Positions 1 to 64,000 of a stretch of DNA of 64,000 nucleotides are shown here, one piece after another (position 1 is the stretch's first letter; each line of letters opens with the position of its first letter). The position numbers were made by a program, and so were the translations under genes. The DNA is from Eubacteriales bacterium (GTDB taxonomy: Bacteria; Bacillota; Clostridia; Oscillospirales; CAG-272). Under the pieces are notes generated by a model that was not told where the DNA came from, ran no database searches, and saw only the letters and a program-made list of their open reading frames with translations. The stretch covers positions 53,247-117,246 of the forward strand of contig JAZOUQ010000145.1 of NCBI GenBank assembly GCA_045658185.1, in the 5' to 3' direction.

Positions 1-487
1 TGAAAAGGGTATGTCCCTTGAGGCTGAGGTTGGTTCTATCGGCGGAGAAGAAGACGGAGTTATCGGAGCAGGCGAGTGTACAGACCCCAATGAGTGCAAG
101 ATGATTGCAGATCTTGGTGTTACTATGCTTGCAGCAGGTATCGGTAACATTCACGGTAAGTATCCTGAAAATTGGAAGGGTCTTTCTTTCGAAACTCTTG
201 ATGCTGTTCAGCAGAAGACCGGTGATATGCCCCTCGTTCTTCACGGCGGAACGGGTATTCCCGAGGATATGATAAAGAAGGCAATATCTCTTGGCGTTGC
301 TAAGATTAACGTTAACACCGAGTGTCAGCTTGCATTTGCTGCTGCTACCAGAGCTTACGTAGAAGCAGGTAAGGACCTTGCAGGAAAGGGCTTTGACCCC
401 AGAAAGCTTCTTGCTCCCGGATTTGAGGCAATTAAGGCAACTGTTAAGGAAAAGATGGAGCTCTTCGGTTCTGTTAACAAGGCGTAA
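1..487 (+). CDS. fba: Fructose-bisphosphate aldolase class II, C-terminal part (5' end outside window)
   Basis: The ORF runs off the left edge. GNIHGKYP...PLVLHGGTGIPEDMIKKAISLGVAKINVNTECQ matches the C-terminal half of class II FBP aldolases. Confidence 0.85.
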   Translation, partial: EKGMSLEAEVGSIGGEEDGVIGAGECTDPNECKMIADLGVTMLAAGIGNIHGKYPENWKGLSFETLDAVQQKTGDMPLVLHGGTGIPEDMIKKAISLGVAKINVNTECQLAFAAATRAYVEAGKDLAGKGFDPRKLLAPGFEAIKATVKEKMELFGSVNKA

Positions 488-507
488 TTTTATCACTTAC
501 AATTTCT

Positions 508-540
508 CAAAGGTTGCTACAAATTGTGGCAACCTTTGTT
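508..540 (+). terminator. Hairpin after fba
   Basis: Perfect 10-bp stem caaaggttgc/gcaacctttg with an 11-nt loop, just after the fba stop. The T tract is weak. Confidence 0.5.
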
Positions 541-570
541 ACATAATATTGATTTTTCAGAGGTATCAAA

Positions 571-1593
571 ATGACTAAGATAGATATAATTTCAGGTTTT
601 TTGGGGGCGGGAAAAACCACTCTTATTAACCGTCTGATTCACGAGGCATACGTGGGCGAAAAGCTTGTGCTTATCGAAAATGAATTCGGCGAGATAGGAA
701 TTGACGGTGGTTTTTTACAGGATGCAGGAGTACAGATCGCTGAAATGAATTCAGGCTGTATTTGTTGTTCTCTCGTGGGGGATTTCAGCAAGGCTTTGAC
801 TCAAGTGGTTAATGACTATAATCCCGATAGAATTATTATAGAGCCTTCAGGCGTTGGAAAGTTAAGTGACGTTACAAAGGCAGTTATTGATGCCAACATT
901 GAAAACACGGTAGTTAACAGTGCTGTTGTAGTTGTTGACGTGAATAAGTGCAAAATGTATATGAAAAATTTTGGAGAGTTCTTTAACGACCAGATAGAGC
1001 ATGCCGGCTGTATATATTTTAGCCATACAGATAAGACCACTGACGCAAAGCTGAGCGAAGCTGTAGATTTGATAAGACAGCACAATCAAACCGCAGAACT
1101 TATCGTAACGCCCGTTGATAAGCTCGATATTAAAACGATAATAGATGCATTTGAGAAAAAATCGTCTATTGAGGCTCAGCTGTCCGCTTTGGCTGAGGAA
1201 GGTTCAAGTCATCATCACCACCATCATCACGACGATGACTGTGATTGCCATGAGCATCACCACCACCATCACCACGATGAGGATTGTGATTGTCACGAGC
1301 ATCACCACCATCACGCTGAAGATGTGTTTACAAGCTGGGGCAGAGAAACATTAAAGAAATATTCTGCAGACGGTATATGCAATATACTTAAAGAGCTTCA
1401 AAACAGCGATAAATACGGCTTTATACTCAGAGCAAAGGGAATTGTTGAAAGCACCGACGGAACGTGGATACATTTTGATTACGTCCCCGAAGAGGCTGAC
1501 GTTCGTAGCGGTAGTGCTTCTACCATCGGAAAGCTGTGTGTAATAGGCTCTAAGGTCGACGAAGATGCGATTTGCAAGCTGTTTGAGCTGTGA
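571..1593 (+). CDS. COG0523 (CobW/HypB/UreG-type G3E) GTPase metallochaperone with His/Cys-rich insert
   Basis: Walker A GFLGAGKTTL, ENEFGE, the CxCC motif GCICCS, EPSGV and a CobW_C-like C-terminus. RBS agagg lies 7 nt upstream of the ATG. Confidence 0.85.
   Translation: MTKIDIISGFLGAGKTTLINRLIHEAYVGEKLVLIENEFGEIGIDGGFLQDAGVQIAEMNSGCICCSLVGDFSKALTQVVNDYNPDRIIIEPSGVGKLSDVTKAVIDANIENTVVNSAVVVVDVNKCKMYMKNFGEFFNDQIEHAGCIYFSHTDKTTDAKLSEAVDLIRQHNQTAELIVTPVDKLDIKTIIDAFEKKSSIEAQLSALAEEGSSHHHHHHHDDDCDCHEHHHHHHHDEDCDCHEHHHHHAEDVFTSWGRETLKKYSADGICNILKELQNSDKYGFILRAKGIVESTDGTWIHFDYVPEEADVRSGSASTIGKLCVIGSKVDEDAICKLFEL
1210..1314 (+). repeat. In-frame tandem duplication of a 45-nt unit encoding HHHHHHHD(D/E)DCDCHE, followed by H5
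   Basis: Unit 1 (1210-1254) and unit 2 (1255-1299) differ at 7 of 45 nt. Six changes are synonymous and one is D to E. Confidence 0.9.
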
Positions 1594-1607
1594 TTTAGGA
1601 GAGATAT

Positions 1608-2549
1608 ATGAAGATACCTGTATATTTGTTTACGGGATTTCTTGAAGGTGGAAAAACAAGTATTATTCAAGAATCTCTTAACGATGAAAAATTCAATACC
1701 GGTGAAAAAACCTTGGTTATATTGTGTGAAGAAGGAGAGGTTGAACTTGATTCTTCAAAGTTTTGGGGTAAGAACGTAACCATTTCTGTGATAGAAGATA
1801 AAGATTCTCTTACAAGAGAAAAACTTGAATCTTTGACGGTCAATCGTAAAATAGATAGAATTATCATTGAATATAATGGTATGTGGGAGCTTCAGAGATT
1901 GTACGAGAGCTTTCCTCAAAATTGGGCTATCTATCAAAATATGATGTTTGCTGATGCTAATACCTTCATCAACTACAACGCCAATATGCGTCAGCTTGTA
2001 GTTGATAAGATTCGTGACTGTGAAATGATCGTTCTCAACCGTGCATCTGATGCTATTGATAAGGATGAGATTCATAAGATCGTCAGAGGTATCAGTCGCC
2101 GTGCGGCTATCGTATACGATTATCCCGATGGACACGTAGAGTATGATGAAATGGAAGATCCGTTGCCTTACGATATAGATGCTCCCGTAATTGAAATATC
2201 CGAAGAGGATTATGCTATATGGTACAGAGATCTATCCGAGAATATGATGGCGTATAACGGCAAGACCGTCAAGTTTAAAGGCTTGGTAGCACATGACGAA
2301 AGACTTGATTCGAATTCGTTGGTAATCGGTCGTCCTATAATGACCTGCTGTGTTGACGACATTCAATATGCGGGACTTATCAGTGTATTTTCTAACAAAC
2401 CTTTACTCAAGGACGAGGAATGGGTAACAGTGAAGGGAACTATAAAAATAGAAAAGCACAAGCTTTACCGCACACAAGGTCCTGTTTTATACGTTCAAGC
2501 GACCGAATTTGCCGTACCACCTAAGCAAGTTGTTGCTACATTTTATTAA
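1608..2549 (+). CDS. COG0523-like GTPase lacking CxCC, fused to a DUF1980/TIGR03943-like C-terminal domain
   Basis: Walker A GFLEGGKT and IVLNRASD are present but there is no GCxCC. The C-terminal KTVKFKGLV...IGRPIMTCCVDDIQYAGL...WVTVKG resembles the YcgQ-type CC domain. It starts 14 nt after the upstream gene, with RBS aggaga. Confidence 0.6.
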   Translation: MKIPVYLFTGFLEGGKTSIIQESLNDEKFNTGEKTLVILCEEGEVELDSSKFWGKNVTISVIEDKDSLTREKLESLTVNRKIDRIIIEYNGMWELQRLYESFPQNWAIYQNMMFADANTFINYNANMRQLVVDKIRDCEMIVLNRASDAIDKDEIHKIVRGISRRAAIVYDYPDGHVEYDEMEDPLPYDIDAPVIEISEEDYAIWYRDLSENMMAYNGKTVKFKGLVAHDERLDSNSLVIGRPIMTCCVDDIQYAGLISVFSNKPLLKDEEWVTVKGTIKIEKHKLYRTQGPVLYVQATEFAVPPKQVVATFY

Positions 2550-2550
2550 G

Positions 2551-2585
2551 AAAAAAGAGTTGTTTCAAATTGAAACAACTCTTTT
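2551..2585. terminator. Bidirectional-looking intrinsic terminator
   Basis: An 11-bp stem gagttgtttca/tgaaacaactc with a 3-nt loop, flanked by an A run and a T run. Confidence 0.7.
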
Positions 2586-2608
2586 ATAATAAAATATATA
2601 AAATTTTC

Positions 2609-2646
2609 CAACCTTTTTCAAAATCCGTGTCTATATGGGTGAAAGC
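2609..2646 (+). promoter_or_regulatory. Candidate ECF-type promoter (copy 1): CAACC-N17-CTATATGGGTGAAAGC
   Basis: The motif is shared with the regions upstream of the other two sigma paralogues (20052-20090, 22028-22066). It ends 20 nt before the GTG start. Confidence 0.45.
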
Positions 2647-2665
2647 TTTCAATAGGAGAAAACAA

Positions 2666-4336
2666 GTGAACAGACAAGATGCAGAAAAAATTATAACAGA
2701 ATATCTGAAGCCCATATTTGGTTTTGCACTTAAGCGATGCAAGAACTTTCAGGATGCAGAGGATCTTTCGCAGGATATTGTGCTAAAAGCATTTAGAGCT
2801 ATTCTTATCAAAGATGATATTGGGGATGTGAGGAAATTTATTTGGACGATCGCTCATAACACGCTCAGCAATTATTATCGTGATTCCGCTAAAGGTATTA
2901 TTGGCGTATCTGTTGACGAATTTAAAGATTTTATTGCTGACCCCGATGCGGAGTATACTTCTGATGATAATGCAGAATCAATACATCGATTGCAAAATGA
3001 GATAGCCTATCTTTCAAAGCTTCAGCGTAAAATCGTGATTGCATATTATTTTGAAAATCGCAAGCAAGCAGATATTGCAAAGGATTTGGATATTCCTCTT
3101 GGCACTGTCAAATGGCATTTGTTTGAAGCAAAAAAAGAATTGAAACGAGGTATGGATACTATGAGAAAAACAAGTGAACTTAAATTTAATCCTATTAAAT
3201 TTTCATTATGTGGATTTGCGGGTTCAATCGGTACGAAGGGAAATGTTGGAAATTTCTTTCGTTCCTCAATCGTACAAAACATTGCATATTGCATTAAAGA
3301 TACACCTAAATCGATTAATGAGATTGCAGATGCACTTGGTGTTTCGCCAGTATATATTGAGAGCGAAGTTGAATATCTTGAAGAATACGGATTTTTACTC
3401 AAACAAGACAATAAATACATTATTAATTTTTTATTGGATGAACCCGACGAATACATTATCAAAATAAAGGAGGATATGTATTCGAAAGCCGCAAAGTTAT
3501 TTGCAAATGAATTATACGATTCCTTGTCTCAGAGTTCACTATTGAATAAATCAAACATTGTATGCTGTAATCGAATGGTCGATATTAACGAAGAAATGCA
3601 AGTGCCGATTTTTGAAAATGACCATAATTTTTTGCTTTGGTCATTAATTCCATATATAACTGCATTAAGTGGCGAAAAATATATGGATGATAAAATCAAA
3701 TTCGAGGAAGTGTGCACAATACGTCCAGACGGAGGGAAAAACATATGCTACGCCTCAATCGAAAATGATATTGTTCCTCAACACTTTGAAAGTATGAAAA
3801 AATTTTGTGGACCTTGTTGGAATGGATTTACAGATAAGTTTATTTTGTGGACTATTGATACAGAGTGGAGCAAAAGGCGAATTGATGATAACTATCAACT
3901 AACTGTCGCAAGAGACTTATCCGTTTTTGAACGCTTTTTTAACGATGAAGAGCTTTCTGATTTAGATTATGCCTATATGTACGAAAAAGGTTATATGAGA
4001 CGGTATGAAAGCATTCACGGTCGTTGGACAGGTTTGCAAATTGTATGGATAAGGAATACCGAAGCAAGAAAAATGCTACTTGAGTTTGGTGATAAGATTA
4101 AAGAAAAATATCAAGAAGAATTTGAAACATTAAAAGCTCCGTATGTAAAAGCTATTCTTGAAAGAACACCGAAGCATCTTCATAAAGCTCAAATGTATGG
4201 ACTTCAACATATTTTTTACAGTGATGGATGGTTTATTCTTCATTGTTTAAAGGAACTCGTTAACAACGGAAAATTGAAATTACCGACAGATGAACAAAGA
4301 AAATCATTAACAACTTTGATTGTACCTAATATATAA
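2666..4336 (+). CDS. Sigma-70/ECF-like sigma factor with ~380 aa C-terminal extension (paralogue 1)
   Basis: Region 2 DAEDLSQDIVLKAF and region 4.2 IPLGTVKWHLFEAKKEL. GTG start at 2666, 6 nt after AGGAGA. The listed start at 2570 is a TTG inside the upstream terminator. Confidence 0.75.
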   Translation: MNRQDAEKIITEYLKPIFGFALKRCKNFQDAEDLSQDIVLKAFRAILIKDDIGDVRKFIWTIAHNTLSNYYRDSAKGIIGVSVDEFKDFIADPDAEYTSDDNAESIHRLQNEIAYLSKLQRKIVIAYYFENRKQADIAKDLDIPLGTVKWHLFEAKKELKRGMDTMRKTSELKFNPIKFSLCGFAGSIGTKGNVGNFFRSSIVQNIAYCIKDTPKSINEIADALGVSPVYIESEVEYLEEYGFLLKQDNKYIINFLLDEPDEYIIKIKEDMYSKAAKLFANELYDSLSQSSLLNKSNIVCCNRMVDINEEMQVPIFENDHNFLLWSLIPYITALSGEKYMDDKIKFEEVCTIRPDGGKNICYASIENDIVPQHFESMKKFCGPCWNGFTDKFILWTIDTEWSKRRIDDNYQLTVARDLSVFERFFNDEELSDLDYAYMYEKGYMRRYESIHGRWTGLQIVWIRNTEARKMLLEFGDKIKEKYQEEFETLKAPYVKAILERTPKHLHKAQMYGLQHIFYSDGWFILHCLKELVNNGKLKLPTDEQRKSLTTLIVPNI

Positions 4337-4341
4337 AAAGC

Positions 4342-4377
4342 ACCGCAGAGAGCAACCATTCGGTAACTCTCTGCGGT
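4342..4377. terminator. Two-tier hairpin terminator (copy 1 of the conserved sigma 3' element), shared with convergent clpX
   Basis: accgcagagag/ctctctgcggt stem, a 2x2 internal loop, an ACC/GGT tier and a 4-nt loop, followed by tattttttatt. Confidence 0.7.
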
Positions 4378-4383
4378 TATTTT

Positions 4384-5709
4384 TTATTCAAGCTCTCCAG
4401 AAATCGGAGTATTCAATTCAACAAGTTCTTTTTCAACCAATTTTGCAGGTGAATTGCCCTTAACACAATCTGCATCTATCAATACAGATGCCACGTTTTC
4501 ACGTGAGGGAACATCGTACATAATAGGCATCATAAGATTTTCGGTTATAGATCTAAGACCTCTTGCACCCGTATTTCTTTCGATTGCCAAGGCAGCGATT
4601 GCCTCGAGTGCTTCGTTGTCAAATTCAAGCTCCACACCGTCCATCGCAAGTAACTTTTTGTATTGCTTTATAAGGGAGTTTTTAGGCTCACTCAATATTC
4701 TCACAAGTGCATCCTTATCAAGGTCGTCAAGCGGAACTATAACGGGAATACGTCCTACAAGCTCGGGAATAAGTCCAAACTTAACTATATCGTGAGGCGT
4801 AACGTCTTTATAGATACCAACCTTTTGTTTTTCAGCTTTTTTCTTTATTTCGCTTGAAAAACCTATGGTCTGATTTCCTTGGCGTTTTTCGATAAGCTTA
4901 TCAAGTCCAGCGAATGCTCCTTCGCAGATAAACCAAATAATTTCAGTGTTTATCTGAATAAACTCTTGGTTGGGGTGCTTGCGACCGCCTTGAGGAGGTA
5001 CGTTGGCAACAGTGCCTTCCAAAATCTTAAGAAGTGCCTGTTGTACGCCTTCGCCTGATACGTCGCGTGTTATAGAGCGATTTTCACTCTTACGGGCGAT
5101 CTTATCGATTTCATCAATGTAGATAATACCTTTTTCAGCACGCTCTATATCATAATCAGCCGCCTGTATAAGACGGAGAAGAATATTCTCCACGTCCTCA
5201 CCCACGTATCCTGCTTCAGTCAAAGTAGTAGCGTCAGCTATCGCGAAGGGAACTTTAAGCGATTTCGCAAGAGTTTGTGCAAGATAGGTCTTACCAACAC
5301 CGGTATTACCTATAAGAAGAACGTTGCTTTTTTGAAGGTCTATATCCGACTCAATAGTTTCTTTCTTTGCCTTGGCATCGTTTCTGTCTTTATTATAAAG
5401 TATTCTTTTATAATGATTATATACCGCAACAGAAAGAACCTTTTTCGCCTCGTCCTGACCTATAACGTATTCGTCTAAGATACTCTTTATACGTGCGGGC
5501 TTAGGAAGATTGTCAAAAGAAAGATCGTCGCCTACAGCATTTGATACTACAGTATTTTCATATATAAGCTCTTGACACGCATCTACACAAAAATCACAAA
5601 TATAAACGCCGGTAGGGGAAGGAATCAGAAAATTGACTTGATTTTCATTTCTTCCGCAGAATGAACAGTATCTTACGTTTGAACCGTTTGTTGTATTATT
5701 TGAAGCCAT
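4384..5709 (-). CDS. clpX: ATP-dependent Clp protease ATP-binding subunit ClpX
   Basis: N-terminal zinc finger CSFCGR...CDFC, Walker A GNTGVGKT and Walker [10 protein letters not shown]. The start is set at MASNN, with AAAGGA 7 nt upstream. Confidence 0.95.
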
Positions 5710-5729
5710 TTTGGTATCCTTTCGGGAGA

Positions 5730-6341
5730 TCAAGCTCTTTTCTCAAATATTTTGTCGATCAATCCGTATTCAAGAGCCTGCTTTGCAGTCATAAAATTAT
5801 CACGCTCGGTATCTCTTGCAATTTCTTCGATTGAACGTCCCGTATTTTCAGCAAGTATTCTATTAAGATTATCTCTTGTACGCAAGATCAGATCAGCCTG
5901 GATCTTTATATCACTTGCCTGACCCTTTGCACCGCCGAGGGGCTGGTGTATCATTATCTCGCTGTTGGGAAGGGCGATACGTTTGCCTTTCGCACCCGCC
6001 GAAAGCAGAAATGCCCCCATACTTGCTGCCATACCGATACAGATGGTAGATACGTCGCATTTTACGTAATTCATCGTATCGTAAATAGCCATGCCCGCCG
6101 TTACAGAGCCGCCGGGACTGTTAATGTAAAAGCTTATATCCTTATCGGGATCCTGTGCTTCAAGGAAAAGAAGCTGAGCGACAACCAAGGAGGCGGTTGC
6201 GTCATTGACTTCGTCTGACAAGAATATAATTCTATCATTGAGCAGACGGGAAAAAATGTCATAAGAGCGTTCACCCTTACCGGTTTGCTCAACAACCATA
6301 GGCACGAGAGCATTAAACATTTTGTCGTTCATATTAAACAT
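5730..6341 (-). CDS. clpP: ATP-dependent Clp protease proteolytic subunit ClpP
   Basis: [30 protein letters not shown] and MIHQP motifs, with AGGAGG as the RBS. Confidence 0.95.
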
Positions 6342-6373
6342 AACTACCTCCTGTGTCGCTTTAGCGATATAAA

Positions 6374-7657
6374 TTACTTGGTCTTAATGACCGCCTTTTC
6401 CTTAACAAGATCCATTGCCTTCTTGACCTTCATGTCAGCAGCAATAGCCTCGGAATCGATGCTTGCCTTAACCTGATCCAGCTCAACACCGTAAGCATTA
6501 GCAATATTCTGATATTCTTCGTTGATATCATCTTCGGTTGCCTCGATATTTTCAAGGGCAACTATCTTTTCAAGAGCAAGTCTTGCCTTAACCTGACGCT
6601 CTGCCTGAGGTCTCATCTGCTCACGGAGATTGTCAAGGGTAAGACCTGTGTACTTGAAGTAAGTATTGAGGTCAAGTCCCTGAGAACGGAGTCTGTTATC
6701 GTAATCACGAACGAAGTTTTCGGTTTCAGCTACGAACATAGCCTCAGGAATATCTGCCTCCAGCTTTTCGATAAGAGCTTCAACCAGCTTTTCCTCAACT
6801 GCATTATCAGCAGCAGCCTCATATCTCTTTTCGATTTTTGCCTTCAAATCAGCCTTATATTCATCAAATGTATCAAATTCTGATACGTCCTTTGCAAAAT
6901 CGTCATCAAGCTCGGGAAGCTCAACCTTGGTTATAGCGTGTATCTTTACCTTAAATACAGCTTCCTTACCTGCAAGACCTTCTGCGTGGTACTCGGTGGG
7001 GAAGGTTACGTTAACGTCAAATTCCTCATCGATGCTGTGTCCTGCAACCTGCTCCTCAAATCCGGGAATGAAAGAACCCGAACCGAGCTTGAGTGCGTAG
7101 TCGGTACCCTTACCACCCTCGAAAGCTACACCGTCACAGAAGCCCTCAAAGTCAATAACCGCAGTATCGCCCATTTCAGCGGCACGGTCGGTAACTTCGG
7201 TCTCTCTGGAATTTCTCTCTCTTACGGTTTCAATTTCTTTTGCTACGTCCTCATCGGTAACAGCGGTAACTTCCTTTTCAACCTCAATGCCAAGGTAGTC
7301 CTTAATTTCTACGTCAGGCTTTACATAAACCTTTGCAGAAAGAACAAGACCGTTATCGTCGATAGACACGATATCAAACTCAGGCTGACTTACAACGTCA
7401 AGCTTAGCTTCATCAAGTGCCTCTGCGTATGCAGAAGGAATAAGATCGTTGATAGCATCCTCGTAGAATACACCAGTGCCATACATTTTCTCAATAATGG
7501 ACTTGGGTGCTTTTCCTTTTCTGAATCCGGGAACAGTGATAGACTTTACCTGCTTGCGGTAAACCTTATCAACAGCTGCATCAAAGGTAGCTTTATCTAC
7601 CGAAATATGCAGTTCATACTGATTTTTTTCAATCAATTCAGACTTTGTTAAACTCAT
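6374..7657 (-). CDS. tig: Trigger factor
   Basis: The GFRKGKAP ribosome-binding signature, a central FKBP-like domain and the tig-clpP-clpX gene order. Confidence 0.95.
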
Positions 7658-7749
7658 TTGGTTTAAACCTCCGATATAATAAAATAATTTTTTTCATACC
7701 TATATATTGTACTTTTTTTGCGACGATTTGTCAATAGATTTTTAAAAAA

Positions 7750-8466
7750 TCACACGATTTTAGGGATAAAATCGAGAAAATCCGATGAAATCAAATAAAA
7801 TTTAATATTTTCATACTCAAAAACGTCAGCACACGAATAACTGCTGTGTATATGTCCGAAATAACACCTCTTAATATCATATGTTCGAAGAACATCAAAT
7901 ATTGGTTTGCAGACAAAATCTCCCCATACGGGAGGGAAGTGCAGAAAAACCAAAATTTCCTTATTGGTTTTCTCACTTAATTCTTTTGCTTGGGCGAGGG
8001 ATAAGTTCAATCTTATTGCTTCACGGTTTACAATTTTGTCGTAATCTACCGTCTCCTCGGCATTTTGCATTGATCTATCTGTGAACCATCCTCTTGAACC
8101 TGCAATTATATAATTTTCTATTTCAAGAGCGGTATTGTTTAAAACGCTGATTGTCGTTATATTATTTGTCTCAAAAAAAGTATTTAGTTTGGAAAGAGTA
8201 GACCACCAAAAATCATGATTTCCTTTAAGAATGATTTTTTTTCCGGGTAATTTGTCTAACCAGATAAGATCATTCAATGCGTCCGTAGTAGCGAGTCCCC
8301 AAGAAATATCTCCCGGGATTATAACGGTATCCGCATCCGAAACTACACTTTTCCATCTGTCGGAAATTTTATCTATGTAATTTATCCATCTTTTTCCAAA
8401 ACACTCCATCGACTTTTGTGGATTAGCAGTTGCCAGATGAAGATCAGCGATAACAAAAACAGCCAT
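7750..8466 (-). CDS. Metallophosphoesterase (calcineurin-like)
   Basis: VIADLHL, PGDISW, GNHDFWW and GHIH motifs. The start is trimmed to MAVFVIADLHL; the longer ORF overlaps the divergent gene. Confidence 0.75.
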   Translation of the reverse strand: MAVFVIADLHLATANPQKSMECFGKRWINYIDKISDRWKSVVSDADTVIIPGDISWGLATTDALNDLIWLDKLPGKKIILKGNHDFWWSTLSKLNTFFETNNITTISVLNNTALEIENYIIAGSRGWFTDRSMQNAEETVDYDKIVNREAIRLNLSLAQAKELSEKTNKEILVFLHFPPVWGDFVCKPIFDVLRTYDIKRCYFGHIHSSYSCADVFEYENIKFYLISSDFLDFIPKIV

Positions 8467-8541
8467 TAAATAAATCCTTATGTATAAATATTTTAATTGT
8501 GAAAACAATAATAGTATTCTTATCAAGGAGGTTTTGTAAGA

Positions 8542-8736
8542 ATGATAAACGAAAATCGTAATTCCACTACAAACGGTTGTAACACCGGAAAAGAACACAT
8601 CAAGGGAATAAAATGTGACGTCAGAAACTGCGTATACCACGACTGTGACACACACTGCACCGCGAACCAGATAGCTGTTGGCTGTTGTAACGGTACAAAC
8701 GGTGCTGAGTGCGACACTTTTAAGGAAAGAAAGTAA
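8542..8736 (+). CDS. Small Cys-rich protein, DUF1540-like
   Basis: The 64-aa product contains CDVRNCVYHDCDTHCTANQIAV, which fits the pattern C.V..C.Y......C.A..I.V. A strong RBS aaggagg precedes it and a terminator follows. Confidence 0.6.
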   Translation: MINENRNSTTNGCNTGKEHIKGIKCDVRNCVYHDCDTHCTANQIAVGCCNGTNGAECDTFKERK

Positions 8737-8755
8737 AAATATCGTGTTCGAATAT

Positions 8756-8784
8756 CAGGGGTTGTCGCGTTACGGCAACCCCTG
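8756..8784. terminator. Hairpin between convergent DUF1540 gene and thrC
   Basis: A 9-bp stem caggggttg/caacccctg. Confidence 0.6.
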
Positions 8785-8792
8785 ATTATCAA

Positions 8793-10271
8793 TTACATGA
8801 ACTTGTAAACCGCCTCAAGCATCTCGTGACTTTCGATGGTAGTGCTAAAGTTTATTTTTCTCTGTGCAAGATTACGAAGGGGATAGGATATTTCAGTATT
8901 TGTAAATGCAGAAAGATCGTCAAGAGCACCCGTATCCGCGGAAGCCTTTTTATCGGTCAGTGCTTCAAATACGTCTGCTGCAAACTTATAAGGACTCGCA
9001 GTAGAAGCAACTATCATTTTCTTCTTATCTCCCGTGGCTTTCACGTATTGCTCAGCACAGCTAAGAGCAACTGCGGTATGAGTATCTGCAAGGTAATCAA
9101 AGTCATTGTAAAAATGCTTTATGGTATCACGGGTCATGTTTTCGTCTGCGAAATATCCAACGAAATTCTCGGTGATAAGCGACTTAACATCATCACTTAC
9201 GGTATAAACACCGTTCTCATTGAGCTGTTTCATATAATTTGCGGTATTCTCAGATCCTGCGGTGAAATACAGAAGTCTTTCAAGATTGCTGGAAATGAGA
9301 ATATCCATTGAAGGCGATATGGTTGCGTGGAACTTTCTGTTTCTATCATACGTACCTGTTGCAAGAAAATCGGTAAGCACATTATTATCGTTCGACGCAC
9401 ATATAAACTTGGAGAAGGGAAGTCCCATTTTCTTTGCAAGGTATGCGGCGAAAATATTTCCAAAGTTACCCGTAGGAACACAAACGTTTACATCATCACC
9501 GTACTTTATCTCACCGTTATTTATCATATCGCAGTATGCGGATACGTAGTAAACTATCTGAGGTGCAAGACGTCCCCAGTTTATAGAGTTTGCACTGGAG
9601 AGTATGTAGCCATTTTCAAGAAGCTTTGCTTTTGCTTCGTCGTTTGCAAATATCTTCTTAACTCCGCTTTGGGCATCGTCAAAGTTTCCTTTTATAGCAC
9701 AAACGTTTACGTTGTTTCCTGTTTGTGTTACCATTTGGAGCTTTTGTACGTTGCTTACACCGTCAACGGGGTAAAACACCATGATCTTTATGCCATCAAT
9801 ATCCTTGTAGCCTTCAAGAGCGGCTTTTCCAGTGTCTCCCGAGGTTGCAACAAGAATAAGTGCGGTGTTATCCTCTCCCGTTTTCACAAGAGCACGTGAA
9901 AGCAAACGAGGCATTATCTGAAGAGCCATATCCTTGAATGCGGCGGTAGGACCGTGCCACAGCTCCAATGAATATATGGTATCGTTAACCTTCTTTAACT
10001 GAGCCGCACCGCCGGGGAATGAATCCTCACAATATGCTTTTTTACAATCGTCAAGAAGCTCCTCATAGGTGTAATCAGTAAGAAACATCGAAAGAACGGT
10101 TGCGGCTCTTTCAGGATAGCTCATTGCACACATTTTTTCAATAACTTCTTGTGATATTGTAGGTACGGTGTCAGGTACAAACAATCCACCGTCTGCAGCA
10201 AGTCCTTTCTTAATGACCACAGCAGAATCAAAGCTTGTTTTTTGTGAATCTCTGGTACTAAAATACTTCAT
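8793..10271 (-). CDS. thrC: Threonine synthase (long form)
   Basis: PLP-lysine context TAAFKDMALQ, plus SGDTG and SANSINWGR. Confidence 0.9.
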   Translation of the reverse strand: MKYFSTRDSQKTSFDSAVVIKKGLAADGGLFVPDTVPTISQEVIEKMCAMSYPERAATVLSMFLTDYTYEELLDDCKKAYCEDSFPGGAAQLKKVNDTIYSLELWHGPTAAFKDMALQIMPRLLSRALVKTGEDNTALILVATSGDTGKAALEGYKDIDGIKIMVFYPVDGVSNVQKLQMVTQTGNNVNVCAIKGNFDDAQSGVKKIFANDEAKAKLLENGYILSSANSINWGRLAPQIVYYVSAYCDMINNGEIKYGDDVNVCVPTGNFGNIFAAYLAKKMGLPFSKFICASNDNNVLTDFLATGTYDRNRKFHATISPSMDILISSNLERLLYFTAGSENTANYMKQLNENGVYTVSDDVKSLITENFVGYFADENMTRDTIKHFYNDFDYLADTHTAVALSCAEQYVKATGDKKKMIVASTASPYKFAADVFEALTDKKASADTGALDDLSAFTNTEISYPLRNLAQRKINFSTTIESHEMLEAVYKFM

Positions 10272-10291
10272 TTGGATATTCCTTTCTTTTT

Positions 10292-10672
10292 CTATGCTCC
10301 AAAAGCATTTTCAATGTAGTTAATATGTATCAGATTGTGGGAATCCTTGTGAAGAAAGATTTCCACAACATCAAATCTTGGCTGTAATTTAGAGTATTTA
10401 CTGTTCCTTAGATAAACTCGAGCGGCTTCGACCGTTCGTTTTTGCTTTTTGTAATCTACGGCAGATGCCGGTGTTCCAAATGGCGAAGATAAATCATTGT
10501 CAGTGCTGCGAGTCTTTACTTCCACGAACACTATAAAAGATTTATTTTTAGCAATAATATCAATCTCGTTGTGCGACATATGAATATTTGTTGCAATTAT
10601 GCGGTATTTATTTTTCTTTAAGTATTTTGCCGCAATATTTTCTCCTATTTTGCCGATTTCAACGGTTTTCAT
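10292..10672 (-). CDS. YraN family (UPF0102) endonuclease-like protein
   Basis: GENIAAKYL...NEIDIIA...VFVEVKTR. It overlaps the rnhB stop by 4 nt. Confidence 0.8.
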   Translation of the reverse strand: MKTVEIGKIGENIAAKYLKKNKYRIIATNIHMSHNEIDIIAKNKSFIVFVEVKTRSTDNDLSSPFGTPASAVDYKKQKRTVEAARVYLRNSKYSKLQPRFDVVEIFLHKDSHNLIHINYIENAFGA

Positions 10673-11277
10673 TTTTTATCTCCGTCAAGAAATCTTATAA
10701 ATTTTGTTCTGTGTATTGGTGCAGGTCCGTATTTTCTAAGAGCTTCCATATGTACCTTTGTACCATAGCCTTTATGCTTGGCTATTCCGTACATTGGATA
10801 TTGGGCATCCAATTCCGCACACAGACGGTCACGTGTGACCTTGGCAAGAATAGAAGCTGCCGCAATAGACGGTGAAATAGCATCTCCATGTACTACCGGT
10901 TTTGCTTCAACAGAAAATCCTCGTGCGATATTTCCGTCTATTAACGCAAAATCTGCTTTGACGTTCAATGAATCCACAGCACGATGCATAGCATCAAGTG
11001 TTGCTTCGAGTATGTTAGTCTGATTTATTTGCTCGACCGTTCCATAAGTTATTGAATAGGCTACGGCGTTTTCGCAAATTATATCAAACAACAATTCACG
11101 TTTCTTTTCGGTCAGTTTTTTAGAATCATTCAGCCCCTCGATATAGATACCGCAGGGAAGTATGACCGCGGCAGCTACAACAGGCCCACACAAAGGACCA
11201 CGCCCCGCCTCATCGACTCCGCATACATATTCATAGCCTTTATCGATAAGCTCTTGTTCAAGAGTATAATCAAGCAT
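10669..11277 (-). CDS. rnhB: Ribonuclease HII
   Basis: GVDEAGRGPLCGPVVAAAV, DSKKL and the ylqF-rnhB gene order. Confidence 0.9.
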   Translation of the reverse strand: MLDYTLEQELIDKGYEYVCGVDEAGRGPLCGPVVAAAVILPCGIYIEGLNDSKKLTEKKRELLFDIICENAVAYSITYGTVEQINQTNILEATLDAMHRAVDSLNVKADFALIDGNIARGFSVEAKPVVHGDAISPSIAAASILAKVTRDRLCAELDAQYPMYGIAKHKGYGTKVHMEALRKYGPAPIHRTKFIRFLDGDKK

Positions 11278-11280
11278 AAA

Positions 11281-12147
11281 TTACTCCTTACAGTCAAGTG
11301 ATATTCTACCGATTTTTGCGGATCTGTACTCGTCGATAAGCATATTGGCTGTTCTTTCGGTGTCAATTTCTCCACCGGAAATAAGGTGTCCGCGTTTTCT
11401 TCCTACAAGGCATAAAAGGTCGTAATCATTGACTTCTGACTCATCAGGAAGCTCGGTAAGCTTATATCTTTGCATAAAAAGCTGCGGATACATATTTCTG
11501 AGACGTCCGCAAAGAGCAGATGCAATCGTTTCAATGTCCAATACGTCGTCCTTTATAGCTCCGGTTATTGCTAAATTTTCTCCTACGGTACGCTCATCGA
11601 ACTTGGGCCAAAGAACACCCGGCATATCAAGTAATTGAACGCCAATGTTTGTGCTTACCCATTGTTTATCCAACGTAACACCGGGACGGTTTTCGACCTT
11701 TGCCTTTTTTGTTCCGCAAAGCTTGTTTATGAGTGATGATTTTCCGACGTTGGGAATACCCACGACCATAACCTTTATGGGTCTGCCGTGCATACCCTTT
11801 TCTTCATAACGAGAGATCTTATCTCCACACAATTCCTTAAGTGCAGGTGCTATTTTTGATATGCCTTGACCGCTTATGCAATCGGTTTCAATACATTTTG
11901 TAGTTTCGTTGCTGAATTTCTTTGACCAAAAAGCCGTAATTTCAGGGTCGGCAAGGGATGCCTTGTTTAAAAGCAGTAGCATTGGTTTTCCTGCACAAAG
12001 CTTGCTTATTTCCGGATTTCGTGAGCTGTATGGTATTCTTGCGTCGAGTATCTCTATTACCGCATCTACGCTTTTTAAATTTTCTGTAATGAGGCGTCTG
12101 GTTTTTGCCATATGCCCCGGGAACCATTGTATTACCTGTGATGGCAT
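11281..12147 (-). CDS. rbgA: Ribosome biogenesis GTPase A (YlqF/RbgA)
   Basis: IQWFPGHMAK and circularly permuted G motifs (LNKASL ... GIPNVGKSS). Confidence 0.9.
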   Translation of the reverse strand: MPSQVIQWFPGHMAKTRRLITENLKSVDAVIEILDARIPYSSRNPEISKLCAGKPMLLLLNKASLADPEITAFWSKKFSNETTKCIETDCISGQGISKIAPALKELCGDKISRYEEKGMHGRPIKVMVVGIPNVGKSSLINKLCGTKKAKVENRPGVTLDKQWVSTNIGVQLLDMPGVLWPKFDERTVGENLAITGAIKDDVLDIETIASALCGRLRNMYPQLFMQRYKLTELPDESEVNDYDLLCLVGRKRGHLISGGEIDTERTANMLIDEYRSAKIGRISLDCKE

Positions 12148-12165
12148 TACCTTCTCCTTAAATCG

Positions 12166-12798
12166 TTATTTTATTATTCCTATTTTGGACATTGGAGAAA
12201 TACGTAAATAAACCTTTCCCAAGACACTTCTTTCGTCTACATATCCTATGGTGGAATATCGACTGTCTAATGACGCTCTGCGATTGTCACCCAAAACGAA
12301 TAGCTTTCCTTCGGGAACTACATATGTTTGAACACCGTTGAAAGAATCAATTTTATAGGGGTCAAAGAACACATACTCTTCCTCTAAAACCTGTGTTTCT
12401 CCATCCTTGCTTGTGACCGTAACGGTTTGGGCATTGTTATCGATAACAACCGTATCACCGGCGATACCGATAACTCTTTTTACCAGCGGCTTGTTGTTTT
12501 TTCCTTCGGAAGTTCCGTCGTTGTTATGAAAAACGATTACATCTTGTCGTTGGGGAGTGTAGAAAGCATCGGAAATGAGCAACAGCTCTGTATTGTGAAG
12601 AGTGTTATTCATAGAATCTCCGTCAACAGTACATGTTCTGGTGAAGATCGTAAACAACAACATTACAGCAAAGATAGCTACAACGATTATTTCAATATAG
12701 TCTATCAAATTACTGGCTGGGTTTGTTTTATTTTTTGAAACGACAACCGTTTCGTCAACCAATTCTTCATTGGTGCACTCGTTTTTGTTTTCGTTCAT
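12166..12798 (-). CDS. lepB: Signal peptidase I
   Basis: GDSMNNTL, VKRVIGIAGD and GDNRRASLDSR boxes, with an N-terminal TM segment. Confidence 0.85.
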   Translation of the reverse strand: MNENKNECTNEELVDETVVVSKNKTNPASNLIDYIEIIVVAIFAVMLLFTIFTRTCTVDGDSMNNTLHNTELLLISDAFYTPQRQDVIVFHNNDGTSEGKNNKPLVKRVIGIAGDTVVIDNNAQTVTVTSKDGETQVLEEEYVFFDPYKIDSFNGVQTYVVPEGKLFVLGDNRRASLDSRYSTIGYVDERSVLGKVYLRISPMSKIGIIK

Positions 12799-12819
12799 AT
12801 TACTTAATTACCTCAAAAA

Positions 12820-14034
12820 TCAGTTTTGAGTTAAAATATCCATAAGGGTATATCCTGCAGATACGTAGAAATTCATTTTTTTAGCAGTAAACTCATCAAA
12901 CGTATCGCAACCTACCTTGCTTTCTTTCGAAGAATATATAAAGAAGGGAACAGGGTCAATAGTATGTGTTCTCTTAACTACGGGCGTAGGATGGTCGGGA
13001 AGCACCATAATTTTGAAATCGTCGCCGCAATTTTTAAGATATTCATAAACCGGAGTAAGTATTTTACTGTCTATAAGCTCAATAGATTTTACTTTGTTTT
13101 CCGTTTCTGCTCTGTGACCGCATTCGTCAGGTCCTTCAACGTGAACGTAGACAAGATCCTTTCCGCTTTCAAATGCGTCTATTGTAGCTTGAGCTTTACC
13201 GTCATAGTTGGTATGTACGTTACCCGTTGCACCATCCACGTCAATAGAAGCCATTTCCGCACAAAGTCCGATTCCCTTAATAAGATCCACCGCTGAAATA
13301 ACCGCAGCATCAAGACCCCATTTTGCTTTAAAGGAGGGAAGCTGAGGCTTCTTTCCGGGACTCCAAAGCCAAGCGGAGTTAGCAGGCTTTAAGCCTCTTG
13401 CTTTTCTCGCAATGTTAACCGGATGGTCTTTAAGTATATCATACGATTTTTTCATAAGTTCAAGAAATTCTGCACCACCATCCTCTACACGGGGGAGATA
13501 TTCTCCGATACGCTTACCGAGTATATCGTGAGGACGCATGAAGTTATACTTATCATCGCTGTTCTTCCAAATAAGACAATGACGGTAACTTACACCTGTA
13601 TAGAACTTTCTGAACTCATTACCCATTTCGGCTTCAAGAGTTTTGATAAGCTGATCAGCTTCTTCGGTGGTTATTTCGTCAGCACTGTGATCAACTATTA
13701 TTCTATCCTCGTAGTTTTCTTGTTCCTCGGTAAGAGTAACAACGTTACATCTGTAAGCTGTTTCATCGGGCTTCATTTCGATTCCCATACTTACAGCTTC
13801 AAGAGGGGAACGACCTTTGGAATAAACCTTAGGATCGAAGGACAGTATTGCCATATTAGCAGTATCGCTTTCGGGAACCATTCCTTCGGGCACATTGGAA
13901 ACTGTGCCAACCAATGATTTTGACGCAAGTTCGTCCATCATAGGTTTACGTGCTTTTTGCATAGGAGTGAGATCTCCAAGTTCCTTTATGGGTGTATCAG
14001 CCATTCCGTCAGGAATAAGTATCAAATATTTCAT
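12820..14034 (-). CDS. Archaeal-type cofactor-independent phosphoglycerate mutase family protein (ApgM / proposed homoserine kinase clade)
   Basis: MKYLILIPDGMAD and GPDECGH metal-site motifs, at about 404 aa as is typical of the family. Confidence 0.8.
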   Translation of the reverse strand: MKYLILIPDGMADTPIKELGDLTPMQKARKPMMDELASKSLVGTVSNVPEGMVPESDTANMAILSFDPKVYSKGRSPLEAVSMGIEMKPDETAYRCNVVTLTEEQENYEDRIIVDHSADEITTEEADQLIKTLEAEMGNEFRKFYTGVSYRHCLIWKNSDDKYNFMRPHDILGKRIGEYLPRVEDGGAEFLELMKKSYDILKDHPVNIARKARGLKPANSAWLWSPGKKPQLPSFKAKWGLDAAVISAVDLIKGIGLCAEMASIDVDGATGNVHTNYDGKAQATIDAFESGKDLVYVHVEGPDECGHRAETENKVKSIELIDSKILTPVYEYLKNCGDDFKIMVLPDHPTPVVKRTHTIDPVPFFIYSSKESKVGCDTFDEFTAKKMNFYVSAGYTLMDILTQN

Positions 14035-14207
14035 TTTTGCAACCTCTGTATAACATAAAATTTCATTTTATTATATCACATAATGGTTTGTTTTACAATA
14101 AATTTTGATATTTTTTAATAAAAATTTAAATAAAAATTCTCCAAAAACATTGAAAAAATCTGATATATATGTTAAGATAATGTCATACATAGTTTTTGGA
14201 GGAAAAA

Positions 14208-14855
14208 ATGCGACAAAATTTGTTAAAAGAAGGGAAGTCCAAAAATAATAATCCCAAAAAGAGATTGATTATAATAATCTTATCAATCATCGGTGCTATA
14301 TTAGTGTTAGGCATAGCTTCGATAATTATTGACTCACTTGAAAAAGAAGAAGAATTTGTAGTTGATTACAATTTCTATCCCGCAGATTTTAACGAAAATA
14401 TATTTGAAGATGCAGAATATCTTGATCTTGTATCCGCAGAATTTATAACGTATACCGATAGCTCCACTAATATCACGGTGGGAATCGATAGAGATAAAGC
14501 GGGAGAACACGGTACGGGAGTTAAATTTTTGGTGGATATGATCTATGATATAATAAACGGTGATCACGAAGCCTATAATGCAAGATTTAGTGATTCGTAT
14601 TACAAAAAACATTCACCTAAAGAAAGCTTTACAATGCAAAAGGTTTATGACGTAAATATCACTTACGTATCGTCGGAAAGTGGTAACGATTATACAAAAT
14701 CATTGTATACATTGGAGTATAAAATATTAGAGAACAACGGTACATTCCGTAAAGATATCGGTGCAGGATCAAAAAAACAGTATTTCACACTAATAACAAC
14801 AGGAGACAAGATTCTTGTTGACTCTGTAACCACGGTAAACTCAGCGAAAAAATAA
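14208..14855 (+). CDS. Hypothetical N-terminally membrane-anchored protein
   Basis: GGAGG lies 6 nt before the ATG at 14208. One TM segment (LIIIILSIIGAILVLGIASIII) is followed by a soluble domain with no motif I recognise. Confidence 0.5.
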   Translation: MRQNLLKEGKSKNNNPKKRLIIIILSIIGAILVLGIASIIIDSLEKEEEFVVDYNFYPADFNENIFEDAEYLDLVSAEFITYTDSSTNITVGIDRDKAGEHGTGVKFLVDMIYDIINGDHEAYNARFSDSYYKKHSPKESFTMQKVYDVNITYVSSESGNDYTKSLYTLEYKILENNGTFRKDIGAGSKKQYFTLITTGDKILVDSVTTVNSAKK

Positions 14856-14880
14856 AAACCGCCGCAATTTGCGGCGGTTT
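14856..14880. terminator. Bidirectional terminator
   Basis: aaaccgccgc/gcggcggttt stem with a 5-nt loop and A/T runs on both sides. Confidence 0.7.
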
Positions 14881-14890
14881 AATATAAAAA

Positions 14891-15322
14891 TTACTGAATG
14901 CTGTCAACTATTTCGTGAACCCACTTGAGAATATCAGCTTTTTCTTCGTCAGTAAATTTACCAGCCAAGAAAGGAAGTCCACCGATTTTAATATACTTAA
15001 TATTGTCAATGTAATTGGTACCGGTCTGCTTCAGTACGTCAGCGATGCACGTAGCGATTTTTTCATCACCGTCTACAAGAAGAGCGACGTTCTGAGCCTT
15101 GTTCTTTTTAAGCTCAAAGCAGAAACGACGAAGCACGTCATCAGGCTCATTCTTACCTGAAATAGCAAGAATTACAAGACGCTCATTCTCGCAAGAATAT
15201 GCAGGGGGAATGATATCGATAGCGTTAGCTTGACCCAGCTCGAATTCAGCCTGAACAGCGGCAGCTATAGATTTCATTTTAGCCTTTCCCGAATAGTACA
15301 AAAATCTCATTTTGAGTGCCAT
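14891..15322 (-). CDS. Hypothetical protein (flavodoxin-like alternating pattern, no recognisable cofactor motif)
   Basis: GGAGG lies 5 nt before the ATG (MALKM...). It is compact at 143 aa. Confidence 0.45.
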   Translation of the reverse strand: MALKMRFLYYSGKAKMKSIAAAVQAEFELGQANAIDIIPPAYSCENERLVILAISGKNEPDDVLRRFCFELKKNKAQNVALLVDGDEKIATCIADVLKQTGTNYIDNIKYIKIGGLPFLAGKFTDEEKADILKWVHEIVDSIQ

Positions 15323-15527
15323 AAAAACCTCCAAAGGAATAATATTGATTCGATAGCACTATTATATCACACTTAAAAGAAAAAGTAATAAACTTTTTGT
15401 AAATTATTGATGTTAAAAAGAGATTTTTATCTTAACTGATATAAAATATCCCCAAAAAATAGAAAAGTGGAGCATTCCTGCCTTTATAACCGTAGAATTT
15501 GTCTACGGATTTCAAGATAAATGTAAT

Positions 15528-15592
15528 TATACAAAATGCAAATTTTGTATAATTGAGGGAATTGAAAAATATAGATTACATTTGTTCATTAT
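15528..15592. promoter_or_regulatory. Nested inverted repeats in a divergent promoter region
   Basis: Perfect 13-bp arms aattatacaaaat/attttgtataatt (15534-15546 / 15551-15563) and perfect outer 9-bp arms aaatgtaat/attacattt (15528-15536 / 15584-15592). Each inner arm contains a TATAAT on one strand. Confidence 0.4.
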
Positions 15593-15607
15593 AAGGATAG
15601 TTCTGTT

Positions 15608-16345
15608 ATGGCTTTTATTGACTTTGACACAGTAGTTATCTATGACGTAACCATTGATGATAAAGTTCGTTTTGAAAACAAAAAACTACCTGATTTATTG
15701 CAATATCTATGCAGTATCGGAATTAAAAAAATTATTTTTCTTTATGACGCACCGTCTTCGCTAAATCAAAGTGAAAATTTTATAAAAAGAAAATCTGTTA
15801 AGCACTTTCTCAAACAAATGCGTCCCCGAGGTATGTCCTTTTATGTTGCACCGAACGTAAAACTAACTACGGATAAATTAAAACGCTCGGATATAAAAAG
15901 CTTTACTCTTTATAACTCCAATAAAATATTTTTACAACTCCCCACAGGAATATCGGATATTCGCATACGAGAACATATTGATATGATTCATTCAAAACAT
16001 ATGATTCCTGTATTCACCGCGTTTGAGCAGGACTGCTTTAGCACTCGTTTTCAAACCATTAAGGACGATTTTATTCCAAGATTGTTATGGATGAAAAAAG
16101 CATATTTTTGTCTGGACATCAGACAAATGTCTTACAGAAAGAATTGGATATATATGAGTAAAATTTTAGACAATTATAACGCTAAAATATTACCGTGTAT
16201 ATCTATCGACCCTAATAAATACAGATACACTCCGACCGTTACGGATCTATACGCACTTATGCGTAAACGAATTGGGGATAAAAAATATTTGGAATTTTGT
16301 AAGCACATAAATGAATCTACAAAATCATTTTTTGACGACTTGTGA
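15608..16345 (+). CDS. CpsB/PHP-like protein with degenerate metal-binding residues (putative pseudo-phosphatase)
   Basis: Its length (245 aa) and block order resemble CpsB: IDFDTV for IDIHSH, YVAPNVKLTTDKLKR for YGAEIYYTPDVLDKLEK, and IPVFTAFEQ for TPVIAHIERY. This comparison is from memory. Confidence 0.4.
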   Translation: MAFIDFDTVVIYDVTIDDKVRFENKKLPDLLQYLCSIGIKKIIFLYDAPSSLNQSENFIKRKSVKHFLKQMRPRGMSFYVAPNVKLTTDKLKRSDIKSFTLYNSNKIFLQLPTGISDIRIREHIDMIHSKHMIPVFTAFEQDCFSTRFQTIKDDFIPRLLWMKKAYFCLDIRQMSYRKNWIYMSKILDNYNAKILPCISIDPNKYRYTPTVTDLYALMRKRIGDKKYLEFCKHINESTKSFFDDL

Positions 16346-16603
16346 TTCTTTCATCATATTGTATTTTTTTCTGGTTGCTTCCCCGCCTCTTAAATGCCGT
16401 TCTTGCTTATTTACAGCAAGTATTTGTTGTGCTTTATAGTAAAGCGGTTTATTTATTTTTTTTAAGTTTTGAGTAATATCCTTATGTACTGTGCTTTTAC
16501 TTATTCCAAAATGAGCTGCAACGGCACGTACGGTGGAATTATTGTCAACAAGATATGTTGCGAGTAGCACACAGCGCTCCTTTCCGGATGAAAAATACAT
16601 CAT
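16325..16603 (-). CDS. spoIIID: Sporulation transcriptional regulator SpoIIID
   Basis: TVRAVAAHFGISKSTVHKDIT...ERHLRGGEATRKKY matches the SpoIIID HTH and C-terminal basic region. The start is set at the ATG 8 nt after GGAGA, giving 92 aa. Confidence 0.85.
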   Translation of the reverse strand: MMYFSSGKERCVLLATYLVDNNSTVRAVAAHFGISKSTVHKDITQNLKKINKPLYYKAQQILAVNKQERHLRGGEATRKKYNMMKESQVVKK

Positions 16604-16682
16604 AATAACGTTCTCCATTCATTTGTTCTGTACAAATATATGATACGTTACTGTATTTTATTAACTTTATTGAGGATTAATT

Positions 16683-17459
16683 ATGTTAAAAGAAAATTTA
16701 AAGTTTGAAAATTGCGATATATTTGAAGGTATGCCGTCAATATCGGCGGTTATCAGATCTATTGATTTAAACAAAAGCGACCGTCGTGTGGTCAAGGTGC
16801 TAATTGACGAAGAAAAGAAAAGATCTAAAGCCAAGGAAATATCCTTTTTGAATGTTAAATCTAAGCAAATGGGTTTTCCTATTGAATTTGTTACGTCAGC
16901 CGTCATTTCTGATATGGTTATTGGTACTACGCACGGAGGAATAATTGCCGAATGTACGCAAAGAACTCCTGCAAAATTATCAGCCGAGCTTATCAAGCCT
17001 TGTGGCGTATATTACTTGTTGGACGGCATAGAAGATCCATACAATTTTGGCAATGCATTGAGATCATTATATGCCGCCGGAGCGGACGGACTTGTTGTCG
17101 GTGAGCGAAATTGGTTTGGGGTGGCGGGTGTTGTTGCACGTTCGTCAGCGGGTGCATCCGAGCTTATCGACTCATACGTCTGTGATACGGTTGAGGCTGT
17201 GAAAATTTTCAAAAGCTTGAATTATAAAATCGTATGTGCGGGAATCAGAGATTCGGTTTCATTATTTGAAGCGGATCTGTCAAAGCCTATGCTGGTGGTT
17301 CTTGGCGGTGAAAAAAGAGGTATTTCACGCTCGATTCTTGATTTGGCCGATCAAATAGTCAGAATAGAATACGGAACCGATTTTAAAGGGTCGCTTTCCG
17401 CATCAGCATCAGCTTCTGTTTTTGCGTTTGAAATTTTAAGACATAATTTGAAAAAATAA
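16683..17459 (+). CDS. TrmH/SpoU family RNA 2'-O-methyltransferase (RlmB-like)
   Basis: DGIEDPYNFGNALRS and LGGEKRGIS...SLSASASASV SpoU motifs. Confidence 0.8.
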   Translation: MLKENLKFENCDIFEGMPSISAVIRSIDLNKSDRRVVKVLIDEEKKRSKAKEISFLNVKSKQMGFPIEFVTSAVISDMVIGTTHGGIIAECTQRTPAKLSAELIKPCGVYYLLDGIEDPYNFGNALRSLYAAGADGLVVGERNWFGVAGVVARSSAGASELIDSYVCDTVEAVKIFKSLNYKIVCAGIRDSVSLFEADLSKPMLVVLGGEKRGISRSILDLADQIVRIEYGTDFKGSLSASASASVFAFEILRHNLKK

Positions 17460-17541
17460 TAAAATAACGGATAACTATTTATTGTTTGTTAAAATATTTT
17501 TGTTATAATATATGTAGTTTAAGTTATTTTTGGAGTATTTT

Positions 17542-18351
17542 ATGAGTTATAAATTTGCTGTAATCGGTGTTGGAAATATGGCAAGGGCCGTTATTTCGGG
17601 AATACAAAAAAATCCTGATAAAATTTCAGAAATACACCTGTTTGATATGAATACCGATCAATATAATAGACTTGAAGTTGGTGCATGTCCATATTTTGTT
17701 CACAATTCGATTATGGAAACGGTAAGCGTATGCGATTGTGTTTTGCTTTCGGTAAAACCGCAGAATTTCCCCGAGGTTTTAAATGAAATATCGAAGACAG
17801 ATGGATATAAAAATAAGCTGTATATCACTATTGCGGCAGGAATATCTGTAAAAACGGTTTCCGATTCCCTTGGTGGAGCTGACGTTGTCAGGGTATTGCC
17901 CAACCTTCCTATGACCATTGGAGAAGGTGTTTCCGTGATATGCAAAAACCCTAGCATAAGCGGCGAAGATTTTTCTTTTGTCACTTCCCTTTTTGCTTCT
18001 TCGGGAAGTACACTTATCATTGATGAAAATGATATGAACAAAACAATAGGTGTTACTTCGTCATCTCCCGCATACGTATTTAAATTTATTGATTCTATAT
18101 GCCAGGGTGCGGCAGCACAGGGCTTGGACTACGAGCAGGTTTTAGACGCAGTTTGCGACGTTTTTATAGGCTCTGCTATGTTGCTCAAGCAATCAGGAGA
18201 ATCTCCCCAGATGTTGATTTCTCGCGTATGCTCCAAGGGCGGAACTACCGAACGTGCAATCAATAAATTAAATGAAGCTGACGTTGACAAAATTATCACA
18301 GAAGCTATGATTGCTTGTACTCAGCGCGCGGACGAGTTAGGAAAGCTGTAA
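17542..18351 (+). CDS. proC: Pyrroline-5-carboxylate reductase
   Basis: N-terminal IGVGNMA Rossmann motif and C-terminal CSKGGTTERAI. Confidence 0.9.
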   Translation: MSYKFAVIGVGNMARAVISGIQKNPDKISEIHLFDMNTDQYNRLEVGACPYFVHNSIMETVSVCDCVLLSVKPQNFPEVLNEISKTDGYKNKLYITIAAGISVKTVSDSLGGADVVRVLPNLPMTIGEGVSVICKNPSISGEDFSFVTSLFASSGSTLIIDENDMNKTIGVTSSSPAYVFKFIDSICQGAAAQGLDYEQVLDAVCDVFIGSAMLLKQSGESPQMLISRVCSKGGTTERAINKLNEADVDKIITEAMIACTQRADELGKL

Positions 18352-18407
18352 GAATAATATTTTTCCGTTTTGCATAATATTTATTGGTGTAAAACGGAGG
18401 TGATGTT

Positions 18408-18977
18408 TTGAAAAGATCGGATGAAAAAAACAAATTTCAATATATTGAAAAGAAAAAAATAGTTTTTCAGTTTTTTCTTGTTTCAATTTTTTCGTTTATT
18501 GCCGGTGTGCTTTTCGTTAACCTTGCCTCGGACGAGTTTTTATCAGATATAGCTCGTAGCTTGGAGATCAATACAAATATCGATGAGGATTTTTTGTATT
18601 CGGTTTTAAAAAATGCTTTGAGCGATATATCTGTTGTAATTATCTTATACATTTTTTCTTTTTCTTTTATAAATTATCTGATATCTGATTTTGTACTTGC
18701 ATTTTTGGGATTTAAGACCGGATTGTACGTATATACTTATTTCTTATCAAATATTAGGTACGTTAAGTTGTTTGCGGTGATTTCCATAAAAATAGCTTTA
18801 TTGGCTGTTATTCTTTTATTTGCTTGTAGCTTGGGAATAAAGTCATTAAGCCTTGTTAGATATCGCCCAAATTCAAGGATTCGCATAGATAAAAAATGCC
18901 TTGTGTCTATTACGATTCTTACGGTAAGTACCATAGGAGCAATAATCGTTCTGAATGCGATTGGTTTATTAATATAA
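18408..18977 (+). CDS. Multi-pass membrane protein, possibly SpoIIM-like
   Basis: TTG start 7 nt after GGAGG, with 4-5 predicted TM segments. The similarity to SpoIIM is only in size and topology. Confidence 0.35.
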   Translation: MKRSDEKNKFQYIEKKKIVFQFFLVSIFSFIAGVLFVNLASDEFLSDIARSLEINTNIDEDFLYSVLKNALSDISVVIILYIFSFSFINYLISDFVLAFLGFKTGLYVYTYFLSNIRYVKLFAVISIKIALLAVILLFACSLGIKSLSLVRYRPNSRIRIDKKCLVSITILTVSTIGAIIVLNAIGLLI

Positions 18978-19002
18978 AATACATATAAAGGATGTTTAAA
19001 AA

Positions 19003-19980
19003 TTGAGGATCACAGAAGAAAAAAATCAAAAAAAGAAGTTTAAGCTTTTTGACATGAACCGTGACGGCAAAGGGGTATATGAAGAAGAATCAAGAAAACC
19101 CACGTTGGGATTTTTCTTTAAGCTTTATTTCAGAAAGTTTACCCAGTTGCTTCAGCTTAATTTACTGATGCTGTTTATGATAGCACCGATCATTGCTATT
19201 GTTGGCATTTATTTCCTTGGCGAAAAGACCCCCACAGCTACGAATATTCTTTATGCACCGTTATACGGTATATCTACTTCCCTGCCTTCCGCTGAAAGTA
19301 TAAATTTGCTTGACCTTTCATCAATACAGATGGAAGTGCCGGTATTCAGCACGGGAATGAATATTCTTATGATAGTGTTGGGCTTGTTTTTGGCTGTTAC
19401 TTGGGGATGGCAGAACGTTGGTGCGTCTTACGTTCTCAGAGGTCTTTTCAGAGGAGATGCGGTGTTTGTATTTTCCGATTATTTTTATGGAATAAAGCGT
19501 AATTTCAAACAGGCATTTCTACTTGGCTTGATAGATTTCGTTATCAGTGCGGTGCTTATTATCGACTTTATGTTTTTCTTCAACCTGACGGGCTCGTTTG
19601 GTTTTGATTTTATGTACTTTGCGATAATGGCATTGTCTATAATTTGGATAATGATGAGATTCTATCTTTATAATCTGCTTGTAACCTTTGATCTTAAGAA
19701 TTTCAAGATATTAAAAAATTGTCTTATATTCTCGATCCTTGGAATAAAGCGTAATATAATGGCTTTTTTGGGAATTGTATTGTTACTCGCCCTTCACGTA
19801 TTTTTAATTGTGCTGTTTATTCCTATGGGTATATCTATTCCAATAGTTTTGCCTTTCGTTTACATCATGGCAACTATAGGATTTATTGCAACCTATGCGG
19901 GATTCCCTATAATACAGAAATATATGATAGATCCGTACGTTACCGAAACAACGGATGACGTTGAAGAGATTGAGGAATAA
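19003..19980 (+). CDS. Multi-pass membrane protein, DUF624 (YesL)-like
   Basis: An N-terminal cytoplasmic stretch precedes 6 or more TM segments. FRKFTQLLQLNLLMLFMIAPI resembles the DUF624 start. The TTG start is uncertain. Confidence 0.4.
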   Translation: MRITEEKNQKKKFKLFDMNRDGKGVYEEESRKPTLGFFFKLYFRKFTQLLQLNLLMLFMIAPIIAIVGIYFLGEKTPTATNILYAPLYGISTSLPSAESINLLDLSSIQMEVPVFSTGMNILMIVLGLFLAVTWGWQNVGASYVLRGLFRGDAVFVFSDYFYGIKRNFKQAFLLGLIDFVISAVLIIDFMFFFNLTGSFGFDFMYFAIMALSIIWIMMRFYLYNLLVTFDLKNFKILKNCLIFSILGIKRNIMAFLGIVLLLALHVFLIVLFIPMGISIPIVLPFVYIMATIGFIATYAGFPIIQKYMIDPYVTETTDDVEEIEE

Positions 19981-19986
19981 CCACCT

Positions 19987-20025
19987 AAAGGCACTTGTGG
20001 CAAAATCTTACCGCAAGTGCCTTTT
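19987..20025 (+). terminator. Intrinsic terminator
   Basis: aaaggcacttgtgg/ccgcaagtgcctttt stem followed by a T run. Confidence 0.65.
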
Positions 20026-20051
20026 GATTATATTTGTTTTTATAAATATTG

Positions 20052-20090
20052 CAACCAAATTTAAAAACACCACACTATATGGATGAAAGG
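20052..20090 (+). promoter_or_regulatory. Candidate ECF-type promoter (copy 2): CAACC-N18-CTATATGGATGAAAGG
   Basis: Same motif as at 2609-2646 and 22028-22066. It ends 10 nt before the ATG at 20101. Confidence 0.45.
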
Positions 20091-20100
20091 AGGCGAGAAA

Positions 20101-21708
20101 ATGCAAGAAACGAATAAAATGCGAGATATGCTTATACATGAGTTTACCGAAAGCTATATGGAAAAGTTGTTTTATTTCTGCTTAAAAAAGACAGGCAGTC
20201 ATGTTCACGCCGAGGATTTGACACAAGATATTGCACTCCAAATCATTACGGCATTGAATAAAGGCACGATTCCAACAAGCTTTTCGGCTTGGGTATGGCA
20301 GATCGCACGCAACCGTTATTCAGTATGGGCAAAAGAAAAGCATAATCGAAACGAAGCGCAAAGCGGTTCAGATATCGGCGATTATGAGATCGAGGACAAG
20401 GGCGAAAATATCCTTGATGAAATGATACATACAGAGCAAATGGCTCTGCTTCGGCGAGAGCTGGCGTTCATCAAAAGTGATTATCGCAACATTGTCGTTG
20501 CCTATTACATAGAAAATAAAAGTATTCGTGATATTGCATCGTCACTTTCGCTTCCTACGAACACGGTAAAGTCACGACTTTTCCGTGCAAGAGAAATTTT
20601 GAAAGAAGGTATGGATATGGCAAGAGAATTTGGTAAACGCAGTTATAACCCAGAGGATATCACTTTTGCTTCAAGTGGTGCTCAACCAAGTGGACTTCCG
20701 TGGCGTGTAGTTCAAAGAAAGATTCCAAAAAACATTTTGCTTCACGCAAATAACAACCCCTCAACGTTAGAAGAAATTTCCATTGAACTGGGTATTGCAC
20801 TTCCCTACATAGAAGAAGAAGTGGAAATTCTACATAAAGCAACACTTCTCGAAAATCAAGGAAACAAATATATAACAAATTTCTTTATATTAGATAAAGA
20901 TTGTCGTATGGAAGCCTATTATGCGTTAAGAAGTGAAGCAAGAGAAAGAAGTCGTCTTATTGGCGAATTTATAGAAGAAAAAATATCGGATATCAGAGAA
21001 TTGGGGATTGCAGGAATGCATATTGACGACAATACCGTTAAATGGTGGTTAGCTCCCAATCTTATTGACTATTTAATTTACAACGGTGTAACAGAACGAC
21101 ATAGTGCTAAACCAATTCAACGTGCTAACGGAGAATCATGGGGATTTGTTGGATACGAAATAACCGAGCTTCCGGAAAAACTGACGATGGGACAAAATGG
21201 AAACGGATCTCAAAAAAGTATGTTTTGGACATATAAGTTCGGTGATTATTCCCTGTGGGATCAATGCGGAGAGCCGAGATATGATGAGGCATTGCTGATG
21301 GCAGAATGTGTTTGTCAAAAACGGTTTGTTACATCTTTAACAGATATTGAGAAAGGAATATGGAAACGTATTGACGGAAAATATGCCCATGCGGACGATA
21401 CCGGGGAGATTATTGCAGATATTCTTGTAATCTCAGAAGATAATCTTAACAAAATACATCAGCTTTTCCGTCAGCATAAAAACTATGAGCAGCTTTCTAA
21501 AAACATAACAAATGCATATAAAAAGGTGGATAAAATTTTCAAGAATTATAGCCATAAAGTTTTACATGATAACCTTAATTATTATATATGCAGTGAGTTA
21601 TATAAAGCGAGAATGATGGCTGTTCACGATTTGGTTGATGACGGTGTTTTGAAATTGCCTGAAGATACAAGTAAATCTTCTTTGGGAATGTACATTATTC
21701 TTAAATAA
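20101..21708 (+). CDS. Sigma-70/ECF-like sigma factor with ~350 aa C-terminal extension (paralogue 2)
   Basis: Region 2 HAEDLTQDIALQI and region 4.2 LPTNTVKSRLFRAREIL. The start is set at the ATG 7 nt after AGGAGG; the listed ATG at 20083 lies inside the promoter motif. Confidence 0.75.
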   Translation: MQETNKMRDMLIHEFTESYMEKLFYFCLKKTGSHVHAEDLTQDIALQIITALNKGTIPTSFSAWVWQIARNRYSVWAKEKHNRNEAQSGSDIGDYEIEDKGENILDEMIHTEQMALLRRELAFIKSDYRNIVVAYYIENKSIRDIASSLSLPTNTVKSRLFRAREILKEGMDMAREFGKRSYNPEDITFASSGAQPSGLPWRVVQRKIPKNILLHANNNPSTLEEISIELGIALPYIEEEVEILHKATLLENQGNKYITNFFILDKDCRMEAYYALRSEARERSRLIGEFIEEKISDIRELGIAGMHIDDNTVKWWLAPNLIDYLIYNGVTERHSAKPIQRANGESWGFVGYEITELPEKLTMGQNGNGSQKSMFWTYKFGDYSLWDQCGEPRYDEALLMAECVCQKRFVTSLTDIEKGIWKRIDGKYAHADDTGEIIADILVISEDNLNKIHQLFRQHKNYEQLSKNITNAYKKVDKIFKNYSHKVLHDNLNYYICSELYKARMMAVHDLVDDGVLKLPEDTSKSSLGMYIILK

Positions 21709-21721
21709 AAAATATAGTCAT

Positions 21722-21919
21722 ATGAACATAGGTAACAACATAAAAAAATTAAGAAAACAAAAGAATTTAACTCAAGCTCATCTTGCTGAAATAATAGGTG
21801 TAAGCTATCAGGCAGTTTCAAAATGGGAGAACAATCGAGGTTATCCGGATATTCAATTGCTTCCCCAAATAGCCAGTGTTTTTGGAGTTTCTATTGATAT
21901 GCTGTTTATTAGCATATAA
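21722..21919 (+). CDS. Small XRE-family HTH protein (65 aa)
   Basis: IKKLRKQKNLTQAHLAEIIGVSYQAVSKWENNRGYPDIQLL is a classic HTH_3 domain. It starts 13 nt after the sigma stop and has no obvious SD. Confidence 0.7.
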   Translation: MNIGNNIKKLRKQKNLTQAHLAEIIGVSYQAVSKWENNRGYPDIQLLPQIASVFGVSIDMLFISI

Positions 21920-21929
21920 AATAAAAACC

Positions 21930-21964
21930 CCGCCGAGAGTAACCGTAATGGTCGCTCTCGGCGG
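21930..21964 (+). terminator. Two-tier hairpin (copy 2 of the conserved sigma 3' element)
   Basis: ccgccgagag/ctctcggcgg stem, a 2x2 internal loop, an ACC/GGT tier and loop gtaat. Confidence 0.6.
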
Positions 21965-22027
21965 TATTTATTATAGACTGATTCACAATTTTATGATATA
22001 ATTATTTTGAAAATATCAAAAAACATC

Positions 22028-22066
22028 TTAACCGTTTTATCTTTTCAACGACTATATGGATGAAGG
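22028..22066 (+). promoter_or_regulatory. Candidate ECF-type promoter (copy 3): TAACC-N18-CTATATGGATGAAGGC
   Basis: Same motif as copies 1 and 2. It ends 15 nt before the ATG at 22082. Confidence 0.45.
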
Positions 22067-22081
22067 CACCTGAAAACGGAA

Positions 22082-23668
22082 ATGGAGAGGCAAATGGATA
22101 GTATAAAACTTGAACAACTGATAACCGAGAATATGAAGTCGATCTTTGGATTTGCACTGACGAGGCTTGGCAATGTAATTGAAGCCGAAGAGCTTGCGAG
22201 CGACATTCTTTATGAGATCATTAAATCCGCAAAAAATCTAAAAGACGAAAATCGTTTTTACGGATTTATGTGGAAGATTGCGGAAAATACCTATATGAAC
22301 TATCTTCGCAAAAAATCAAAAAATGCAAGTCGAACAGCAGAACTTGACGAAAATATTGCCGATAAATCGGACTCTGTTTTGGAGGAATTAATCAAAAAGG
22401 AAGATTTAAATCTGCTTCGTCGGGAACTCTCCTTGTTATCAAAGCAATACCGCGACACTACGGTTTTATACTATTTCGAAGATCTCTCTTGTTCCGAAGT
22501 TGCGGAAAAATTACAGATTAGCACGGAAATGGTAAAGTATTATTTATTCCGTGCAAGAAAATTTATCAGAGAGGGTATGAATATGGAAAGATTATTCGGT
22601 GAAAAAAGCTATCGTCCCGGAAGTTTTGAAATTGATTTTTGGGGAACAAAAGCAGGAGATGACTTTGAATATCGAGATTTTCAAAGAAGAAAGATTAAAG
22701 GAAATATTTTACTTGCAGCATATTATAGCCCGGTAACTATTCAAGAAATAAGCATCGAACTCGGAGTCGCACTTCCCTATCTTGAGGACGAGATCAAACT
22801 GCTTGTTGATCGAGAATATCTCGTGTGCAAAAACGAAAAGTATCTGACCAACATTCCAATCTTCACACTTGATTGCACTAAAACGATTGATGAAAAACTG
22901 AAAGAGCTTACCGAGTATACCGCTAAAAAATTCATAGAAGTTGCGGATAATTTTGACTTGCGTTTTGGTGATCGTTTTGAAAATGAAAATCTTGCCCATT
23001 GGCAAAAGATTCTCTTATGCCTGCACTTTTCATTGATTGACACCGAAAATGATATCAAAAACAACTATGGTGAATTGCCCAAAGACGGACCGTATTCACT
23101 TGTCAACGGTGGAGGCGGACACGGAATCATTTGGGGGCGAAGCACGATAAATGTTGTTGGTGATAAGCATCCGAGAGGAATCCAAGGCATTTATAACGGT
23201 TGCCCTGCGAGTGATAAAAGCGGAAGTGTAATAGCAATGAATTTTAGACAAATCCTTAATGCTCAACACTTTGAGGGGAATATGACCAATCCGGTGGTTT
23301 GTACTGCGGTAGATTGTTATAATCATTTGCCGAAGGATTGGAAGGAACTGCTTGATAAGCTTGGATATGCAAAGAATAGCAAAGCAAACTTTGCTGTTTG
23401 GACGAATGAAGAATACGCTGAACTGCGAAAGATTCTCGTCGAGTGTATTGCCATTGTATCTGAGTTGAATTGCAAAACCTCGGAAATCGCCGCCAATATA
23501 ACTGCTGACCTCGCTCCTGCCCACATCCGAAAAGTCGCAGAATATGTAGGTGCGTTTGTTTACCGCTTCAATTCTATTGACAATTTAATAAACACCTTGT
23601 TTGACATGAATTGGGTGAAATCAGTTGATGAGATGGAAAAACCAGCTATTTGTGTTGTGAAGAATTGA
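22082..23668 (+). CDS. Sigma-70/ECF-like sigma factor with ~350 aa C-terminal extension (paralogue 3)
   Basis: Region 2 EAEELASDILYEI and region 4.2 ISTEMVKYYLFRARKFI. An alternative start at 22094 would give the same N-terminal length as paralogue 1. Confidence 0.75.
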   Translation: MERQMDSIKLEQLITENMKSIFGFALTRLGNVIEAEELASDILYEIIKSAKNLKDENRFYGFMWKIAENTYMNYLRKKSKNASRTAELDENIADKSDSVLEELIKKEDLNLLRRELSLLSKQYRDTTVLYYFEDLSCSEVAEKLQISTEMVKYYLFRARKFIREGMNMERLFGEKSYRPGSFEIDFWGTKAGDDFEYRDFQRRKIKGNILLAAYYSPVTIQEISIELGVALPYLEDEIKLLVDREYLVCKNEKYLTNIPIFTLDCTKTIDEKLKELTEYTAKKFIEVADNFDLRFGDRFENENLAHWQKILLCLHFSLIDTENDIKNNYGELPKDGPYSLVNGGGGHGIIWGRSTINVVGDKHPRGIQGIYNGCPASDKSGSVIAMNFRQILNAQHFEGNMTNPVVCTAVDCYNHLPKDWKELLDKLGYAKNSKANFAVWTNEEYAELRKILVECIAIVSELNCKTSEIAANITADLAPAHIRKVAEYVGAFVYRFNSIDNLINTLFDMNWVKSVDEMEKPAICVVKN

Positions 23669-23680
23669 ATATAAGAACAA

Positions 23681-23715
23681 CCGCCGAGAATAACCGTAAT
23701 GGTCGCTCTCGGCGG
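23681..23715. terminator. Two-tier hairpin (copy 3 of the conserved sigma 3' element), shared with the convergent nfnB-like gene
   Basis: It matches copy 2 at 34 of 35 nt and is followed by tattttttattt. Confidence 0.65.
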
Positions 23716-23722
23716 CTATTTT

Positions 23723-25135
23723 TTATTTAGACAATTTCTCGTGTATTGCTTTTGCAGCTATCTTTCCGGCGCCCATTGCCGAAATAACCGTTGCAGCTCC
23801 TGTAACTGCATCTCCGCCTGCAAAAACGCCATCTCTTGTGGTAGCACCCGTTGTTTCCTCAACGATTATGCCGCCGTGTCTATTGACCTCAAGACCTTCT
23901 GTGGTCATTTTGATAAGCGGGTTGGGAGATGTACCGATAGACATAATAACGGTGTCTACGTCGAGTATAAACTCGCTTCCCTCAACGGGAACGGGACGGC
24001 GACGTCCTCTCTCGTCAGGCTCACCAAGCTCCATCTTAATACATTTCATACCAACAACACAGCCGTTTTTAGGATCGCGAGGATCGTCGGGATTGTTATA
24101 TCCCAAAATCTCCGTAGGATTGGTCAAAAGACGGAAGTCGATTCCCTCCTCCTCTGCGTGCTCAACCTCCTCACGTCTTGCGGGAAGCTCGTCCATAGAA
24201 CGTCTGTAAACGATGTATACGTTATCAGCACCAAGACGAAGTGCGGTTCTTGCGGCGTCCATTGCCACGTTACCGCCGCCTACGACAGCTACGTTACCAC
24301 CTTTCATAATAGGTGTAACAGGGGAGTCCTTATATGCCTTCATAAGATTGGATCTTGTAAGGAATTCATTCGCGGAATATACGCCCTTATACGCTTCACC
24401 GGGGATTCCCATAAAGTTAGGAAGACCTGCACCTGAACCAACAAACACAGCCTCATAACCCATCTCGAAAAGCTCGTCAATAGTAAGGGTTTTGCCTATG
24501 ACCATATTAGTTTCAACGTCAACACCCATTTTCTTCAGGTTGTCAACTTCCTTTTGAACGATTGACTTGGGAAGTCTGAATTCGGGTATTCCGTACACCA
24601 ATACACCGCCTGCTGCGTGAAGTGCCTCGTAAACGGTCACCTTGTAGCCTTTTTTAGCAAGGTCGCCCGCACAGGTAAGACCTGAAGGGCCTGAACCTAC
24701 AACGGCTACCTTATGTCCGTTGAATTCGGGAACGGTAGGTGTTTCGTCAGAATGTGCATTGTGCCAATCGGCAACAAAGCGTTCCAGACGACCAATTCCT
24801 ACAGGTTCTCCTTTTATACCTCTTACACACTTGCTCTCGCACTGTGTTTCCTGAGGACATACACGGCCGCAAACAGCAGGAAGGCTTGAAGTAAGTGTTA
24901 TTATGTTGTAAGCGCCTTCAAAATCTCCTTCCTTTATTTTAGAGATAAATTCGGGAATATGAATATTAACAGGACATCCGTTAACACACGGCATTGTTTT
25001 GCAGTTAAGACAACGCAAAGCCTCGTCTATTGCCGTTTCTTCGGAATAACCTATAGCTACCTCATCAAAATTGTGTGCTCTTACAGCAGGATCCTGAACC
25101 GGCATAGGATTTTTCTTGGGGGACATGTTTGCCAT
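23723..25135 (-). CDS. NADPH-dependent glutamate synthase small-chain-like oxidoreductase (NfnB/GltD-like)
   Basis: Two Cys clusters (CLNCKTMPCVNGCP, CGRVCPQETQCESKC) and two dinucleotide-binding folds (VVGSGPSGL, VVGGGNVAMD). Confidence 0.85.
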   Translation of the reverse strand: MANMSPKKNPMPVQDPAVRAHNFDEVAIGYSEETAIDEALRCLNCKTMPCVNGCPVNIHIPEFISKIKEGDFEGAYNIITLTSSLPAVCGRVCPQETQCESKCVRGIKGEPVGIGRLERFVADWHNAHSDETPTVPEFNGHKVAVVGSGPSGLTCAGDLAKKGYKVTVYEALHAAGGVLVYGIPEFRLPKSIVQKEVDNLKKMGVDVETNMVIGKTLTIDELFEMGYEAVFVGSGAGLPNFMGIPGEAYKGVYSANEFLTRSNLMKAYKDSPVTPIMKGGNVAVVGGGNVAMDAARTALRLGADNVYIVYRRSMDELPARREEVEHAEEEGIDFRLLTNPTEILGYNNPDDPRDPKNGCVVGMKCIKMELGEPDERGRRRPVPVEGSEFILDVDTVIMSIGTSPNPLIKMTTEGLEVNRHGGIIVEETTGATTRDGVFAGGDAVTGAATVISAMGAGKIAAKAIHEKLSK

Positions 25136-25136
25136 T

Positions 25137-25991
25137 TCACTTTACCTCCTTAGAGAACAAATTACACGTAGATTCATAAGCGTGACGCTCAAATTCACGG
25201 TACATAGCACCTCTTGACATTGCTTCGTCAAAATCAACCTCATAGCCGTTAAAGTCAGGTCCGTCAACACAAGCAAACTTTGTTACCTTTTTGCCGTCTT
25301 GATTGAGCGTAAGTCTGCATCCGCCGCACATTCCCGTACCGTCGATCATAATGGGATTCATAGAAACCGTACAAGGAATACCTGTAGGTCTTACTGCCTC
25401 AACAACGAATTTCATCATTACAAGAGGACCGATTGTGATAACCTCATCAAAGGTTTCCCCATTTGCGAACATTTCGTTGAGAGGTGCACATACGTTTCCT
25501 TTTGTGCCGTATGAACCGTCGTCAGTCATAACGAAAAGCTTTTTAGATGCGGCATTGAATTCCTTTTCAAGAATAACAAGGTCTTTGCTTCTGAAACCAA
25601 TAACAGAAGTAACGTCACAGCCCATATCGTGGAGCTTTTGTGCTATGGGAAGAGCTATTGCACAACCAACGCCACCTCCAACGATACATACTTTTTTCAA
25701 GCCCTCTGTCTTTGTAGCTATACCGAGAGGACCGCAAAAATCACAAATGTATTCACCTTCATTTTTGCTATCAAGCAATTTGGTGGTTGCACCAACAATT
25801 TGGAAGATTATAGTTACGCTTCCCTTTTCTCTGTCGTATCCTGCAACAGTGAGAGGAATACGTTCTCCTTCATCATCTACTCTAAGTATAATAAATTGTC
25901 CGGGTTCAGCCTTTTTTGCAACAAATGGAGCGTATATTTCCATTAACGTTACAGTTGGATTCAGCGATTCTTTTCTTAGAATCTTATACAT
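25137..25991 (-). CDS. PyrK-like FAD/NAD-binding ferredoxin-NADP reductase subunit (NfnA-like)
   Basis: RIPLTVA, GGGVGCA and the C-terminal 2Fe-2S motif GMCGGCRL...CVDGPDF. The start is set at MYKILRK, after AAGGAGA. Confidence 0.8.
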   Translation of the reverse strand: MYKILRKESLNPTVTLMEIYAPFVAKKAEPGQFIILRVDDEGERIPLTVAGYDREKGSVTIIFQIVGATTKLLDSKNEGEYICDFCGPLGIATKTEGLKKVCIVGGGVGCAIALPIAQKLHDMGCDVTSVIGFRSKDLVILEKEFNAASKKLFVMTDDGSYGTKGNVCAPLNEMFANGETFDEVITIGPLVMMKFVVEAVRPTGIPCTVSMNPIMIDGTGMCGGCRLTLNQDGKKVTKFACVDGPDFNGYEVDFDEAMSRGAMYREFERHAYESTCNLFSKEVK

Positions 25992-26080
25992 TTTATATTC
26001 TCCTTCTCTTGTAAAATTATATGTACTAACAACACAGTACATTGTATCATATTTTCACAGAAAATTCAATAGTTTATCAA

Positions 26081-26120
26081 AAAAAAATCGGATGCACTTA
26101 AAAAGCACATCCGATTTTTT
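26081..26120 (-). terminator. Terminator after tsf
   Basis: atcggatg/catccgat stem extended by A/T runs. Confidence 0.6.
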
Positions 26121-26134
26121 AATAAAAACAGAAA

Positions 26135-27067
26135 TCAGTTGTTTCCGGTGAGCTTTGCGATTTCGTCAGCAAAGTTCTCTTCTCTCTTCTGGATTCCTTC
26201 ACCCTTTTCGAAGCGGTAGAAACCGGTTACAGTTATGCTTCCACCAAGCTCCTTAGCGGTGTTCTCAACATATTTACCAACCTTGATCTCGTCATCCTTA
26301 ACATAGGACATATCGAGCAGACAGTTGTTGTCATAGAACTTGTTGATTCTTCCAGAAACCATCTTCTCAATGATCTGAGCAGGCTTCTTTGCGTTTGCGG
26401 GATCATTAGCGATCTGTGCCATAAGAATATTCTTTTCTTCCTCAAGAACGGAAGCAGGAACAGATTCCTTATTGAGGTAAGGAGTAGGATATGCACCAAC
26501 CTGAAGAGCGATGTTCTTTGCAAATGCAACGAATTCATCCTTAGCAGCAACTGCTTCGTCAGCATCAAAGCTTACGATAACACCGATGCTACCTGTACCG
26601 TGAATATAGGTGCTGGAAAGTCCGTTAACAACAACGAAACGACGAATGCTTATCTTTTCACCGATAACAAAGATCATTTCCTTAAGCTTTGCGTCAACGG
26701 TAGTAGTGCCATCAATGTAGTTAGATGCCATAAGAGCCTCGACGTCAGCGGGCTTGTTAGCGATTATGGTCTTAAGAAGGTTCTTTACGAACTCCTGGAA
26801 GGATGCGTTCTTTGCAACGAAGTCTGTTTCGGAGTTAACCTCGATCATTGCTGTTACGTCGCCTTCCTTCATGATATCAACGATACCGTCAGCTGCAATT
26901 CTGGTAGCGGTCTTAGCTTCAGCCTTGAGTTCTCCTCTCTTACGGAGAATCTTTATTGCCTCTTCAACATCACCGTCAGCCTCAACGAGAGCCTTCTTAC
27001 ACTCCATCATACCGATACCGGTCTTAGCACGGAGGGTTGCAACATCTTTTGCAGTAATATTTGCCAT
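26135..27067 (-). CDS. tsf: Elongation factor Ts
   Basis: The UBA-like N-terminus LRAKTGIGMMECKKAL and the rpsB-tsf gene order. Confidence 0.95.
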   Translation of the reverse strand: MANITAKDVATLRAKTGIGMMECKKALVEADGDVEEAIKILRKRGELKAEAKTATRIAADGIVDIMKEGDVTAMIEVNSETDFVAKNASFQEFVKNLLKTIIANKPADVEALMASNYIDGTTTVDAKLKEMIFVIGEKISIRRFVVVNGLSSTYIHGTGSIGVIVSFDADEAVAAKDEFVAFAKNIALQVGAYPTPYLNKESVPASVLEEEKNILMAQIANDPANAKKPAQIIEKMVSGRINKFYDNNCLLDMSYVKDDEIKVGKYVENTAKELGGSITVTGFYRFEKGEGIQKREENFADEIAKLTGNN

Positions 27068-27106
27068 TTTAGTTACTTCCTTTCAGTATTTTATCAATTT
27101 AACAGA

Positions 27107-27844
27107 TTACTCAGCGTCAGCGGTTTCAACTTCAGCAGCCTCAACCTCTTCGGTTGTCTGCTCACCCTGTCTTCCTTCGATAACTGCATCAGCAAGTACG
27201 GAAGAAATGAGCTTGATTGCACGGATAGCATCATCGTTACCGGGGATGATGTAATCAGCATCGTCAGGATCACAGTTGGTGTCAACGATAGCAACTACCG
27301 GAATACCGAGCTTCTTTGCCTCAAGAACAGCGTTTCTTTCCTTCTTGGGGTCAACTATGAATATAGCGGAAGGAAGGGTATCCATAGTCTTGATACCGCC
27401 ATAGTTCTTCTCAAGGTCGAAAATTTCCTTCTGCTTAGCAGCAACTTCCTTCTTGGGAAGAAGATCAAAAGTTCCGTCCTCCTGCATCTTCTCAAGTGCG
27501 TTAAGACGACCGATAGAACGCTTGATGGTCTTGAAGTTGGTCATCATACCGCCGGGCCAACGTACGTTTACATAGTACATTCCGCAACGGGTTGCCTCTT
27601 CCTTGATAGCATCAGCAGCCTGCTTCTTAGTACCAACGAAAAGGATAGTGCCACCCTCAGCAGCAATGTCACGAACGAAAGCGTATGCTTCGTCGAACTT
27701 CTTAACTGTTTTCTGAAGGTCGATGATGTAGATGCCGTTTCTTTCAGTAAAGATGTATTCCTGCATCTTAGGATTCCATCTTCTGGTGTGGTGTCCGAAA
27801 TGTACACCTGCTTCGAGAAGCTGTTTGATTGAGATAATAGACAT
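27107..27844 (-). CDS. rpsB: 30S ribosomal protein S2
   Basis: [19 protein letters not shown]. The start is set at MSIISIK, after AAAGGAGG. Confidence 0.95.
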
Positions 27845-27958
27845 TTTTATGTCCTCCTTTGGTTTTTTCCACCACATAAGTTAGCGATCTTATCGCACCG
27901 CAGGTACATATGTGTGTGTATTTTATTTTGTGCATATCTCTTTTGCACAATTGTTCGT

Positions 27959-27987
27959 ATTATACCATATCTTACTAAAATATTCAA
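27959..27987 (-). promoter_or_regulatory. SigmaA-type promoter for rpsB-tsf
   Basis: On the minus strand, TTGAAT-N17-TATAAT with a TGn extended -10. This leaves a leader of about 108 nt. Confidence 0.45.
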
Positions 27988-28026
27988 TGCAGCTAAAACC
28001 AAGTTTACAAAATGTTTACAATTGAA

Positions 28027-28317
28027 TTACCAAAAATTGTGTTTTTTCTTTTTCGGAATATTTGTACAGCAACATTCATTGGGAGATAATTTTACCAGTA
28101 TAGCATCTTCTCCCACACATTCTATCTTGCTCCACGGTATTATGATGTTATCACTCTTTCCAAATCCCAAAAATCCGCCTTGCCCTTCTATTATTATCGC
28201 AGTTATTTTTCCGTCGGATACGCAAAATTCAAAATCCGTTGGACAACCTAACCGTGAGCCGTCACACAAATTAATAACTTCCTTGTTTCGCAATTCACAG
28301 GTGCTTAATCTTTCCAT
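28027..28317 (-). CDS. ylmC: YlmC/YmxH family sporulation protein (PRC-barrel)
   Basis: ELRNKEVINLCDGSRLG...DFEF...GKITAII...IPWSKIECVGEDAILV matches the family signature. Confidence 0.8.
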   Translation of the reverse strand: MERLSTCELRNKEVINLCDGSRLGCPTDFEFCVSDGKITAIIIEGQGGFLGFGKSDNIIIPWSKIECVGEDAILVKLSPNECCCTNIPKKKKHNFW

Positions 28318-28321
28318 AAAA

Positions 28322-28367
28322 AACTCTCCTTTGCCTGGTGTTTTTACAACTTATGCAAAGGAGAGTT
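28322..28367 (-). terminator. 13-bp perfect hairpin between the ATPase-like gene and ylmC; its 3' arm contains the ylmC RBS
   Basis: On the minus strand the sequence reads AACTCTCCTTTGC-N20-GCAAAGGAGAGTT-TTTT-ATG. Confidence 0.55.
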
Positions 28368-28373
28368 GAAGTA

Positions 28374-31106
28374 TTACTTGTGCTTTTTTGATATGTGTGA
28401 TCGTGAACCGATCTCATATATTATACCAAATACAATACAAGGAACAAAAGACAATAAGAAATAACTTAATGGATTGTAAGCTACATCAAACAGTCTTCCC
28501 AGAGAAGGCACTGTACTCACTATAGTAATAAACGCCACGCAGACAAGAGCAATTCCAAAAAACCATTTGTTTTTCAGTGATAATGAAATATTCTTTATTG
28601 TGTTGTATCTTGTGTAGAATGCCACAACAAGATGCAACCAAACAATAGCAGAAAGCAAATATTCGACTTGGAACACATACATTTCAAATATTCCGAGGTT
28701 GCTCAGCAATATCGGAAGAAAGATAGTTAAAACACTTGATATCATAGCAGCTATCATTAAAGCTTTATTTGATAATATATGATTTTTCAAAGACGTTATT
28801 CGATAGTCTTGGCTGTTTTTTGTGCTTGTACCCACAGCCTTATTGTCAAAGGACAACATTAAAAGCACAAAAAAATCAATAACAAAGCTACAAAGAAGCA
28901 CGTGTCTTGCATCAAGTATCGGTTTGCCGTAGATCATAGGTAACGCTATCATAATCAATCTTATAAATTGCGTACATATCATGTAACGGAAGAAAGTATA
29001 CAAATTCCTGTAAGCTACCTCCGCAGCAGCAAACACCGAACAAATTGATTTCAAACCGCCTGTTTGACCATTAGGACGCTGAATCAGTATTTCGGATGAG
29101 TCTTTGACAGTTTGTATACAGGAACGACTTGCTCCGGTACCTGCAAGCTCAAGAGTATACAATTCTTCCTCGCTTTTGGCTGAAAAAACATTAATTATGT
29201 TTGAGCAAGATATAAAAACATCGGATTTTTCTACAACGGATTTAGCAAAGTCTGAAAAAGTTACAACCCCTACTTTAGCACCGTTTTGATGAGCAAAATC
29301 CATCAATCTCTCGATATCGACCTCGTTTAATCCGTAATAAGTATCTATATTGCCGAATTCAAACGAAATAGGGTGCTGATATCGTAAAAAATCTTCCTTA
29401 TAAGCCTTGTTTCCAAAGTGAACTTCCACGGGAATTTCAGGAATATCGGTAGATTTATCTCCGCCAACAAAAGATATCACTTTAACTCCCGATTTATTAA
29501 GGCTCTTTATTGCATTCAAGGCATTTTCGTCTACGCCTTCACGCAAAACGATCGCTCCTATAAATACTTTAGCAGAGTCATTGTGAATACCGTCTAAGGA
29601 AGAAAGCGTAAAAATCAATACTGTTTTTCCTTGTGAAAAATGCGAGTGAAAAGCGTGCTTCAGCCGATCCGTGCCTATGCTTGTGAGAGGCTGTGAGCTT
29701 CCAGATACCAATATATGAGAACACTGAGCAATCACAGTATCCGACGTCGAAACACTAAGCATCATATTTTTTCCATAGTCGCTATAATGAAGATTATCTA
29801 TCGGATCACTAGGTGTTCCGGTAATGTATGCCTTGATCGGATAGCGAATTTTCAATGCCTCAGGATCAGCATTGCCTTTTTCTAAAAACTCATCCAGTCC
29901 TATTCTGTATCTATCGGGGAGATTAATTCCTGACGTTATTGCATTTTTTTCAGCAGAACTGTACAACGTAGCAAAGTCAAATAACGTCGATACAGTTTGA
30001 TTGTAGTTTTCGTATTGCTTAACCTCTCCCTCAGCTGTAAAAGCTGTATCAAAATGTAAAACACCGTCCGTCAGAGAAGAACCGTCAAGTAAAAACAAAT
30101 AATCAATATCTGAAAGTTTATCAAATGCATCGGTAGTTTTTATTATAGCCGGGCTTGAACCGTTAGCAATCGCGGTGATTTTTCTGACGAAAAACACCTT
30201 GCAGATAGTACAACAAAGTTGAGTCATTGAAGATGCACACAATGATAAAGCTGTTAAAAATGAAGCTGAAAGCGTTGCGTTACCATTGTTTAACGCACTA
30301 AACAACAGACTAACAAAGGTAAACGGCAATATACACAGCATAGAAATAAAGCTTATCTGTGAGCATATTTTTTTCATTCTTTTTAGCTCGTTAGGAGTAT
30401 TATCGTTATAACGTTCTGCGATCCCACCTGTCATAGCCCCTAAATATGTATACGTACCCGTTGCGAAAACAATAGCACGTCCACTTCCCTCTTTCACGAT
30501 TGAACCGGCGTGAATTACGTTAGACATATTAGCAGGATTGGTTTCGGTTTCTGAAATAACACACTGAGCTTGTTTAGATAATTTAACTGCTTTTTGCTTA
30601 CCAGTTCTCATAAGAACAGTAAGATTATCAGAGGTCACAAGACGTGCATCGGCACAGATTATATCCCCTTTTTGAACCAGTATAACATCTCCGGGGACAA
30701 CAGTTTCAAACGAAGTACGATAAAGTCGTCCGCCTCGTATAACATTAGCTGTGGGCGTAAAATACAGGTTTACTTTTTCCATAGTTCTTTGCGACTTTAA
30801 GTAAAACGCAAATGTCACAGCGATATTGATAATACATATTGTAAGTACAGTTACACCCGTTTCGTGTTCCGCAAACAAAAGTGCAAAAAAAGCGGCAAGG
30901 AGAAGCATTACTAACGCAAAATCGGAAAGTATCTCCGCCAACATCTTACCTGCTTTTTTGCTTTTTCTTATAAACAGCGGGGGGATTTTTTGAAACGAGC
31001 GATACCACGCAGAACGAGCCGCCTTACGGGATAACCCTGAGGCGGCATTGGTTTTAAGCTTTTTTTCTATCTCTGGAATACTGAGGCAAAACCATTTTTC
31101 GTTCAT
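28374..31106 (-). CDS. P-type ATPase homologue with degenerate catalytic motifs (likely non-catalytic)
   Basis: It has a Cation_ATPase_N-like start, the A-domain VVPGDVILVQKGDIICADARLV and about 10 TM segments. However DKTGT is replaced by LDGSSLT, TGES by TGKQ, TGD by GGD and GDGxND by TFSDFA. Confidence 0.7.
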   Translation of the reverse strand: MNEKWFCLSIPEIEKKLKTNAASGLSRKAARSAWYRSFQKIPPLFIRKSKKAGKMLAEILSDFALVMLLLAAFFALLFAEHETGVTVLTICIINIAVTFAFYLKSQRTMEKVNLYFTPTANVIRGGRLYRTSFETVVPGDVILVQKGDIICADARLVTSDNLTVLMRTGKQKAVKLSKQAQCVISETETNPANMSNVIHAGSIVKEGSGRAIVFATGTYTYLGAMTGGIAERYNDNTPNELKRMKKICSQISFISMLCILPFTFVSLLFSALNNGNATLSASFLTALSLCASSMTQLCCTICKVFFVRKITAIANGSSPAIIKTTDAFDKLSDIDYLFLLDGSSLTDGVLHFDTAFTAEGEVKQYENYNQTVSTLFDFATLYSSAEKNAITSGINLPDRYRIGLDEFLEKGNADPEALKIRYPIKAYITGTPSDPIDNLHYSDYGKNMMLSVSTSDTVIAQCSHILVSGSSQPLTSIGTDRLKHAFHSHFSQGKTVLIFTLSSLDGIHNDSAKVFIGAIVLREGVDENALNAIKSLNKSGVKVISFVGGDKSTDIPEIPVEVHFGNKAYKEDFLRYQHPISFEFGNIDTYYGLNEVDIERLMDFAHQNGAKVGVVTFSDFAKSVVEKSDVFISCSNIINVFSAKSEEELYTLELAGTGASRSCIQTVKDSSEILIQRPNGQTGGLKSICSVFAAAEVAYRNLYTFFRYMICTQFIRLIMIALPMIYGKPILDARHVLLCSFVIDFFVLLMLSFDNKAVGTSTKNSQDYRITSLKNHILSNKALMIAAMISSVLTIFLPILLSNLGIFEMYVFQVEYLLSAIVWLHLVVAFYTRYNTIKNISLSLKNKWFFGIALVCVAFITIVSTVPSLGRLFDVAYNPLSYFLLSFVPCIVFGIIYEIGSRSHISKKHK

Positions 31107-31108
31107 AA

Positions 31109-33409
31109 TCAAATACACTCTACTGCTAATTTATCGTTTTCTTCTGAGTATACAACGGATACTGCACTTATAGTCTTATTGTAATCGGAAATTATTTTCT
31201 CGGCTAACTGATCTTCAACGTTTACACGTATAAAACGTCGCATATTTCTTGCACCGAATTTTTGAGAATAAGAATTTTTTGCAATGAATGAAACAACAGC
31301 ATCGGAATAAATCAACTTGATATTTTTTTCCTCAAGTGCCTGTCGCAATTCATTCAGCATGATCACGGCAATTTTCTCAAAATCCTCTACTGTAAGCGAG
31401 TTAAATGTTATGATCTCGTCAATTCTGTTAATAAATTCAGGACGCAAGAAATCAGACAGAGCTTTCATTGTTTTGTCGTCAGAACGTGAATTTTCGGACG
31501 CATAAAAACCGACCGTAGACGAGGTCTTATCGGAACCTGCATTTGTGGTCATAACTATAACCGTATTTTCAAAATTTACTGTCTTACCGCGGGAATCGGT
31601 GATACGACCATCGTCAAGTATTTGCAAAAGTATATTCAGTACATCAGGATGTGCTTTTTCTATTTCGTCGAAAAGAACCACCGAGTATGGGCGACGGCGT
31701 ATTTTTTCCGTAAGCTGTCCCGCCTCATCGTAACCAACGTATCCGGGAGGAGCTCCTATTATTCTTGAAACAGAATGCTTTTCCATAAATTCAGACATAT
31801 CAAGTCTTATGAGAGTTTCGGGGGAATGGAACAGATCCTGTGCCAAGGTTTTTACAAGCTCGGTCTTACCAACTCCGGTAGGACCTGCAAAGATAAAGGA
31901 TACGGGCTTTCTCTTATACGATATCCCTGCTCTGTTGCGTTTGATTGCCTTGGCAACCGCCTCAACCGCTTTATCCTGACCTATAATTCGAGTTTTCAAG
32001 CGTTCTTCAAGCGTATCTATCTGCTCATATTCATTCTTTGAGATGTCTACGGCGGGAATTCCTGTCCAGATTTCTATAACCTGTGCAATATCTTCTTCGG
32101 TTAATGTCACCTGCTCACACGAAGGCTCTAATTCACGAAGTCTTTCGGACAGCTGTATTTCCTTTGCTTTAATTTCAGCGATTTCCTCATAGCATCTTCT
32201 TGAATGATTATCGTCGGTAGGTGCTTCCGCCTCAAGACCTTCTCTCTTTTCTTTGAGAGAAAGCAGTTCTTCTCTTATTTGCTGTGTTTCGTTAAGAACA
32301 GAGCTTGTAAGAGAAAGCTTTGACGCGGCTTCATCCAAAAGGTCTATGGCTTTATCGGGAAGATATCTGTCCATTATATATCTTTCGGACATTATAACCG
32401 CACGGCGAACTACTACATCGGGAATCTTTATAGAATGAAATTCTTCGTAGTAATGCTTGATACCTTCAAGCATTTTTACGGTTTCTTCTATTGACGGTTC
32501 GTTTACGGTTACAGGTTGAAATCTTCTTTCTAACGCGGTATCCTTCTCGATATATTTACGATATTCGTTAAGCGTCGTAGCTCCTATTATTCTCACTTCT
32601 CCACGCGACAGAGCGGGTTTGAGAATGTTAGCTGCATTTACGCTTCCCTCTGCGTCCCCTGTGCCTACGATATTATGAACCTCATCTATAACAAGAATAA
32701 CGTTCCCTGCCGCCTTAACCTCCGACAAAAGTCCAAGAATCCTTGATTCAAACTGCCCTCTGAACTGAGTGCCGGCAACGAGTGCGGTAAGATCAACCAG
32801 ATATATCTGTTTGTCCTTCAATTTGTACGGGACGTTACCGTCAGCAATTTTTTGTGCTAACGCTTCAGCAATAGCTGTTTTACCTACACCGGGTTCACCT
32901 ATAAGACAAGGGTTATTTTTCTGTCGTCTACAAAGTATCTGTATAACACGGTCAAGCTCTTTATCTCTTCCGATTATACGATCCAGCTTTCCATCTGCAG
33001 CACGTTTGGTAAGATTTCGGCAATAGGTATCAAGAAATTTATATTTCTTTTGCTTATCTCCCTTCGAGGTTTCCTTTTTAGGATTCCTTTGTGATAAAAC
33101 GTCCCCTGCATTAGACGGTAAATTAGATTCTCCAAAGAGCTTGGGAAGATCTATCGCAGGTGCTCCACCCTCTTCAATATCGTCATTTTCAGAAGGCGTT
33201 AGAGCCATATTAAGATTTTCTTCCATAGATTCCAGATCGTCTGCGGAAATACCATATTGGTTCATCACGTTTCCCAACATATTGTCTACGGGAATCCCCA
33301 TTTCCTTTGCACAACGTATGCACAAACCATCATTTAACTTGTTTCCGTTTTCTATTTTTGTAACGAAAACTACCGCCACTCTTTTGCGGCATCTTGAACA
33401 CATTACCAT
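31109..33409 (-). CDS. ClpC/ClpA-family double-AAA+ unfoldase with N-terminal CxxC...CxxC zinc ribbon instead of a Clp_N domain
   Basis: D1 GEPGVGKT/VIDEVH and D2 GPTGVGKT/LFDEIEKAH, a short coiled-coil M-domain, a VGF loop, and the N-terminus CSRCRKR...CIRCAKE. Confidence 0.85.
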   Translation of the reverse strand: MVMCSRCRKRVAVVFVTKIENGNKLNDGLCIRCAKEMGIPVDNMLGNVMNQYGISADDLESMEENLNMALTPSENDDIEEGGAPAIDLPKLFGESNLPSNAGDVLSQRNPKKETSKGDKQKKYKFLDTYCRNLTKRAADGKLDRIIGRDKELDRVIQILCRRQKNNPCLIGEPGVGKTAIAEALAQKIADGNVPYKLKDKQIYLVDLTALVAGTQFRGQFESRILGLLSEVKAAGNVILVIDEVHNIVGTGDAEGSVNAANILKPALSRGEVRIIGATTLNEYRKYIEKDTALERRFQPVTVNEPSIEETVKMLEGIKHYYEEFHSIKIPDVVVRRAVIMSERYIMDRYLPDKAIDLLDEAASKLSLTSSVLNETQQIREELLSLKEKREGLEAEAPTDDNHSRRCYEEIAEIKAKEIQLSERLRELEPSCEQVTLTEEDIAQVIEIWTGIPAVDISKNEYEQIDTLEERLKTRIIGQDKAVEAVAKAIKRNRAGISYKRKPVSFIFAGPTGVGKTELVKTLAQDLFHSPETLIRLDMSEFMEKHSVSRIIGAPPGYVGYDEAGQLTEKIRRRPYSVVLFDEIEKAHPDVLNILLQILDDGRITDSRGKTVNFENTVIVMTTNAGSDKTSSTVGFYASENSRSDDKTMKALSDFLRPEFINRIDEIITFNSLTVEDFEKIAVIMLNELRQALEEKNIKLIYSDAVVSFIAKNSYSQKFGARNMRRFIRVNVEDQLAEKIISDYNKTISAVSVVYSEENDKLAVECI

Positions 33410-33434
33410 AATTAATTACAGATGCAATATCGCA

Positions 33435-34025
33435 TCACTGTTCCTTTCGGATATTGTTTATAAGTCCGCTTTTGTTTACATTTTCTTTTTTCAAGTACGC
33501 ATAGTGCTTCACGTAAGCAACCAATGCACCGACAGCAAACACGACCGCGGGAATAAATATAAATGCTGCAACAACAGGGTGGGCAGCTAAAAAATCTTTT
33601 GCTAAAATTGATACCGCAATGGTAGCATAAAAAAGACAAACGGCAAATTTTCCGTACCATTTACTTACAACGTTTACACTTCTTCTCCTGATAACTATAA
33701 ATCCTATTATGAGTGTAAATATTTCTTTGGCAAAAAACGGTATGACAAACCACAAAGGCACTATACTCTTTATGCACAAGCTTACCAACACCGTGCATTG
33801 CATAAGCTTATCGGCAAATGGGTCAAGTATTTTCCCTAAATTTGTTATCCAACCGTTTCTACGGGCAAGAAATCCGTCGATCACGTCGGTTGCTCCTGCA
33901 ACAAGAAAAACAATAAGAGCTATATATATATCACCAACAATAAAAAATACGTAAAGGAATACGAACACAAGGAGAATCCTTATTATTGATAATATGTTGG
34001 GAATATGTTTTAATTTCATTTTCAC
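33435..34025 (-). CDS. pgsA: CDP-diacylglycerol--glycerol-3-phosphate 3-phosphatidyltransferase
   Basis: The CDP-alcohol phosphatidyltransferase motif DVIDGFLARRNGWITNLGKILDPFADK. Confidence 0.85.
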   Translation of the reverse strand: MKMKLKHIPNILSIIRILLVFVFLYVFFIVGDIYIALIVFLVAGATDVIDGFLARRNGWITNLGKILDPFADKLMQCTVLVSLCIKSIVPLWFVIPFFAKEIFTLIIGFIVIRRRSVNVVSKWYGKFAVCLFYATIAVSILAKDFLAAHPVVAAFIFIPAVVFAVGALVAYVKHYAYLKKENVNKSGLINNIRKEQ

Positions 34026-34079
34026 TATAATCCTCTCTAATACCTATATAATTTATGTTTATGATTTTGAGAGAACGTA

Positions 34080-34598
34080 TCAATTTAAATTTCTGACCAA
34101 CTTATATATATCGATATTTTTGCGTACGATAAATTCATCGTGCAGATTACGAACCGTTATCTCACACGGCGGATTTTCTATGTGGGAATCAAGCGAAATA
34201 TTACCGATCTTATAAAGCACGAACAAACCATCAACAGCACCGCGAATTCTATCCATAATTTCAACATATATAGATCTTTCAAAACGACCGTCAACAATTT
34301 TAAACATTTGCTTCAACATAATGTTCAGCGATATTATTAATATAATTGTTCCCACTAAGGTAATAACCGTACTGTTAATTTTTTCAATTACGCTTTTTTC
34401 TAATAAATTGCCATCAACGTCAATTGAGTTAAAGTCAGGAAGCAACAACTTATTACATTTACTTGCAACACAAACTAAAAACAAGCTCGTATACGCAAAT
34501 GAAATTGCTTTAAATATTGTTCTCTTAAATTCACTGTTAACACAAGACACTGCACATATCCCGACAAGTGCAAGATTTGTAAGATAAATAATATCCAA
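34080..34598 (-). CDS. Hypothetical membrane protein
   Basis: Three predicted TM segments are followed by a 70-aa soluble tail. I recognise no motif. Confidence 0.4.
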   Translation of the reverse strand: MDIIYLTNLALVGICAVSCVNSEFKRTIFKAISFAYTSLFLVCVASKCNKLLLPDFNSIDVDGNLLEKSVIEKINSTVITLVGTIILIISLNIMLKQMFKIVDGRFERSIYVEIMDRIRGAVDGLFVLYKIGNISLDSHIENPPCEITVRNLHDEFIVRKNIDIYKLVRNLN

Positions 34599-34621
34599 GT
34601 TGTATCTCCCTTCCTAAAATT

Positions 34622-35929
34622 TTATTCATTGTCAAACACAAGATATTCGGCTTTGGAATCACCGCACACAAGTGCTGTATTTACATTATATATCAGCATT
34701 TTCCCCTGAGAGGAGCTTAAAAACTCTTCTTTCATATTTTTTCCGTTTATTCTAACGACTCCGTCATCAGTTCTGAAAAATATATGATCGTCATAAATGC
34801 TTATATCCTTGATATTGCTATCCGTAAATTCATTATATAATAAATTTCCTTCTTTGTCAAACACAACGGCGACGTTTGAAGAGTTATAAGTATACGAAAC
34901 AGCTGCACCGTGTTCGTTTATATCATATCCTGATACTACACTGTTATAGTATGAGATCACTTCTGTTTCTTCGAAATTTTTGTCGTATATCCTTATAGAT
35001 TTATTTGTTATAACAGCAAATACAGTATCGGAAACAAAGCCACATTTTAAAAGGAATTCACCGTCTATTGAAATAGTTCCAACATCTTGAGTATCTGAAA
35101 GTGTCATTATTTTGATTTCCGTTTTGCCGCTTCCGTCTCCTATTCCGTAATAGCTTATCGCTAATCGGTCGGCCTTGCTGTTCATTTCAACGTCATAAGC
35201 GTATCTATCATAGGGTACGGTGTAAAGCAATTTAAAATTCTTGCTGTATACATTAACAAGAGATTTATGACTGATATCTCTTGTTATAACAGCCATATGA
35301 CCGTCCTCAGCGAAACAAGCACCTGTAACCGGATACTCTAAAGTTTGAGTATATATTCTTGAAAAAGAATTATAAACCGAAAACGTCTTTCCTGCCGTAT
35401 CATAAATGATAAAATATTTTCCTGAGCTTTCTACGCAAGGCGACGAAAATGGTGATGTCATATTTATAGTTCGTCTGCCCGTAGCGGTAAACACGGAAAT
35501 GTTCGAGGGATTAACGACCGTAAGGCCTCCCCTGAACAGCGAGAAAAAATGTCTTGTGTTGGAATCATACGACAGCGTATCATAATTAGATGATTCCATA
35601 TCAACCGCAGTAGAGAAATCCTTTAAAAGATAAAAGAAATTATCATAGGTTATTTCTCGAAAATTTGTAACAAGAGAAAAAACGAGAAAAATTACAAGTA
35701 TAAGTGCGAATATTCGTTGGGTTATTTTGTAACCCACAGCAACATTTGCATAGTAAGTATCACCTGCCGCCGCAAAATCCTCGTGTCGCAACACCTTCTC
35801 TTTTTGTGGCTCGGGGTTAAACATATTCCCGATTTTTTTAATAATACCTAAATTGAGGACTCTTTGCTTTTTTCCTTCAACGGTTTCATTATTTTCAAAA
35901 TTTTCCTTTTCGTTGAACGGTTCTTTCAC
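34622..35929 (-). CDS. Hypothetical single-pass membrane protein with repetitive beta-rich (propeller-like) ectodomain, DUF5711-like
   Basis: One TM segment (IFALILVIFLVFSLV) is followed by recurring short beta-strand-like motifs. The family assignment is tentative. Confidence 0.45.
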   Translation of the reverse strand: MKEPFNEKENFENNETVEGKKQRVLNLGIIKKIGNMFNPEPQKEKVLRHEDFAAAGDTYYANVAVGYKITQRIFALILVIFLVFSLVTNFREITYDNFFYLLKDFSTAVDMESSNYDTLSYDSNTRHFFSLFRGGLTVVNPSNISVFTATGRRTINMTSPFSSPCVESSGKYFIIYDTAGKTFSVYNSFSRIYTQTLEYPVTGACFAEDGHMAVITRDISHKSLVNVYSKNFKLLYTVPYDRYAYDVEMNSKADRLAISYYGIGDGSGKTEIKIMTLSDTQDVGTISIDGEFLLKCGFVSDTVFAVITNKSIRIYDKNFEETEVISYYNSVVSGYDINEHGAAVSYTYNSSNVAVVFDKEGNLLYNEFTDSNIKDISIYDDHIFFRTDDGVVRINGKNMKEEFLSSSQGKMLIYNVNTALVCGDSKAEYLVFDNE

Positions 35930-35952
35930 GTTGTCCTCCTTTCAGGCGATGA

Positions 35953-36714
35953 TCAGTAAATAACTTTGTTTAGGTAAAGACCTTGAGGCGGTGCTGTTAT
36001 TCCCGCCATTTTTCTATCTCTTGAGTCTGTGATTTTGGGAATTTCATCATACGATATTTTACCTTCGGCGACGGAAATTAAAGTTCCCACAATTATTCTC
36101 ACCATATTGTAAAGAAATCCGTTTCCGCATATACGAAAATATATCATATCGCCATCTTTTTCGAGTGATACGCTATAAATTGTTCTTACTGTGTTTTTTA
36201 CGGTGGCATTTGATGCCATATATGCCGAAAAATCGTAAGTTCCTACGAGTGCTTCTGCCGCTTGACGCATTTTATCAAGGGTTTCAGCATCTATTTTTCT
36301 AGAGTAGTGCCAGCTTCTGTCAGACATAAACGGATTGCGATGATTTCCGTTCCATATACAGTAAAGATATTCTTTGGACACCACGTCATATCTCGGATGA
36401 AATTCGTCGGAAACAATGTCCGCCTTGTTAACAGTAATATCTTCAGGCAAATAAAAGTTTAGTGCTGAAACGATCTTTTCAACGGGAATGCTTGTATTTA
36501 AGTGCGGTTTTCCCTTCTCTGAAATTGTCAGACAAAATTGATTAGCGTGTACTCCGCTGTCCGTTCTGCTGCACCCAACTATATCGCAATCGACGCCAAA
36601 AAGCAACCTTGCAGCTTCCCCTATTTTTTGTTGTATGGTCGTGGCGTTCGGCTGAACCTGATACCCGTGATATTGCGTACCGAGAAAGGAAATGTCAAGA
36701 AAAATTTTACTCAA
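35953..36714 (-). CDS. truA: tRNA pseudouridine synthase A
   Basis: GCSRTDSGVHA catalytic Asp motif and the ecfT-truA gene order. Confidence 0.9.
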   Translation of the reverse strand: MSKIFLDISFLGTQYHGYQVQPNATTIQQKIGEAARLLFGVDCDIVGCSRTDSGVHANQFCLTISEKGKPHLNTSIPVEKIVSALNFYLPEDITVNKADIVSDEFHPRYDVVSKEYLYCIWNGNHRNPFMSDRSWHYSRKIDAETLDKMRQAAEALVGTYDFSAYMASNATVKNTVRTIYSVSLEKDGDMIYFRICGNGFLYNMVRIIVGTLISVAEGKISYDEIPKITDSRDRKMAGITAPPQGLYLNKVIY

Positions 36715-36732
36715 TGCTTTACTCCCTTTCTG

Positions 36733-37551
36733 TTACATTGTATATCCTATTCCATAAATGTTAAGAAGAACAAGAGATGCTCCCAGCATCACGATCAAGA
36801 GTAACGGAATAAAATCCGAAAATTTCAGATGTCTTACCTTCATACGCGTTCTTCCTTCGCCACCGTGATAGCATCTGCATTCCATTGCAGTAGCAAGATC
36901 AGCCGCTCTGTTGAAGGCAGATACGAACAACGGTATAAGAACGGGGATCAAAGCTTTTGCCCTGCTTACAAGACTTCCGCTGGAAAAATCCGCACCTCTT
37001 GCTTTTTGTGCAGTCATAATCTTATCCGTTTCCTCCACAAGAGTAGGAATAAAACGAAGTGCAATAGTCATCATCATAGCAAATTCGTGTACGGGAATAT
37101 GAATTTTTTTCAGAGGCGAAAGCAGATCTTCTATACCGTCAGTCAAATCGATAGGAGTGGTAGTATACGTCATAAACATACACGTACCTATTACCAATGA
37201 GATTATTCTTACCGTCATAAAAATAGCGGCGTAAATTCCTTCGGTATATATATGGATAAATTTCCATTCAAAAAGCTTTTCGTTTCCCGAGGTCATAAAT
37301 ACGTTTATAAGTGACGTAAACACCAGCACGAATATCAGCGGCTTCAATCCTTTGAATACTATCTTTAATGGAATTCGCCCTATTAGTATCAGCAATATTG
37401 ACGTTACGGTGAGCAACGCGAAGCTCATAACGTTTTTACACAAGAACGAACACACTATATAAAGCACCGCAAGGATAATTTTTATTCTCGGGTCAATTCT
37501 GTGTAATACAGAATTTGAAGGATAATACTGCCCAAGTGCAATACTTTTCAT
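36733..37551 (-). CDS. ecfT: Energy-coupling factor transporter transmembrane component
   Basis: CbiQ-type TM protein with ARGADFSSG coupling helices, downstream of two EcfA genes. Confidence 0.85.
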   Translation of the reverse strand: MKSIALGQYYPSNSVLHRIDPRIKIILAVLYIVCSFLCKNVMSFALLTVTSILLILIGRIPLKIVFKGLKPLIFVLVFTSLINVFMTSGNEKLFEWKFIHIYTEGIYAAIFMTVRIISLVIGTCMFMTYTTTPIDLTDGIEDLLSPLKKIHIPVHEFAMMMTIALRFIPTLVEETDKIMTAQKARGADFSSGSLVSRAKALIPVLIPLFVSAFNRAADLATAMECRCYHGGEGRTRMKVRHLKFSDFIPLLLIVMLGASLVLLNIYGIGYTM

Positions 37552-37566
37552 TGTAGAGTTACCATT

Positions 37567-38424
37567 TTACCTTGTCTTATTTTTGTAATTAGTAATGAAT
37601 TCAAATGCCTGATCAACTGTGTAGATACCTTTGTCTACCTCAATTCCTTTATCACGCAACAAATTCATAAGCTGTGTTATTTGCGGAACGTCCAACCCCA
37701 CAGAGGTAAGCTGTTTTGCCTGTTCAAACACAGCTTCGCAGTCACCCGTCATAAGAATCTCTCCACCTGCCATAACCACCAGATTATCGCAAAGCCGAGC
37801 CATATCCTCCATACTGTGACTTACAATTATTACGGTATTACCGCTTTTTCGCTGATAATCCCGTATGTTATCAAAAATCGAATCGCGACCTCTGGGATCA
37901 AGTCCCGCTGCAGGTTCATCAAGCACCAACACCTCGGGACGCATTGCTATAATACCCGCGATAGCAGCTCTTCTTTTTTGACCGCCTGAAAGATCGAAGG
38001 GAGATCGATTCAGAAGCTCTCTGTCGAGTCCTGCAAAATCAGCCGCCTCAAGAACTCTTTCCTCTATTTCGCTGTCATCAACGCCACTGTTTTTAGGACC
38101 AAACGCAATATCCTTAAAAACCGTTTCTTCAAAAAGCTGATACTCGGGATACTGCATGACCAATCCAACTTTGAAACGTACGTTTCGGATATCCTTAGGC
38201 TTATGCCAAATATCGTTGCCGTCAATCAACACTCGTCCCTCATCAGGCTTCAGAAGTCCGTTGAACATTTGCACAAGAGTAGATTTTCCCGAGCCTGTAT
38301 GTCCTATAAGTCCACTTATCTTACCGTGAGGAAATGTAACGGTTATATTATCTAATGCTTTTATCTGATAAGGGGTATCCTTTCCGTGATAATAGCTTAC
38401 ATTTTCAAGAATTATCTCAGACAA
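37567..38424 (-). CDS. ecfA2: ECF transporter ATPase EcfA2
   Basis: GHTGSGKST, LSGGQKRR and VLDEPAAGLD. Confidence 0.85.
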   Translation of the reverse strand: MSEIILENVSYYHGKDTPYQIKALDNITVTFPHGKISGLIGHTGSGKSTLVQMFNGLLKPDEGRVLIDGNDIWHKPKDIRNVRFKVGLVMQYPEYQLFEETVFKDIAFGPKNSGVDDSEIEERVLEAADFAGLDRELLNRSPFDLSGGQKRRAAIAGIIAMRPEVLVLDEPAAGLDPRGRDSIFDNIRDYQRKSGNTVIIVSHSMEDMARLCDNLVVMAGGEILMTGDCEAVFEQAKQLTSVGLDVPQITQLMNLLRDKGIEVDKGIYTVDQAFEFITNYKNKTR

Positions 38425-38425
38425 T

Positions 38426-39289
38426 TTAAGCTCCCTCCGTAATCATCTTATAGATAGCATCTGCACATTGCTCTATTGATACTGCTTTTCCGGTTACATT
38501 GTAGCCGTTTTTACACAATCGGTTAACCAGCTCCGTGCCTTGAGGTACGCTAAGACCACATGATTTTAGCAGTTCTTCTTGTGAAAATATCTCTTCGGGA
38601 GAGCCGTCAAGAAGAAGGTGGCCGTCATCGAGGACTATTATTCTGTCAGCCATGGCAGCCTCTTCCATATAATGGGTTATCATTACAACGGTTATTCCCT
38701 TTTCTTTGTTAAGACGCAGTATGGAATTCATAACCTCCTTGCGTCCCACAGGGTCAAGCATAGCTGTTGATTCATCAAAAATAATACATTTCGGCATCAT
38801 AGCCATTATACCTGCAATGGCAACACGCTGTTTTTGCCCACCCGAAAGTCTGTGAGGCTCATGCTTGGCATAATCAAGCATTCCAACATCTCTCAAGGCA
38901 TTATAAACCCGTTCCCTTATCTCGTCAGAGGGGATTCCCAAATTTTCAGGACCGAATGCAACGTCGTCCTCAACAATAGTAGCAACAAGCTGATTGTCTG
39001 GGTTTTGAAAGACCATTCCAACACTTTTTCTAAGATTGAGTACATCATCGTCTGTCATATTCTTGTCGCATATATTGACACCATTGATATATATATCACC
39101 GGAGGTTGGAACGAGTATCATATTTAATAATTTTGCAAAGGTTGATTTTCCCGAACCGTTATGACCCAAAACTGCCACAAAGTCACCCTCGTTTATTTCT
39201 ACCGAAAGATTTTTCAGAACGGGACTTTCGTTCATATCAGCATCTTCATACCGATATGTCAAGTCAACTGTTTTTATAAAAGGATTCAT
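38426..39289 (-). CDS. ecfA1: ECF transporter ATPase EcfA1
   Basis: [17 protein letters not shown] and IFDESTAMLD. Confidence 0.85.
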   Translation of the reverse strand: MNPFIKTVDLTYRYEDADMNESPVLKNLSVEINEGDFVAVLGHNGSGKSTFAKLLNMILVPTSGDIYINGVNICDKNMTDDDVLNLRKSVGMVFQNPDNQLVATIVEDDVAFGPENLGIPSDEIRERVYNALRDVGMLDYAKHEPHRLSGGQKQRVAIAGIMAMMPKCIIFDESTAMLDPVGRKEVMNSILRLNKEKGITVVMITHYMEEAAMADRIIVLDDGHLLLDGSPEEIFSQEELLKSCGLSVPQGTELVNRLCKNGYNVTGKAVSIEQCADAIYKMITEGA

Positions 39290-39300
39290 TTAATTCTCCG

Positions 39301-40167
39301 TTATTTTGTTTTTTGCCATCTTGCACTTGCACCGCAAGGAATACACAAACCTGTTTGTGATACAGGAAGACCAAGCTCTCCCGCTTCTATTTTCCCGCCG
39401 TATTTCGACATTACAGTAAGTCCTATTATATACTGCATTGCCGCAGGTGATAATCCGGTCGTATAAGAGTTTATAAGGAAAAACAACGGATCATCGGATA
39501 GTATTTGAGATACGAGCGTTACCAATTCGTGAACGCTATCCTCGATCTTCCATATTTCTCCCGAAGGCCCTCTTCCATATGAAGGCGGGTCCATAATAAT
39601 AGCATCGTATTTGTTTCCGCGTCTTATCTCTCGTTCAACAAATTTTTTGCAATCATCTACGATATAACGTATGGGTGCTGATTCAAGTCCTGATATTTGT
39701 GCATTCAGCTTAGCTTGAGCAACCATACCCTTTGACGCATCAACGTGAACGACCGATGCTCCTGCAGCCGCCGCCGCAAGAGTTGCTCCACCTGTATAAG
39801 CAAACAGATTAAGAACTTTTATAGGTCTTCCCGCTTTTCTTATAAGCTCTCCAAACCAATCCCAATTTGCCGCCTGCTCGGGAAAAAGACCGGTATGCTT
39901 GAAGCCCATAGGCTTTAAGTTAAACTTAAGATTCCCATAAGAAATTGTCCATTGCTCGGGAAGATTGTTTTTAGTCCACTCTCCTCCGCCTTTGGCTGAA
40001 CGCTTGTACACCGCATCTGCCTGTTTCCATTTTCTGCTGGAAAAACAATTTTTCCATATTATCTGTGGGTCGGGACGACGAAGTATAAAATCCCCCCAAC
40101 GTTCAAGTCTTTCACCGTCAGTTGCATCTATTAATTCATAGTCGAGCCAATTATCAGCTATCCACAT
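39301..40167 (-). CDS. Class I SAM-dependent (rRNA large-subunit RlmI/RlmK-like) methyltransferase
   Basis: LNLFAYTGGATLAAA SAM-binding site and IIMDPPSYGRGP. The family assignment is by motif only. Confidence 0.65.
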   Translation of the reverse strand: MWIADNWLDYELIDATDGERLERWGDFILRRPDPQIIWKNCFSSRKWKQADAVYKRSAKGGGEWTKNNLPEQWTISYGNLKFNLKPMGFKHTGLFPEQAANWDWFGELIRKAGRPIKVLNLFAYTGGATLAAAAAGASVVHVDASKGMVAQAKLNAQISGLESAPIRYIVDDCKKFVEREIRRGNKYDAIIMDPPSYGRGPSGEIWKIEDSVHELVTLVSQILSDDPLFFLINSYTTGLSPAAMQYIIGLTVMSKYGGKIEAGELGLPVSQTGLCIPCGASARWQKTK

Positions 40168-40187
40168 AGTTCCTCCATAGCGGTTTC

Positions 40188-40688
40188 TTATTTAAGGTTA
40201 TAGTATTTCGAAATTCTTGAGTTTCCGGTGTGTGCATGACATATCGCTATTGCAAGAGCATCGGCGGTATCGTCAGGCTTAGGTGGTTTTGCAAGACCAA
40301 GAAGCATAGTTACCATATTGATAACCTGCTTTTTCTCCGCACGTCCAAATCCTACAACTGCTTGTTTAACCTGAAGCGGAGTATATTCAAACACCTTGAC
40401 GCCCAGTCTGTATGCTGTCATTATAATAACACCACGTGCCTCTGCCACTCTTATACCCGTCGTTATATTTGTGTTAAAAAACAACTCTTCAACAGCAATA
40501 TGCTCAGGCTTGTATTTTTCTATAAGCTGATTCATTCCGTCGTATATCATAGAAAGCCGCTCCTCTGTTGGAATTCCCGCAGGCGTTTCTATCGAACCGT
40601 AACCAAGAACCTTAAAGTGAGATGCACTGTAATCAATTACCCCCCATCCGACTATAGCAAGTCCAGGGTCTATTCCCAGTATAATCAT
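40188..40688 (-). CDS. ruvC: Crossover junction endodeoxyribonuclease RuvC
   Basis: ILGIDPG, AVEELFF and DTADALAIAICH catalytic motifs. Confidence 0.9.
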   Translation of the reverse strand: MIILGIDPGLAIVGWGVIDYSASHFKVLGYGSIETPAGIPTEERLSMIYDGMNQLIEKYKPEHIAVEELFFNTNITTGIRVAEARGVIIMTAYRLGVKVFEYTPLQVKQAVVGFGRAEKKQVINMVTMLLGLAKPPKPDDTADALAIAICHAHTGNSRISKYYNLK

Positions 40689-40842
40689 TTACACACCTCC
40701 ACAATAATCCATTCTCTATTATATCACATCACTTAGATTAAGTCAAACAAAATTTATTTTATTTGTAAAATTTTGTATACTTATTTACAAATTTATAATA
40801 GTATGATAAAATATAATATACATGTTTTACTTTGGTGGTGTT

Positions 40843-41046
40843 ATGAAATTTATAAAGTTTCAAGTTGGAGATATTGTGGAATTAAAAAAAGCTCACCCTT
40901 GCGGATCTAAGCAATTTAAGATATTACGCGTAGGCGGAGATATGAGAATCACTTGTATGGGCTGTTCTCACGATATGACCATAGATCGCATCAAGCTGGA
41001 AAAAGCGATAAAAAAATTTATTGAAGGAGGAGATACAAATGGATAA
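40843..41046 (+). CDS. DUF951 family small protein
   Basis: GDIVELKKAHPCGS..F.ILRVG.DMRI.C.GC.H matches the DUF951 pattern. Confidence 0.7.
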   Translation: MKFIKFQVGDIVELKKAHPCGSKQFKILRVGGDMRITCMGCSHDMTIDRIKLEKAIKKFIEGGDTNG

Positions 41047-43999
41047 ACTAAATTGCTCCTCGAAAAATAAATTTGGAATAACAAAATATCTTCGTTCAAT
41101 ACAAAACCGAATCGCTACGTTTTCATACTCTTACCTTTTTTACGCATTTGCTGTACCGTTTGCTTTGATGTATCTTATCTATCTGTCACAAGGAATACAT
41201 CCGTTCGGAAACGGCTCGGTTCTCGTTCTTGACTTGAACGGACAATACGTATATTTCTTTGAATCCTTGAGAAATGCAGTTTTCGGTGATGGAAGCTTTT
41301 TGTATACGTTTTTCCGTGCTTTGGGCGGAGAATATATGGGAATGTATGCTTATTATCTTGCGAGTCCGCTGTCATACCTCGTATGCCTATTCCCTGCATC
41401 TCGAATACTTGAAGCATTGTTAACGATAATTCTTATAAAAACGGGACTTTGCGGCCTGACCTTTGGATTTTATTTGCATAAACACTCAAAAAATCCCAAC
41501 AAGGTAATAATCGTAGCCTTTTCCGTTATGTATGCACTCTGTTCTTTTGCAGTAGTTCACCAAAACAACGTGATGTGGACGGATGCTATAATATGGTTAC
41601 CGATAATAGCCTATTCCATAGAACAGTTGATTTTAAACGGCAAATACAAGCTTTTCGTTATATCCTTAGCCTTGACAATGATGAGTAACTATTATATAGG
41701 CTATATGGTTTGTATTTTCTGCGTAGTATATTTTTTCTACTACTATATATCTTGCGGCAAGGATGTGTGTAATCCCACCTCTAAAAAATATCACGGCTTG
41801 ATTTCATTTATAAGATTTGGAGTTGCCGCTATAATCGCGGCAGCTATTGCAGCCTTTATAATACTTTCAGCCTACTACTCGCTATCTTTCGGAAAAAATG
41901 AATTTTCCGATCCCAACTGGGCTCTTAAAGCAAAATTTGATCTGCTTGACTTTTTTACTAAATTTTTACCAGGAGCGTATGATACCGTACGCCCCAACGG
42001 ACTTCCTTTTGTGTATTGCGGTGTTTTGGTGCTGGTTACCGTCCCCATATATTTTACTTGTAAAGCAATCAAGGCGAGAGAAAAAATTGCATCTCTGGCA
42101 CTAATAGGATTTTTTATTCTGTGCTTTATTGCAAGTCCTTTAGACCTTATATGGCACGGCTTTCAAAATCCCAACTGGCTTAATCACAGATATAGCTTTA
42201 TGCTATGCTTCATACTGTTAATACTGGCGTACAAGGGTTACGCTAACCTACGGCGATGTAATGAGAAATTCATTTTGGCTATTTGTGCTTTTATAGTGCT
42301 TTTTGTTGCAATATGCCAAAAGCTGGATTTTAAAACCTACGAGGTGACCGACCAAAAACTTGGCACGTTCAGTACCGTATGGTTCGCCGTAATTATTACC
42401 GTAGCACTTTTCGCTATACTTTGTATCGCTTTAAGAACGCAAAGCTTCAAGGCACGTGAGGGAGTTACTGCAATTCTCGCATGTGTTATATGCGTTGAAA
42501 TGTTCTGTAATGCGTTGGCTATGGTTATTCAGTTTGACGACGACGTAACCTACTCGGGCTATAGCGGATATAACGACTATATCTCAGAGCTTCGACCTGT
42601 GGTTGATGAATTAAAGGAATACGATCCCTCCTTTTACAGAATGGAAAAAACTTTACATCGAAAGTATAACGACAATATGGCATTGGGTATTAGAGGACTT
42701 TCAAATTCCACCTCTACGCTCAACGCTTCCACCATAAAATTCCTGAAAAATATGGGATATACCTCCCGTTCGCATTTGTCTAAATACCTCGGTGGAAATC
42801 CCGTCAACGATTCCCTGCTCGGTATAAAATATATTATCGACAAAAATGCTGACGGATTTACTAGCGATATACAAAAAGAAAAAAATCAAACCGAAAGCCT
42901 TAATGACTTTTATCAAGCGGCATTTTCTAACGGCAACTACGACGTTTATCTGAATCCTTATGCACTTTCTTTGGCATACGGTGTAAGCGAAAACGTACTT
43001 GAATTTGATTTTGATAACCATACAACTTATTTCGACAAGCTGAATGCTTTAGCAGGTGCTATGGCGGGTTACGAAAACGAACCTGACATATTCAAACCTA
43101 TTTACAATGTATCCGAACAATTTTACGGTTGTTCTCAAAGCGGAAATTCCACCAACAAAACGTATACAAAGCTCACTGAAAACGCCAATGCTTACGTAAC
43201 CTTTTCATTCGTTGCAACGGAAACCGCCGAATACTATTTCCACCTTCCCTCAAACAATCCTAAGGAATGCTCCTTCTATATCAAGATAATGAGAACGCTT
43301 GAGGACGGACGCCAAACGATTGAAAACTACTCATTAGGCTCCATTCTCGGTAATGATACAAGACATATATTTTCTCTTGGTATGTTTGAAAAAGGAACGC
43401 AAGTAGAATTAAAGGTTTCGCTTAAAGATGATCCGCTTAATATTCTTGGCGGTCGCAACTATGTTTGGTATATTGACAGAGATAAATACGAAAAAGTGTT
43501 TGCCGATCTTAACGACAATCCTCAGTTTGAGATAAATGATGATTTTACTGACGATCATCTTACCGGCACTATAAAAACTGATGGTGATTCTACTTTGGTT
43601 CTTACTACCATCGCTTATGACGAAGGCTGGAAGGTTTATGTTGATGGCAAACAGGTCGAAACCTATCAGGTATTAGATGCTCTTATTGGCTTCGATGTAA
43701 AGGAATCGGGTGAGCATACGCTGGAAATGAGGTATATGCCGAATATATATACTCTTGGTATGAAAATATCGGTTGGCGGAATTGCGGCGTTTATCATAAT
43801 TTGCGTTATTGATACGGTTTTAACGAAAATTCGCCAAAAAAAGAATTCTTTGACACAAGCGTATTGGGTTCTTGAGGATTTTGACGAGGATTACGAGCAA
43901 TCCTTGACGCAAGAAACGATTTCTCAAAAAAACAAGTTCAGAAAATTTTCAATAAAAAAGAAAAACAACCTAAAAGATAAAGAAAACGGAGATAATTGA
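41039..43999 (+). CDS. YfhO family membrane glycosyltransferase-like protein
   Basis: About 13 N-terminal TM segments, a large extracytoplasmic domain and a C-terminal TM segment, at about 986 aa. The ATG lies after GAAGGAGG and overlaps the DUF951 stop by 8 nt. Confidence 0.7.
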   Translation: MDKLNCSSKNKFGITKYLRSIQNRIATFSYSYLFYAFAVPFALMYLIYLSQGIHPFGNGSVLVLDLNGQYVYFFESLRNAVFGDGSFLYTFFRALGGEYMGMYAYYLASPLSYLVCLFPASRILEALLTIILIKTGLCGLTFGFYLHKHSKNPNKVIIVAFSVMYALCSFAVVHQNNVMWTDAIIWLPIIAYSIEQLILNGKYKLFVISLALTMMSNYYIGYMVCIFCVVYFFYYYISCGKDVCNPTSKKYHGLISFIRFGVAAIIAAAIAAFIILSAYYSLSFGKNEFSDPNWALKAKFDLLDFFTKFLPGAYDTVRPNGLPFVYCGVLVLVTVPIYFTCKAIKAREKIASLALIGFFILCFIASPLDLIWHGFQNPNWLNHRYSFMLCFILLILAYKGYANLRRCNEKFILAICAFIVLFVAICQKLDFKTYEVTDQKLGTFSTVWFAVIITVALFAILCIALRTQSFKAREGVTAILACVICVEMFCNALAMVIQFDDDVTYSGYSGYNDYISELRPVVDELKEYDPSFYRMEKTLHRKYNDNMALGIRGLSNSTSTLNASTIKFLKNMGYTSRSHLSKYLGGNPVNDSLLGIKYIIDKNADGFTSDIQKEKNQTESLNDFYQAAFSNGNYDVYLNPYALSLAYGVSENVLEFDFDNHTTYFDKLNALAGAMAGYENEPDIFKPIYNVSEQFYGCSQSGNSTNKTYTKLTENANAYVTFSFVATETAEYYFHLPSNNPKECSFYIKIMRTLEDGRQTIENYSLGSILGNDTRHIFSLGMFEKGTQVELKVSLKDDPLNILGGRNYVWYIDRDKYEKVFADLNDNPQFEINDDFTDDHLTGTIKTDGDSTLVLTTIAYDEGWKVYVDGKQVETYQVLDALIGFDVKESGEHTLEMRYMPNIYTLGMKISVGGIAAFIIICVIDTVLTKIRQKKNSLTQAYWVLEDFDEDYEQSLTQETISQKNKFRKFSIKKKNNLKDKENGDN

Positions 44000-44616
44000 T
44001 GTTTTATTACATTAGTGGAAATTTGGCACGACTTGAACCAAGCCTTGCAGTTATAGACGCAGGCGGGGTCGGCTATAAAATGACTGTAAGCTATAACACA
44101 TATGCCAATCTGTCCAGAGAACAGCAAACGACAAATACCGTAACTGTAAAGCTGTACAGCTATATGGCGGTGCGTGAGGACGGAATTGAGATGTTTGGCT
44201 TCTTTTCCGAAGAGGAGCTTAACGCATTCAAGCTGCTTATTACCGTTTCGGGTGTTGGTCCTAAAGCGGCAATATCAATCTTGTCACAGCTGACTCCTTC
44301 CAAGCTTTCTATCGCTATATGTACCGAGAACAAAAAATCCATATCACAGGCAAACGGTATAGGACCAAAGACAGCTGCAAGAATAATTCTTGAGCTAAAG
44401 GATAAGCTCAACTCTCAATTTGCAGACTCTGATACGGATACCGAACCTCAAATTGAAATATCCTCTCAAAGCAACAAATTAGGAGATGCACAAAACGCAC
44501 TTACAGTTTTGGGATATTCCAGAAGCGAGGCGTTGTCTGCATTGAAGAGTATAGATACTCAAAACTTAGAGCTTGATGAAATTATCAAGTTGGCACTAAA
44601 AAAGCTTATGAAATAA
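43999..44616 (+). CDS. ruvA: Holliday junction DNA helicase RuvA
   Basis: GVGYKM, VSGVGPKAA and NGIGPKTAARI HhH motifs. The ATG overlaps the YfhO TGA (TGATG). Confidence 0.9.
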   Translation: MFYYISGNLARLEPSLAVIDAGGVGYKMTVSYNTYANLSREQQTTNTVTVKLYSYMAVREDGIEMFGFFSEEELNAFKLLITVSGVGPKAAISILSQLTPSKLSIAICTENKKSISQANGIGPKTAARIILELKDKLNSQFADSDTDTEPQIEISSQSNKLGDAQNALTVLGYSRSEALSALKSIDTQNLELDEIIKLALKKLMK

Positions 44617-44634
44617 TAGAAGGAGAACGAAGTT

Positions 44635-45705
44635 ATGGATATGTCAGAAGAATTTGATTTTGAAAACAGAATAATGACTACATCTGCTATCGGTAGCGAC
44701 GTTGATGTTGAAACTTCCCTCCGCCCTAAGCATCTTGATGATTATATCGGTCAAGAAACGGCTAAATCCAATCTTAAGATATATATCGAAGCGGCAAAAA
44801 TGAGAGGGGAAAATCTTGATCACGTTTTGCTTTACGGCCCTCCCGGTCTTGGTAAGACAACGCTTTCAAATATTATTGCAAATGAAATGGGTGTAAATAT
44901 ACGTATCACTTCAGGTCCTGCTATCGAAAAGCAAGGGGATCTTGCCGCATTGTTGACCAACCTTGCAGAGGGGGACGTGCTGTTTATCGACGAGATACAC
45001 AGACTTTCAAGATCAGTCGAGGAAATACTTTACCCCGCCATGGAAGACAACGCTCTTGATATTATAATCGGTAAAGGTCCTGCCGCAAGAAGTATCAGAA
45101 TAGACCTACCAAAGTTTACACTCATAGGTGCTACTACGAGAGCGGGACAGCTTACAACACCTCTTCGTGACAGATTTGGTGTTATACTTAAGCTCGAATT
45201 GTACTCCGCCGAGGAGCTTACGACAATAGTTACCCGAAGTGCAGGAATACTTGGGCTTGATATAACCTCCGACGGTGCGTATGAGATAGCATCAAGATCA
45301 AGAGGCACGCCGAGAATAGCAAACAGATTGCTAAAACGAGTACGCGACTTTGCTCAAGTAGAGGGCTGTGATTGTATTGACAAAAAAATTGCCAACTATG
45401 CGTTAGGTAAGCTTGAAATAGACAACCTCGGACTTGACAACACCGACCGCAGAATGCTTGAAACTATTATAAAGTTCTACGACGGCGGACCTGTCGGTCT
45501 TGACACCTTGGCGGCAACTATCGGTGAAGAAGCAATCACACTTGAGGACGTTTACGAGCCGTATCTTTTGCAAATAGGATTTCTGAGCCGTACCCCGAGA
45601 GGTAGATGTGTTACAAGACTTGCATATGAGCATTTAGGACTTTCATATCGAGATAACACCGCTAAAGGCGGACAACTTGATATATTCTCTGACAACGAAC
45701 AATAA
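44635..45705 (+). CDS. ruvB: Holliday junction DNA helicase RuvB
   Basis: [17 protein letters not shown] and [10 protein letters not shown]. Confidence 0.95.
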
Positions 45706-45745
45706 AAATATGCCTTACACCAATTTGAGGTGTAAGGCATATTTT
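45705..45745. terminator. Bidirectional terminator between ruvB and alr
   Basis: A 17-bp stem aaaatatgccttacacc/ggtgtaaggcatatttt with a 7-nt loop. Confidence 0.75.
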
Positions 45746-46931
45746 AATTAATAGACGTATTTAACAAGCCTAAATGTATGCTCTCTATTTCATCATTTAA
45801 AATAAAAACTCTCTGAACACGTTTCCCAACGGAACATACGATCTCATAGTTTATTGTTCCATTTTTCTTGGCAAAATAATCGGCAGAATTGATATTTTGC
45901 TTATCTCCGAAAACTGTAACTTCATCGCCAATACGTACTTCCTCAATGTCCGATACATCAAGCATAAGCTGATCCATACATACTCTGCCTACGATTGGAG
46001 CTTTTTTTCCTTTTACGATCAGCGAGGTGTTATTTTGGCTGTTTGACCTATAAAATCCATCAGCATATCCTATGGGAACGGTAGCTATCTTCATTGTTCT
46101 ATCTGCAACAAAATCACAGCCGTAGCTGACAGCATCACCCTTGTGTATTATTTTGACACTAGAGATTACACTTTTTAATGTCATAACAGGTTTTAAATTG
46201 ATGTCCAAAACCTCGTCAGACGGTAAAAGACCGTATAATATCAATCCCACTCGTACCATATCCATTGAAAATTCAGGATACATAATTGCAGCCGCACTAT
46301 TTGAACAATGCTTATATTTGAATACGATTCCGTTTTCTTCGAGTTTATTTACTATCTTGGTAAATTTATTGTATTGTTCTTTGGTGTAACTCTCTCCGTT
46401 TGCTCCTTCGTCGGAAACAGAAAAGTGCGTGAATATTCCCTCTACGTTCAAACCGGCAAGAGCTGATGCTTCTACTATCTGAGGTATTGTATTCAAGCTT
46501 TCATCGTATTGAAAGCCTAAACGTCCCATTCCGGTATCGATCTTAATATGTATGTTTACGGACGTATTACAACTACATAAAGCTTCTGATAAACATTTAG
46601 CATATTCCAAGGAATAAACACATTGTGAAACATTGTTTTCAGCAAGGAAGACAGCACACTCCGGCGGTGTATATCCAAGTATAAGTATTGGAATTCGTAC
46701 ACCTGTATTTCTCAGCTGTATCGCCTCTTCTATGTTTGAAACGGCAAACATATCAGCTCCTGCCGCTTCAAGAACCGATGCGATCTTGGGAGCATTATGC
46801 CCATATGCATCAGCTTTTATAACGCAACATATTTTCGTATCTTTTTCCAGTCTTTGCTTTATAACACTGAAATTATTTATAATATTGTCAAGATTAATTT
46901 CTGCCCATAAACATTTCCAAAAGCTACTCAT
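45744..46931 (-). CDS. alr: Alanine racemase
   Basis: The PLP-lysine context VIKADAYGHN and C-terminal VCMDQLMLDV. The start is set at MSSFWK, after AAGGAAG. Confidence 0.9.
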   Translation of the reverse strand: MSSFWKCLWAEINLDNIINNFSVIKQRLEKDTKICCVIKADAYGHNAPKIASVLEAAGADMFAVSNIEEAIQLRNTGVRIPILILGYTPPECAVFLAENNVSQCVYSLEYAKCLSEALCSCNTSVNIHIKIDTGMGRLGFQYDESLNTIPQIVEASALAGLNVEGIFTHFSVSDEGANGESYTKEQYNKFTKIVNKLEENGIVFKYKHCSNSAAAIMYPEFSMDMVRVGLILYGLLPSDEVLDINLKPVMTLKSVISSVKIIHKGDAVSYGCDFVADRTMKIATVPIGYADGFYRSNSQNNTSLIVKGKKAPIVGRVCMDQLMLDVSDIEEVRIGDEVTVFGDKQNINSADYFAKKNGTINYEIVCSVGKRVQRVFILNDEIESIHLGLLNTSIN

Positions 46932-47011
46932 AATATCCACTTCCTTTGAATAACTAAGCATATCAATTATATCATAATATATATAAAATGTCAAGAAAGT
47001 AAAATATTATA

Positions 47012-47040
47012 TTGAAAAATAGAGTAAAGTATGCTATAAT
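47012..47040 (+). promoter_or_regulatory. SigmaA-type promoter
   Basis: TTGAAA-N17-TATAAT with a TGc extended -10, 40 nt upstream of the TTG start at 47081. Confidence 0.4.
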
Positions 47041-47080
47041 TAATATATTCTTATTTCTTTTCTGACCGAGAGGACTCATT

Positions 47081-47635
47081 TTGAAGAAAATATATATATT
47101 ATTAACGAGAACAGGAACAGTACCTGCACGTGTAATACATGCAGTTAAAGGCGGAACGTTTACGCATACTTCCCTTTCACTCGTTCCCGCCACGGACCAT
47201 TTTTATAGCTATGCAAGAAGGAAGATAAAAAATCCTTTTAAAGCGGGCTTGATAATTGAAAACATACACACCGAGGTGTTTGCTTTATATCCGGATTGCC
47301 ATAGTGCAGTATACGCATTGACCGTTTCAGATAAAGCATATGAAGATATGAAAGAAAAAATCACCTTTTTTCTTAACAATTACAAAAAAGCGAAATACAG
47401 CTTTATAGGATTGCTTGCAATGGCGTTTGGAATTAAGATAAAGAGAAAAATGAAGCTCACCTGTTCGCAGTTTGTGGCAATAATTTTAAATAGCTCGGGC
47501 GAGATCAAGCTCCCCAAAGACCCCTACCTTATGCTCCCCGATGATTTTATGAAAATAGACGGTGTAGAGCGTATATATGACGGAATATTAAAAAACTGCA
47601 AAATTCCGCAAGATGAATTTGCGATTATTAGTTAA
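47081..47635 (+). CDS. Permuted papain-like (YiiX/DUF830-type NlpC/P60 superfamily) protein
   Basis: A His (FTHTSLSL) precedes the Cys (LTCSQFVA), as in permuted papain-fold amidases. TTG start after GAGAGGA. Confidence 0.45.
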   Translation: MKKIYILLTRTGTVPARVIHAVKGGTFTHTSLSLVPATDHFYSYARRKIKNPFKAGLIIENIHTEVFALYPDCHSAVYALTVSDKAYEDMKEKITFFLNNYKKAKYSFIGLLAMAFGIKIKRKMKLTCSQFVAIILNSSGEIKLPKDPYLMLPDDFMKIDGVERIYDGILKNCKIPQDEFAIIS

Positions 47636-47653
47636 AAAATTTCTAAAAATCTA

Positions 47654-47683
47654 TTGACTTTTAGTACCTGGTTGTGTTATAAT
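47654..47683 (+). promoter_or_regulatory. SigmaA promoter of tRNA-Leu
   Basis: TTGACT-N18-TATAAT with a TGt extended -10. Confidence 0.55.
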
Positions 47684-47711
47684 ATTTAGCGTTGAATGTT
47701 TCAACGCATTC

Positions 47712-47798
47712 GCCGGTGTGATGGAATTGGCAGACGTGCTGGACTCAAAATCCAGTGGTAGCGATACCGTGTCGGTTCGACCCCGACCACCGGCACCA
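47712..47798 (+). tRNA. tRNA-Leu (anticodon CAA), type II with long variable arm, CCA encoded
   Basis: Acceptor GCCGGTG/CACCGGC, anticodon stem-loop CTGGA-CTCAAAA-TCCAG, variable arm TGGTAGCGATACCGTG, T arm GTCGG-TTCGACC-CCGAC and a 3' ACCA. Confidence 0.9.
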
Positions 47799-47804
47799 TT
47801 CTTT

Positions 47805-47835
47805 AAATGCTTGGGTCTATCCCAAGCATTTTTTA
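47805..47835 (+). terminator. tRNA terminator
   Basis: aaatgcttggg/cccaagcattt stem followed by a T run. Confidence 0.7.
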
Positions 47836-47843
47836 TATTAAAA

Positions 47844-47872
47844 ACGCTTCCGTTTTTTTAATACGGAAGCGT
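47844..47872 (-). terminator. Terminator after the SulP gene
   Basis: acgcttccg/cggaagcgt stem followed by a T run on the minus strand. Confidence 0.6.
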
Positions 47873-47878
47873 GTTTTC

Positions 47879-49180
47879 TTATACGTTATTCTCTTTTTTT
47901 ACTTTGATTTTAGATATAACATAGAATATAAGTGTAAGTATAATTCCTGCGATAATCGCAACTACAAGATTAAGAACTACGGTAAGTATAAACGTAGCCA
48001 ACAAAACTGCAATATCGCCAATTTTTTTGGTCTTGCAAATTGCGAGAAATTCTCTCCATTCGCTCATATTATAAGCAACTATGAAAAGAATAGCCGCGAT
48101 TATTGGCATAGGAATGAGCTTTGCTACGGGCATAAGAACCACCAAAAACAGCAATATTACCACTGCGTGTACGATACCTGCCACGGGAGTTCGTCCGCCG
48201 TTTTTAACGTTTGCCGCTGTTCTTGCGATAGCTCCCGTCGCGGGAATACCGCCGAACAAACCTGAGCAGATGTTTCCTGCACCTTGAGCGATAAGCTCTG
48301 TATTGGAATTGTGCTTATCACCAATCATCTTATCGGAAACAACGCAAGAAAGCAATGATTCGATAGCGGCAAGGATAGCTATTGCAAACGCATCGGGAAT
48401 TACAGCTATTACTGTATTCACACTGAAGCTGGGGAATGAAAATTTAGGAAATCCTGAAGTCAGATCGGGATAGAGAGTTCCAATAGTAGCAGATTTCAGA
48501 GGAGTAAACATAACAATCACTACACCGATTATTACAGCTATAATCGAAGCAGGTATTTTTGTAAATATAACGGATGCTCTTCCTTTTGTTTTTGCCGCAA
48601 GAACGTTCCAAGCAATGAGGATACACAAACCAATCCCGCCAACAGCCAAGGCTGTCAAATTTATCGTGCCTATATTCTTTATTATCTCTACGAGCTTCTC
48701 TCCCGCCTCTACCGGCTTCGCACCACCGAAATCAAGACCGAGAAAATCCTTTATCTGTCCTATAAGTATTGTTACAGCTACGCCTGACGTAAAACCGACA
48801 GTTATCGTATGTGGCATAAATTTGATAAGAGAGCCTGCCTTGCAAAGTCCAAGAATTATTAAAATAATTCCCGCCATAACAGTTGCAATAACAAGTCCCT
48901 CAAAGCCACTTGACGCTATAACTCCCGCTACTATCGTTGCAAATGCAGCGGTAGGTCCTGAAATGTTTACGTTACTACCGCCAAGGAAAGCAATAACAAG
49001 ACCTGCAACAGCGGCTGTATAAAGTCCCTGTGCGGGTGTTGCCCCTGATGCTATCGCTAAGGCTATCGAAAGCGGAAGAGCGATTATAGCAACGATTATA
49101 CCCGCTACTACGTCGTTAACCAGCTTATGGCCGTTATAATCCTTTAAAGATGTAAATAATTTAGGTTGAAATGTTTTCAT
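47879..49180 (-). CDS. SulP family anion transporter, membrane domain only (no STAS domain)
   Basis: DVVAGIIVAIIALPLSIALAIASG, GGSNVNISGPT and GGIPATGAIARTA. The protein ends right after the last TM segment. The start is set at MKTFQP, after GAGG. Confidence 0.8.
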   Translation of the reverse strand: MKTFQPKLFTSLKDYNGHKLVNDVVAGIIVAIIALPLSIALAIASGATPAQGLYTAAVAGLVIAFLGGSNVNISGPTAAFATIVAGVIASSGFEGLVIATVMAGIILIILGLCKAGSLIKFMPHTITVGFTSGVAVTILIGQIKDFLGLDFGGAKPVEAGEKLVEIIKNIGTINLTALAVGGIGLCILIAWNVLAAKTKGRASVIFTKIPASIIAVIIGVVIVMFTPLKSATIGTLYPDLTSGFPKFSFPSFSVNTVIAVIPDAFAIAILAAIESLLSCVVSDKMIGDKHNSNTELIAQGAGNICSGLFGGIPATGAIARTAANVKNGGRTPVAGIVHAVVILLFLVVLMPVAKLIPMPIIAAILFIVAYNMSEWREFLAICKTKKIGDIAVLLATFILTVVLNLVVAIIAGIILTLIFYVISKIKVKKENNV

Positions 49181-49211
49181 ATGTAAAAACCTCATAAAAA
49201 ATCACAGCACA

Positions 49212-49244
49212 CAACCCCGAAAAGCCAAAGCATTTTCGGGGTTG
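49212..49244 (-). terminator. Hairpin after glyQS
   Basis: A 12-bp stem caaccccgaaaa/ttttcggggttg. The T tract is displaced. Confidence 0.5.
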
Positions 49245-49271
49245 TTAAATTTTAGAATAAATCTTAAGAAC

Positions 49272-50669
49272 TTAGAACTCAATTCTCTTCTCGATGTAAG
49301 ACTTAAGCTCGGTAATCGGAATTCTTACCTGCTCCATAGTATCTCTGTCACGAACGGTAACGCAACCGTCAACCTCGGAATCAAAGTCATAGGTAATGCA
49401 CATAGGAGTACCGATCTCGTCCTGACGGCGATATCTCTTACCGATAGAGCCTGCCTCGTCATAATCTACGCTGAAATACTTAGCGAGATCGTCAAATACC
49501 TTCTCTGCACCCTCGGAAAGCTTCTTGGAAAGAGGAAGAACTGCTGCCTTGAAAGGAGCGAGGAACGGATGGAGGTGAAGAACTACACGCATATCGTTCT
49601 TTTCAGCATCAACTATCTCTTCGTCGTATGCATCAACGAGGAAAGCCAAAGCCACACGGTCAGCACCGAGTGAAGGCTCTACAACGTAAGGAGTATACTT
49701 CTCGTTGGTTTCCTGATCAAAGTACATCATATCCTTACCGCTGTGTTTTGCGTGCTGAGAAAGGTCATAGTCGGTTCTGTCTGCAATACCCCAAAGCTCG
49801 CCCCAACCAAACGGGAACAAGAACTCAAAGTCAGTTGTTGCCTTAGAGTAGAAGGAAAGCTCCTCTGCACTATGGTCACGAAGCTTAAGGTTTTCTTCTC
49901 TCATACCGAGATCAACAAGCCACTTGCGGCAGTATTCCTTCCAGAAAGCAAACCACTCAAGGTCAGTACCGGGCTTACAGAAGAACTCAAGCTCCATCTG
50001 CTCGAACTCACGGGTACGGAAAGTAAAGTTTCCGGGAGTTATTTCGTTACGGAATGACTTACCTATCTGGCAAACACCAAAGGGCAACTTCTTTCTTGCA
50101 GAACGCTGAATGTTCGCAAAATCAACGAAAATACCCTGAGCCGTTTCAGGACGGAGATAAAGCTCCGTGGTTGAGTCCTCGGTTACACCCTGATACGTCT
50201 TGAACATAAGGTTAAACTTTTTGATTTCGGTGAAGTCTGCACTTCCGCAATCGGGGCAAACGATTCCCTTTTCCTTGATGTAATCAGCCATCTGCTCAAA
50301 GGTCCAACCTGCGGGATTGTCCTCAAGACCGTTCTCGAATGCATATTCTTCAATGAGCTTATCAGCTCTGTGTCTTGTCTTACAGCTCTTACAGTCCATA
50401 AGGGGGTCAGAGAAACCGCCAACGTGACCAGAAGCCACCCAAGTCTGGGGATTCATAATGATGGCACTGTCAAGACCTACGTTATATTTACACTCCTGAA
50501 CAAACTTTTTCCACCAAGCCTTCTTTACGTTGTTTTTAAACTCAACGCCGAGAGGACCGTAGTCCCAAGAGTTAGCAAGACCGCCGTATATCTCCGAGCC
50601 GGGGAAAATAAAGCCTCTGCCCTTACACAGAGCAACGATTTTGTCCATTGTCTTTTCTGAATTGTTCAT
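49272..50669 (-). CDS. glyQS: Glycine--tRNA ligase (homodimeric GlyQS type)
   Basis: [29 protein letters not shown] and EPSLGADR class II motifs. Confidence 0.95.
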
Positions 50670-50708
50670 ACTGAAACCTTCCTTTTCGAATGATCCTATT
50701 ATTTCTAC

Positions 50709-50737
50709 ATTTTATCATATATTGCGAAAGTTGTCAA
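50709..50737 (-). promoter_or_regulatory. SigmaA promoter of glyQS
   Basis: On the minus strand, TTGACA-N17-TAAAAT, about 35 nt upstream of the ATG. Confidence 0.45.
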
Positions 50738-50819
50738 TACACACCTTAAATTTATTTGACGAATTTATCTATAAAATTATTACTTTTTTTGGTAAAAACA
50801 TTGAAATCGAATTTTCCCC

Positions 50820-50859
50820 AATAAAAAAGAATGAACTCGGTTCAATACCGAGCTCATTC
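50820..50859 (-). terminator. Terminator after the ABC transporter operon
   Basis: On the minus strand, GAATGAGCTCGG-N7-CCGAGTTCATTC followed by TTTTTTATT. Confidence 0.7.
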
Positions 50860-50879
50860 GTAAATAGCTAAACAAGCTT

Positions 50880-51629
50880 TTAAAGTACCTTTTGAAGGAA
50901 TTGTTGGAGTCTGGGATTCTTCGGTGAATTAAAGAACTCCTCGGGAGTTCCCTCCTCCGCGATCACTCCATCACACATAAATACTATTCTGTCCGCAACC
51001 TCACGGGCAAATCCCATTTCGTGTGTTACAACCACCATTGTCATTCCTTCGTTTGCAAGCTCTTTCATAAGATCAAGAACCTCGCCAACCATCTCAGGGT
51101 CAAGTGCCGATGTAGGCTCATCAAAAAGGATAACATCAGGCTCCATAGCCAACGCTCTCGCAATAGCAATTCTCTGCTTTTGACCGCCTGAAAGCATTGC
51201 GGGATAAGCATCTGCTCTATCCTCAAGTCCAACTCTTTTTAATAAGCTCATTGCCTTACTCTCAGCCTGCTCCTTGGTATGTTTAAGCAGTTTTGTAGGA
51301 GCAATCGTAAGATTTCTTAAAACCGTCATATGTGGAAACAGATTGAAGTGTTGGAAAACCATAGACATTTTTTGTCTGTGAAGATTTATATTTACCTTCT
51401 TCTCTGTTATATCAACGCCATTAAATATAATGCTGCCAGAAGTAGGCATTTCCATAAGATTCAGTGATCGAAGGTATGTAGATTTTCCACTTCCCGAAGG
51501 ACCTATTATAACAACGACCTCACCACGATGCACCTTAAGATCAACTCCGTCAAGAGCCTTTATTTTATGACCGTTATAATGCTTTTTGAGGTCTTTGGTT
51601 TCTATGATTATATCGTGATTATCTTTCAT
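50880..51629 (-). CDS. Polar amino acid ABC transporter ATP-binding protein
   Basis: [24 protein letters not shown] and [11 protein letters not shown], of the GlnQ/HisP type. The start is set at MKDNHD. Confidence 0.9.
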
Positions 51630-52350
51630 TCTTACGCAAATTCCTCTCAAGTATTTTTACAAGTTGCGTCAATATTATAACAACAACCAAATATATAAGG
51701 GCAACCGCTATAAGTGGCATAAACGCGGAAAAGGTCACACCTCTTATCCTCTCTCCTGCCTTGGTAAGATCAGCTATTCCAACGTATCCCGCAACAGATG
51801 TTTCCTTTATCAAAACGATAAACTCATTACAAAGCGTTGGGAGTATCGATTTGAACACCTGAGGAATTATTATGTATATCATAGTTTGAACATAGTTGAA
51901 GCCAACCGAACGTCCCGCCTCAAACTGTCCGTTATCAATAGACATAATTCCGCCTCGAATTATTTCAGCTACATATGCACCCGAATTCAATCCAAAGGCA
52001 AAAATAGCTATCATAGTTCCATTTCTTGACGACGCAAATATTATGAAATAAGCAATAAGAAGCTGTACGACAACAGGCGTTCCTCGAACGACGGTCAAAT
52101 ACAGATTTGATATTGCGTTCATTATCCACCAAACAAAATAAAAAAGACCGCCTCTTTTTTTGTACACCTCTTTATTCTTGTCAAACGTTGAACGAATAAT
52201 AGCTATTACAATACCGATAGCAAGACCCATTAACAGTGCGAAAAAAGTTATAACAAGAGTGTTTTTCAATCCGTCAATAAGCCATTTCCAACGATTGTCA
52301 TTAACGAAGTTAAGAACAAAATCATCTTTTAGCTTGAGAAAAAAATCCAT
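51619..52350 (-). CDS. Polar amino acid ABC transporter permease
   Basis: The HisM/GlnP-type EAA loop region ([17 protein letters not shown]). It overlaps the ATPase start by 11 nt. Confidence 0.85.
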
Positions 52351-52383
52351 TACAGTTCCTCTTTGAATTTAAAGTATTAAAGA

Positions 52384-52415
52384 GGTTATCGCGTCAAAAA
52401 ACAGACGCGATAACC
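52384..52415 (-). terminator. Intra-operon hairpin between the binding-protein and permease genes
   Basis: A perfect 12-bp stem ggttatcgcgtc/gacgcgataacc with an 8-nt loop, then TCTTTAAT on the minus strand. Confidence 0.5.
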
Positions 52416-52438
52416 CATTCACAAAATTTATAATCAGA

Positions 52439-53275
52439 TTACTTTCCGCTATTGATGTACCTGTTTACAATAGCATCGATGGTACCATCTTCCTTGAGTT
52501 CCTTCAAAGCCTGATTGATCTTCTCAAGAAGCTCCTCGTTATCCTTGGAAACACAGATAGCATAATCCTCGATAGCATATTCATTATCACCCTCAAGAAT
52601 ATGAATACCCTCATTTGCCTCAACGAAAGACTTAGCAGGCTCGTTGTCTATAATAACCATATCTACCTTGTTAGTCTTAAGTGCCTCAACAGCTTCAGCA
52701 CCTGTCTTATAACGAACTACACGATCGGTAGTAATAGTGCCATCCTCTGCTACATTGTTAAGACCCCAGTTGGAAATATCATCAGAAGAATAAATATCTC
52801 CTGTAGTATCTTGCTGTACTCCAACCTTAACATCGGTGTTCTTCAATGCAGTAGGATTTCCCTCGTCATCAAATACGAAGATATCGTCAAGAGAGCTAAT
52901 AGAAGAGCCATCCTTAACGATAATCACCTGAATACCGGTGGCGTAAGTTTCAGAGAAATTGACACTTTGCTTACGCTCTTCAGTAACAGTAAGGCCTGCC
53001 ATACCCATGTCGTACTTGCCTTCTGCAACGCCTCCGATAATAGAACCGAACTCAACGTCCTCAATCTGAAGCTCCATACCGAGCTTTTCTGCGATAGCCT
53101 TAGCGATTTCAACATCAATACCTACAAATTCGTTTCCTTCAACGTATTCGTAAGGAGGAAATGCAGCATTAGTTGCCATCACAAGAACGTCATCCTGCTT
53201 AGAGCAAGAGGAAAAGACGCTCATTCCCAAAACGATCATAACCAAAGCCAATGCAATACTAATAATTTTTTTCAT
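52439..53275 (-). CDS. Amino acid ABC transporter substrate-binding lipoprotein
   Basis: A signal peptide with lipobox FSSC and the SBP_bac_3-type motif FPPYEY...GIDVEIAKAIA. The start follows GGAGG. Confidence 0.85.
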   Translation of the reverse strand: MKKIISIALALVMIVLGMSVFSSCSKQDDVLVMATNAAFPPYEYVEGNEFVGIDVEIAKAIAEKLGMELQIEDVEFGSIIGGVAEGKYDMGMAGLTVTEERKQSVNFSETYATGIQVIIVKDGSSISSLDDIFVFDDEGNPTALKNTDVKVGVQQDTTGDIYSSDDISNWGLNNVAEDGTITTDRVVRYKTGAEAVEALKTNKVDMVIIDNEPAKSFVEANEGIHILEGDNEYAIEDYAICVSKDNEELLEKINQALKELKEDGTIDAIVNRYINSGK

Positions 53276-53397
53276 TGAAATGTCCTCCAAAAAATTCTAT
53301 ACAAGTATTATACAGCACAAAAGAATATTTGTCAATAGAAATAAAATAAATACCTTGGAATATATTGTTTTGTATCAACTCCGTATGCATAAATAAA

Positions 53398-56226
53398 TCA
53401 TTTATTCAACACTTTATTCAAATATTGCCCCGTATAGGACTTTTTACATTTAGCAACCTCCTCAGGGGGGCCCTGAGCAACTACAGTACCTCCATTATCT
53501 CCACCTTCGGGACCAAGGTCGATAATGTAGTCAGCGGTTTTAATCACGTCAAGATTATGCTCAATAACAAGTAAGCTATTACCTGCAGAGCAAAGTCTTT
53601 GAAGCACATTGATAAGCTTTGATACGTCATCTGTGTGCAATCCCGTTGTAGGCTCGTCAAGTATATACATAGTTTTTCCCGTGCCTCGTCTTGATAACTC
53701 CGTAGCCAGCTTTACACGCTGAGCCTCACCGCCTGAAATTGTTGTTGACGACTGCCCAATTTTTATATAACCCAATCCTACATCGTAAAGTGTCTGCAGT
53801 TTCTGTTTTATTTTCGGAATACCGTCAAAGAATATCAATGCCTCTTCAACAGTCATTTCCAGCACGTCAGCAATGCTCTTGTTCTTAAACTTGACTTCAA
53901 GAGTATCTCTGTTGTATCGCTTTCCGTGACACACGTCGCAGGTTACGTAAACATCAGGTAAAAAGTGCATCTCTATTTTCTTTACACCGTCGCCCTCACA
54001 CGCCTCACATCTTCCGCCCTTGACGTTAAATGAAAATCTTCCGGATTTATACCCTCTTGCATTTGCGTCGGAGGTTCTCGCGAAAAGCTCTCTGATATCA
54101 GTAAACAAGCCCGTATACGTTGCGGGATTAGAACGAGGAGTCCTTCCGATAGGACTTTGATCTATAACTATAACCTTGTCAAGATTTTCAGTTCCCTCGA
54201 TTTGCTTATATTTTCTGCTTCCTCTCAATGCACCGTTCAATTTTTGAGAAAGTACAGGAGCTATAATTCCATTAACGAGAGAAGATTTTCCCGAGCCCGA
54301 CACGCCTGTCACACAAGTGAAGCAACCTAAAGGAATATCCACATCTACGTTCTTCAGATTATGCTCGTATGCTCCCTTAACACTTAAATAACAGCCATTT
54401 CCTTTTCTTCTTTCTGTAGGGACGGGTATATATTTTCTTCTTGCAAGATAAGCTCCCGTAATAGATTTAGGGTCATTCATAACTTCACGAGGAGTTCCTG
54501 CCGAAACGATATTTCCTCCGTGAATTCCTGCTCCCGGACCTATATCTACTATATAGTCCGATTCCATCATAGTTTCCTCGTCATGCTCGACAACTATAAC
54601 GGTATTACCTATATCTCGCAACTTTTTTAGCGTTGCTATCAGCTTGGAATTATCTCTCTGGTGAAGCCCAATACTCGGTTCGTCCAATATATATAAAACG
54701 CCAACCAATGCAGAGCCTATCTGTGTAGCAAGTCGTATTCTTTGTGCTTCTCCACCCGAAAGCGAGCCTGATTTTCTTGCCAATGTCAGGTATTCAAGTC
54801 CTACGCTCTTAAGAAATCCAAGTCTTGCTTTTATTTCTTTTAATATTTCCGCAGATATGACCTTTTCCATTCCCTGCGGTTGAAAATCATCAATAAAGTC
54901 AAGGGCGACAGAAACAGAAAAATGACAAAATTCATCTATGTTTTTGCCATTAACAGTAACTGCTAATGAATTTGGATTCAGTCTTTGCCCGTTACACACA
55001 GGACAAGGTGCTTCTTCTATAAACTGCTCGTAATAGTCATCGTGACCACCCTGCTGTATGCGAGCCTCAATCATATTTACAAGGCCCTCAAAACGAGTCT
55101 TTTGACTATGCTCTGCTCCACCAAACCATCTTTTTATCTCGTAGAAATCATTTCCTGTTCCATATAAAAGCTTGTTGTATTGCTCTGCAGAAAACTCGCA
55201 AATGGGAGTATCAAGGTCAAAACCATGCTTTTTTCCCACAGCCATAAACAGCGGACCGTTCCAGCTCTGTTCTTCCAGTGTTTTGAATCCATTTACAGCA
55301 ATAGCACCCTGTCGCAGAGAGAGCTTATCGTCTGCAATAATACGGTCCACCGCCACTCTTCTCATATCGCCAATACCGGCACAATGAGGACAAGCCCCCG
55401 CCGGATTGTTAAACGAAAACATTCTCGGCTCAAGCTCACCAAAGGAAATATTGTGTTTTTCACAAGCGTAGCTTTGAGAAAATTCAAGCTCTACAGGTTC
55501 TCCGCTTCTGGGAACGGTGATTATTGTAAGATATCCGTCTGCCAATTTTAGAGCGTTTTCCACAGAATCAGAAAGTCGTGAGCGAATATCTTCCCTCATG
55601 ACCAATCGGTCGACGACAACATCAATATCGTGCTTTTTATTTTTATCAAGATTAATATCTTCCGACAAGTCATAGATATTTCCGTCCACTCTGACTCTGA
55701 CATATCCGCTTTTCTTCGCAGAGGCAAACACCTTTTCGTGCATTCCCTTCTGTGCCCTGACTACAGGAGCAAGAACCATAAATCGCTCTCCCTCAGGAAG
55801 CTCCATTATCTTATCCATAATCGTATCGATAGACTGTCTTTTTATTTCCTTACCGCAAATAGGACAATGCGGTGTTCCGATCCTTGCGTACAACAAACGG
55901 AGATAATCATAGATTTCCGTAACCGTACCTACAGTAGAACGAGGATTCTTTGACGTGGTTTTTTGGTCTATGGATATGGCGGGAGAAAGTCCCTCAATAA
56001 GGTCTACCTCAGGCTTGTCCATCTGCCCCAAAAACTGTCTTGCATACGAAGACAAGGACTCCACAAATCTTCTGTGTCCCTCTGCGTATATAGTGTCGAA
56101 TGCAAGCGACGATTTTCCTGATCCTGAAAGTCCTGTCAAAATAACAAGCTTATCTCGAGGGATTTCCACATCAATATTTTTTAAATTGTTTACTCTTGCA
56201 CCCTTAATGATAATTGATTTTGCCAT
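53398..56226 (-). CDS. uvrA: Excinuclease ABC subunit A
   Basis: Two ABC modules ([24 protein letters not shown]) and zinc-finger Cys clusters. Confidence 0.95.
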
Positions 56227-56227
56227 T

Positions 56228-58201
56228 TTATACTTCTCTCAATTTTTTTATTTCATCTCTGATGTATGCTGCCTGTTCAAATTCAAGCCGTCTGGATGCT
56301 TCCTTCATTTGCTTGGTAAGCTCCAGTATAAGCTTTTCCTTTTCAGCCACAGAAAGCTTTTTAGCCTTTGATTTTTCTTTCTTATTCTTTCGCTCGTCTT
56401 TGCCTATCTCAATAATATCTCGGACGTCCTTCTTAATAGTCTTTGGAATAATTCCGTGTTCCTCGTTGAATTTTTGCTGTATAACTCTGCGTCGGTTTGT
56501 TTCTCTTATTGCACGTTCCATAGAACCCGTTACAACGTCTGCATACATTATGACCTTACCTTCTGCGTTTCGTGCGGCACGTCCAATAGTCTGTATAAGA
56601 CTTCGTTCAGCTCTCAAAAAGCCTTCCTTATCGGCGTCGAGTATAGCCACGAGTGAAACTTCGGGTATATCCAAGCCCTCACGCAAAAGATTTATTCCAA
56701 CCAACACATCAAACTCACCCAGTCGAAGATCGCGTATAATTTCCATTCTCTCGATGGTGTCGATATTGTAATGGATATATTTTACCTTTATACCGTTATT
56801 TTCAAGATAACCCGTAAGGTCCTCTGCCATCTTTCGAGTAAGTGTCGTAACAAGCACTCTTTCGTTCTTATTAACACGAATTCTGATCTCACCAATAAGA
56901 TCGTCCACTTGTCCCTCAATAGGACGAACCTCAACCTCAGGATCAACAAGCCCCGTAGGACGAATAAGCTGCTCTACCGTGCCTTGGGAATTTTCAGCCT
57001 CAAAATCTCCCGGTGTAGCACTCACGAACACGGCTTGGTTTATCTTCGATTCAAATTCCTCAAAATACAGAGGGCGGTTATCATATGCAGATGGCAATCT
57101 AAATCCAAATTCAATAAGATTTTTCTTTCTTGCCGTATCTCCGCCGCTCATTCCTCTGACCTGTGGGAGAGTAACGTGGGACTCGTCCACGAACATAATA
57201 AAATCCTCGGGAAAATAATCAAGAAGCGTATACGGTGTAGAGCCTTTCGGTCTGCCCGATAAAACTCTTGAATAGTTTTCAACGCCCGAGCAAAAGCCTA
57301 CCTCTCGAAGCATCTCCAAATCATATTTTACCCGTTCTTCAATTCGCTGTGCCTCAATAAGCTTTCCTTCGCTTTTAAAGTATTCCCTTCTCTCAACCAT
57401 CTCCCGCATTATCTCGTCTAATGCGGCTTCCTTTTTATCATCGGAAACAGCATAGTGCGTTGCAGGATATATAGCGGCGTAGTTTAAGCTCTTTATAATC
57501 TCTCCCGTGACAATATTTATCTCCGATATTCTATCTATTTCATCACCGAAAAACTCGACTCTGAGTGCCACATCATTCATATTTGCGGGAATAATATCCA
57601 CGGTATCTCCACGCACTCGGAATTTATCTCTTTCAAGTGCAAGATCGTTTCGATCGTAGCTTATTTTGATAAGCGATCTGATAAATTCGTCACGGCTAAT
57701 TTCCATACCCGGACGCACTGCCAAAACAAGCTTTTGATATTCACCCGGGTCACCCAAGGAATATATGCAAGACACACTTGCAACGATAATAACGTCTCTT
57801 CTCTCAAACAAAGCAGACGTAGCACTGTGACGAAGCATATCTATCTCGTCGTTTATCATAGCGTCCTTTTCAATATACATATCCTTCCCGGGAATATATG
57901 CCTCGGGCTGGTAGTAGTCATAATATGACACGAAATATTCCACGGCATTTTCGGGAAACAGCTCTCTGAATTCGGAGCAAAGCTGAGCCGCAAGCGTTTT
58001 GTTATGAGCCAAAACGAGGGTTGGTCTGTTGAGTTGAGCTATAACGTTTGCCATAGTAAAGGTCTTTCCCGAGCCTGTTACACCTAACAAAGTCTGGTAT
58101 CTTTTGCCGCTGTTGATCCCGTCAACAAGCCCTTGTATTGCCTGCGGTTGATCGCCGCTTGGTGCAAACTCGGAACAAAGTTTAAATACTCCGTTTTTCA
58201 T
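56228..58201 (-). CDS. uvrB: Excinuclease ABC subunit B
   Basis: [14 protein letters not shown] and a C-terminal UVR domain ([14 protein letters not shown]). Confidence 0.95.
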
Positions 58202-58356
58202 ATTATACCTCCTATGACAAACTATCTATATAATTATACCACATCTTTATAAAAAAATAAAGATGATTATAAAATAAAAATCAAAAAGGAAAATACATCA
58301 AATCGTTCATATTGCTGTCATTTTTTTGCGATATAATAAAAAATACAAAAAACCTC

Positions 58357-58387
58357 TTGACTTTACAGTTAACTATAATGTTATAAT
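58357..58387 (+). promoter_or_regulatory. MerR-type promoter: TTGACT - 19-bp spacer with central palindrome - TATAAT
   Basis: The spacer ttacagttaactataatgt contains the perfect palindrome AGTTAACT. Extended to TACAGTTAACTATA, it matches at 12 of 14 positions. Confidence 0.55.
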
Positions 58388-58408
58388 TGTATCATAGGAG
58401 GCGATGAC

Positions 58409-59506
58409 ATGATAAAAATAGGTGATTTGGCAAAGATTTGCAATGTAAGTACGCAAACTTTACGATATTATGACTCTGAAGGCATATTAAAAGCAGATGT
58501 AACCGATTCGTCAAGTGGATATAGATTTTATTCGATTGATGCCGTAGAAAGATATAAACAGATATTATTCTATAAGAACATTGGTTTTTCTCTGGACGAA
58601 ATCAAAAAAATACAGCTGGCATCAAGCGAAGAACTACGATATATTTTACAACAGAAAAAAGAGGTATTATCTCAATCTATTGGCAAATTTAAAAATCAGA
58701 TAAAAATAATCGATGACCTGTGCGGAGGAGATTTGGCAAAGCCTATTTTGTCAGAAACTCTTCTCCTTCCATTTGAAAATGATTCGCAAGTTGTCGGAAA
58801 ATGGTGTCTGTGCGGAAAGCTCCTTAACGAGAACAATTTGATGTCTTGGGAAAAAGTAAATGAGAATATTGCCGACAAAGAGATAATATTTATGCCTGGC
58901 GGAACTTTTGCATGGAAATATTTTTGGACTAAAGGAACACTGTATAGAATATCACCAAAATACAAATTTGCAATTCCTAATTTGTATAGAACGATCGAGC
59001 AGAACGGAACCCGATATATGATCATTCAATTTTTGAGTGATGATTGCATTGACAACGGAGAAGATACGATAATGCTCCTGTATCGTCAAATTGATACTAT
59101 TGCATATACCGAACACCAAATCCGCCCCAACATAGACAAAACGGATCTTCCGTTTGTAGATGATGAATCGGTTCACGGTGTATGGACTGCTTTTGATTTT
59201 GTACCTAAAATATCAGATTTTGAGCCTCACAAAAAATTTAGCGAGGATAAGGATATTTACATGGTGAATATTCGTTTCTTACCCCGTGGAATATGTAAAA
59301 GAATGATTCGTACTATGTCGGGAACTGCCAACTTTATGTTGCGATATACCAAAGGGTTTGTTCTTGACGATAAGGAAATGACAGCCGAAGAATATCAGAT
59401 CCAAACAATAAACGGTAAGGATTTTCTTTTTGTACAACACAAATCCGGAGATTATTTTTACGGCGGTTTGACACCGCATTGGTATGTTTTTGAAAGAAAA
59501 ATATAG
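58409..59506 (+). CDS. MerR family transcriptional regulator with large duplicated C-terminal domain
   Basis: IGDLAKICNVSTQTLRYYDSEGIL...GYRFYS is the MerR HTH. AGGAGG lies 7 nt upstream. Confidence 0.8.
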   Translation: MIKIGDLAKICNVSTQTLRYYDSEGILKADVTDSSSGYRFYSIDAVERYKQILFYKNIGFSLDEIKKIQLASSEELRYILQQKKEVLSQSIGKFKNQIKIIDDLCGGDLAKPILSETLLLPFENDSQVVGKWCLCGKLLNENNLMSWEKVNENIADKEIIFMPGGTFAWKYFWTKGTLYRISPKYKFAIPNLYRTIEQNGTRYMIIQFLSDDCIDNGEDTIMLLYRQIDTIAYTEHQIRPNIDKTDLPFVDDESVHGVWTAFDFVPKISDFEPHKKFSEDKDIYMVNIRFLPRGICKRMIRTMSGTANFMLRYTKGFVLDDKEMTAEEYQIQTINGKDFLFVQHKSGDYFYGGLTPHWYVFERKI

Positions 59507-59520
59507 AAAAGGAAATAGAT

Positions 59521-60120
59521 ATGAAGAATAAAAACAAAACGGTAAAATATTTCAATGAAAAGAATTTTTCAATAGTAAAAATACTTTTGATTATCTTGAC
59601 AGTAATATCGGCATTTGTAGCAACCTTCATTCGAGGGGGCGGTCCAATTGGACTTCCGATATTGTTGCTGTGTATTATTGGTTTTGTTATTTGCAATTCT
59701 TTGAAAATTAAGGATTCGGAAGTGGAACAAGCACTAAAAAAAATAATACAGGACAATCAAATAAAGTGTTCTGATAATACGATTATTGGTTATGATTTCA
59801 GAAATACGACCGTAAAGAAACGGAAAGATGGAAAGCTAATTTCTCCTATATGCTATATTACGAACATTACACTTTCATCATCGGTAGAAACTGTTTTTAA
59901 AATATATATTATAGACCTAATTTCTTCGTCTGTTCAAATGGTATCCCATAGTGTAAATGATAATGGTGATATTACCTTAACAGAAGAAACCGTATCCACC
60001 AATGTAGGACATATAAAAGTATCTTACATAAGAATCAATAGTTGTAATTATACAATTCCTGTTACGCTTAATGATTATAAATCGTCTCAATTAATAGAGA
60101 GCATTTGCAATCGAAAGTAA
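59521..60120 (+). CDS. Hypothetical two-TM membrane protein
   Basis: It starts 14 nt after the merR-like stop. Two TM segments are followed by a 130-aa beta-rich domain with no motif I recognise. Confidence 0.5.
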   Translation: MKNKNKTVKYFNEKNFSIVKILLIILTVISAFVATFIRGGGPIGLPILLLCIIGFVICNSLKIKDSEVEQALKKIIQDNQIKCSDNTIIGYDFRNTTVKKRKDGKLISPICYITNITLSSSVETVFKIYIIDLISSSVQMVSHSVNDNGDITLTEETVSTNVGHIKVSYIRINSCNYTIPVTLNDYKSSQLIESICNRK

Positions 60121-60163
60121 GAAAATATAAATACTTATTCTGTTCATTTAAAGAGGTTTTATT

Positions 60164-60736
60164 ATGAAGTTACCAAAAGATTTAATGTCATACTGTAGAA
60201 AAACAATTTTGATACGAGTTATTCCTTGTATACTTCTGATTTGTATTTTTGCGTCAATATTGCTTCTTTGGGGTGATATTCTTATCAATACGGATGTTTT
60301 GGAATTTAAAATATCCTGTTATGTGCTTATTATGATAATTCCGTTTGCAATCACAGGTGTCCCGCACAAATTGATAGATACAACTTATTGCGGAAAAATA
60401 AAAAAAGTCGATATTATAACTACACATGACAACGATTCCTCTTTCAAGCCTACGAGAGAACATATATATCTAAAAAACACGATCCATTTGACCATCGAAA
60501 AGCAAAATGGTAAGCTGATATATAAAAAGGTGTATAGCGGGAAAGCACGATTGCAACAACATCTTGATACATACCAGGTGGGTGATACAGTATTCCACCT
60601 TTACGGAACAAATCAAGTTATCGTTTTACCCAATACAACCAATACGGTCGTAAGCTGTCCTGTTTGCGGCACAGCGAATCCAATTGAACATGATAACTGT
60701 CGTAACTGCAAACATTCTCTTGTAAAAAATATATAA
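60164..60736 (+). CDS. Hypothetical two-TM membrane protein with C-terminal zinc ribbon
   Basis: Two TM segments, a beta-rich domain and a C-terminal CPVCGTANPIEHDNCRNCKH. Confidence 0.5.
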   Translation: MKLPKDLMSYCRKTILIRVIPCILLICIFASILLLWGDILINTDVLEFKISCYVLIMIIPFAITGVPHKLIDTTYCGKIKKVDIITTHDNDSSFKPTREHIYLKNTIHLTIEKQNGKLIYKKVYSGKARLQQHLDTYQVGDTVFHLYGTNQVIVLPNTTNTVVSCPVCGTANPIEHDNCRNCKHSLVKNI

Positions 60737-60738
60737 AT

Positions 60739-60763
60739 AAATCCCCGCTAAATGCGGGGATTT
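60739..60763. terminator. Bidirectional terminator
   Basis: aaatccccgc/gcggggattt stem with a 5-nt loop. Confidence 0.7.
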
Positions 60764-60765
60764 AT

Positions 60766-61578
60766 TTATAGTTTTATTGGATAATCACCGTATCCCATAC
60801 AGCAAGAAACGCCCTTTAATGAATACCTTTGCATTTCAATCGTAGCTATAAGAATACACAAACAAGTGTGATACATACTATTGATTTCATAAGTGAATCC
60901 CAAAGATTTATGCTTTGATTTCTTTTCTATTACAAATTTTGATTTTATCAACTCATCAAGAGAAGCTCGCAGTCTACCATCGTCAAAGCCTAACTTTTCT
61001 TGCATTTCACCAAAACTAATGTCACTCATAGATATGATTGCCATACAAACGAGAAGATTGTTTTTCTCTGACAAAACGGGCAATATAGTTTGTGCGAATT
61101 CAACAGTATCTGTATTTATATTTTCAAAAAAAGTCCTTGTCAAAATTGCTCCATAACCTTTTCCAGATAACAGCGACAATCCGTTTTCATTTGAAATGTG
61201 GGCAGGCGCATCATAAATTGAAGAATCTCTACCTTTAAGATTGCCCCAAGAAATTCCGTGATGAGCGTAGCCGAATATCTTCAATACATCTTCATACGCT
61301 TGCTTACTCATTTGATTGGGAAGTTTTTTTATTTTTTGAAATACCTTTTCATAAATCTCATCATAGGTCATTTCTTCACCATAATACAGATAATCAATGC
61401 TAACACCGAAAAAATCCGCAATAAGAGGCAAAGTTTGCGTGTCAGGCTGAGATGTATTAGTTTCCCACTTTGATACTGCTTGTGGAGATACGTTAAGTGC
61501 AATAGCTAATTGCTCTTGTGTAATACCTTTTTGTTTTCTGAGAACAACTATGTTTTTTGAAATGTTAATTTCTTTCAT
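60766..61578 (-). CDS. XRE-family HTH regulator with ~200 aa C-terminal domain
   Basis: LRKQKGITQEQLAIALNVSPQAVSKWETNTSQPD is the HTH_3 domain. I do not recognise the C-terminal part. Confidence 0.75.
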   Translation of the reverse strand: MKEINISKNIVVLRKQKGITQEQLAIALNVSPQAVSKWETNTSQPDTQTLPLIADFFGVSIDYLYYGEEMTYDEIYEKVFQKIKKLPNQMSKQAYEDVLKIFGYAHHGISWGNLKGRDSSIYDAPAHISNENGLSLLSGKGYGAILTRTFFENINTDTVEFAQTILPVLSEKNNLLVCMAIISMSDISFGEMQEKLGFDDGRLRASLDELIKSKFVIEKKSKHKSLGFTYEINSMYHTCLCILIATIEMQRYSLKGVSCCMGYGDYPIKL

Positions 61579-61733
61579 ATTGATATTTTCCTTTCACAAA
61601 TCTACCGCGAGCGCTTCGGTTATGATTCAATTATACAATACCTATCTAACTTTGTAAACAACTTGTTCAGCGAACCGCTCAACCAACGGTTGTTTGATGT
61701 TTCAAAAAAAGATGGGAAGTTGTTTTTATATTA

Positions 61734-61764
61734 GAACGGCACACCTATTTTATAGATGTGCCGT
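61734..61764 (-). terminator. Hairpin after dxs
   Basis: aacggcacacct/agatgtgccgtt stem (11 of 12 positions pair) with a weak T tract. Confidence 0.45.
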
Positions 61765-61782
61765 TTTGAGCTTTATATTTTT

Positions 61783-63669
61783 TTATTCGATCATACTTTC
61801 AACAGTGCGAGCTATATCGTCAATGTTTATTCCAGCCGAAGTATAAATATGTTCTCCTGTTCTTCTATCGGTAACAAAGGTATCGTCAACAGCCAAAATT
61901 TTTAGCTTTCTGTCTTTCATTTCAGCTCTGTCAGAAAGCAATGTGTAAAGATTCATTCCCATACCGCCACTCCGTATTTCCTCTTCCAGGAATACTACGT
62001 TTCGGCAACTATCGGGCAACAACTCTATTATTGCATCGGCTGTTTCATTATAAGGCTTCAGCTGTTCCAAAAGAATAATTCCCGTATTTTTCAGCTTATC
62101 ACAAACTTCCATAGCAACTTTTACAATTCGTCCGTGTGTTACGATAACTGTTTCTGGCAAGAAATCCTCTCTGAAATTCCGTCGGGCAATCTGCCATACA
62201 GCACCCTCACCGTAAAATTGAGCTTTGACAGCCTCGTCCTCATATCCGTTAGGATACCTGATGGCACAAGGACAACCCTCATCAATAGCCTTCTTTATAC
62301 ACAATTCAAGCATATCGTTGGTTATGGGGGTGTAAATCTTCAAATTGGGTATTTCGGACAAAAACGCAACGTCAAAAATGCCGTGATGTGTTGCTCCGTC
62401 GGCAGCGTTAAGCCCTGCTCTGTCAACGCATATTATAACGGGAAGCTTTTGAAGTGCAATATCGTGAATTACGTTATCAAAGCCTCTCTGTAAGAACGTA
62501 GAATACACAGCAACAACAGGCCGCATACCGCCTGCGGCAAGTCCTGCTGCAAAGGTCAGTGCGTGTTCTTCCGCTATTCCCACATCAAAAAATCTTTGAG
62601 GATATTTTTCTCTGAACTCGCACAATCCCGTGCCGTCACACATAGCCGCGGTTATCGCACATATTCTATCGTCTTTTTCTGCAATATCCGAAAGAACATG
62701 CCCCATATGGTTTGAAAACGATCTGCAATCGCTTTTGTTTTGCCTACTCGGTGACATTCCGTGGTAAATATCGGGGGCTGTTTCGGCTGGGTCGTACCCC
62801 TTGCCTTTTACCGTCTTTACATGTACGACCACGCTTTCCCCAAGCTTTTTCGCCTGTTCCAAGAGATTTTCTACCTGAGAAAAATCATTTCCGTTTATTG
62901 GTCCGAGATAAGTAAGCCCCATGCTTTCAAAGTAATTCGATCCATAAAGGATATTTTTTAACAATTTCTTAGCACCAAGTATGACCTTAAAAAGTGGCTT
63001 TCCGACAAGAGGAATCTTTTTCAAAAACTCTCCCGTGGCTCTTTTGGTTTTAAAGTATCCCGGACGGGTGCGAAGCTTTGAAAGATTTTGAGCGAAGCGT
63101 CCTATATTTTTAGATATAGACATTTCGTTCTCATTCAAAATTATTATAAGATTAAGGTCTTTCCGACAATTATTGAGAGCCTCGTGTATCATTCCGCCGG
63201 TATACGCTCCGTCACCTACTACGGCGACGGTATATGCATCAGAGCCATTCAGCTTGTCCGAAACAGCAAAACCTAAAGCAGCTGACAAGGAAGTGGAGCT
63301 ATGCCCTGCACCGAAGCAATCATGCTCACTTTCCTCCCTGTTTGTAAAACCGCTAATACCGCCCGATTGACGAAGTGTATCCATACGGTCATACCGTCCC
63401 GTCAGCATTTTGTGAACGTAGCTCTGGTGTCCCACATCAAAAATGACGTGATCTTTTGGAGTGTCAAATACCTTGTGAATAGCCATCGTCAACTCTACTA
63501 CTCCAAGATTGGACGCCAAATGACCGCCGTTTTCAGAAACGATGCGTACCAGTTCTCTGCGAATCTCATCTGCTACGAATGGCATTTCTTCCTTGCTGAT
63601 CGTCTTGAAATCTTGCGGAGAATGTATTCTGTTTAAATATTTGATTTGTTGCTCTTCTTTTTCAATCAT
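61783..63669 (-). CDS. dxs: 1-deoxy-D-xylulose-5-phosphate synthase
   Basis: GGHLASNLGVVELT, GHSSTSLSAALG, and the TPP motif GDGAYTGGM...NEN. Confidence 0.95.
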   Translation of the reverse strand: MIEKEEQQIKYLNRIHSPQDFKTISKEEMPFVADEIRRELVRIVSENGGHLASNLGVVELTMAIHKVFDTPKDHVIFDVGHQSYVHKMLTGRYDRMDTLRQSGGISGFTNREESEHDCFGAGHSSTSLSAALGFAVSDKLNGSDAYTVAVVGDGAYTGGMIHEALNNCRKDLNLIIILNENEMSISKNIGRFAQNLSKLRTRPGYFKTKRATGEFLKKIPLVGKPLFKVILGAKKLLKNILYGSNYFESMGLTYLGPINGNDFSQVENLLEQAKKLGESVVVHVKTVKGKGYDPAETAPDIYHGMSPSRQNKSDCRSFSNHMGHVLSDIAEKDDRICAITAAMCDGTGLCEFREKYPQRFFDVGIAEEHALTFAAGLAAGGMRPVVAVYSTFLQRGFDNVIHDIALQKLPVIICVDRAGLNAADGATHHGIFDVAFLSEIPNLKIYTPITNDMLELCIKKAIDEGCPCAIRYPNGYEDEAVKAQFYGEGAVWQIARRNFREDFLPETVIVTHGRIVKVAMEVCDKLKNTGIILLEQLKPYNETADAIIELLPDSCRNVVFLEEEIRSGGMGMNLYTLLSDRAEMKDRKLKILAVDDTFVTDRRTGEHIYTSAGINIDDIARTVESMIE

Positions 63670-63706
63670 AATATTAAACTACCTTACACTTGATCATATT
63701 ACAAAC

Positions 63707-63735
63707 ATTATATCACAATGAAGTTGTTTTGTCAA
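63707..63735 (-). promoter_or_regulatory. Consensus sigmaA promoter of dxs
   Basis: On the minus strand, TTGACA-N17-TATAAT. Confidence 0.5.
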
Positions 63736-63750
63736 ATTAAATAAACTCTT

Positions 63751-64000
63751 TTATTTTTGTCTTACCGTCGTTATTTTCAACAGTGCTTCTACGTCTTTCT
63801 TTGATGGAGGCTCTGTTCCCTCGGTCATACATGCCGCACTACCGTAGCAAACCGCCATTTTTAACACATCGGAATATGAATAGCCCTTCTTTATTGCGGC
63901 TATAAAGCCACCTATAGAGCTATCTCCCGCACCTATTGTGGATATTGCGTCAACATACGGAGCGTCTGCAATAAAACATCCTTCCTCACAAGAAAGCACC
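63751..64000 (-). CDS. PfkB-family sugar kinase (1-phosphofructokinase-like), C-terminal part; N-terminus outside window
   Basis: The GAGDSSIGGFIAA anion-hole motif. The ORF runs off the right edge. Confidence 0.7.
   Translation of the reverse strand, partial: VLSCEEGCFIADAPYVDAISTIGAGDSSIGGFIAAIKKGYSYSDVLKMAVCYGSAACMTEGTEPPSKKDVEALLKITTVRQK

Follow-up and report, generated by a model that had tools for sequence, protein, structure and literature searches.

In the 64-kb window analysed here (one stretch of 64,000 nucleotides), two adjacent genes encode proteins related to the COG0523 GTPases, and the second of them is fused to a domain of another family. A sequence-only reading had proposed that they form a two-protein metal-delivery module, possibly a heterodimer, in which the metal-binding cysteine pair moved to a different domain in the second protein. 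We asked what this second protein is, where such a pair comes from and what it does.

Both open reading frames were found where that reading had placed them, 14 nt apart and with an AGGAG ribosome-binding site inside the spacer (Table 1). The open reading frame of the upstream class II fructose-bisphosphate aldolase gene (fba) ends at 487, and its terminator hairpin lies about 30 nt ahead of the start of gene 1. We also considered this inverted repeat as an operator and rejected it, because its stems carry compensatory changes at related loci (L002, L004, L005, L026 and L035) and its fold is strong, identifying it as the fba terminator.

Table 1. The two-gene unit, its motifs and the hairpins at its borders (positions in the window).
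Feature	Position	Strand	Details
Terminator hairpin of the upstream class II fructose-bisphosphate aldolase gene	508-539	+	RNA fold -20.1 kcal/mol, z = -7.1
Gene 1	571-1593	+	Complete COG0523-type G3E GTPase, 340 aa; cobW 132 bits
Gene 1 P-loop GFLGAGKT	595-618	+	Residues 9-16
Gene 1 switch I IENEFGE	673-693	+	Residues 35-41; invariant or nearly so in 67 orthologs
Gene 1 GCICCS (CxCC metal-binding motif)	754-771	+	Residues 62-67; C63, C65 and C66 invariant in 67/67 orthologs
Gene 1 G4 region FSHTD	1018-1032	+	Non-canonical; subfamily consensus S-[R/H]-T-x against NKxD
Gene 1 His/Cys-rich linker SSH7D3CDCHEH7DEDCDCHEH5	1204-1314	+	Residues 212-248; direct sequence reading
Gene 1 LRAKG (RxKG arginine-finger motif of the COG0523 C-terminal, self-GAP domain)	1426-1440	+	
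AGGAG ribosome-binding site of gene 2	1598-1602	+	Within the 14-nt spacer between genes 1 and 2
Gene 2	1608-2549	+	G*-DUF1980_C fusion, 313 aa; soluble, without hydrophobic segment
Gene 2 G* domain (divergent G3E G-domain)	1617-2108	+	cobW 41 bits over residues 4-167
Gene 2 P-loop GFLEGGKT	1635-1658	+	Residues 10-17
Gene 2 switch I LCEEGEVE	1722-1745	+	Contains conserved Cys40
Gene 2 G3 IIIEYNGMW	1860-1886	+	
Gene 2 G4 LNRASD	2034-2051	+	Degenerate
Gene 2 DUF1980_C domain (PF21537), OB-fold barrel	2154-2525	+	94 bits, residues 183-306
Gene 2 motif G241-R242-x-x-M-T-C247-C248-x-x-D251	2325-2375	+	Invariant
Palindromic terminator hairpin with U-run	2553-2585	+	-17.6 kcal/mol, z = -7.2; closes the two-gene unit

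COG0523 proteins include E. coli YjiA, A. baumannii ZigA and MigC, B. subtilis ZagA/YciC, CobW and eukaryotic ZNG1. Gene 1 shares with them the P-loop, ENEFGE, the GCxCC motif, an ExxG-type G3, the His-rich linker and the RxKG domain, and the canonical set read in it earlier was recovered. Its Walker A motif and the G3 IIIEPSGVG, both expected of a COG0523 protein, are kept in the orthologs, and CxCC, ENEFGE and RxKG are retained in 64-67 of 67 sequences. The number of His residues in the linker varies among orthologs from 3 to 73 (median 41). The assignment of a CobW_C domain held in part: the window protein itself scores 19.7 bits, below the gathering score of 22, whereas the RxKG motif, whose definition and role are given in PMC13001444, is invariant or nearly so (R287 in 67/67, K289 and G290 each in 66/67), the Vescimonas ortholog reaches 30.7 bits and a relative from locus L086 carries a precomputed CobW_C annotation. 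On the motif and these relatives, we judge the domain to be present in gene 1. The closest solved structure is YjiA (E = 1.5e-18). Gene 1 also differs from the known members, scoring below every curated equivalog cut-off (86 against 332 for CobW, 78 against 361 for the YjiA type, 75 against 600 for ZigA), and its G4 does not follow the guanine-specificity motif (N/T/S)KxD, reading SHTD in the window with Asp in only 15 of the 67 orthologs.

The first half of gene 2 is a recognisable relative of the same fold, here called G*. Its cobW score exceeds the gathering score of 20.7 expected of the G3E superfamily, its profile matches YjiA (E = 2e-5), which is the best PDB match by both sequence and fold, and the top Foldseek matches of this half are YjiA, HypB and UreG. 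The G-domains of the two genes are 26% identical to each other. As the earlier reading had it, the P-loop is kept and the CxCC is missing, the latter in the window protein and in all 78 genome orthologs examined. The "NKxD-like" NRASD was only partly borne out, since N144-R145 are kept in orthologs but S147 occupies the place of the Asp and D148 lacks conservation. Because neither gene has a canonical NKxD, specificity for GTP is uncertain. G15, K16, E88 and G91 are invariant; T17 is nearly so in a diverse set of 19 sequences and invariant in a set of 82. The orthologs retain GKT, ExxG, C40, R242, C247, C248 and D251, never show a CxCC and have no CobW_C. Compared with COG0523 proteins, gene 2 therefore stands apart by the lack of CxCC, the G4 Asp and CobW_C. 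G* is an old, separate CxCC-less paralog lineage, whose members also occur on their own or joined to a PF03773 permease.

The second half of gene 2 had been recognised as DUF1980-like, and the HMM scan agreed, with PF21537 far above its gathering score of 25.9. This domain takes the place of CobW_C, also as proposed: gene 2 gave no match to CobW_C. The likeness to TIGR03943 was confined to the C-terminal half (model positions 99-219) and, at 85.6 bits, fell just under the cut-off of 88.8. The N-terminal membrane domain of DUF1980 proteins (PF09323) had no match in gene 2, nor was any hydrophobic segment found. The structure model is confident (pLDDT 91) and folds the C-terminal half as an OB-fold barrel, within which residues 240-256 (IGRPIMTCCVDDIQYAG) bear the CC motif. 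The same R-x-x-h-x-CC-x-x-D motif occurs in the canonical TIGR03943 proteins of Priestia and C. butyricum, with HC in Listeria. The cysteine pair has therefore not moved to another domain, as had been supposed, because the CC motif is native to DUF1980_C in membrane-anchored TIGR03943 proteins.

In these proteins, of which B. subtilis YcgQ and S. pyogenes ScfB are examples, DUF1980_C is normally the membrane-anchored partner of a PF03773 permease, which is YcgR for YcgQ and ScfA for ScfB. An adjoining PF03773 gene was present in every canonical DUF1980 locus examined, and the main finding on the canonical pair is an in vivo fitness phenotype in group A Streptococcus (GAS). Gene 2 shares with the canonical proteins the C-terminal domain and its motif, and in both cases the DUF1980_C protein is encoded by the downstream member of two closely spaced genes. 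It differs in having a G-domain in place of the membrane anchor and in lacking a permease gene in its vicinity. For the canonical domain an extracellular location is predicted from three TM segments, a K/R-rich TM2-TM3 loop and an S/N-rich linker, whereas that of gene 2 must be cytosolic. The fusion would therefore have changed its compartment, and its function in the cytoplasm may differ.

The two genes stay together, in agreement with the proposal of a conserved pair. They are adjacent in 74 of 79 species-level genome loci, where the gene directly upstream of gene 2, on the same strand, is a CICC-bearing and mostly His-rich COG0523; four other loci end at a contig border, and the sole true exception is L036, in which the gene 2 ortholog heads a zinc operon. 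We call this soluble arrangement, COG0523 followed by G*-DUF1980_C, Type III, and the metagenome Type III loci having enough upstream sequence show it as well. The 79 loci (35-82% identity) belong to Oscillospiraceae, Lachnospiraceae, Christensenella and Eubacterium, with gaps between the two genes ranging from an overlap to about 200 nt. More than 7,500 database proteins match gene 2, 304 clusters at 50% identity do so at E <= 1e-30, and the pairing is widespread in gut and rumen Clostridia. Candidate natural fusions of gene 1 to gene 2 (P0123, P0232, P0254, P0265 and P0326) were discarded, being duplications, frameshifts or chimeras instead. Beyond the pair itself the orthologous loci share no functional neighbours, and what recurs is housekeeping synteny particular to a clade: dprA, comM/yifB, topA, glgB and codY in one of them, and fba in nine near relatives of the window. 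The Zn-dependent class II aldolase ahead of gene 1 is thus explained by synteny and does not point to a client. Cultured bacteria carry both forms, the soluble one in Eubacterium ruminantium, Vescimonas fastidiosa and [Clostridium] fimetarium and the membrane one in C. butyricum. The literature searched holds no description of the fusion, of CxCC-less COG0523 paralogs, obligately paired or otherwise, or of a link between COG0523 and PF03773; it treats COG0523 proteins as single-protein chaperones and mentions DUF1980 once, incidentally.

A probable origin of the pair is suggested by loci that also contain the permease. Type I loci (L086, L092-L095, L097 and L101) have the order CxCC COG0523 with its C-terminal domain, G*, PF03773 and DUF1980 with both N- and C-terminal domains, all as separate genes. 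Type II loci (two complete C. butyricum replicons and L087-L090) have G* fused to the permease. Types I-III are an architectural series within one gene order, and the window pair is the soluble end-member of the four-component system COG0523, G*, permease and DUF1980. In agreement, gene 1 shares 39% identity, along its entire length, with its COG0523 counterpart in L086, a Type I cluster without fusions, and the C. butyricum G* resembles gene 2 (31% identity, E = 9e-17) more than gene 1 (25%, E = 4e-10). The PF03773 permeases carry CEC/CDC motifs in membrane segments, and that of Listeria also a His-rich loop. The 64-kb window and the 6-7 kb around each fetched Type III locus contain no PF03773 homolog; Vescimonas and Subdoligranulum were absent among the PF03773 matches listed (10 genera, 40 entries, with 9 genera and 28 records beyond these). 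A system in which a GTPase is coupled to a metal permease, probably for zinc, is the most likely ancestor of the window pair, which would be its cytosolic form without the permease.

As the earlier reading had supposed, the family context of the pair is metal handling, and the metal is most likely Zn(II). In one genome, L036, the gene 2 ortholog shares a cluster with a FUR-family regulator, an AdcA-like ZnuA+ZinT binding protein, a ZigA-like COG0523 and an AztA/ZnuC-like ATPase, and Fur-family-type sites lie beside its fur-family gene. The L086 module starts with a ZnuA-family gene under its own promoter, and in Shewanella a PF03773 gene next to zntR is important under zinc stress. Type I/II clusters are flanked mostly by unrelated genes; among the others are CbiQ/O (L087) and a CDF exporter (L092). 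We also looked for regulatory sites upstream of the pair. The absence of a convincing Zur palindrome, noted before, was confirmed for the window pair and 65 orthologous loci: boxes for Zur, Fur, PerR or E. coli Zur and a shared 7-1-7 palindrome were not recurrent among these 66 pairs, the best candidates having 2 mismatches in 2 loci. At the window pair and at almost every Type III ortholog we found either a plain promoter of the sigma-70 type or a terminator ahead of the genes. Since Type III loci share no Fur/Zur-type box, zinc-responsive expression is not indicated here. In Type II loci a 7-1-7 palindrome of Fur-family style, TGCAAATCATTTGCA, lies downstream of the -10 element and ahead of the ribosome-binding site. 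Riboswitch control was rejected, as a single tRNA is the only Rfam match in the window and the cobalamin riboswitch at L086 is set apart from the module by a terminator and a promoter.

On balance we lean towards the two genes being one functional unit, a cytosolic metal-handling module descended from a permease system, in which metal is handed over under nucleotide control. Gene 1 would be a working COG0523 metallochaperone, with a CxCC metal site in its switch region, a His/Cys-rich linker that captures metal and an RxKG arginine finger in the C-terminal domain that stimulates its own nucleotide hydrolysis. Gene 2 would be its obligate partner. G* presumably still binds nucleotide, having kept GKT and ExxG and lost CxCC, the guanine-specificity Asp and the self-GAP domain, and may dock onto gene 1, possibly by contact between the G-domains as in HypB and UreG. 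The fused OB-fold domain would provide a second thiolate site made of C247, C248 and D251, perhaps together with the Type III-specific C40, and metal would pass between this site and the CxCC site of gene 1. We infer that the pair is the permease-less soluble derivative of the four-gene system comprising COG0523, G*, the PF03773 permease and a membrane-anchored DUF1980, in which G* would sit at, or be fused to, the cytoplasmic face of a permease for a thiophilic metal.

Known systems offer partial parallels. In HypB and UreG, nucleotide-dependent dimers of the G-domain hold metal at their interface by Cys ligands, and they also set a precedent for His-rich stretches that store metal (Haas et al. 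2009). These proteins share the G3E fold with G* by Foldseek, but they are homodimers with equal ligands, whereas the two G-domains of the window have diverged and only one of them has the Cys motif in its switch region; a dimer here is putative. COG0523 proteins are moreover thought to be monomeric, their C-terminal domain filling the HypB-type dimer face (review PMC11672702), and gene 1 keeps this domain, which counts against a heterodimer. Type II relatives, and these only, are analogous to FeoB in having a cytoplasmic G-domain fused to the N-terminus of a metal permease; the G-domain of FeoB is however TRAFAC and not SIMIBI/G3E as in G*, its permease is of another family, and the window pair has no membrane component.

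Other readings of the same data have to be considered. The module and its mechanism could be as described and the metal be nickel or cobalt, supplied to the hydrogenases, CODH and corrinoids of strict anaerobes. The long His-rich linker recalls nickel proteins of the HypB, UreE and SlyD type (His stretches in G3E proteins are discussed by Haas et al. 2009), L086 and L087 adjoin the CbiMNQO cobalt/nickel transporter genes with a cobalamin riboswitch nearby, the canonical pair of Priestia adjoins a nickel/cobalt ABC transporter, and Type III loci have no Zur box. We nonetheless consider it somewhat unlikely, given the strong terminator and separate promoter between the L086 module and cbiMN with the riboswitch, the ZnuA-family gene that opens this module, the specifically zinc context of L036 (ZinT domain, AdcA-like, AztA-like) and the zinc-stress phenotype in Shewanella. 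Alternatively, gene 2 could be a transporter subunit, docking on a metal transporter from elsewhere in the genome, a PF03773 permease or one of another kind, and gating it from the cytoplasmic side, with gene 1 receiving the imported metal. In Type II, G* is joined to the permease at its cytoplasmic N-terminus, and in Type I its gene lies immediately upstream of the permease gene, which suggests that the ancestral partner of G* was the permease. However, the lack of a PF03773 homolog near Type III pairs, and the prediction that canonical DUF1980_C lies across the membrane from G*, make such a subunit rather unlikely for the window.

Two further explanations would deny the pair a role in metal transfer, or gene 2 any role with gene 1. 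The degenerate G-domain, with its low cobW score, the many homologs that precomputed Pfam annotation does not call cobW, and the combined loss of CxCC, the NKxD Asp and CobW_C could mark gene 2 as an evolutionary leftover, a decaying duplicate fused by accident and uncoupled from gene 1, its adjacency being shared descent. This is hard to reconcile with thousands of intact homologs of constant length (~313 aa), with an adjacency that persists while all other neighbours change between clades, and with about 30 residues invariant across sequences down to 37% identity, including GKT, ExxG, R242, CC and D251; such invariant columns indicate strong purifying selection and contradict decay, which we hold to be very improbable. 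Hardly more credible is a nucleic-acid-binding role of the OB-fold domain, with tRNA or rRNA as possible ligands, that would place the pair in translation or ribosome biology. The Foldseek matches of this half are indeed the anticodon-binding OB folds of Asp/Asn-tRNA synthetases, CST and the MCM N-terminal domain, the canonical protein of C. butyricum has a weak tRNA_anti-like Pfam match, and MRF, a COG0523 relative, recruits a ribosome hibernation factor according to its model name. Yet the canonical domain is membrane-tethered, probably extracellular, and always has a permease partner with Cys motifs; its invariant residues are CC or HC plus Asp with no basic surface, and the genomic contexts are metal-uptake genes.

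Returning to the metal-handling module, Types I-III together might represent a new class of GTPase-coupled metal permease, a tentative but possible extension in which the extracellular, Cys-bearing DUF1980_C would capture the metal, PF03773 conduct it, G* gate or receive it at the cytoplasmic mouth and the CxCC COG0523 carry it away. The window pair would then be an internalised relay, with G* presenting the OB thiolate site to the chaperone. If true, this would be the first direct hand-off from an importer to a metallochaperone for the COG0523 family.

Members of COG0523 occur in every kingdom of life and are important for surviving zinc starvation. A subfamily of them with a constant, dedicated partner would make the question of the metal source directly testable. 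In related loci the two halves of this partner are fused to, or encoded beside, a Cys-motif permease and an accessory domain, and the pairing may reveal the link between COG0523 chaperones and metal transport. Public annotation ("GTPase", "GTP-binding protein", "YcgQ", "permease") conceals what is a coherent system, which also gives a first lead to the function of DUF1980/TIGR03943 and of the ScfAB-type permease pair needed by group A Streptococcus during infection.

The two genes lie on the same strand, separated by a spacer of 14 nt that contains an AGGAG ribosome-binding site, and the pair is bracketed by two strong hairpins (see the table below). All motifs cited by a sequence-only reading, which had described tandem COG0523 GTPases, were located in the window at the expected residues, and HMM scans bore out both the cobW domain in each protein (132 bits for gene 1; 41 bits, residues 4-167, for gene 2) and the DUF1980-like character of the gene 2 C-terminus, which scored 94 bits with DUF1980_C over residues 183-306. 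The match of gene 1 to CobW_C was weak (19.7 bits, with a gathering score of 22). The NCBIfam scan found no curated equivalog for either gene and no model covering gene 2; TIGR03943 gave 85.6 bits for gene 2 against a cut-off of 88.8, through the C-terminal half of the model only. Neither protein carries a name in the window.

Coordinates of features of the window and of related loci (positions are those of the window unless a locus, L, is named)
Feature	Location	Strand	Length or remark
Terminator hairpin of upstream class II aldolase gene	508-539		z close to -7
Gene 1 ORF	571-1593	same as gene 2	340 aa
G4 position of gene 1	1018-1032		
Gene 2 ORF	1608-2549	same as gene 1	313 aa
Hairpin, then U-run, 3' of gene 2	2553-2585		z close to -7
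ECF-sigma-like genes	2570-4336; 20083-21708; 22082-23668	+	528-588 aa
ORFs without Pfam match	14196-14855; 15608-16345		219 aa; 245 aa
tRNA-Leu(CAA)	47712-47798		
Gene run starting with gene 2 ortholog	L036:5977-11432	same strand	
8-5-8 palindrome	L036:7076-7096		
COG0523 C-terminal-domain fragment	L082:5780-5950		56 aa
G*-PF03773 fusion annotated 'permease'	L083:2901-4514; L085:1401-3014		C. butyricum megaplasmids
7-1-7 palindrome	L083:2873-2887; L089:6973-6987		
Cobalamin riboswitch, upstream of cbiM-cbiN	L086:1194-1332		
Gene block	L086:1490-7546		
Terminator after cbiM-cbiN	L086:2626-2663		
Separate promoter	L086:2788-2816		for znuA-like, COG0523, G*, permease and DUF1980 genes
DUF1980 ORFs	L086:6706-7104; 7118-7546		

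From species-level genomes, 67 orthologs of gene 1 and 79 of gene 2 were aligned. Gene 1 orthologs retain GFLGAGKT, IENEFGE and IEPSGVGK, and each of the three cysteines of GCICC is found in 67/67; the His-rich linker is highly variable in length, with 3-73 histidines. The LRAKG motif keeps its R in 67/67 and its K and G in 66/67 each. In a 2026 preprint (PMC13001444), RxKG is shown to act as an arginine finger: through it, the C-terminal domain of a COG0523 protein activates the GTP hydrolysis of that protein's G-domain. Considering that RxKG is kept and that the Vescimonas ortholog reaches 30.7 bits with CobW_C, the CobW_C domain of gene 1 is real although its Pfam score is sub-threshold. 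Unexpectedly, G4 in this subfamily reads S-[R/H]-T-x and not NKxD, with the specificity Asp in only 15/67 orthologs, so that the nucleotide preference may not be strictly GTP. Gene 1 has, minus the canonical G4 motif, the full set of sequence features of an active COG0523 chaperone and, that motif aside, belongs to this family.

Gene 2 lacks CxCC and CobW_C, both of which define that family, and CxCC is absent from every ortholog of the genome set. Positions invariant or nearly so down to 37% identity are G10, G15, K16 and T17, a remodelled switch I (C40-E41-x-G43-x-x-E46), the stretch I87-E-Y-N-G-M-W-E94, which keeps the ExxG of the G3 motif, N144-R145 and, in the second domain, G241-R242-x-x-M-T-C247-C248-x-x-D251, W272 and P292. 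What had been read as an NKxD-like NRASD is an N-R remnant only, because the Asp of NKxD aligns to S147 and is not conserved. HMMER aligned C40 with N38 of YjiA, one residue past E37; the title of PDB entry 4ixn (Zn(II)-bound YjiA triple mutant E37A/C66A/C67A) points to E37, C66 and C67 as residues of interest at the YjiA metal site. In gene 2 the phosphate- and Mg-binding motifs persist, but both the self-GAP domain and the metal site of the switch region are missing; an OB domain whose R/CC/D motif is invariant has been gained. The G-domains of the two window proteins share 26% identity, so the duplication is old.

An AlphaFold2 model of gene 2, built with an 82-sequence alignment (pLDDT 91, pTM 0.67), was compared with the PDB using Foldseek. 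Results showed that the N-terminal half matches YjiA, HypB and UreG, and that the C-terminal ~120 residues match OB-fold barrels, including the anticodon-binding domains of Asp/Asn-tRNA synthetases, CST subunits and the MCM N-terminal domain. No solved structure matching DUF1980_C by sequence was found. Five longer database homologs (P0123, 435 aa, P0232, P0254, P0265 and P0326) are assembly artefacts rather than natural larger fusions: their first ~150 residues are duplicated internally, or their C-termini are frameshifted or chimeric.

The two genes are inherited jointly. Among 79 genome loci where the gene 2 ortholog is complete, 74 have a CICC COG0523 gene directly upstream on the same strand, the two genes overlapping or lying up to about 200 nt apart. 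Of the other five, contig ends truncate four, and only L036 truly departs from the pattern. Metagenome loci of the window type have the same arrangement. Hosts, mostly from rumen and gut, are Oscillospiraceae, Acutalibacteraceae, Christensenella, Lachnospiraceae, Eubacterium ruminantium, Bovifimicola and [Clostridium] fimetarium. The remaining genes around the pair are housekeeping genes and clade-specific throughout, such as dprA, comM, topA, glgB and codY in one clade, or the aldolase gene in nine close relatives. More than 7,500 matching proteins were found among 8,000 candidates scored for the gene 2 family, and 304 clusters of 50% identity have matches with E <= 1e-30. The source names of these proteins are 'GTPase', 'G3E family GTPase', 'hypothetical' or 'YcgQ'.

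Directly 3' of the pair the window has one of three genes for unusually long ECF-sigma-like proteins, replaced at this place by clpX in relatives. These proteins have sigma-70 regions 2 and 4 at the N-terminus, then an extension of 350-400 aa without Pfam match, and share 32-37% mutual identity over the first ~265 residues. Two ORFs without Pfam match fall in the lowest-GC stretch (0.32 at 14-16 kb versus about 0.40 elsewhere), and a tRNA-Leu(CAA) is the sole RNA gene found by Rfam and ARAGORN.

G* denotes here the divergent G3E G-domain of gene 2. In C. butyricum, a 537-aa 'permease' is a fusion of ArsP_1 (200 bits) to a cobW domain without CxCC (52 bits), which makes up the first ~180 residues; gene length is equal in two complete strains. 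This G-domain is 31% identical to gene 2 (E = 9e-17) and more distant from gene 1 (25%, E = 4e-10). A stand-alone relative, P0379, is found at L086, where precomputed Pfam matches give, on one strand, ZnuA, cobW+CobW_C (366 aa), cobW only (192 aa) 3 nt later, ArsP_1 and DUF1980 + DUF1980_C. Along its entire length, the COG0523 protein of this locus shares 39% identity with gene 1. DUF1980 is here in two ORFs, by frameshift or as a genuine split.

We typed 80 further loci (L087-L166) by a metagenome scan with home-built HMMs, the Pfam cross-check covering only L081-L086 and L036. Three types share a constant gene order: Type I, with CxCC COG0523 and its C-terminal domain, G*, permease and TM-DUF1980 as separate genes (L086, L092-L095, L097, L101; partially L096, L098); Type II, with G* fused to the permease (L083, L085, L087-L090, with COG0523 also upstream in L087); and Type III, that of the window, with CxCC COG0523 and its C-terminal domain followed by G*-DUF1980_C. 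No permease was found within 6-7 kb of any Type III locus. G* domains of all types keep GKT and ExxG, have no CxCC and read NN or NR at the NKxD position; Cys40 is mostly confined to Type III. In relatives, G* is tied by fusion or gene order to a thiophilic-metal permease. An in-frame deletion that removed the permease and the membrane segment of DUF1980 from Type I would yield Type III. Several genera of Bacilli, as well as Clostridium, have canonical permease/DUF1980 pairs with no GTPase at all, and therefore the membrane form is likely ancestral and Type III derived.

In annotated replicons of Priestia, Listeria and C. butyricum, the gene for the TIGR03943 protein invariably comes second in a tight pair, after that for a PF03773 (ArsP_1) 'permease'. 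These permeases have CEC/CDC motifs in membrane segments, with an additional His-rich loop in Listeria. The proposal that the metal-binding Cys pair had moved from the G-domain to another domain does not hold: the CC pair is native to DUF1980_C, since the canonical proteins share the motif of gene 2 (ARFGISCCAAD, ARYIMVCCAAD; FRFGIIHCVAD in Listeria). A simple hydropathy and charge estimate gave, consistently in eleven canonical proteins, three TM segments, with a K/R-rich loop connecting TM2 to TM3, and a linker rich in S/N/T; under the positive-inside rule this corresponds to an N-in/C-out topology, so that canonical DUF1980_C probably lies outside the cytoplasm. The GAS homologs scfAB are needed in vivo and dispensable in vitro (PMC5584981), and a PF03773 gene that adjoins zntR matters to Shewanella loihica during zinc stress (preprint 10.1101/072470).

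Concerning regulation, the sequence-only reading had seen no Zur-type palindrome upstream of the pair, and indeed no operator was found there, nor any Fur-family box or other common palindrome among 66 upstream regions. Only ~30 nt separate the aldolase terminator from the gene 1 start codon, so that in the aldolase clade expression of the pair may rely on read-through or on a weak promoter overlapping the hairpin; other clades have plain TTGACA-N17-TATAAT promoters. Pairing of this hairpin is kept while its sequence varies (L002, L004, L005, L026, L035). Fur-family boxes (B. subtilis Zur, Fur and PerR consensus sequences) have a 7-1-7 AAT-N-ATT layout. Between the -10 element and the RBS, Type II loci and L087 have TGCAAAT-N1-3-ATTGCAAC, which in L083 and L089 is the perfect 7-1-7 palindrome TGCAAATCATTTGCA, and a related site lies upstream of the L086 ZnuA-family gene. 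We infer that the Type II palindrome is a putative Zur site.

The likeliest metal is zinc, with about even odds, and the alternatives are nickel or cobalt. At L036, one genome and the sole locus where the gene 2 ortholog has no gene 1-type neighbour, this ortholog is followed by a FUR-family regulator, an AdcA-like binding protein (ZnuA + ZinT domains), a canonical ZigA-like COG0523 (293 bits, NKSD and RTKG motifs) and an AztA/ZnuC-like ATPase. The 8-5-8 palindrome TGAAAATGATTCACATTTTCA lies past the -10 element of the regulator gene, and only a degenerate relative of it precedes the gene 2 ortholog. For cobalt or nickel speak cbiM/N/Q/O genes adjoining L086 and L087 and a cobalamin riboswitch in L086, but this riboswitch is set apart from the module by a terminator and a promoter. 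L092 adjoins a CDF exporter. The Priestia canonical pair adjoins a nickel/cobalt ABC transporter and a COG0523 C-terminal fragment. This fragment, a 'GTP-binding protein' ORF with IVRAKGI on plasmid pA of Priestia sp. J2 (L082), which also adjoins an MFS transporter, is a hint that COG0523 is associated with the canonical system.

We propose for G* a role in docking or regulation: in Types I and II it would link the permease, at its cytoplasmic face, to the COG0523 chaperone, and in Type III it would instead bring the thiolate site of DUF1980_C into the cytoplasm, for metal exchange with the gene 1 CxCC under nucleotide control. HypB/UreG dimers are the mechanistic precedent, and a G-domain heterodimer of this style is attractive, but uncertain because in COG0523 proteins that face is thought to be occupied by the C-terminal domain (PMC11672702). 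FeoB is an analogy for Type II only, with a similar layout and a different GTPase class, G* being a G3E G-domain. With TIGR03943/DUF1980 and its PF03773 partner, gene 2 shares the C-terminal domain only.

A full-text literature search found no description of the fusion, of a CxCC-less COG0523 paralog or of a COG0523-PF03773 link. Considering this, and that NCBIfam has no model for gene 2, the window pair is an abundant, undescribed partner architecture of a known chaperone family, and its Type I and II relatives may plausibly lead on to a GTPase-coupled permease system of a categorically new kind.

Follow-up and report, generated by a model that had tools for sequence, protein, structure and literature searches.

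In the 64-kb window, by which we mean the whole stretch of DNA that was analysed, three copies of a shared motif each lie in front of an ECF-type sigma factor gene (here sig1, sig2 and sig3), and the sequence makes it very likely that each sigma factor recognises the copy in front of its own gene as a promoter and so switches on its own expression (positive autoregulation). The position, conservation and geometry of the element are established here, as is its co-variation with the sigma protein. An autoregulatory alternative-sigma promoter had been proposed for these sites in a first-pass annotation of the window; position, geometry and conservation agree with that proposal, and the co-variation between the -35 box and the recognition helix argues for it most strongly.

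In the model that we favour, region 4.2 of each sigma factor would read a 7-bp -35 box (TCCAACC for sig1, TGCAACC for sig2 and CTTAACC for sig3), while sigma region 2 would read a family-wide -10 element, (a)CaCTATAT. The predicted start of transcription is the G of Y-GAAAG, about 10 nt past the C of the -10 element, and the remainder of the conserved block would supply the discriminator and then the 5' end of the mRNA. In sig2 this 5' end would double as the ribosome-binding site GAAAGGAGG within a 16-nt leader, and in sig1 it would form the left arm of an inverted repeat. The three paralogues would have AAC in common because all of them have Phe161, and each probably favours its own promoter, since residues 158, 159 and 162 and the 5' half of the box differ between them; some cross-talk between paralogues is possible. 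Besides the start site, the model predicts dependence on the sigma factor, autoregulation in vivo and a role for the C-terminal domain of the protein.

The three copies and the sigma genes behind them

A search of both strands of the window for AACC-N17/18-CTATATGG returned three exact matches, with 0.03 expected, and none of 100 shuffled windows attained three matches of AACC-N{17,18}-CTATATGG. The 15-nt core CTATATGGRTGAARG also has three exact matches in the window, all others carrying 2-3 mismatches. Each copy is located 3' of the terminator of the preceding gene (a hairpin and a T-run) and 26-42 nt 5' of an ECF-type gene, and all three (3/3 in the 64-kb window) are oriented toward, and directly upstream of, that gene. 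The first-pass annotation was right about the existence of the three copies and about the identity of their 16-nt blocks, at 14 of 16 positions between copies 1 and 2 and between copies 2 and 3; its range for copy 3 (22028-22066) is off by one base, the true range being 22029-22067. Since the encoded proteins are only about 25% identical, the DNA identity of the blocks is not attributable to shared descent alone. The blocks had been described as ending 10-20 nt before the start codon, which does not apply to sig3: the ATG at 22082 is not kept in the orthologue at locus L111, so that the true start is the ATG at 22094 and the gap is 26 nt. Similarly, the ATGs within the block had been said to lie in different frames relative to the genes, and the ATG shared by all copies (block index 4-6) is indeed out of frame in 3/3, but the second ATG of copy 2 (20083) is in frame.

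A looser search of the window for AAC-N18/19-CTATA gave four matches, which lie inside genes or at a MerR-type promoter; the window contains no fourth copy, as had been stated earlier for its intergenic regions. Among these, the match at 58351 was rejected as the long-spacer promoter of a MerR-family gene, and the one at 31534 lies within a gene on the opposite strand. The motif had also been judged a poor fit to TTGACA-N17-TATAAT spacing, and a consensus scan for sigmaA promoters (TTGACA-N16-18-TATAAT) indeed found no plus-strand site at the three motifs. Promoters of the sporulation sigma factors E, F, G and K were considered as well; their consensus sequences do not fit the motif, and the variable -35 box argues against them. 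An upstream open reading frame within the block (MGESFQ / MDE...) was likewise rejected, as it is the nucleotides that are conserved, with no synonymous variation; the G/D change alters the amino acid, and the reading frame differs from gene to gene.

The genes behind the three copies encode proteins of 524-556 aa, in which an ECF-type sigma domain is followed by a C-terminal domain of about 360 aa. Residues 1-170 match the Pfam families Sigma70_r2 and Sigma70_r4_2 and exceed the cut-off of TIGR02937, and the proteins contain sigma-70 regions 2 and 4 only, without region 3 or region 1.1. No named equivalog was matched in NCBIfam, where the scores of all three proteins are far beneath the cut-offs for SigW, SigM and SigX. 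The PDB matches of the sigma domain were to ECF factors only, the best by sequence being Bacillus subtilis SigW (5wuq, E = 1e-18). Protein searches recovered more than 2,000 clusters at 90% identity for the sig1 clade and more than 2,000 for the sig2 clade, mostly from gut and rumen Clostridia; named clusters are annotated as 'sigma-70 family RNA polymerase sigma factor' and come from Clostridia, Eubacteriales or Ruminococcaceae MAGs. The protein P0121 is identical to that encoded by sig1.

The C-terminal part of the three proteins matched no Pfam family, and its structure was modelled with confidence (pLDDT 92.9, pTM 0.90). About 65 of the modelled residues resemble winged helices of the ArsR/SmtB type, for example CzrA (2.3 A rmsd); this winged helix-turn-helix is the only portion of the domain that matches solved structures, all of them ArsR/SmtB-type, and the other ~270 residues gave no Foldseek match in the PDB at E <= 0.001. 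The third helix of the winged-helix portion, at the recognition-helix position, is acidic, with Y236, E238 and E240 invariant. The genes adjacent to sig1-3 encode a CobW-like GTPase, ClpX, a DUF624 protein, a 65-aa XRE (HTH_3) protein and an oxidoreductase, with no anti-sigma gene among them. C-terminal-extension ECFs are recognised by two features, more than 50 aa following region 4 and the lack of an adjacent anti-sigma gene, and sig1-3 have both. As no anti-sigma gene lies next door, the fused C-terminal domain is presumed to gate the activity of the sigma factor. The 65-aa XRE/HTH_3 gene is probably co-transcribed from the sig2 promoter and is present in the closest relative as well; it follows only 2/43 sig2-type genes, which argues against a conserved partner or an operator-binding protein.

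Table 1. Coordinates of features at the three sigma loci of the window, followed by candidate non-sigma targets at loci in other genomes
Feature	Position or locus	Strand	Remark
sig1 -35 heptamer TCCAACC	2607..2613	+	18/18 TCCAACC representatives have helix TVKWHLFEA
sig1 -10 element TGTCTATAT	2628..2636	+	C2631 taken as equivalent of C in sigmaE TCAAA
sig1 purine discriminator GGG, then T-G	2637..2641	+	Predicted start G2641
Perfect 12-nt inverted repeat TGAAAGCTTTCA	2640..2651	+	Left arm within the block described in the first-pass annotation
sig1 gene, GTG start, 556 aa	2666..4336	+	ECF sigma domain and C-terminal domain
sig2 -35 heptamer TGCAACC	20050..20056	+	Class pairs with helix VKS(R/K/N)LF
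sig2 -10 element ACACTATAT, C20075	20072..20080	+	AAC-to-C distance 20 nt
Predicted sig2 mRNA 5' end, extended Shine-Dalgarno GAAAGGAGG	20085..20093	+	Start codon 20101
sig2 gene, 535 aa	20101..21708	+	
XRE/HTH_3 gene, 65 aa	21722..21919	+	14 nt 3' of sig2
sigmaA-type promoter TAGACT-N17-(TG)ATATAAT	21974..22002	+	5' of sig3 ECF promoter (tandem)
sig3 -35 heptamer CTTAACC	22027..22033	+	Pairs with helix MVKYYLF
sig3 -10 element CGACTATAT, C22052; predicted start G22062	22049..22057	+	Kept in 82% orthologue in L042
sig3 gene, 524 aa	22094..23668	+	
DUF4349 lipoprotein gene	L155		Candidate non-sigma target
DUF4097 protein gene	L169		Candidate non-sigma target
DUF4367-like membrane protein gene	L182		Candidate non-sigma target
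Small XRE regulator gene, then S8 peptidase	L161		Candidate non-sigma target

Promoter geometry and the recognition helix

Escherichia coli sigmaE prefers GGAACTT-N16-TCAAA, followed by a discriminator of 5/6 nt and a start at a purine (PMC1312014); this arrangement places the C of AAC 20 nt from the C of TCAAA. In the window, the distance between the C of AAC and the C of CTATAT is 20 nt in sig2 and sig3 and 19 nt in sig1, which reads TGTC at the -10 position corresponding to the C of sigmaE. When the sigmaE discriminator length is applied, transcription is predicted to start at index 9-10 of the block, at the G of Y-GAAAG (positions 2641, 20085 and 22062). The 16-nt block combines several parts: the -10 element, a purine discriminator, the Y-G at which transcription is predicted to start, and the beginning of the transcript itself; it is conserved as the first-pass annotation stated, but it is not the single element that was described there. 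In the sig2 clade, GAAAGGAGG opens the predicted transcript and serves as the ribosome site, with 7-8 nt left to the ATG, which would make the leader about 16 nt long. Most sig3-like genes and the sig1 clade have their ribosome site further 3', and in them GAAAG is the left arm of an inverted repeat.

We examined the conservation of the element in loci that were selected by protein. It is present in about 76-78 of 80 metagenome loci fetched by protein similarity to sig2 (38-70% identity), and nearly all of these read ACACTATATgrrTGAAAGGAGG about 26 nt before the start codon. It also occurs in 11/12 further family genes that lie in the examined loci, a sample independent of the motif, and in 4/4 sig1 orthologues chosen by protein alone (58-74% identity), all with TCCAACC. 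Per-base counts were taken over 42 protein-selected sites of less than 85% mutual identity. CTATAT is conserved at 39-42/42 per base and is usually preceded by ACA; purines occupy index 6-8 and a pyrimidine index 9, 40/42 sites have G at index 10, and GAAAG at index 10-14 is conserved at 34-41/42 per base. The -10 part, (a)CaCTATAT, is almost invariant across the family. The spacer between the -35 and -10 boxes is variable in the same 42 sites, and a sig2 orthologue that is 93% identical differs from the window in both the spacer and the upstream flank.

At a fixed distance from this -10 part, family members carry one of several heptamer classes (TGCAACC, TGCACCC, TGTCAGC, TGTCCCC, TGTAACC, TGCAATn, TGAAACC, TCCAACC and CTTAACC), and each class pairs with its own sequence of the region-4.2 recognition helix in the downstream gene. 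For 86 genes less than 85% identical we compared the heptamer with about 170 columns of the first 190 residues. The top three columns by shuffle-corrected mutual information are S158, F161 and R159 of sig2, with R162 ranking ninth, and the helix columns reach 1.9-2.5 bits versus 1.5-1.9 bits for background protein columns. These statistics are partly confounded by phylogeny, which inflates mutual information; for heptamer position 2 alone, several columns outside the helix score equally high, because this position splits the deepest clades and therefore correlates with many columns.

The correspondence between residues and bases is nevertheless close. At heptamer position 2, R162 goes with G (44/46) and E162 with C (27/31); at position 3, S158 goes with C (19/19), Q or K at 158 with T (19/20), and T158 with A (4/5). 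F161 is associated with A at position 5 (54/55), L or Q at 161 with C at the same position (9/9), and K157 with C at position 6 (63/69). Residues 157, 158, 161 and 162 align with sigmaE R171, S172, F175 and R176, whose side chains touch -35 bases in a co-crystal of region 4 with DNA, and Ser or Thr at sigmaE 172 was previously linked to G or A at -34 (PMC1540707). The pairing is also obeyed by a gene outside the set from which the table of residues and bases was built, RUMAL_RS18960 of Ruminococcus albus 7 (on pRUMAL02, 31% identical to sig3), which has the helix MVKYLLFQS and the heptamer CCTAACC. Hydrogeniiclostridium mannosilyticum ASD2818 is a second cultured carrier. The AACC that the first-pass annotation included in its signature is only one -35 class, tied to Phe at the position of sigmaE F175, and in its place other family members use CACCC, TCAGC, TCCCC or CAAT.

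A signal that is concentrated on the DNA-reading helix is what would be predicted for a cognate promoter, and not for a master regulator shared by the paralogues. We therefore regard it as very unlikely that the motif is recognised by one other regulator, or by a single master sigma factor, which co-regulates all paralogues. Such a regulator would account for the identity of the -10 part and the following bases across clades only 25% identical, and for the AACC common to all three window copies. It would not account for a -35 box that changes together with the recognition helix encoded by the gene downstream, and the invariant -10 matches conserved residues of region 2 (W66, A69 and N71).

Distribution of the motif, rival explanations and the start-site repeat

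A scan of 185,579 species genomes with the full pattern gave at least 118 loci, about 35 chance matches being expected by our own rough estimate. A family gene lies immediately downstream in 95 of the 118 matches listed (67 sig1-like, 21 sig2-like and 7 sig3-like), and 4-5 more listed loci, on contigs that end early, are otherwise of the family-gene type. One listed match fronts a different, short ECF-like sigma (L126), and about 12 are chance matches inside unrelated genes of other phyla. Four listed intergenic matches front non-sigma genes, with the ribosome site fused as in sig2; these genes (Table 1) are candidate regulon members. A genome search had been suggested as a way of learning which genes follow the motif: among the matches listed from the species genomes, these are chiefly the family sigma genes themselves, with few non-sigma genes. 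The idea that the motif defines a private regulon signature fares less well, as there are 0 other sites in the window and 4-5 candidate non-sigma targets among the matches listed. Since the scan pattern demanded the whole block, targets sharing only the -35 and -10 boxes would be missed.

Two further explanations of the block draw on what surrounds it. A perfect TGnTATAAT is found within 85 nt 5' of the -35 box in 22/83 family representatives, usually ending 9-15 nt before the box, and a sigmaA-type promoter also lies 5' of sig3; in about a quarter of the genes the element would hence also be transcribed as leader RNA. This arrangement, together with the inverted repeat that trails the block where the ribosome site is unfused (10/18 sites), would suit an RNA leader element, either a riboregulator or a protein site in the 5' UTR, of a transcript that begins further upstream. 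We consider this highly improbable: for most family genes, sig1 and sig2 among them, the upstream region shows the terminator that ends the gene before but no recognisable promoter. No Rfam family matches the block (the sole Rfam match in the window is a tRNA), RNAalifold gives no consensus structure (energy 0) over 41 diverse sites, the leaders in the window fold no better than shuffles, and the hairpin of the common 12-mer is worth just -0.6 kcal/mol. Co-variation with sigma region 4 is, moreover, a signature of DNA-protein contact.

The sig3 locus brings to mind a mobile or duplicating gene cassette, with the motif as its conserved end, a dispersed repeat without regulatory role. In the closest relative (the contig of P0001, sig2 93% identical) the gene order is the same without sig3, and one 35-nt terminator hairpin stands at either end of the sig3 unit of the window (21930-21964 and 23681-23715), so that whole promoter-gene-terminator units are gained or lost. 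The same hairpin and a sigmaA-type promoter precede family genes in other genomes, and one family member resides on a conjugative megaplasmid. As an explanation of the motif this is extremely improbable all the same: only short, promoter-spaced blocks are conserved, always before the gene, which indicates that the motif is not a mere repeat. Between genes whose proteins are still 93% identical, the spacer and flanks have already diverged, and in paralogues at about 25% identity a neutral sequence would have been randomised; the element, moreover, invariably faces the gene from a fixed distance, and there are no phage matches.

Within the cognate-promoter reading, the conservation of G-A-A-A-G and of the palindrome in the sig1 and sig3 clades exceeds what a promoter made up of -10 and -35 boxes needs. 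Over protein-selected unique sites, inverted repeats anchored at index 9-12, each arm 4 nt or longer, were counted in 10/18 sites with a distant ribosome site and in 0/39 sites with a fused one. The commonest is the perfect 12-mer TGAAAGCTTTCA found at sig1; the sig3 copy of the window has a degenerate repeat only. The arms vary by lineage yet remain each other's complement (TGAAAG/CTTTCA; CAGAAG/CTTCTG in R. albus; TGAAC/GTTCA; GAAAAGC-aaagc-GCTTTTC; GTGAAAGCGCTTTCAC; and a 17-bp stem in L104), and their spacing ranges from 0 to 17 nt.

It is conceivable, if somewhat doubtful, that Y-GAAAG and the inverted repeat constitute a second control element in addition to the promoter, either an operator for a dimeric repressor over the start or an mRNA-protecting stem or ribosome-docking site at the 5' end. 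The strong per-base conservation of GAAAG, the uneven distribution of the repeats between distant and fused ribosome sites and the complementarity kept by differing arms all point in this direction. The degenerate repeat of sig3 does not, and an arm spacing of 0-17 nt is unlikely for a single dimeric protein. Known operators were compared with the repeat: the CcpA cre is the 14-nt TGWAANCGNTNWCA and the Rex box is TTGTGAA-N4-TTCACAA, both with fixed arm spacing, and neither fits in spacing or half-sites; the common 12-mer lacks the central CG. The winged helix of the C-terminal domain was rejected as the palindrome binder, its third helix being acidic and invariant. A general 5' stem-loop in the RNA was also rejected, given the small folding energy of the 12-mer hairpin, the lack of an alifold consensus and the fact that RNA-feasible stems exceed shuffles in only 4/29 leader types, and we keep it as a weak option for the palindrome. 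In B. subtilis, a strong ribosome site or a 5' stem is reported to shield mRNA from RNase J1 (PMC5737220; work cited in PMC3997798), which is compatible with a protective role. We think it unlikely that the family uses a three-part promoter, in which a dedicated start-site element (Y-GAAAG with a left-anchored repeat) accompanies the -35 and -10 boxes; this element could be a self-complementary 5' end, or an operator bound by a dimeric factor or by the sigma factor's own C-terminal domain. If true, the start-site element would set a hierarchy or feedback among the many paralogues of gut Clostridia.

Relation to known systems and significance

The mechanism is an ordinary ECF arrangement and no new kind of mechanism. 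The family resembles E. coli sigmaE in the AAC-containing -35 box, a C-containing -10 element about 20 nt further on, a short discriminator and a predicted purine start, as well as in the four matching helix positions that track -35 bases. It differs from sigmaE in its -10 element, which is (a)CaCTATAT here and GGTCAAA there, and in the bases 5' of AAC, which are TGC, TCC or CTT here and GG there; the host is a member of the Clostridia, the sigma factor carries the C-terminal domain of ~360 aa, and no gene for an RseA-type anti-sigma factor is nearby. The ECF promoters of B. subtilis are similar in their Firmicute host, the TGnAAC form of the -35 box and a TATA-like tail of the -10 element. 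The autoregulated promoter of B. subtilis sigW is TGAAAC-N16-CGTATA, in contrast to which the -10 core here is ACT or GTC followed by ATAT, with a spacing 2-3 nt longer than to CGTA. The sigM and sigX genes of B. subtilis have an extra sigmaA promoter beside the autoregulated ECF promoter, and the family is like them in having, at some genes, a basal sigmaA promoter and then an ECF promoter 5' of the sigma gene; unlike the B. subtilis ECF genes, those described here are monocistronic or followed by a small HTH gene, with no anti-sigma gene.

In Bacillus, the STAB-SD is a 5' mRNA stabiliser in which GAAAGGAGG lies near the mRNA 5' end. The predicted 5' end of sig2-type mRNA is the same GAAAGGAGG, a 9-nt match to the tail of 16S rRNA, but these mRNAs also use it as their working ribosome site, 7-8 nt ahead of the start codon; that it stabilises sig2-type mRNA is a conjecture by analogy.

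The architecture of the proteins, a sigma2-sigma4 core with a long C-terminal extension and no adjacent anti-sigma gene, is that of ECF41, ECF42 and ECF56, whereas the extension is not SnoaL-like, TPR or Cys-rich and instead consists of an ArsR-like winged helix and about 270 further residues. ECF factors usually autoregulate, which is the basis of routine ECF promoter prediction, and among the modes of ECF regulation, fused C-terminal extensions come second in frequency (PMC7826278). A review lists ECF262, a group of the Casas-Pastor classification with an R. albus example (SFB89493.1), among the extension-bearing ECFs of the 'other' type (PMC8999054); R. albus 7 does carry a family member, the sig1-3 family may be ECF262, and its promoter may already be predicted on the ECF Hub.

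What is added here is the motif, the anatomy of its composite block, the start-site repeat, a table that relates residues to bases in natural variants, and a confident model of the extension, most of which, as modelled, has no solved relative. For a very large and uncharacterised ECF-type family, this amounts to a usable promoter model, in which the -10 element is fixed and the -35 box can be read from four helix residues. With it, regulons are predictable genome by genome, the first candidates being DUF4349, DUF4097, DUF4367-like and XRE-type genes, and the cross-talk between paralogues can be gauged from sequence. The residue-to-base table, in turn, offers natural variants for the specificity rules used in engineering orthogonal ECF switches.

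Arrangement of the probable sigma gene promoters

The conserved element preceding each of the paralogous ECF-type sigma genes sig1, sig2 and sig3 (-35 and -10 boxes, bases of the predicted start site included) is accompanied by further features (see table). In the sig1 and sig3 clades a left-anchored inverted repeat, TGAAAGCTTTCA, lies at the predicted start site. Its counterpart on Ruminococcus albus pRUMAL02 is CAGAAGCTTCTG, which differs from this form by three symmetric double changes and retains the centre AAGCTT. No inverted repeat was found at the predicted start in any of the sites whose ribosome site is fused to the conserved block.

A sigmaA-type promoter also precedes the ECF-type promoter, as it does for sig3, in loci L022-L036, L039, L042, L084, L200, L203 and L204 from other genomes. 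Of 83 representatives of the family, 22 have a perfect TGnTATAAT at most 85 nt upstream of the -35 box.

Within the conserved block of sig2, an ATG at 20083 is in frame and gives a 541-aa reading; the lengths of several homologues in the databases, 540-542 aa, may stem from the same alternative choice of start codon. The conserved GAAAGGAGG-N7-ATG speaks for 20101 rather than 20083 as the true start.

Features of the window and of the R. albus locus
Feature	Position	Strand	Remark
Inverted repeat at predicted start, left-anchored	2640-2651
ClpX gene	4384-5733	-	Pfam-confirmed; convergent to sig1
Two ORFs next after ClpX	within 4384-7657 (includes ClpX)	-	203 and 427 aa
XRE/HTH_3 gene	21722-21919		65 aa; begins 14 nt past sig2 stop codon
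Hairpin, 35 nt	21930-21964		before sig3 unit
sigmaA-type promoter	21974-22002		TAGACT-N17-TGATATAAT; immediately 5' of sig3 ECF-type promoter
Hairpin, 35 nt	23681-23715		after sig3 unit
tRNA gene	47712-47795		Rfam match
MerR-family regulator gene	58409-59506		TTGACT...TATAAT promoter in 58351-58408
Inverted repeat at predicted start, left-anchored	L204 2411-2422		R. albus 7 pRUMAL02

The sig3 cassette and neighbouring genes

The same hairpin, ccgccgaga[g/a]taaccgtaatggtcgctctcggcgg, flanks the entire unit of sig3 (gene at 22094-23668). The contig of the closest relative (L199) carries a single hairpin copy and lacks sig3, so the cassette of promoter, gene and terminator has been either inserted or deleted.

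The small XRE/HTH_3 gene is shared with the closest relative, and a 60%-identical homologue of its product is encoded near 61569 on the minus strand of the window. Among other loci, it is found 3' of a sig2-type gene in only 2 of 43 cases.

By their sizes, the two ORFs beyond ClpX are candidates for ClpP and trigger factor. The promoter of the MerR-family gene has a spacer of approximately 19 nt, typical of MerR-controlled promoters, and accounts for one loose AAC-N19-CTATA match. An Rfam search of the whole window returned nothing besides the single tRNA gene.

C-terminal domain and candidate regulon

The C-terminal domain of the sigma proteins (residues ~185-535; for example, window 20653-21705) was modelled confidently (pLDDT 92.9, pTM 0.90). 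The model includes a predicted ArsR/SmtB-like winged helix whose third helix, at the recognition-helix position, is invariant and acidic; the remaining ~270 residues gave no Foldseek match to solved structures at E <= 0.001.

In other genomes, the full motif also lies upstream of genes outside the family, encoding a DUF4349 lipoprotein (L155), a DUF4097 protein (L169), a DUF4367-like membrane protein (L182), an XRE regulator and an S8 peptidase (L161, where the XRE gene has its own motif copy) and a short ECF-like sigma factor (L126). These genes are candidate members of the regulon.
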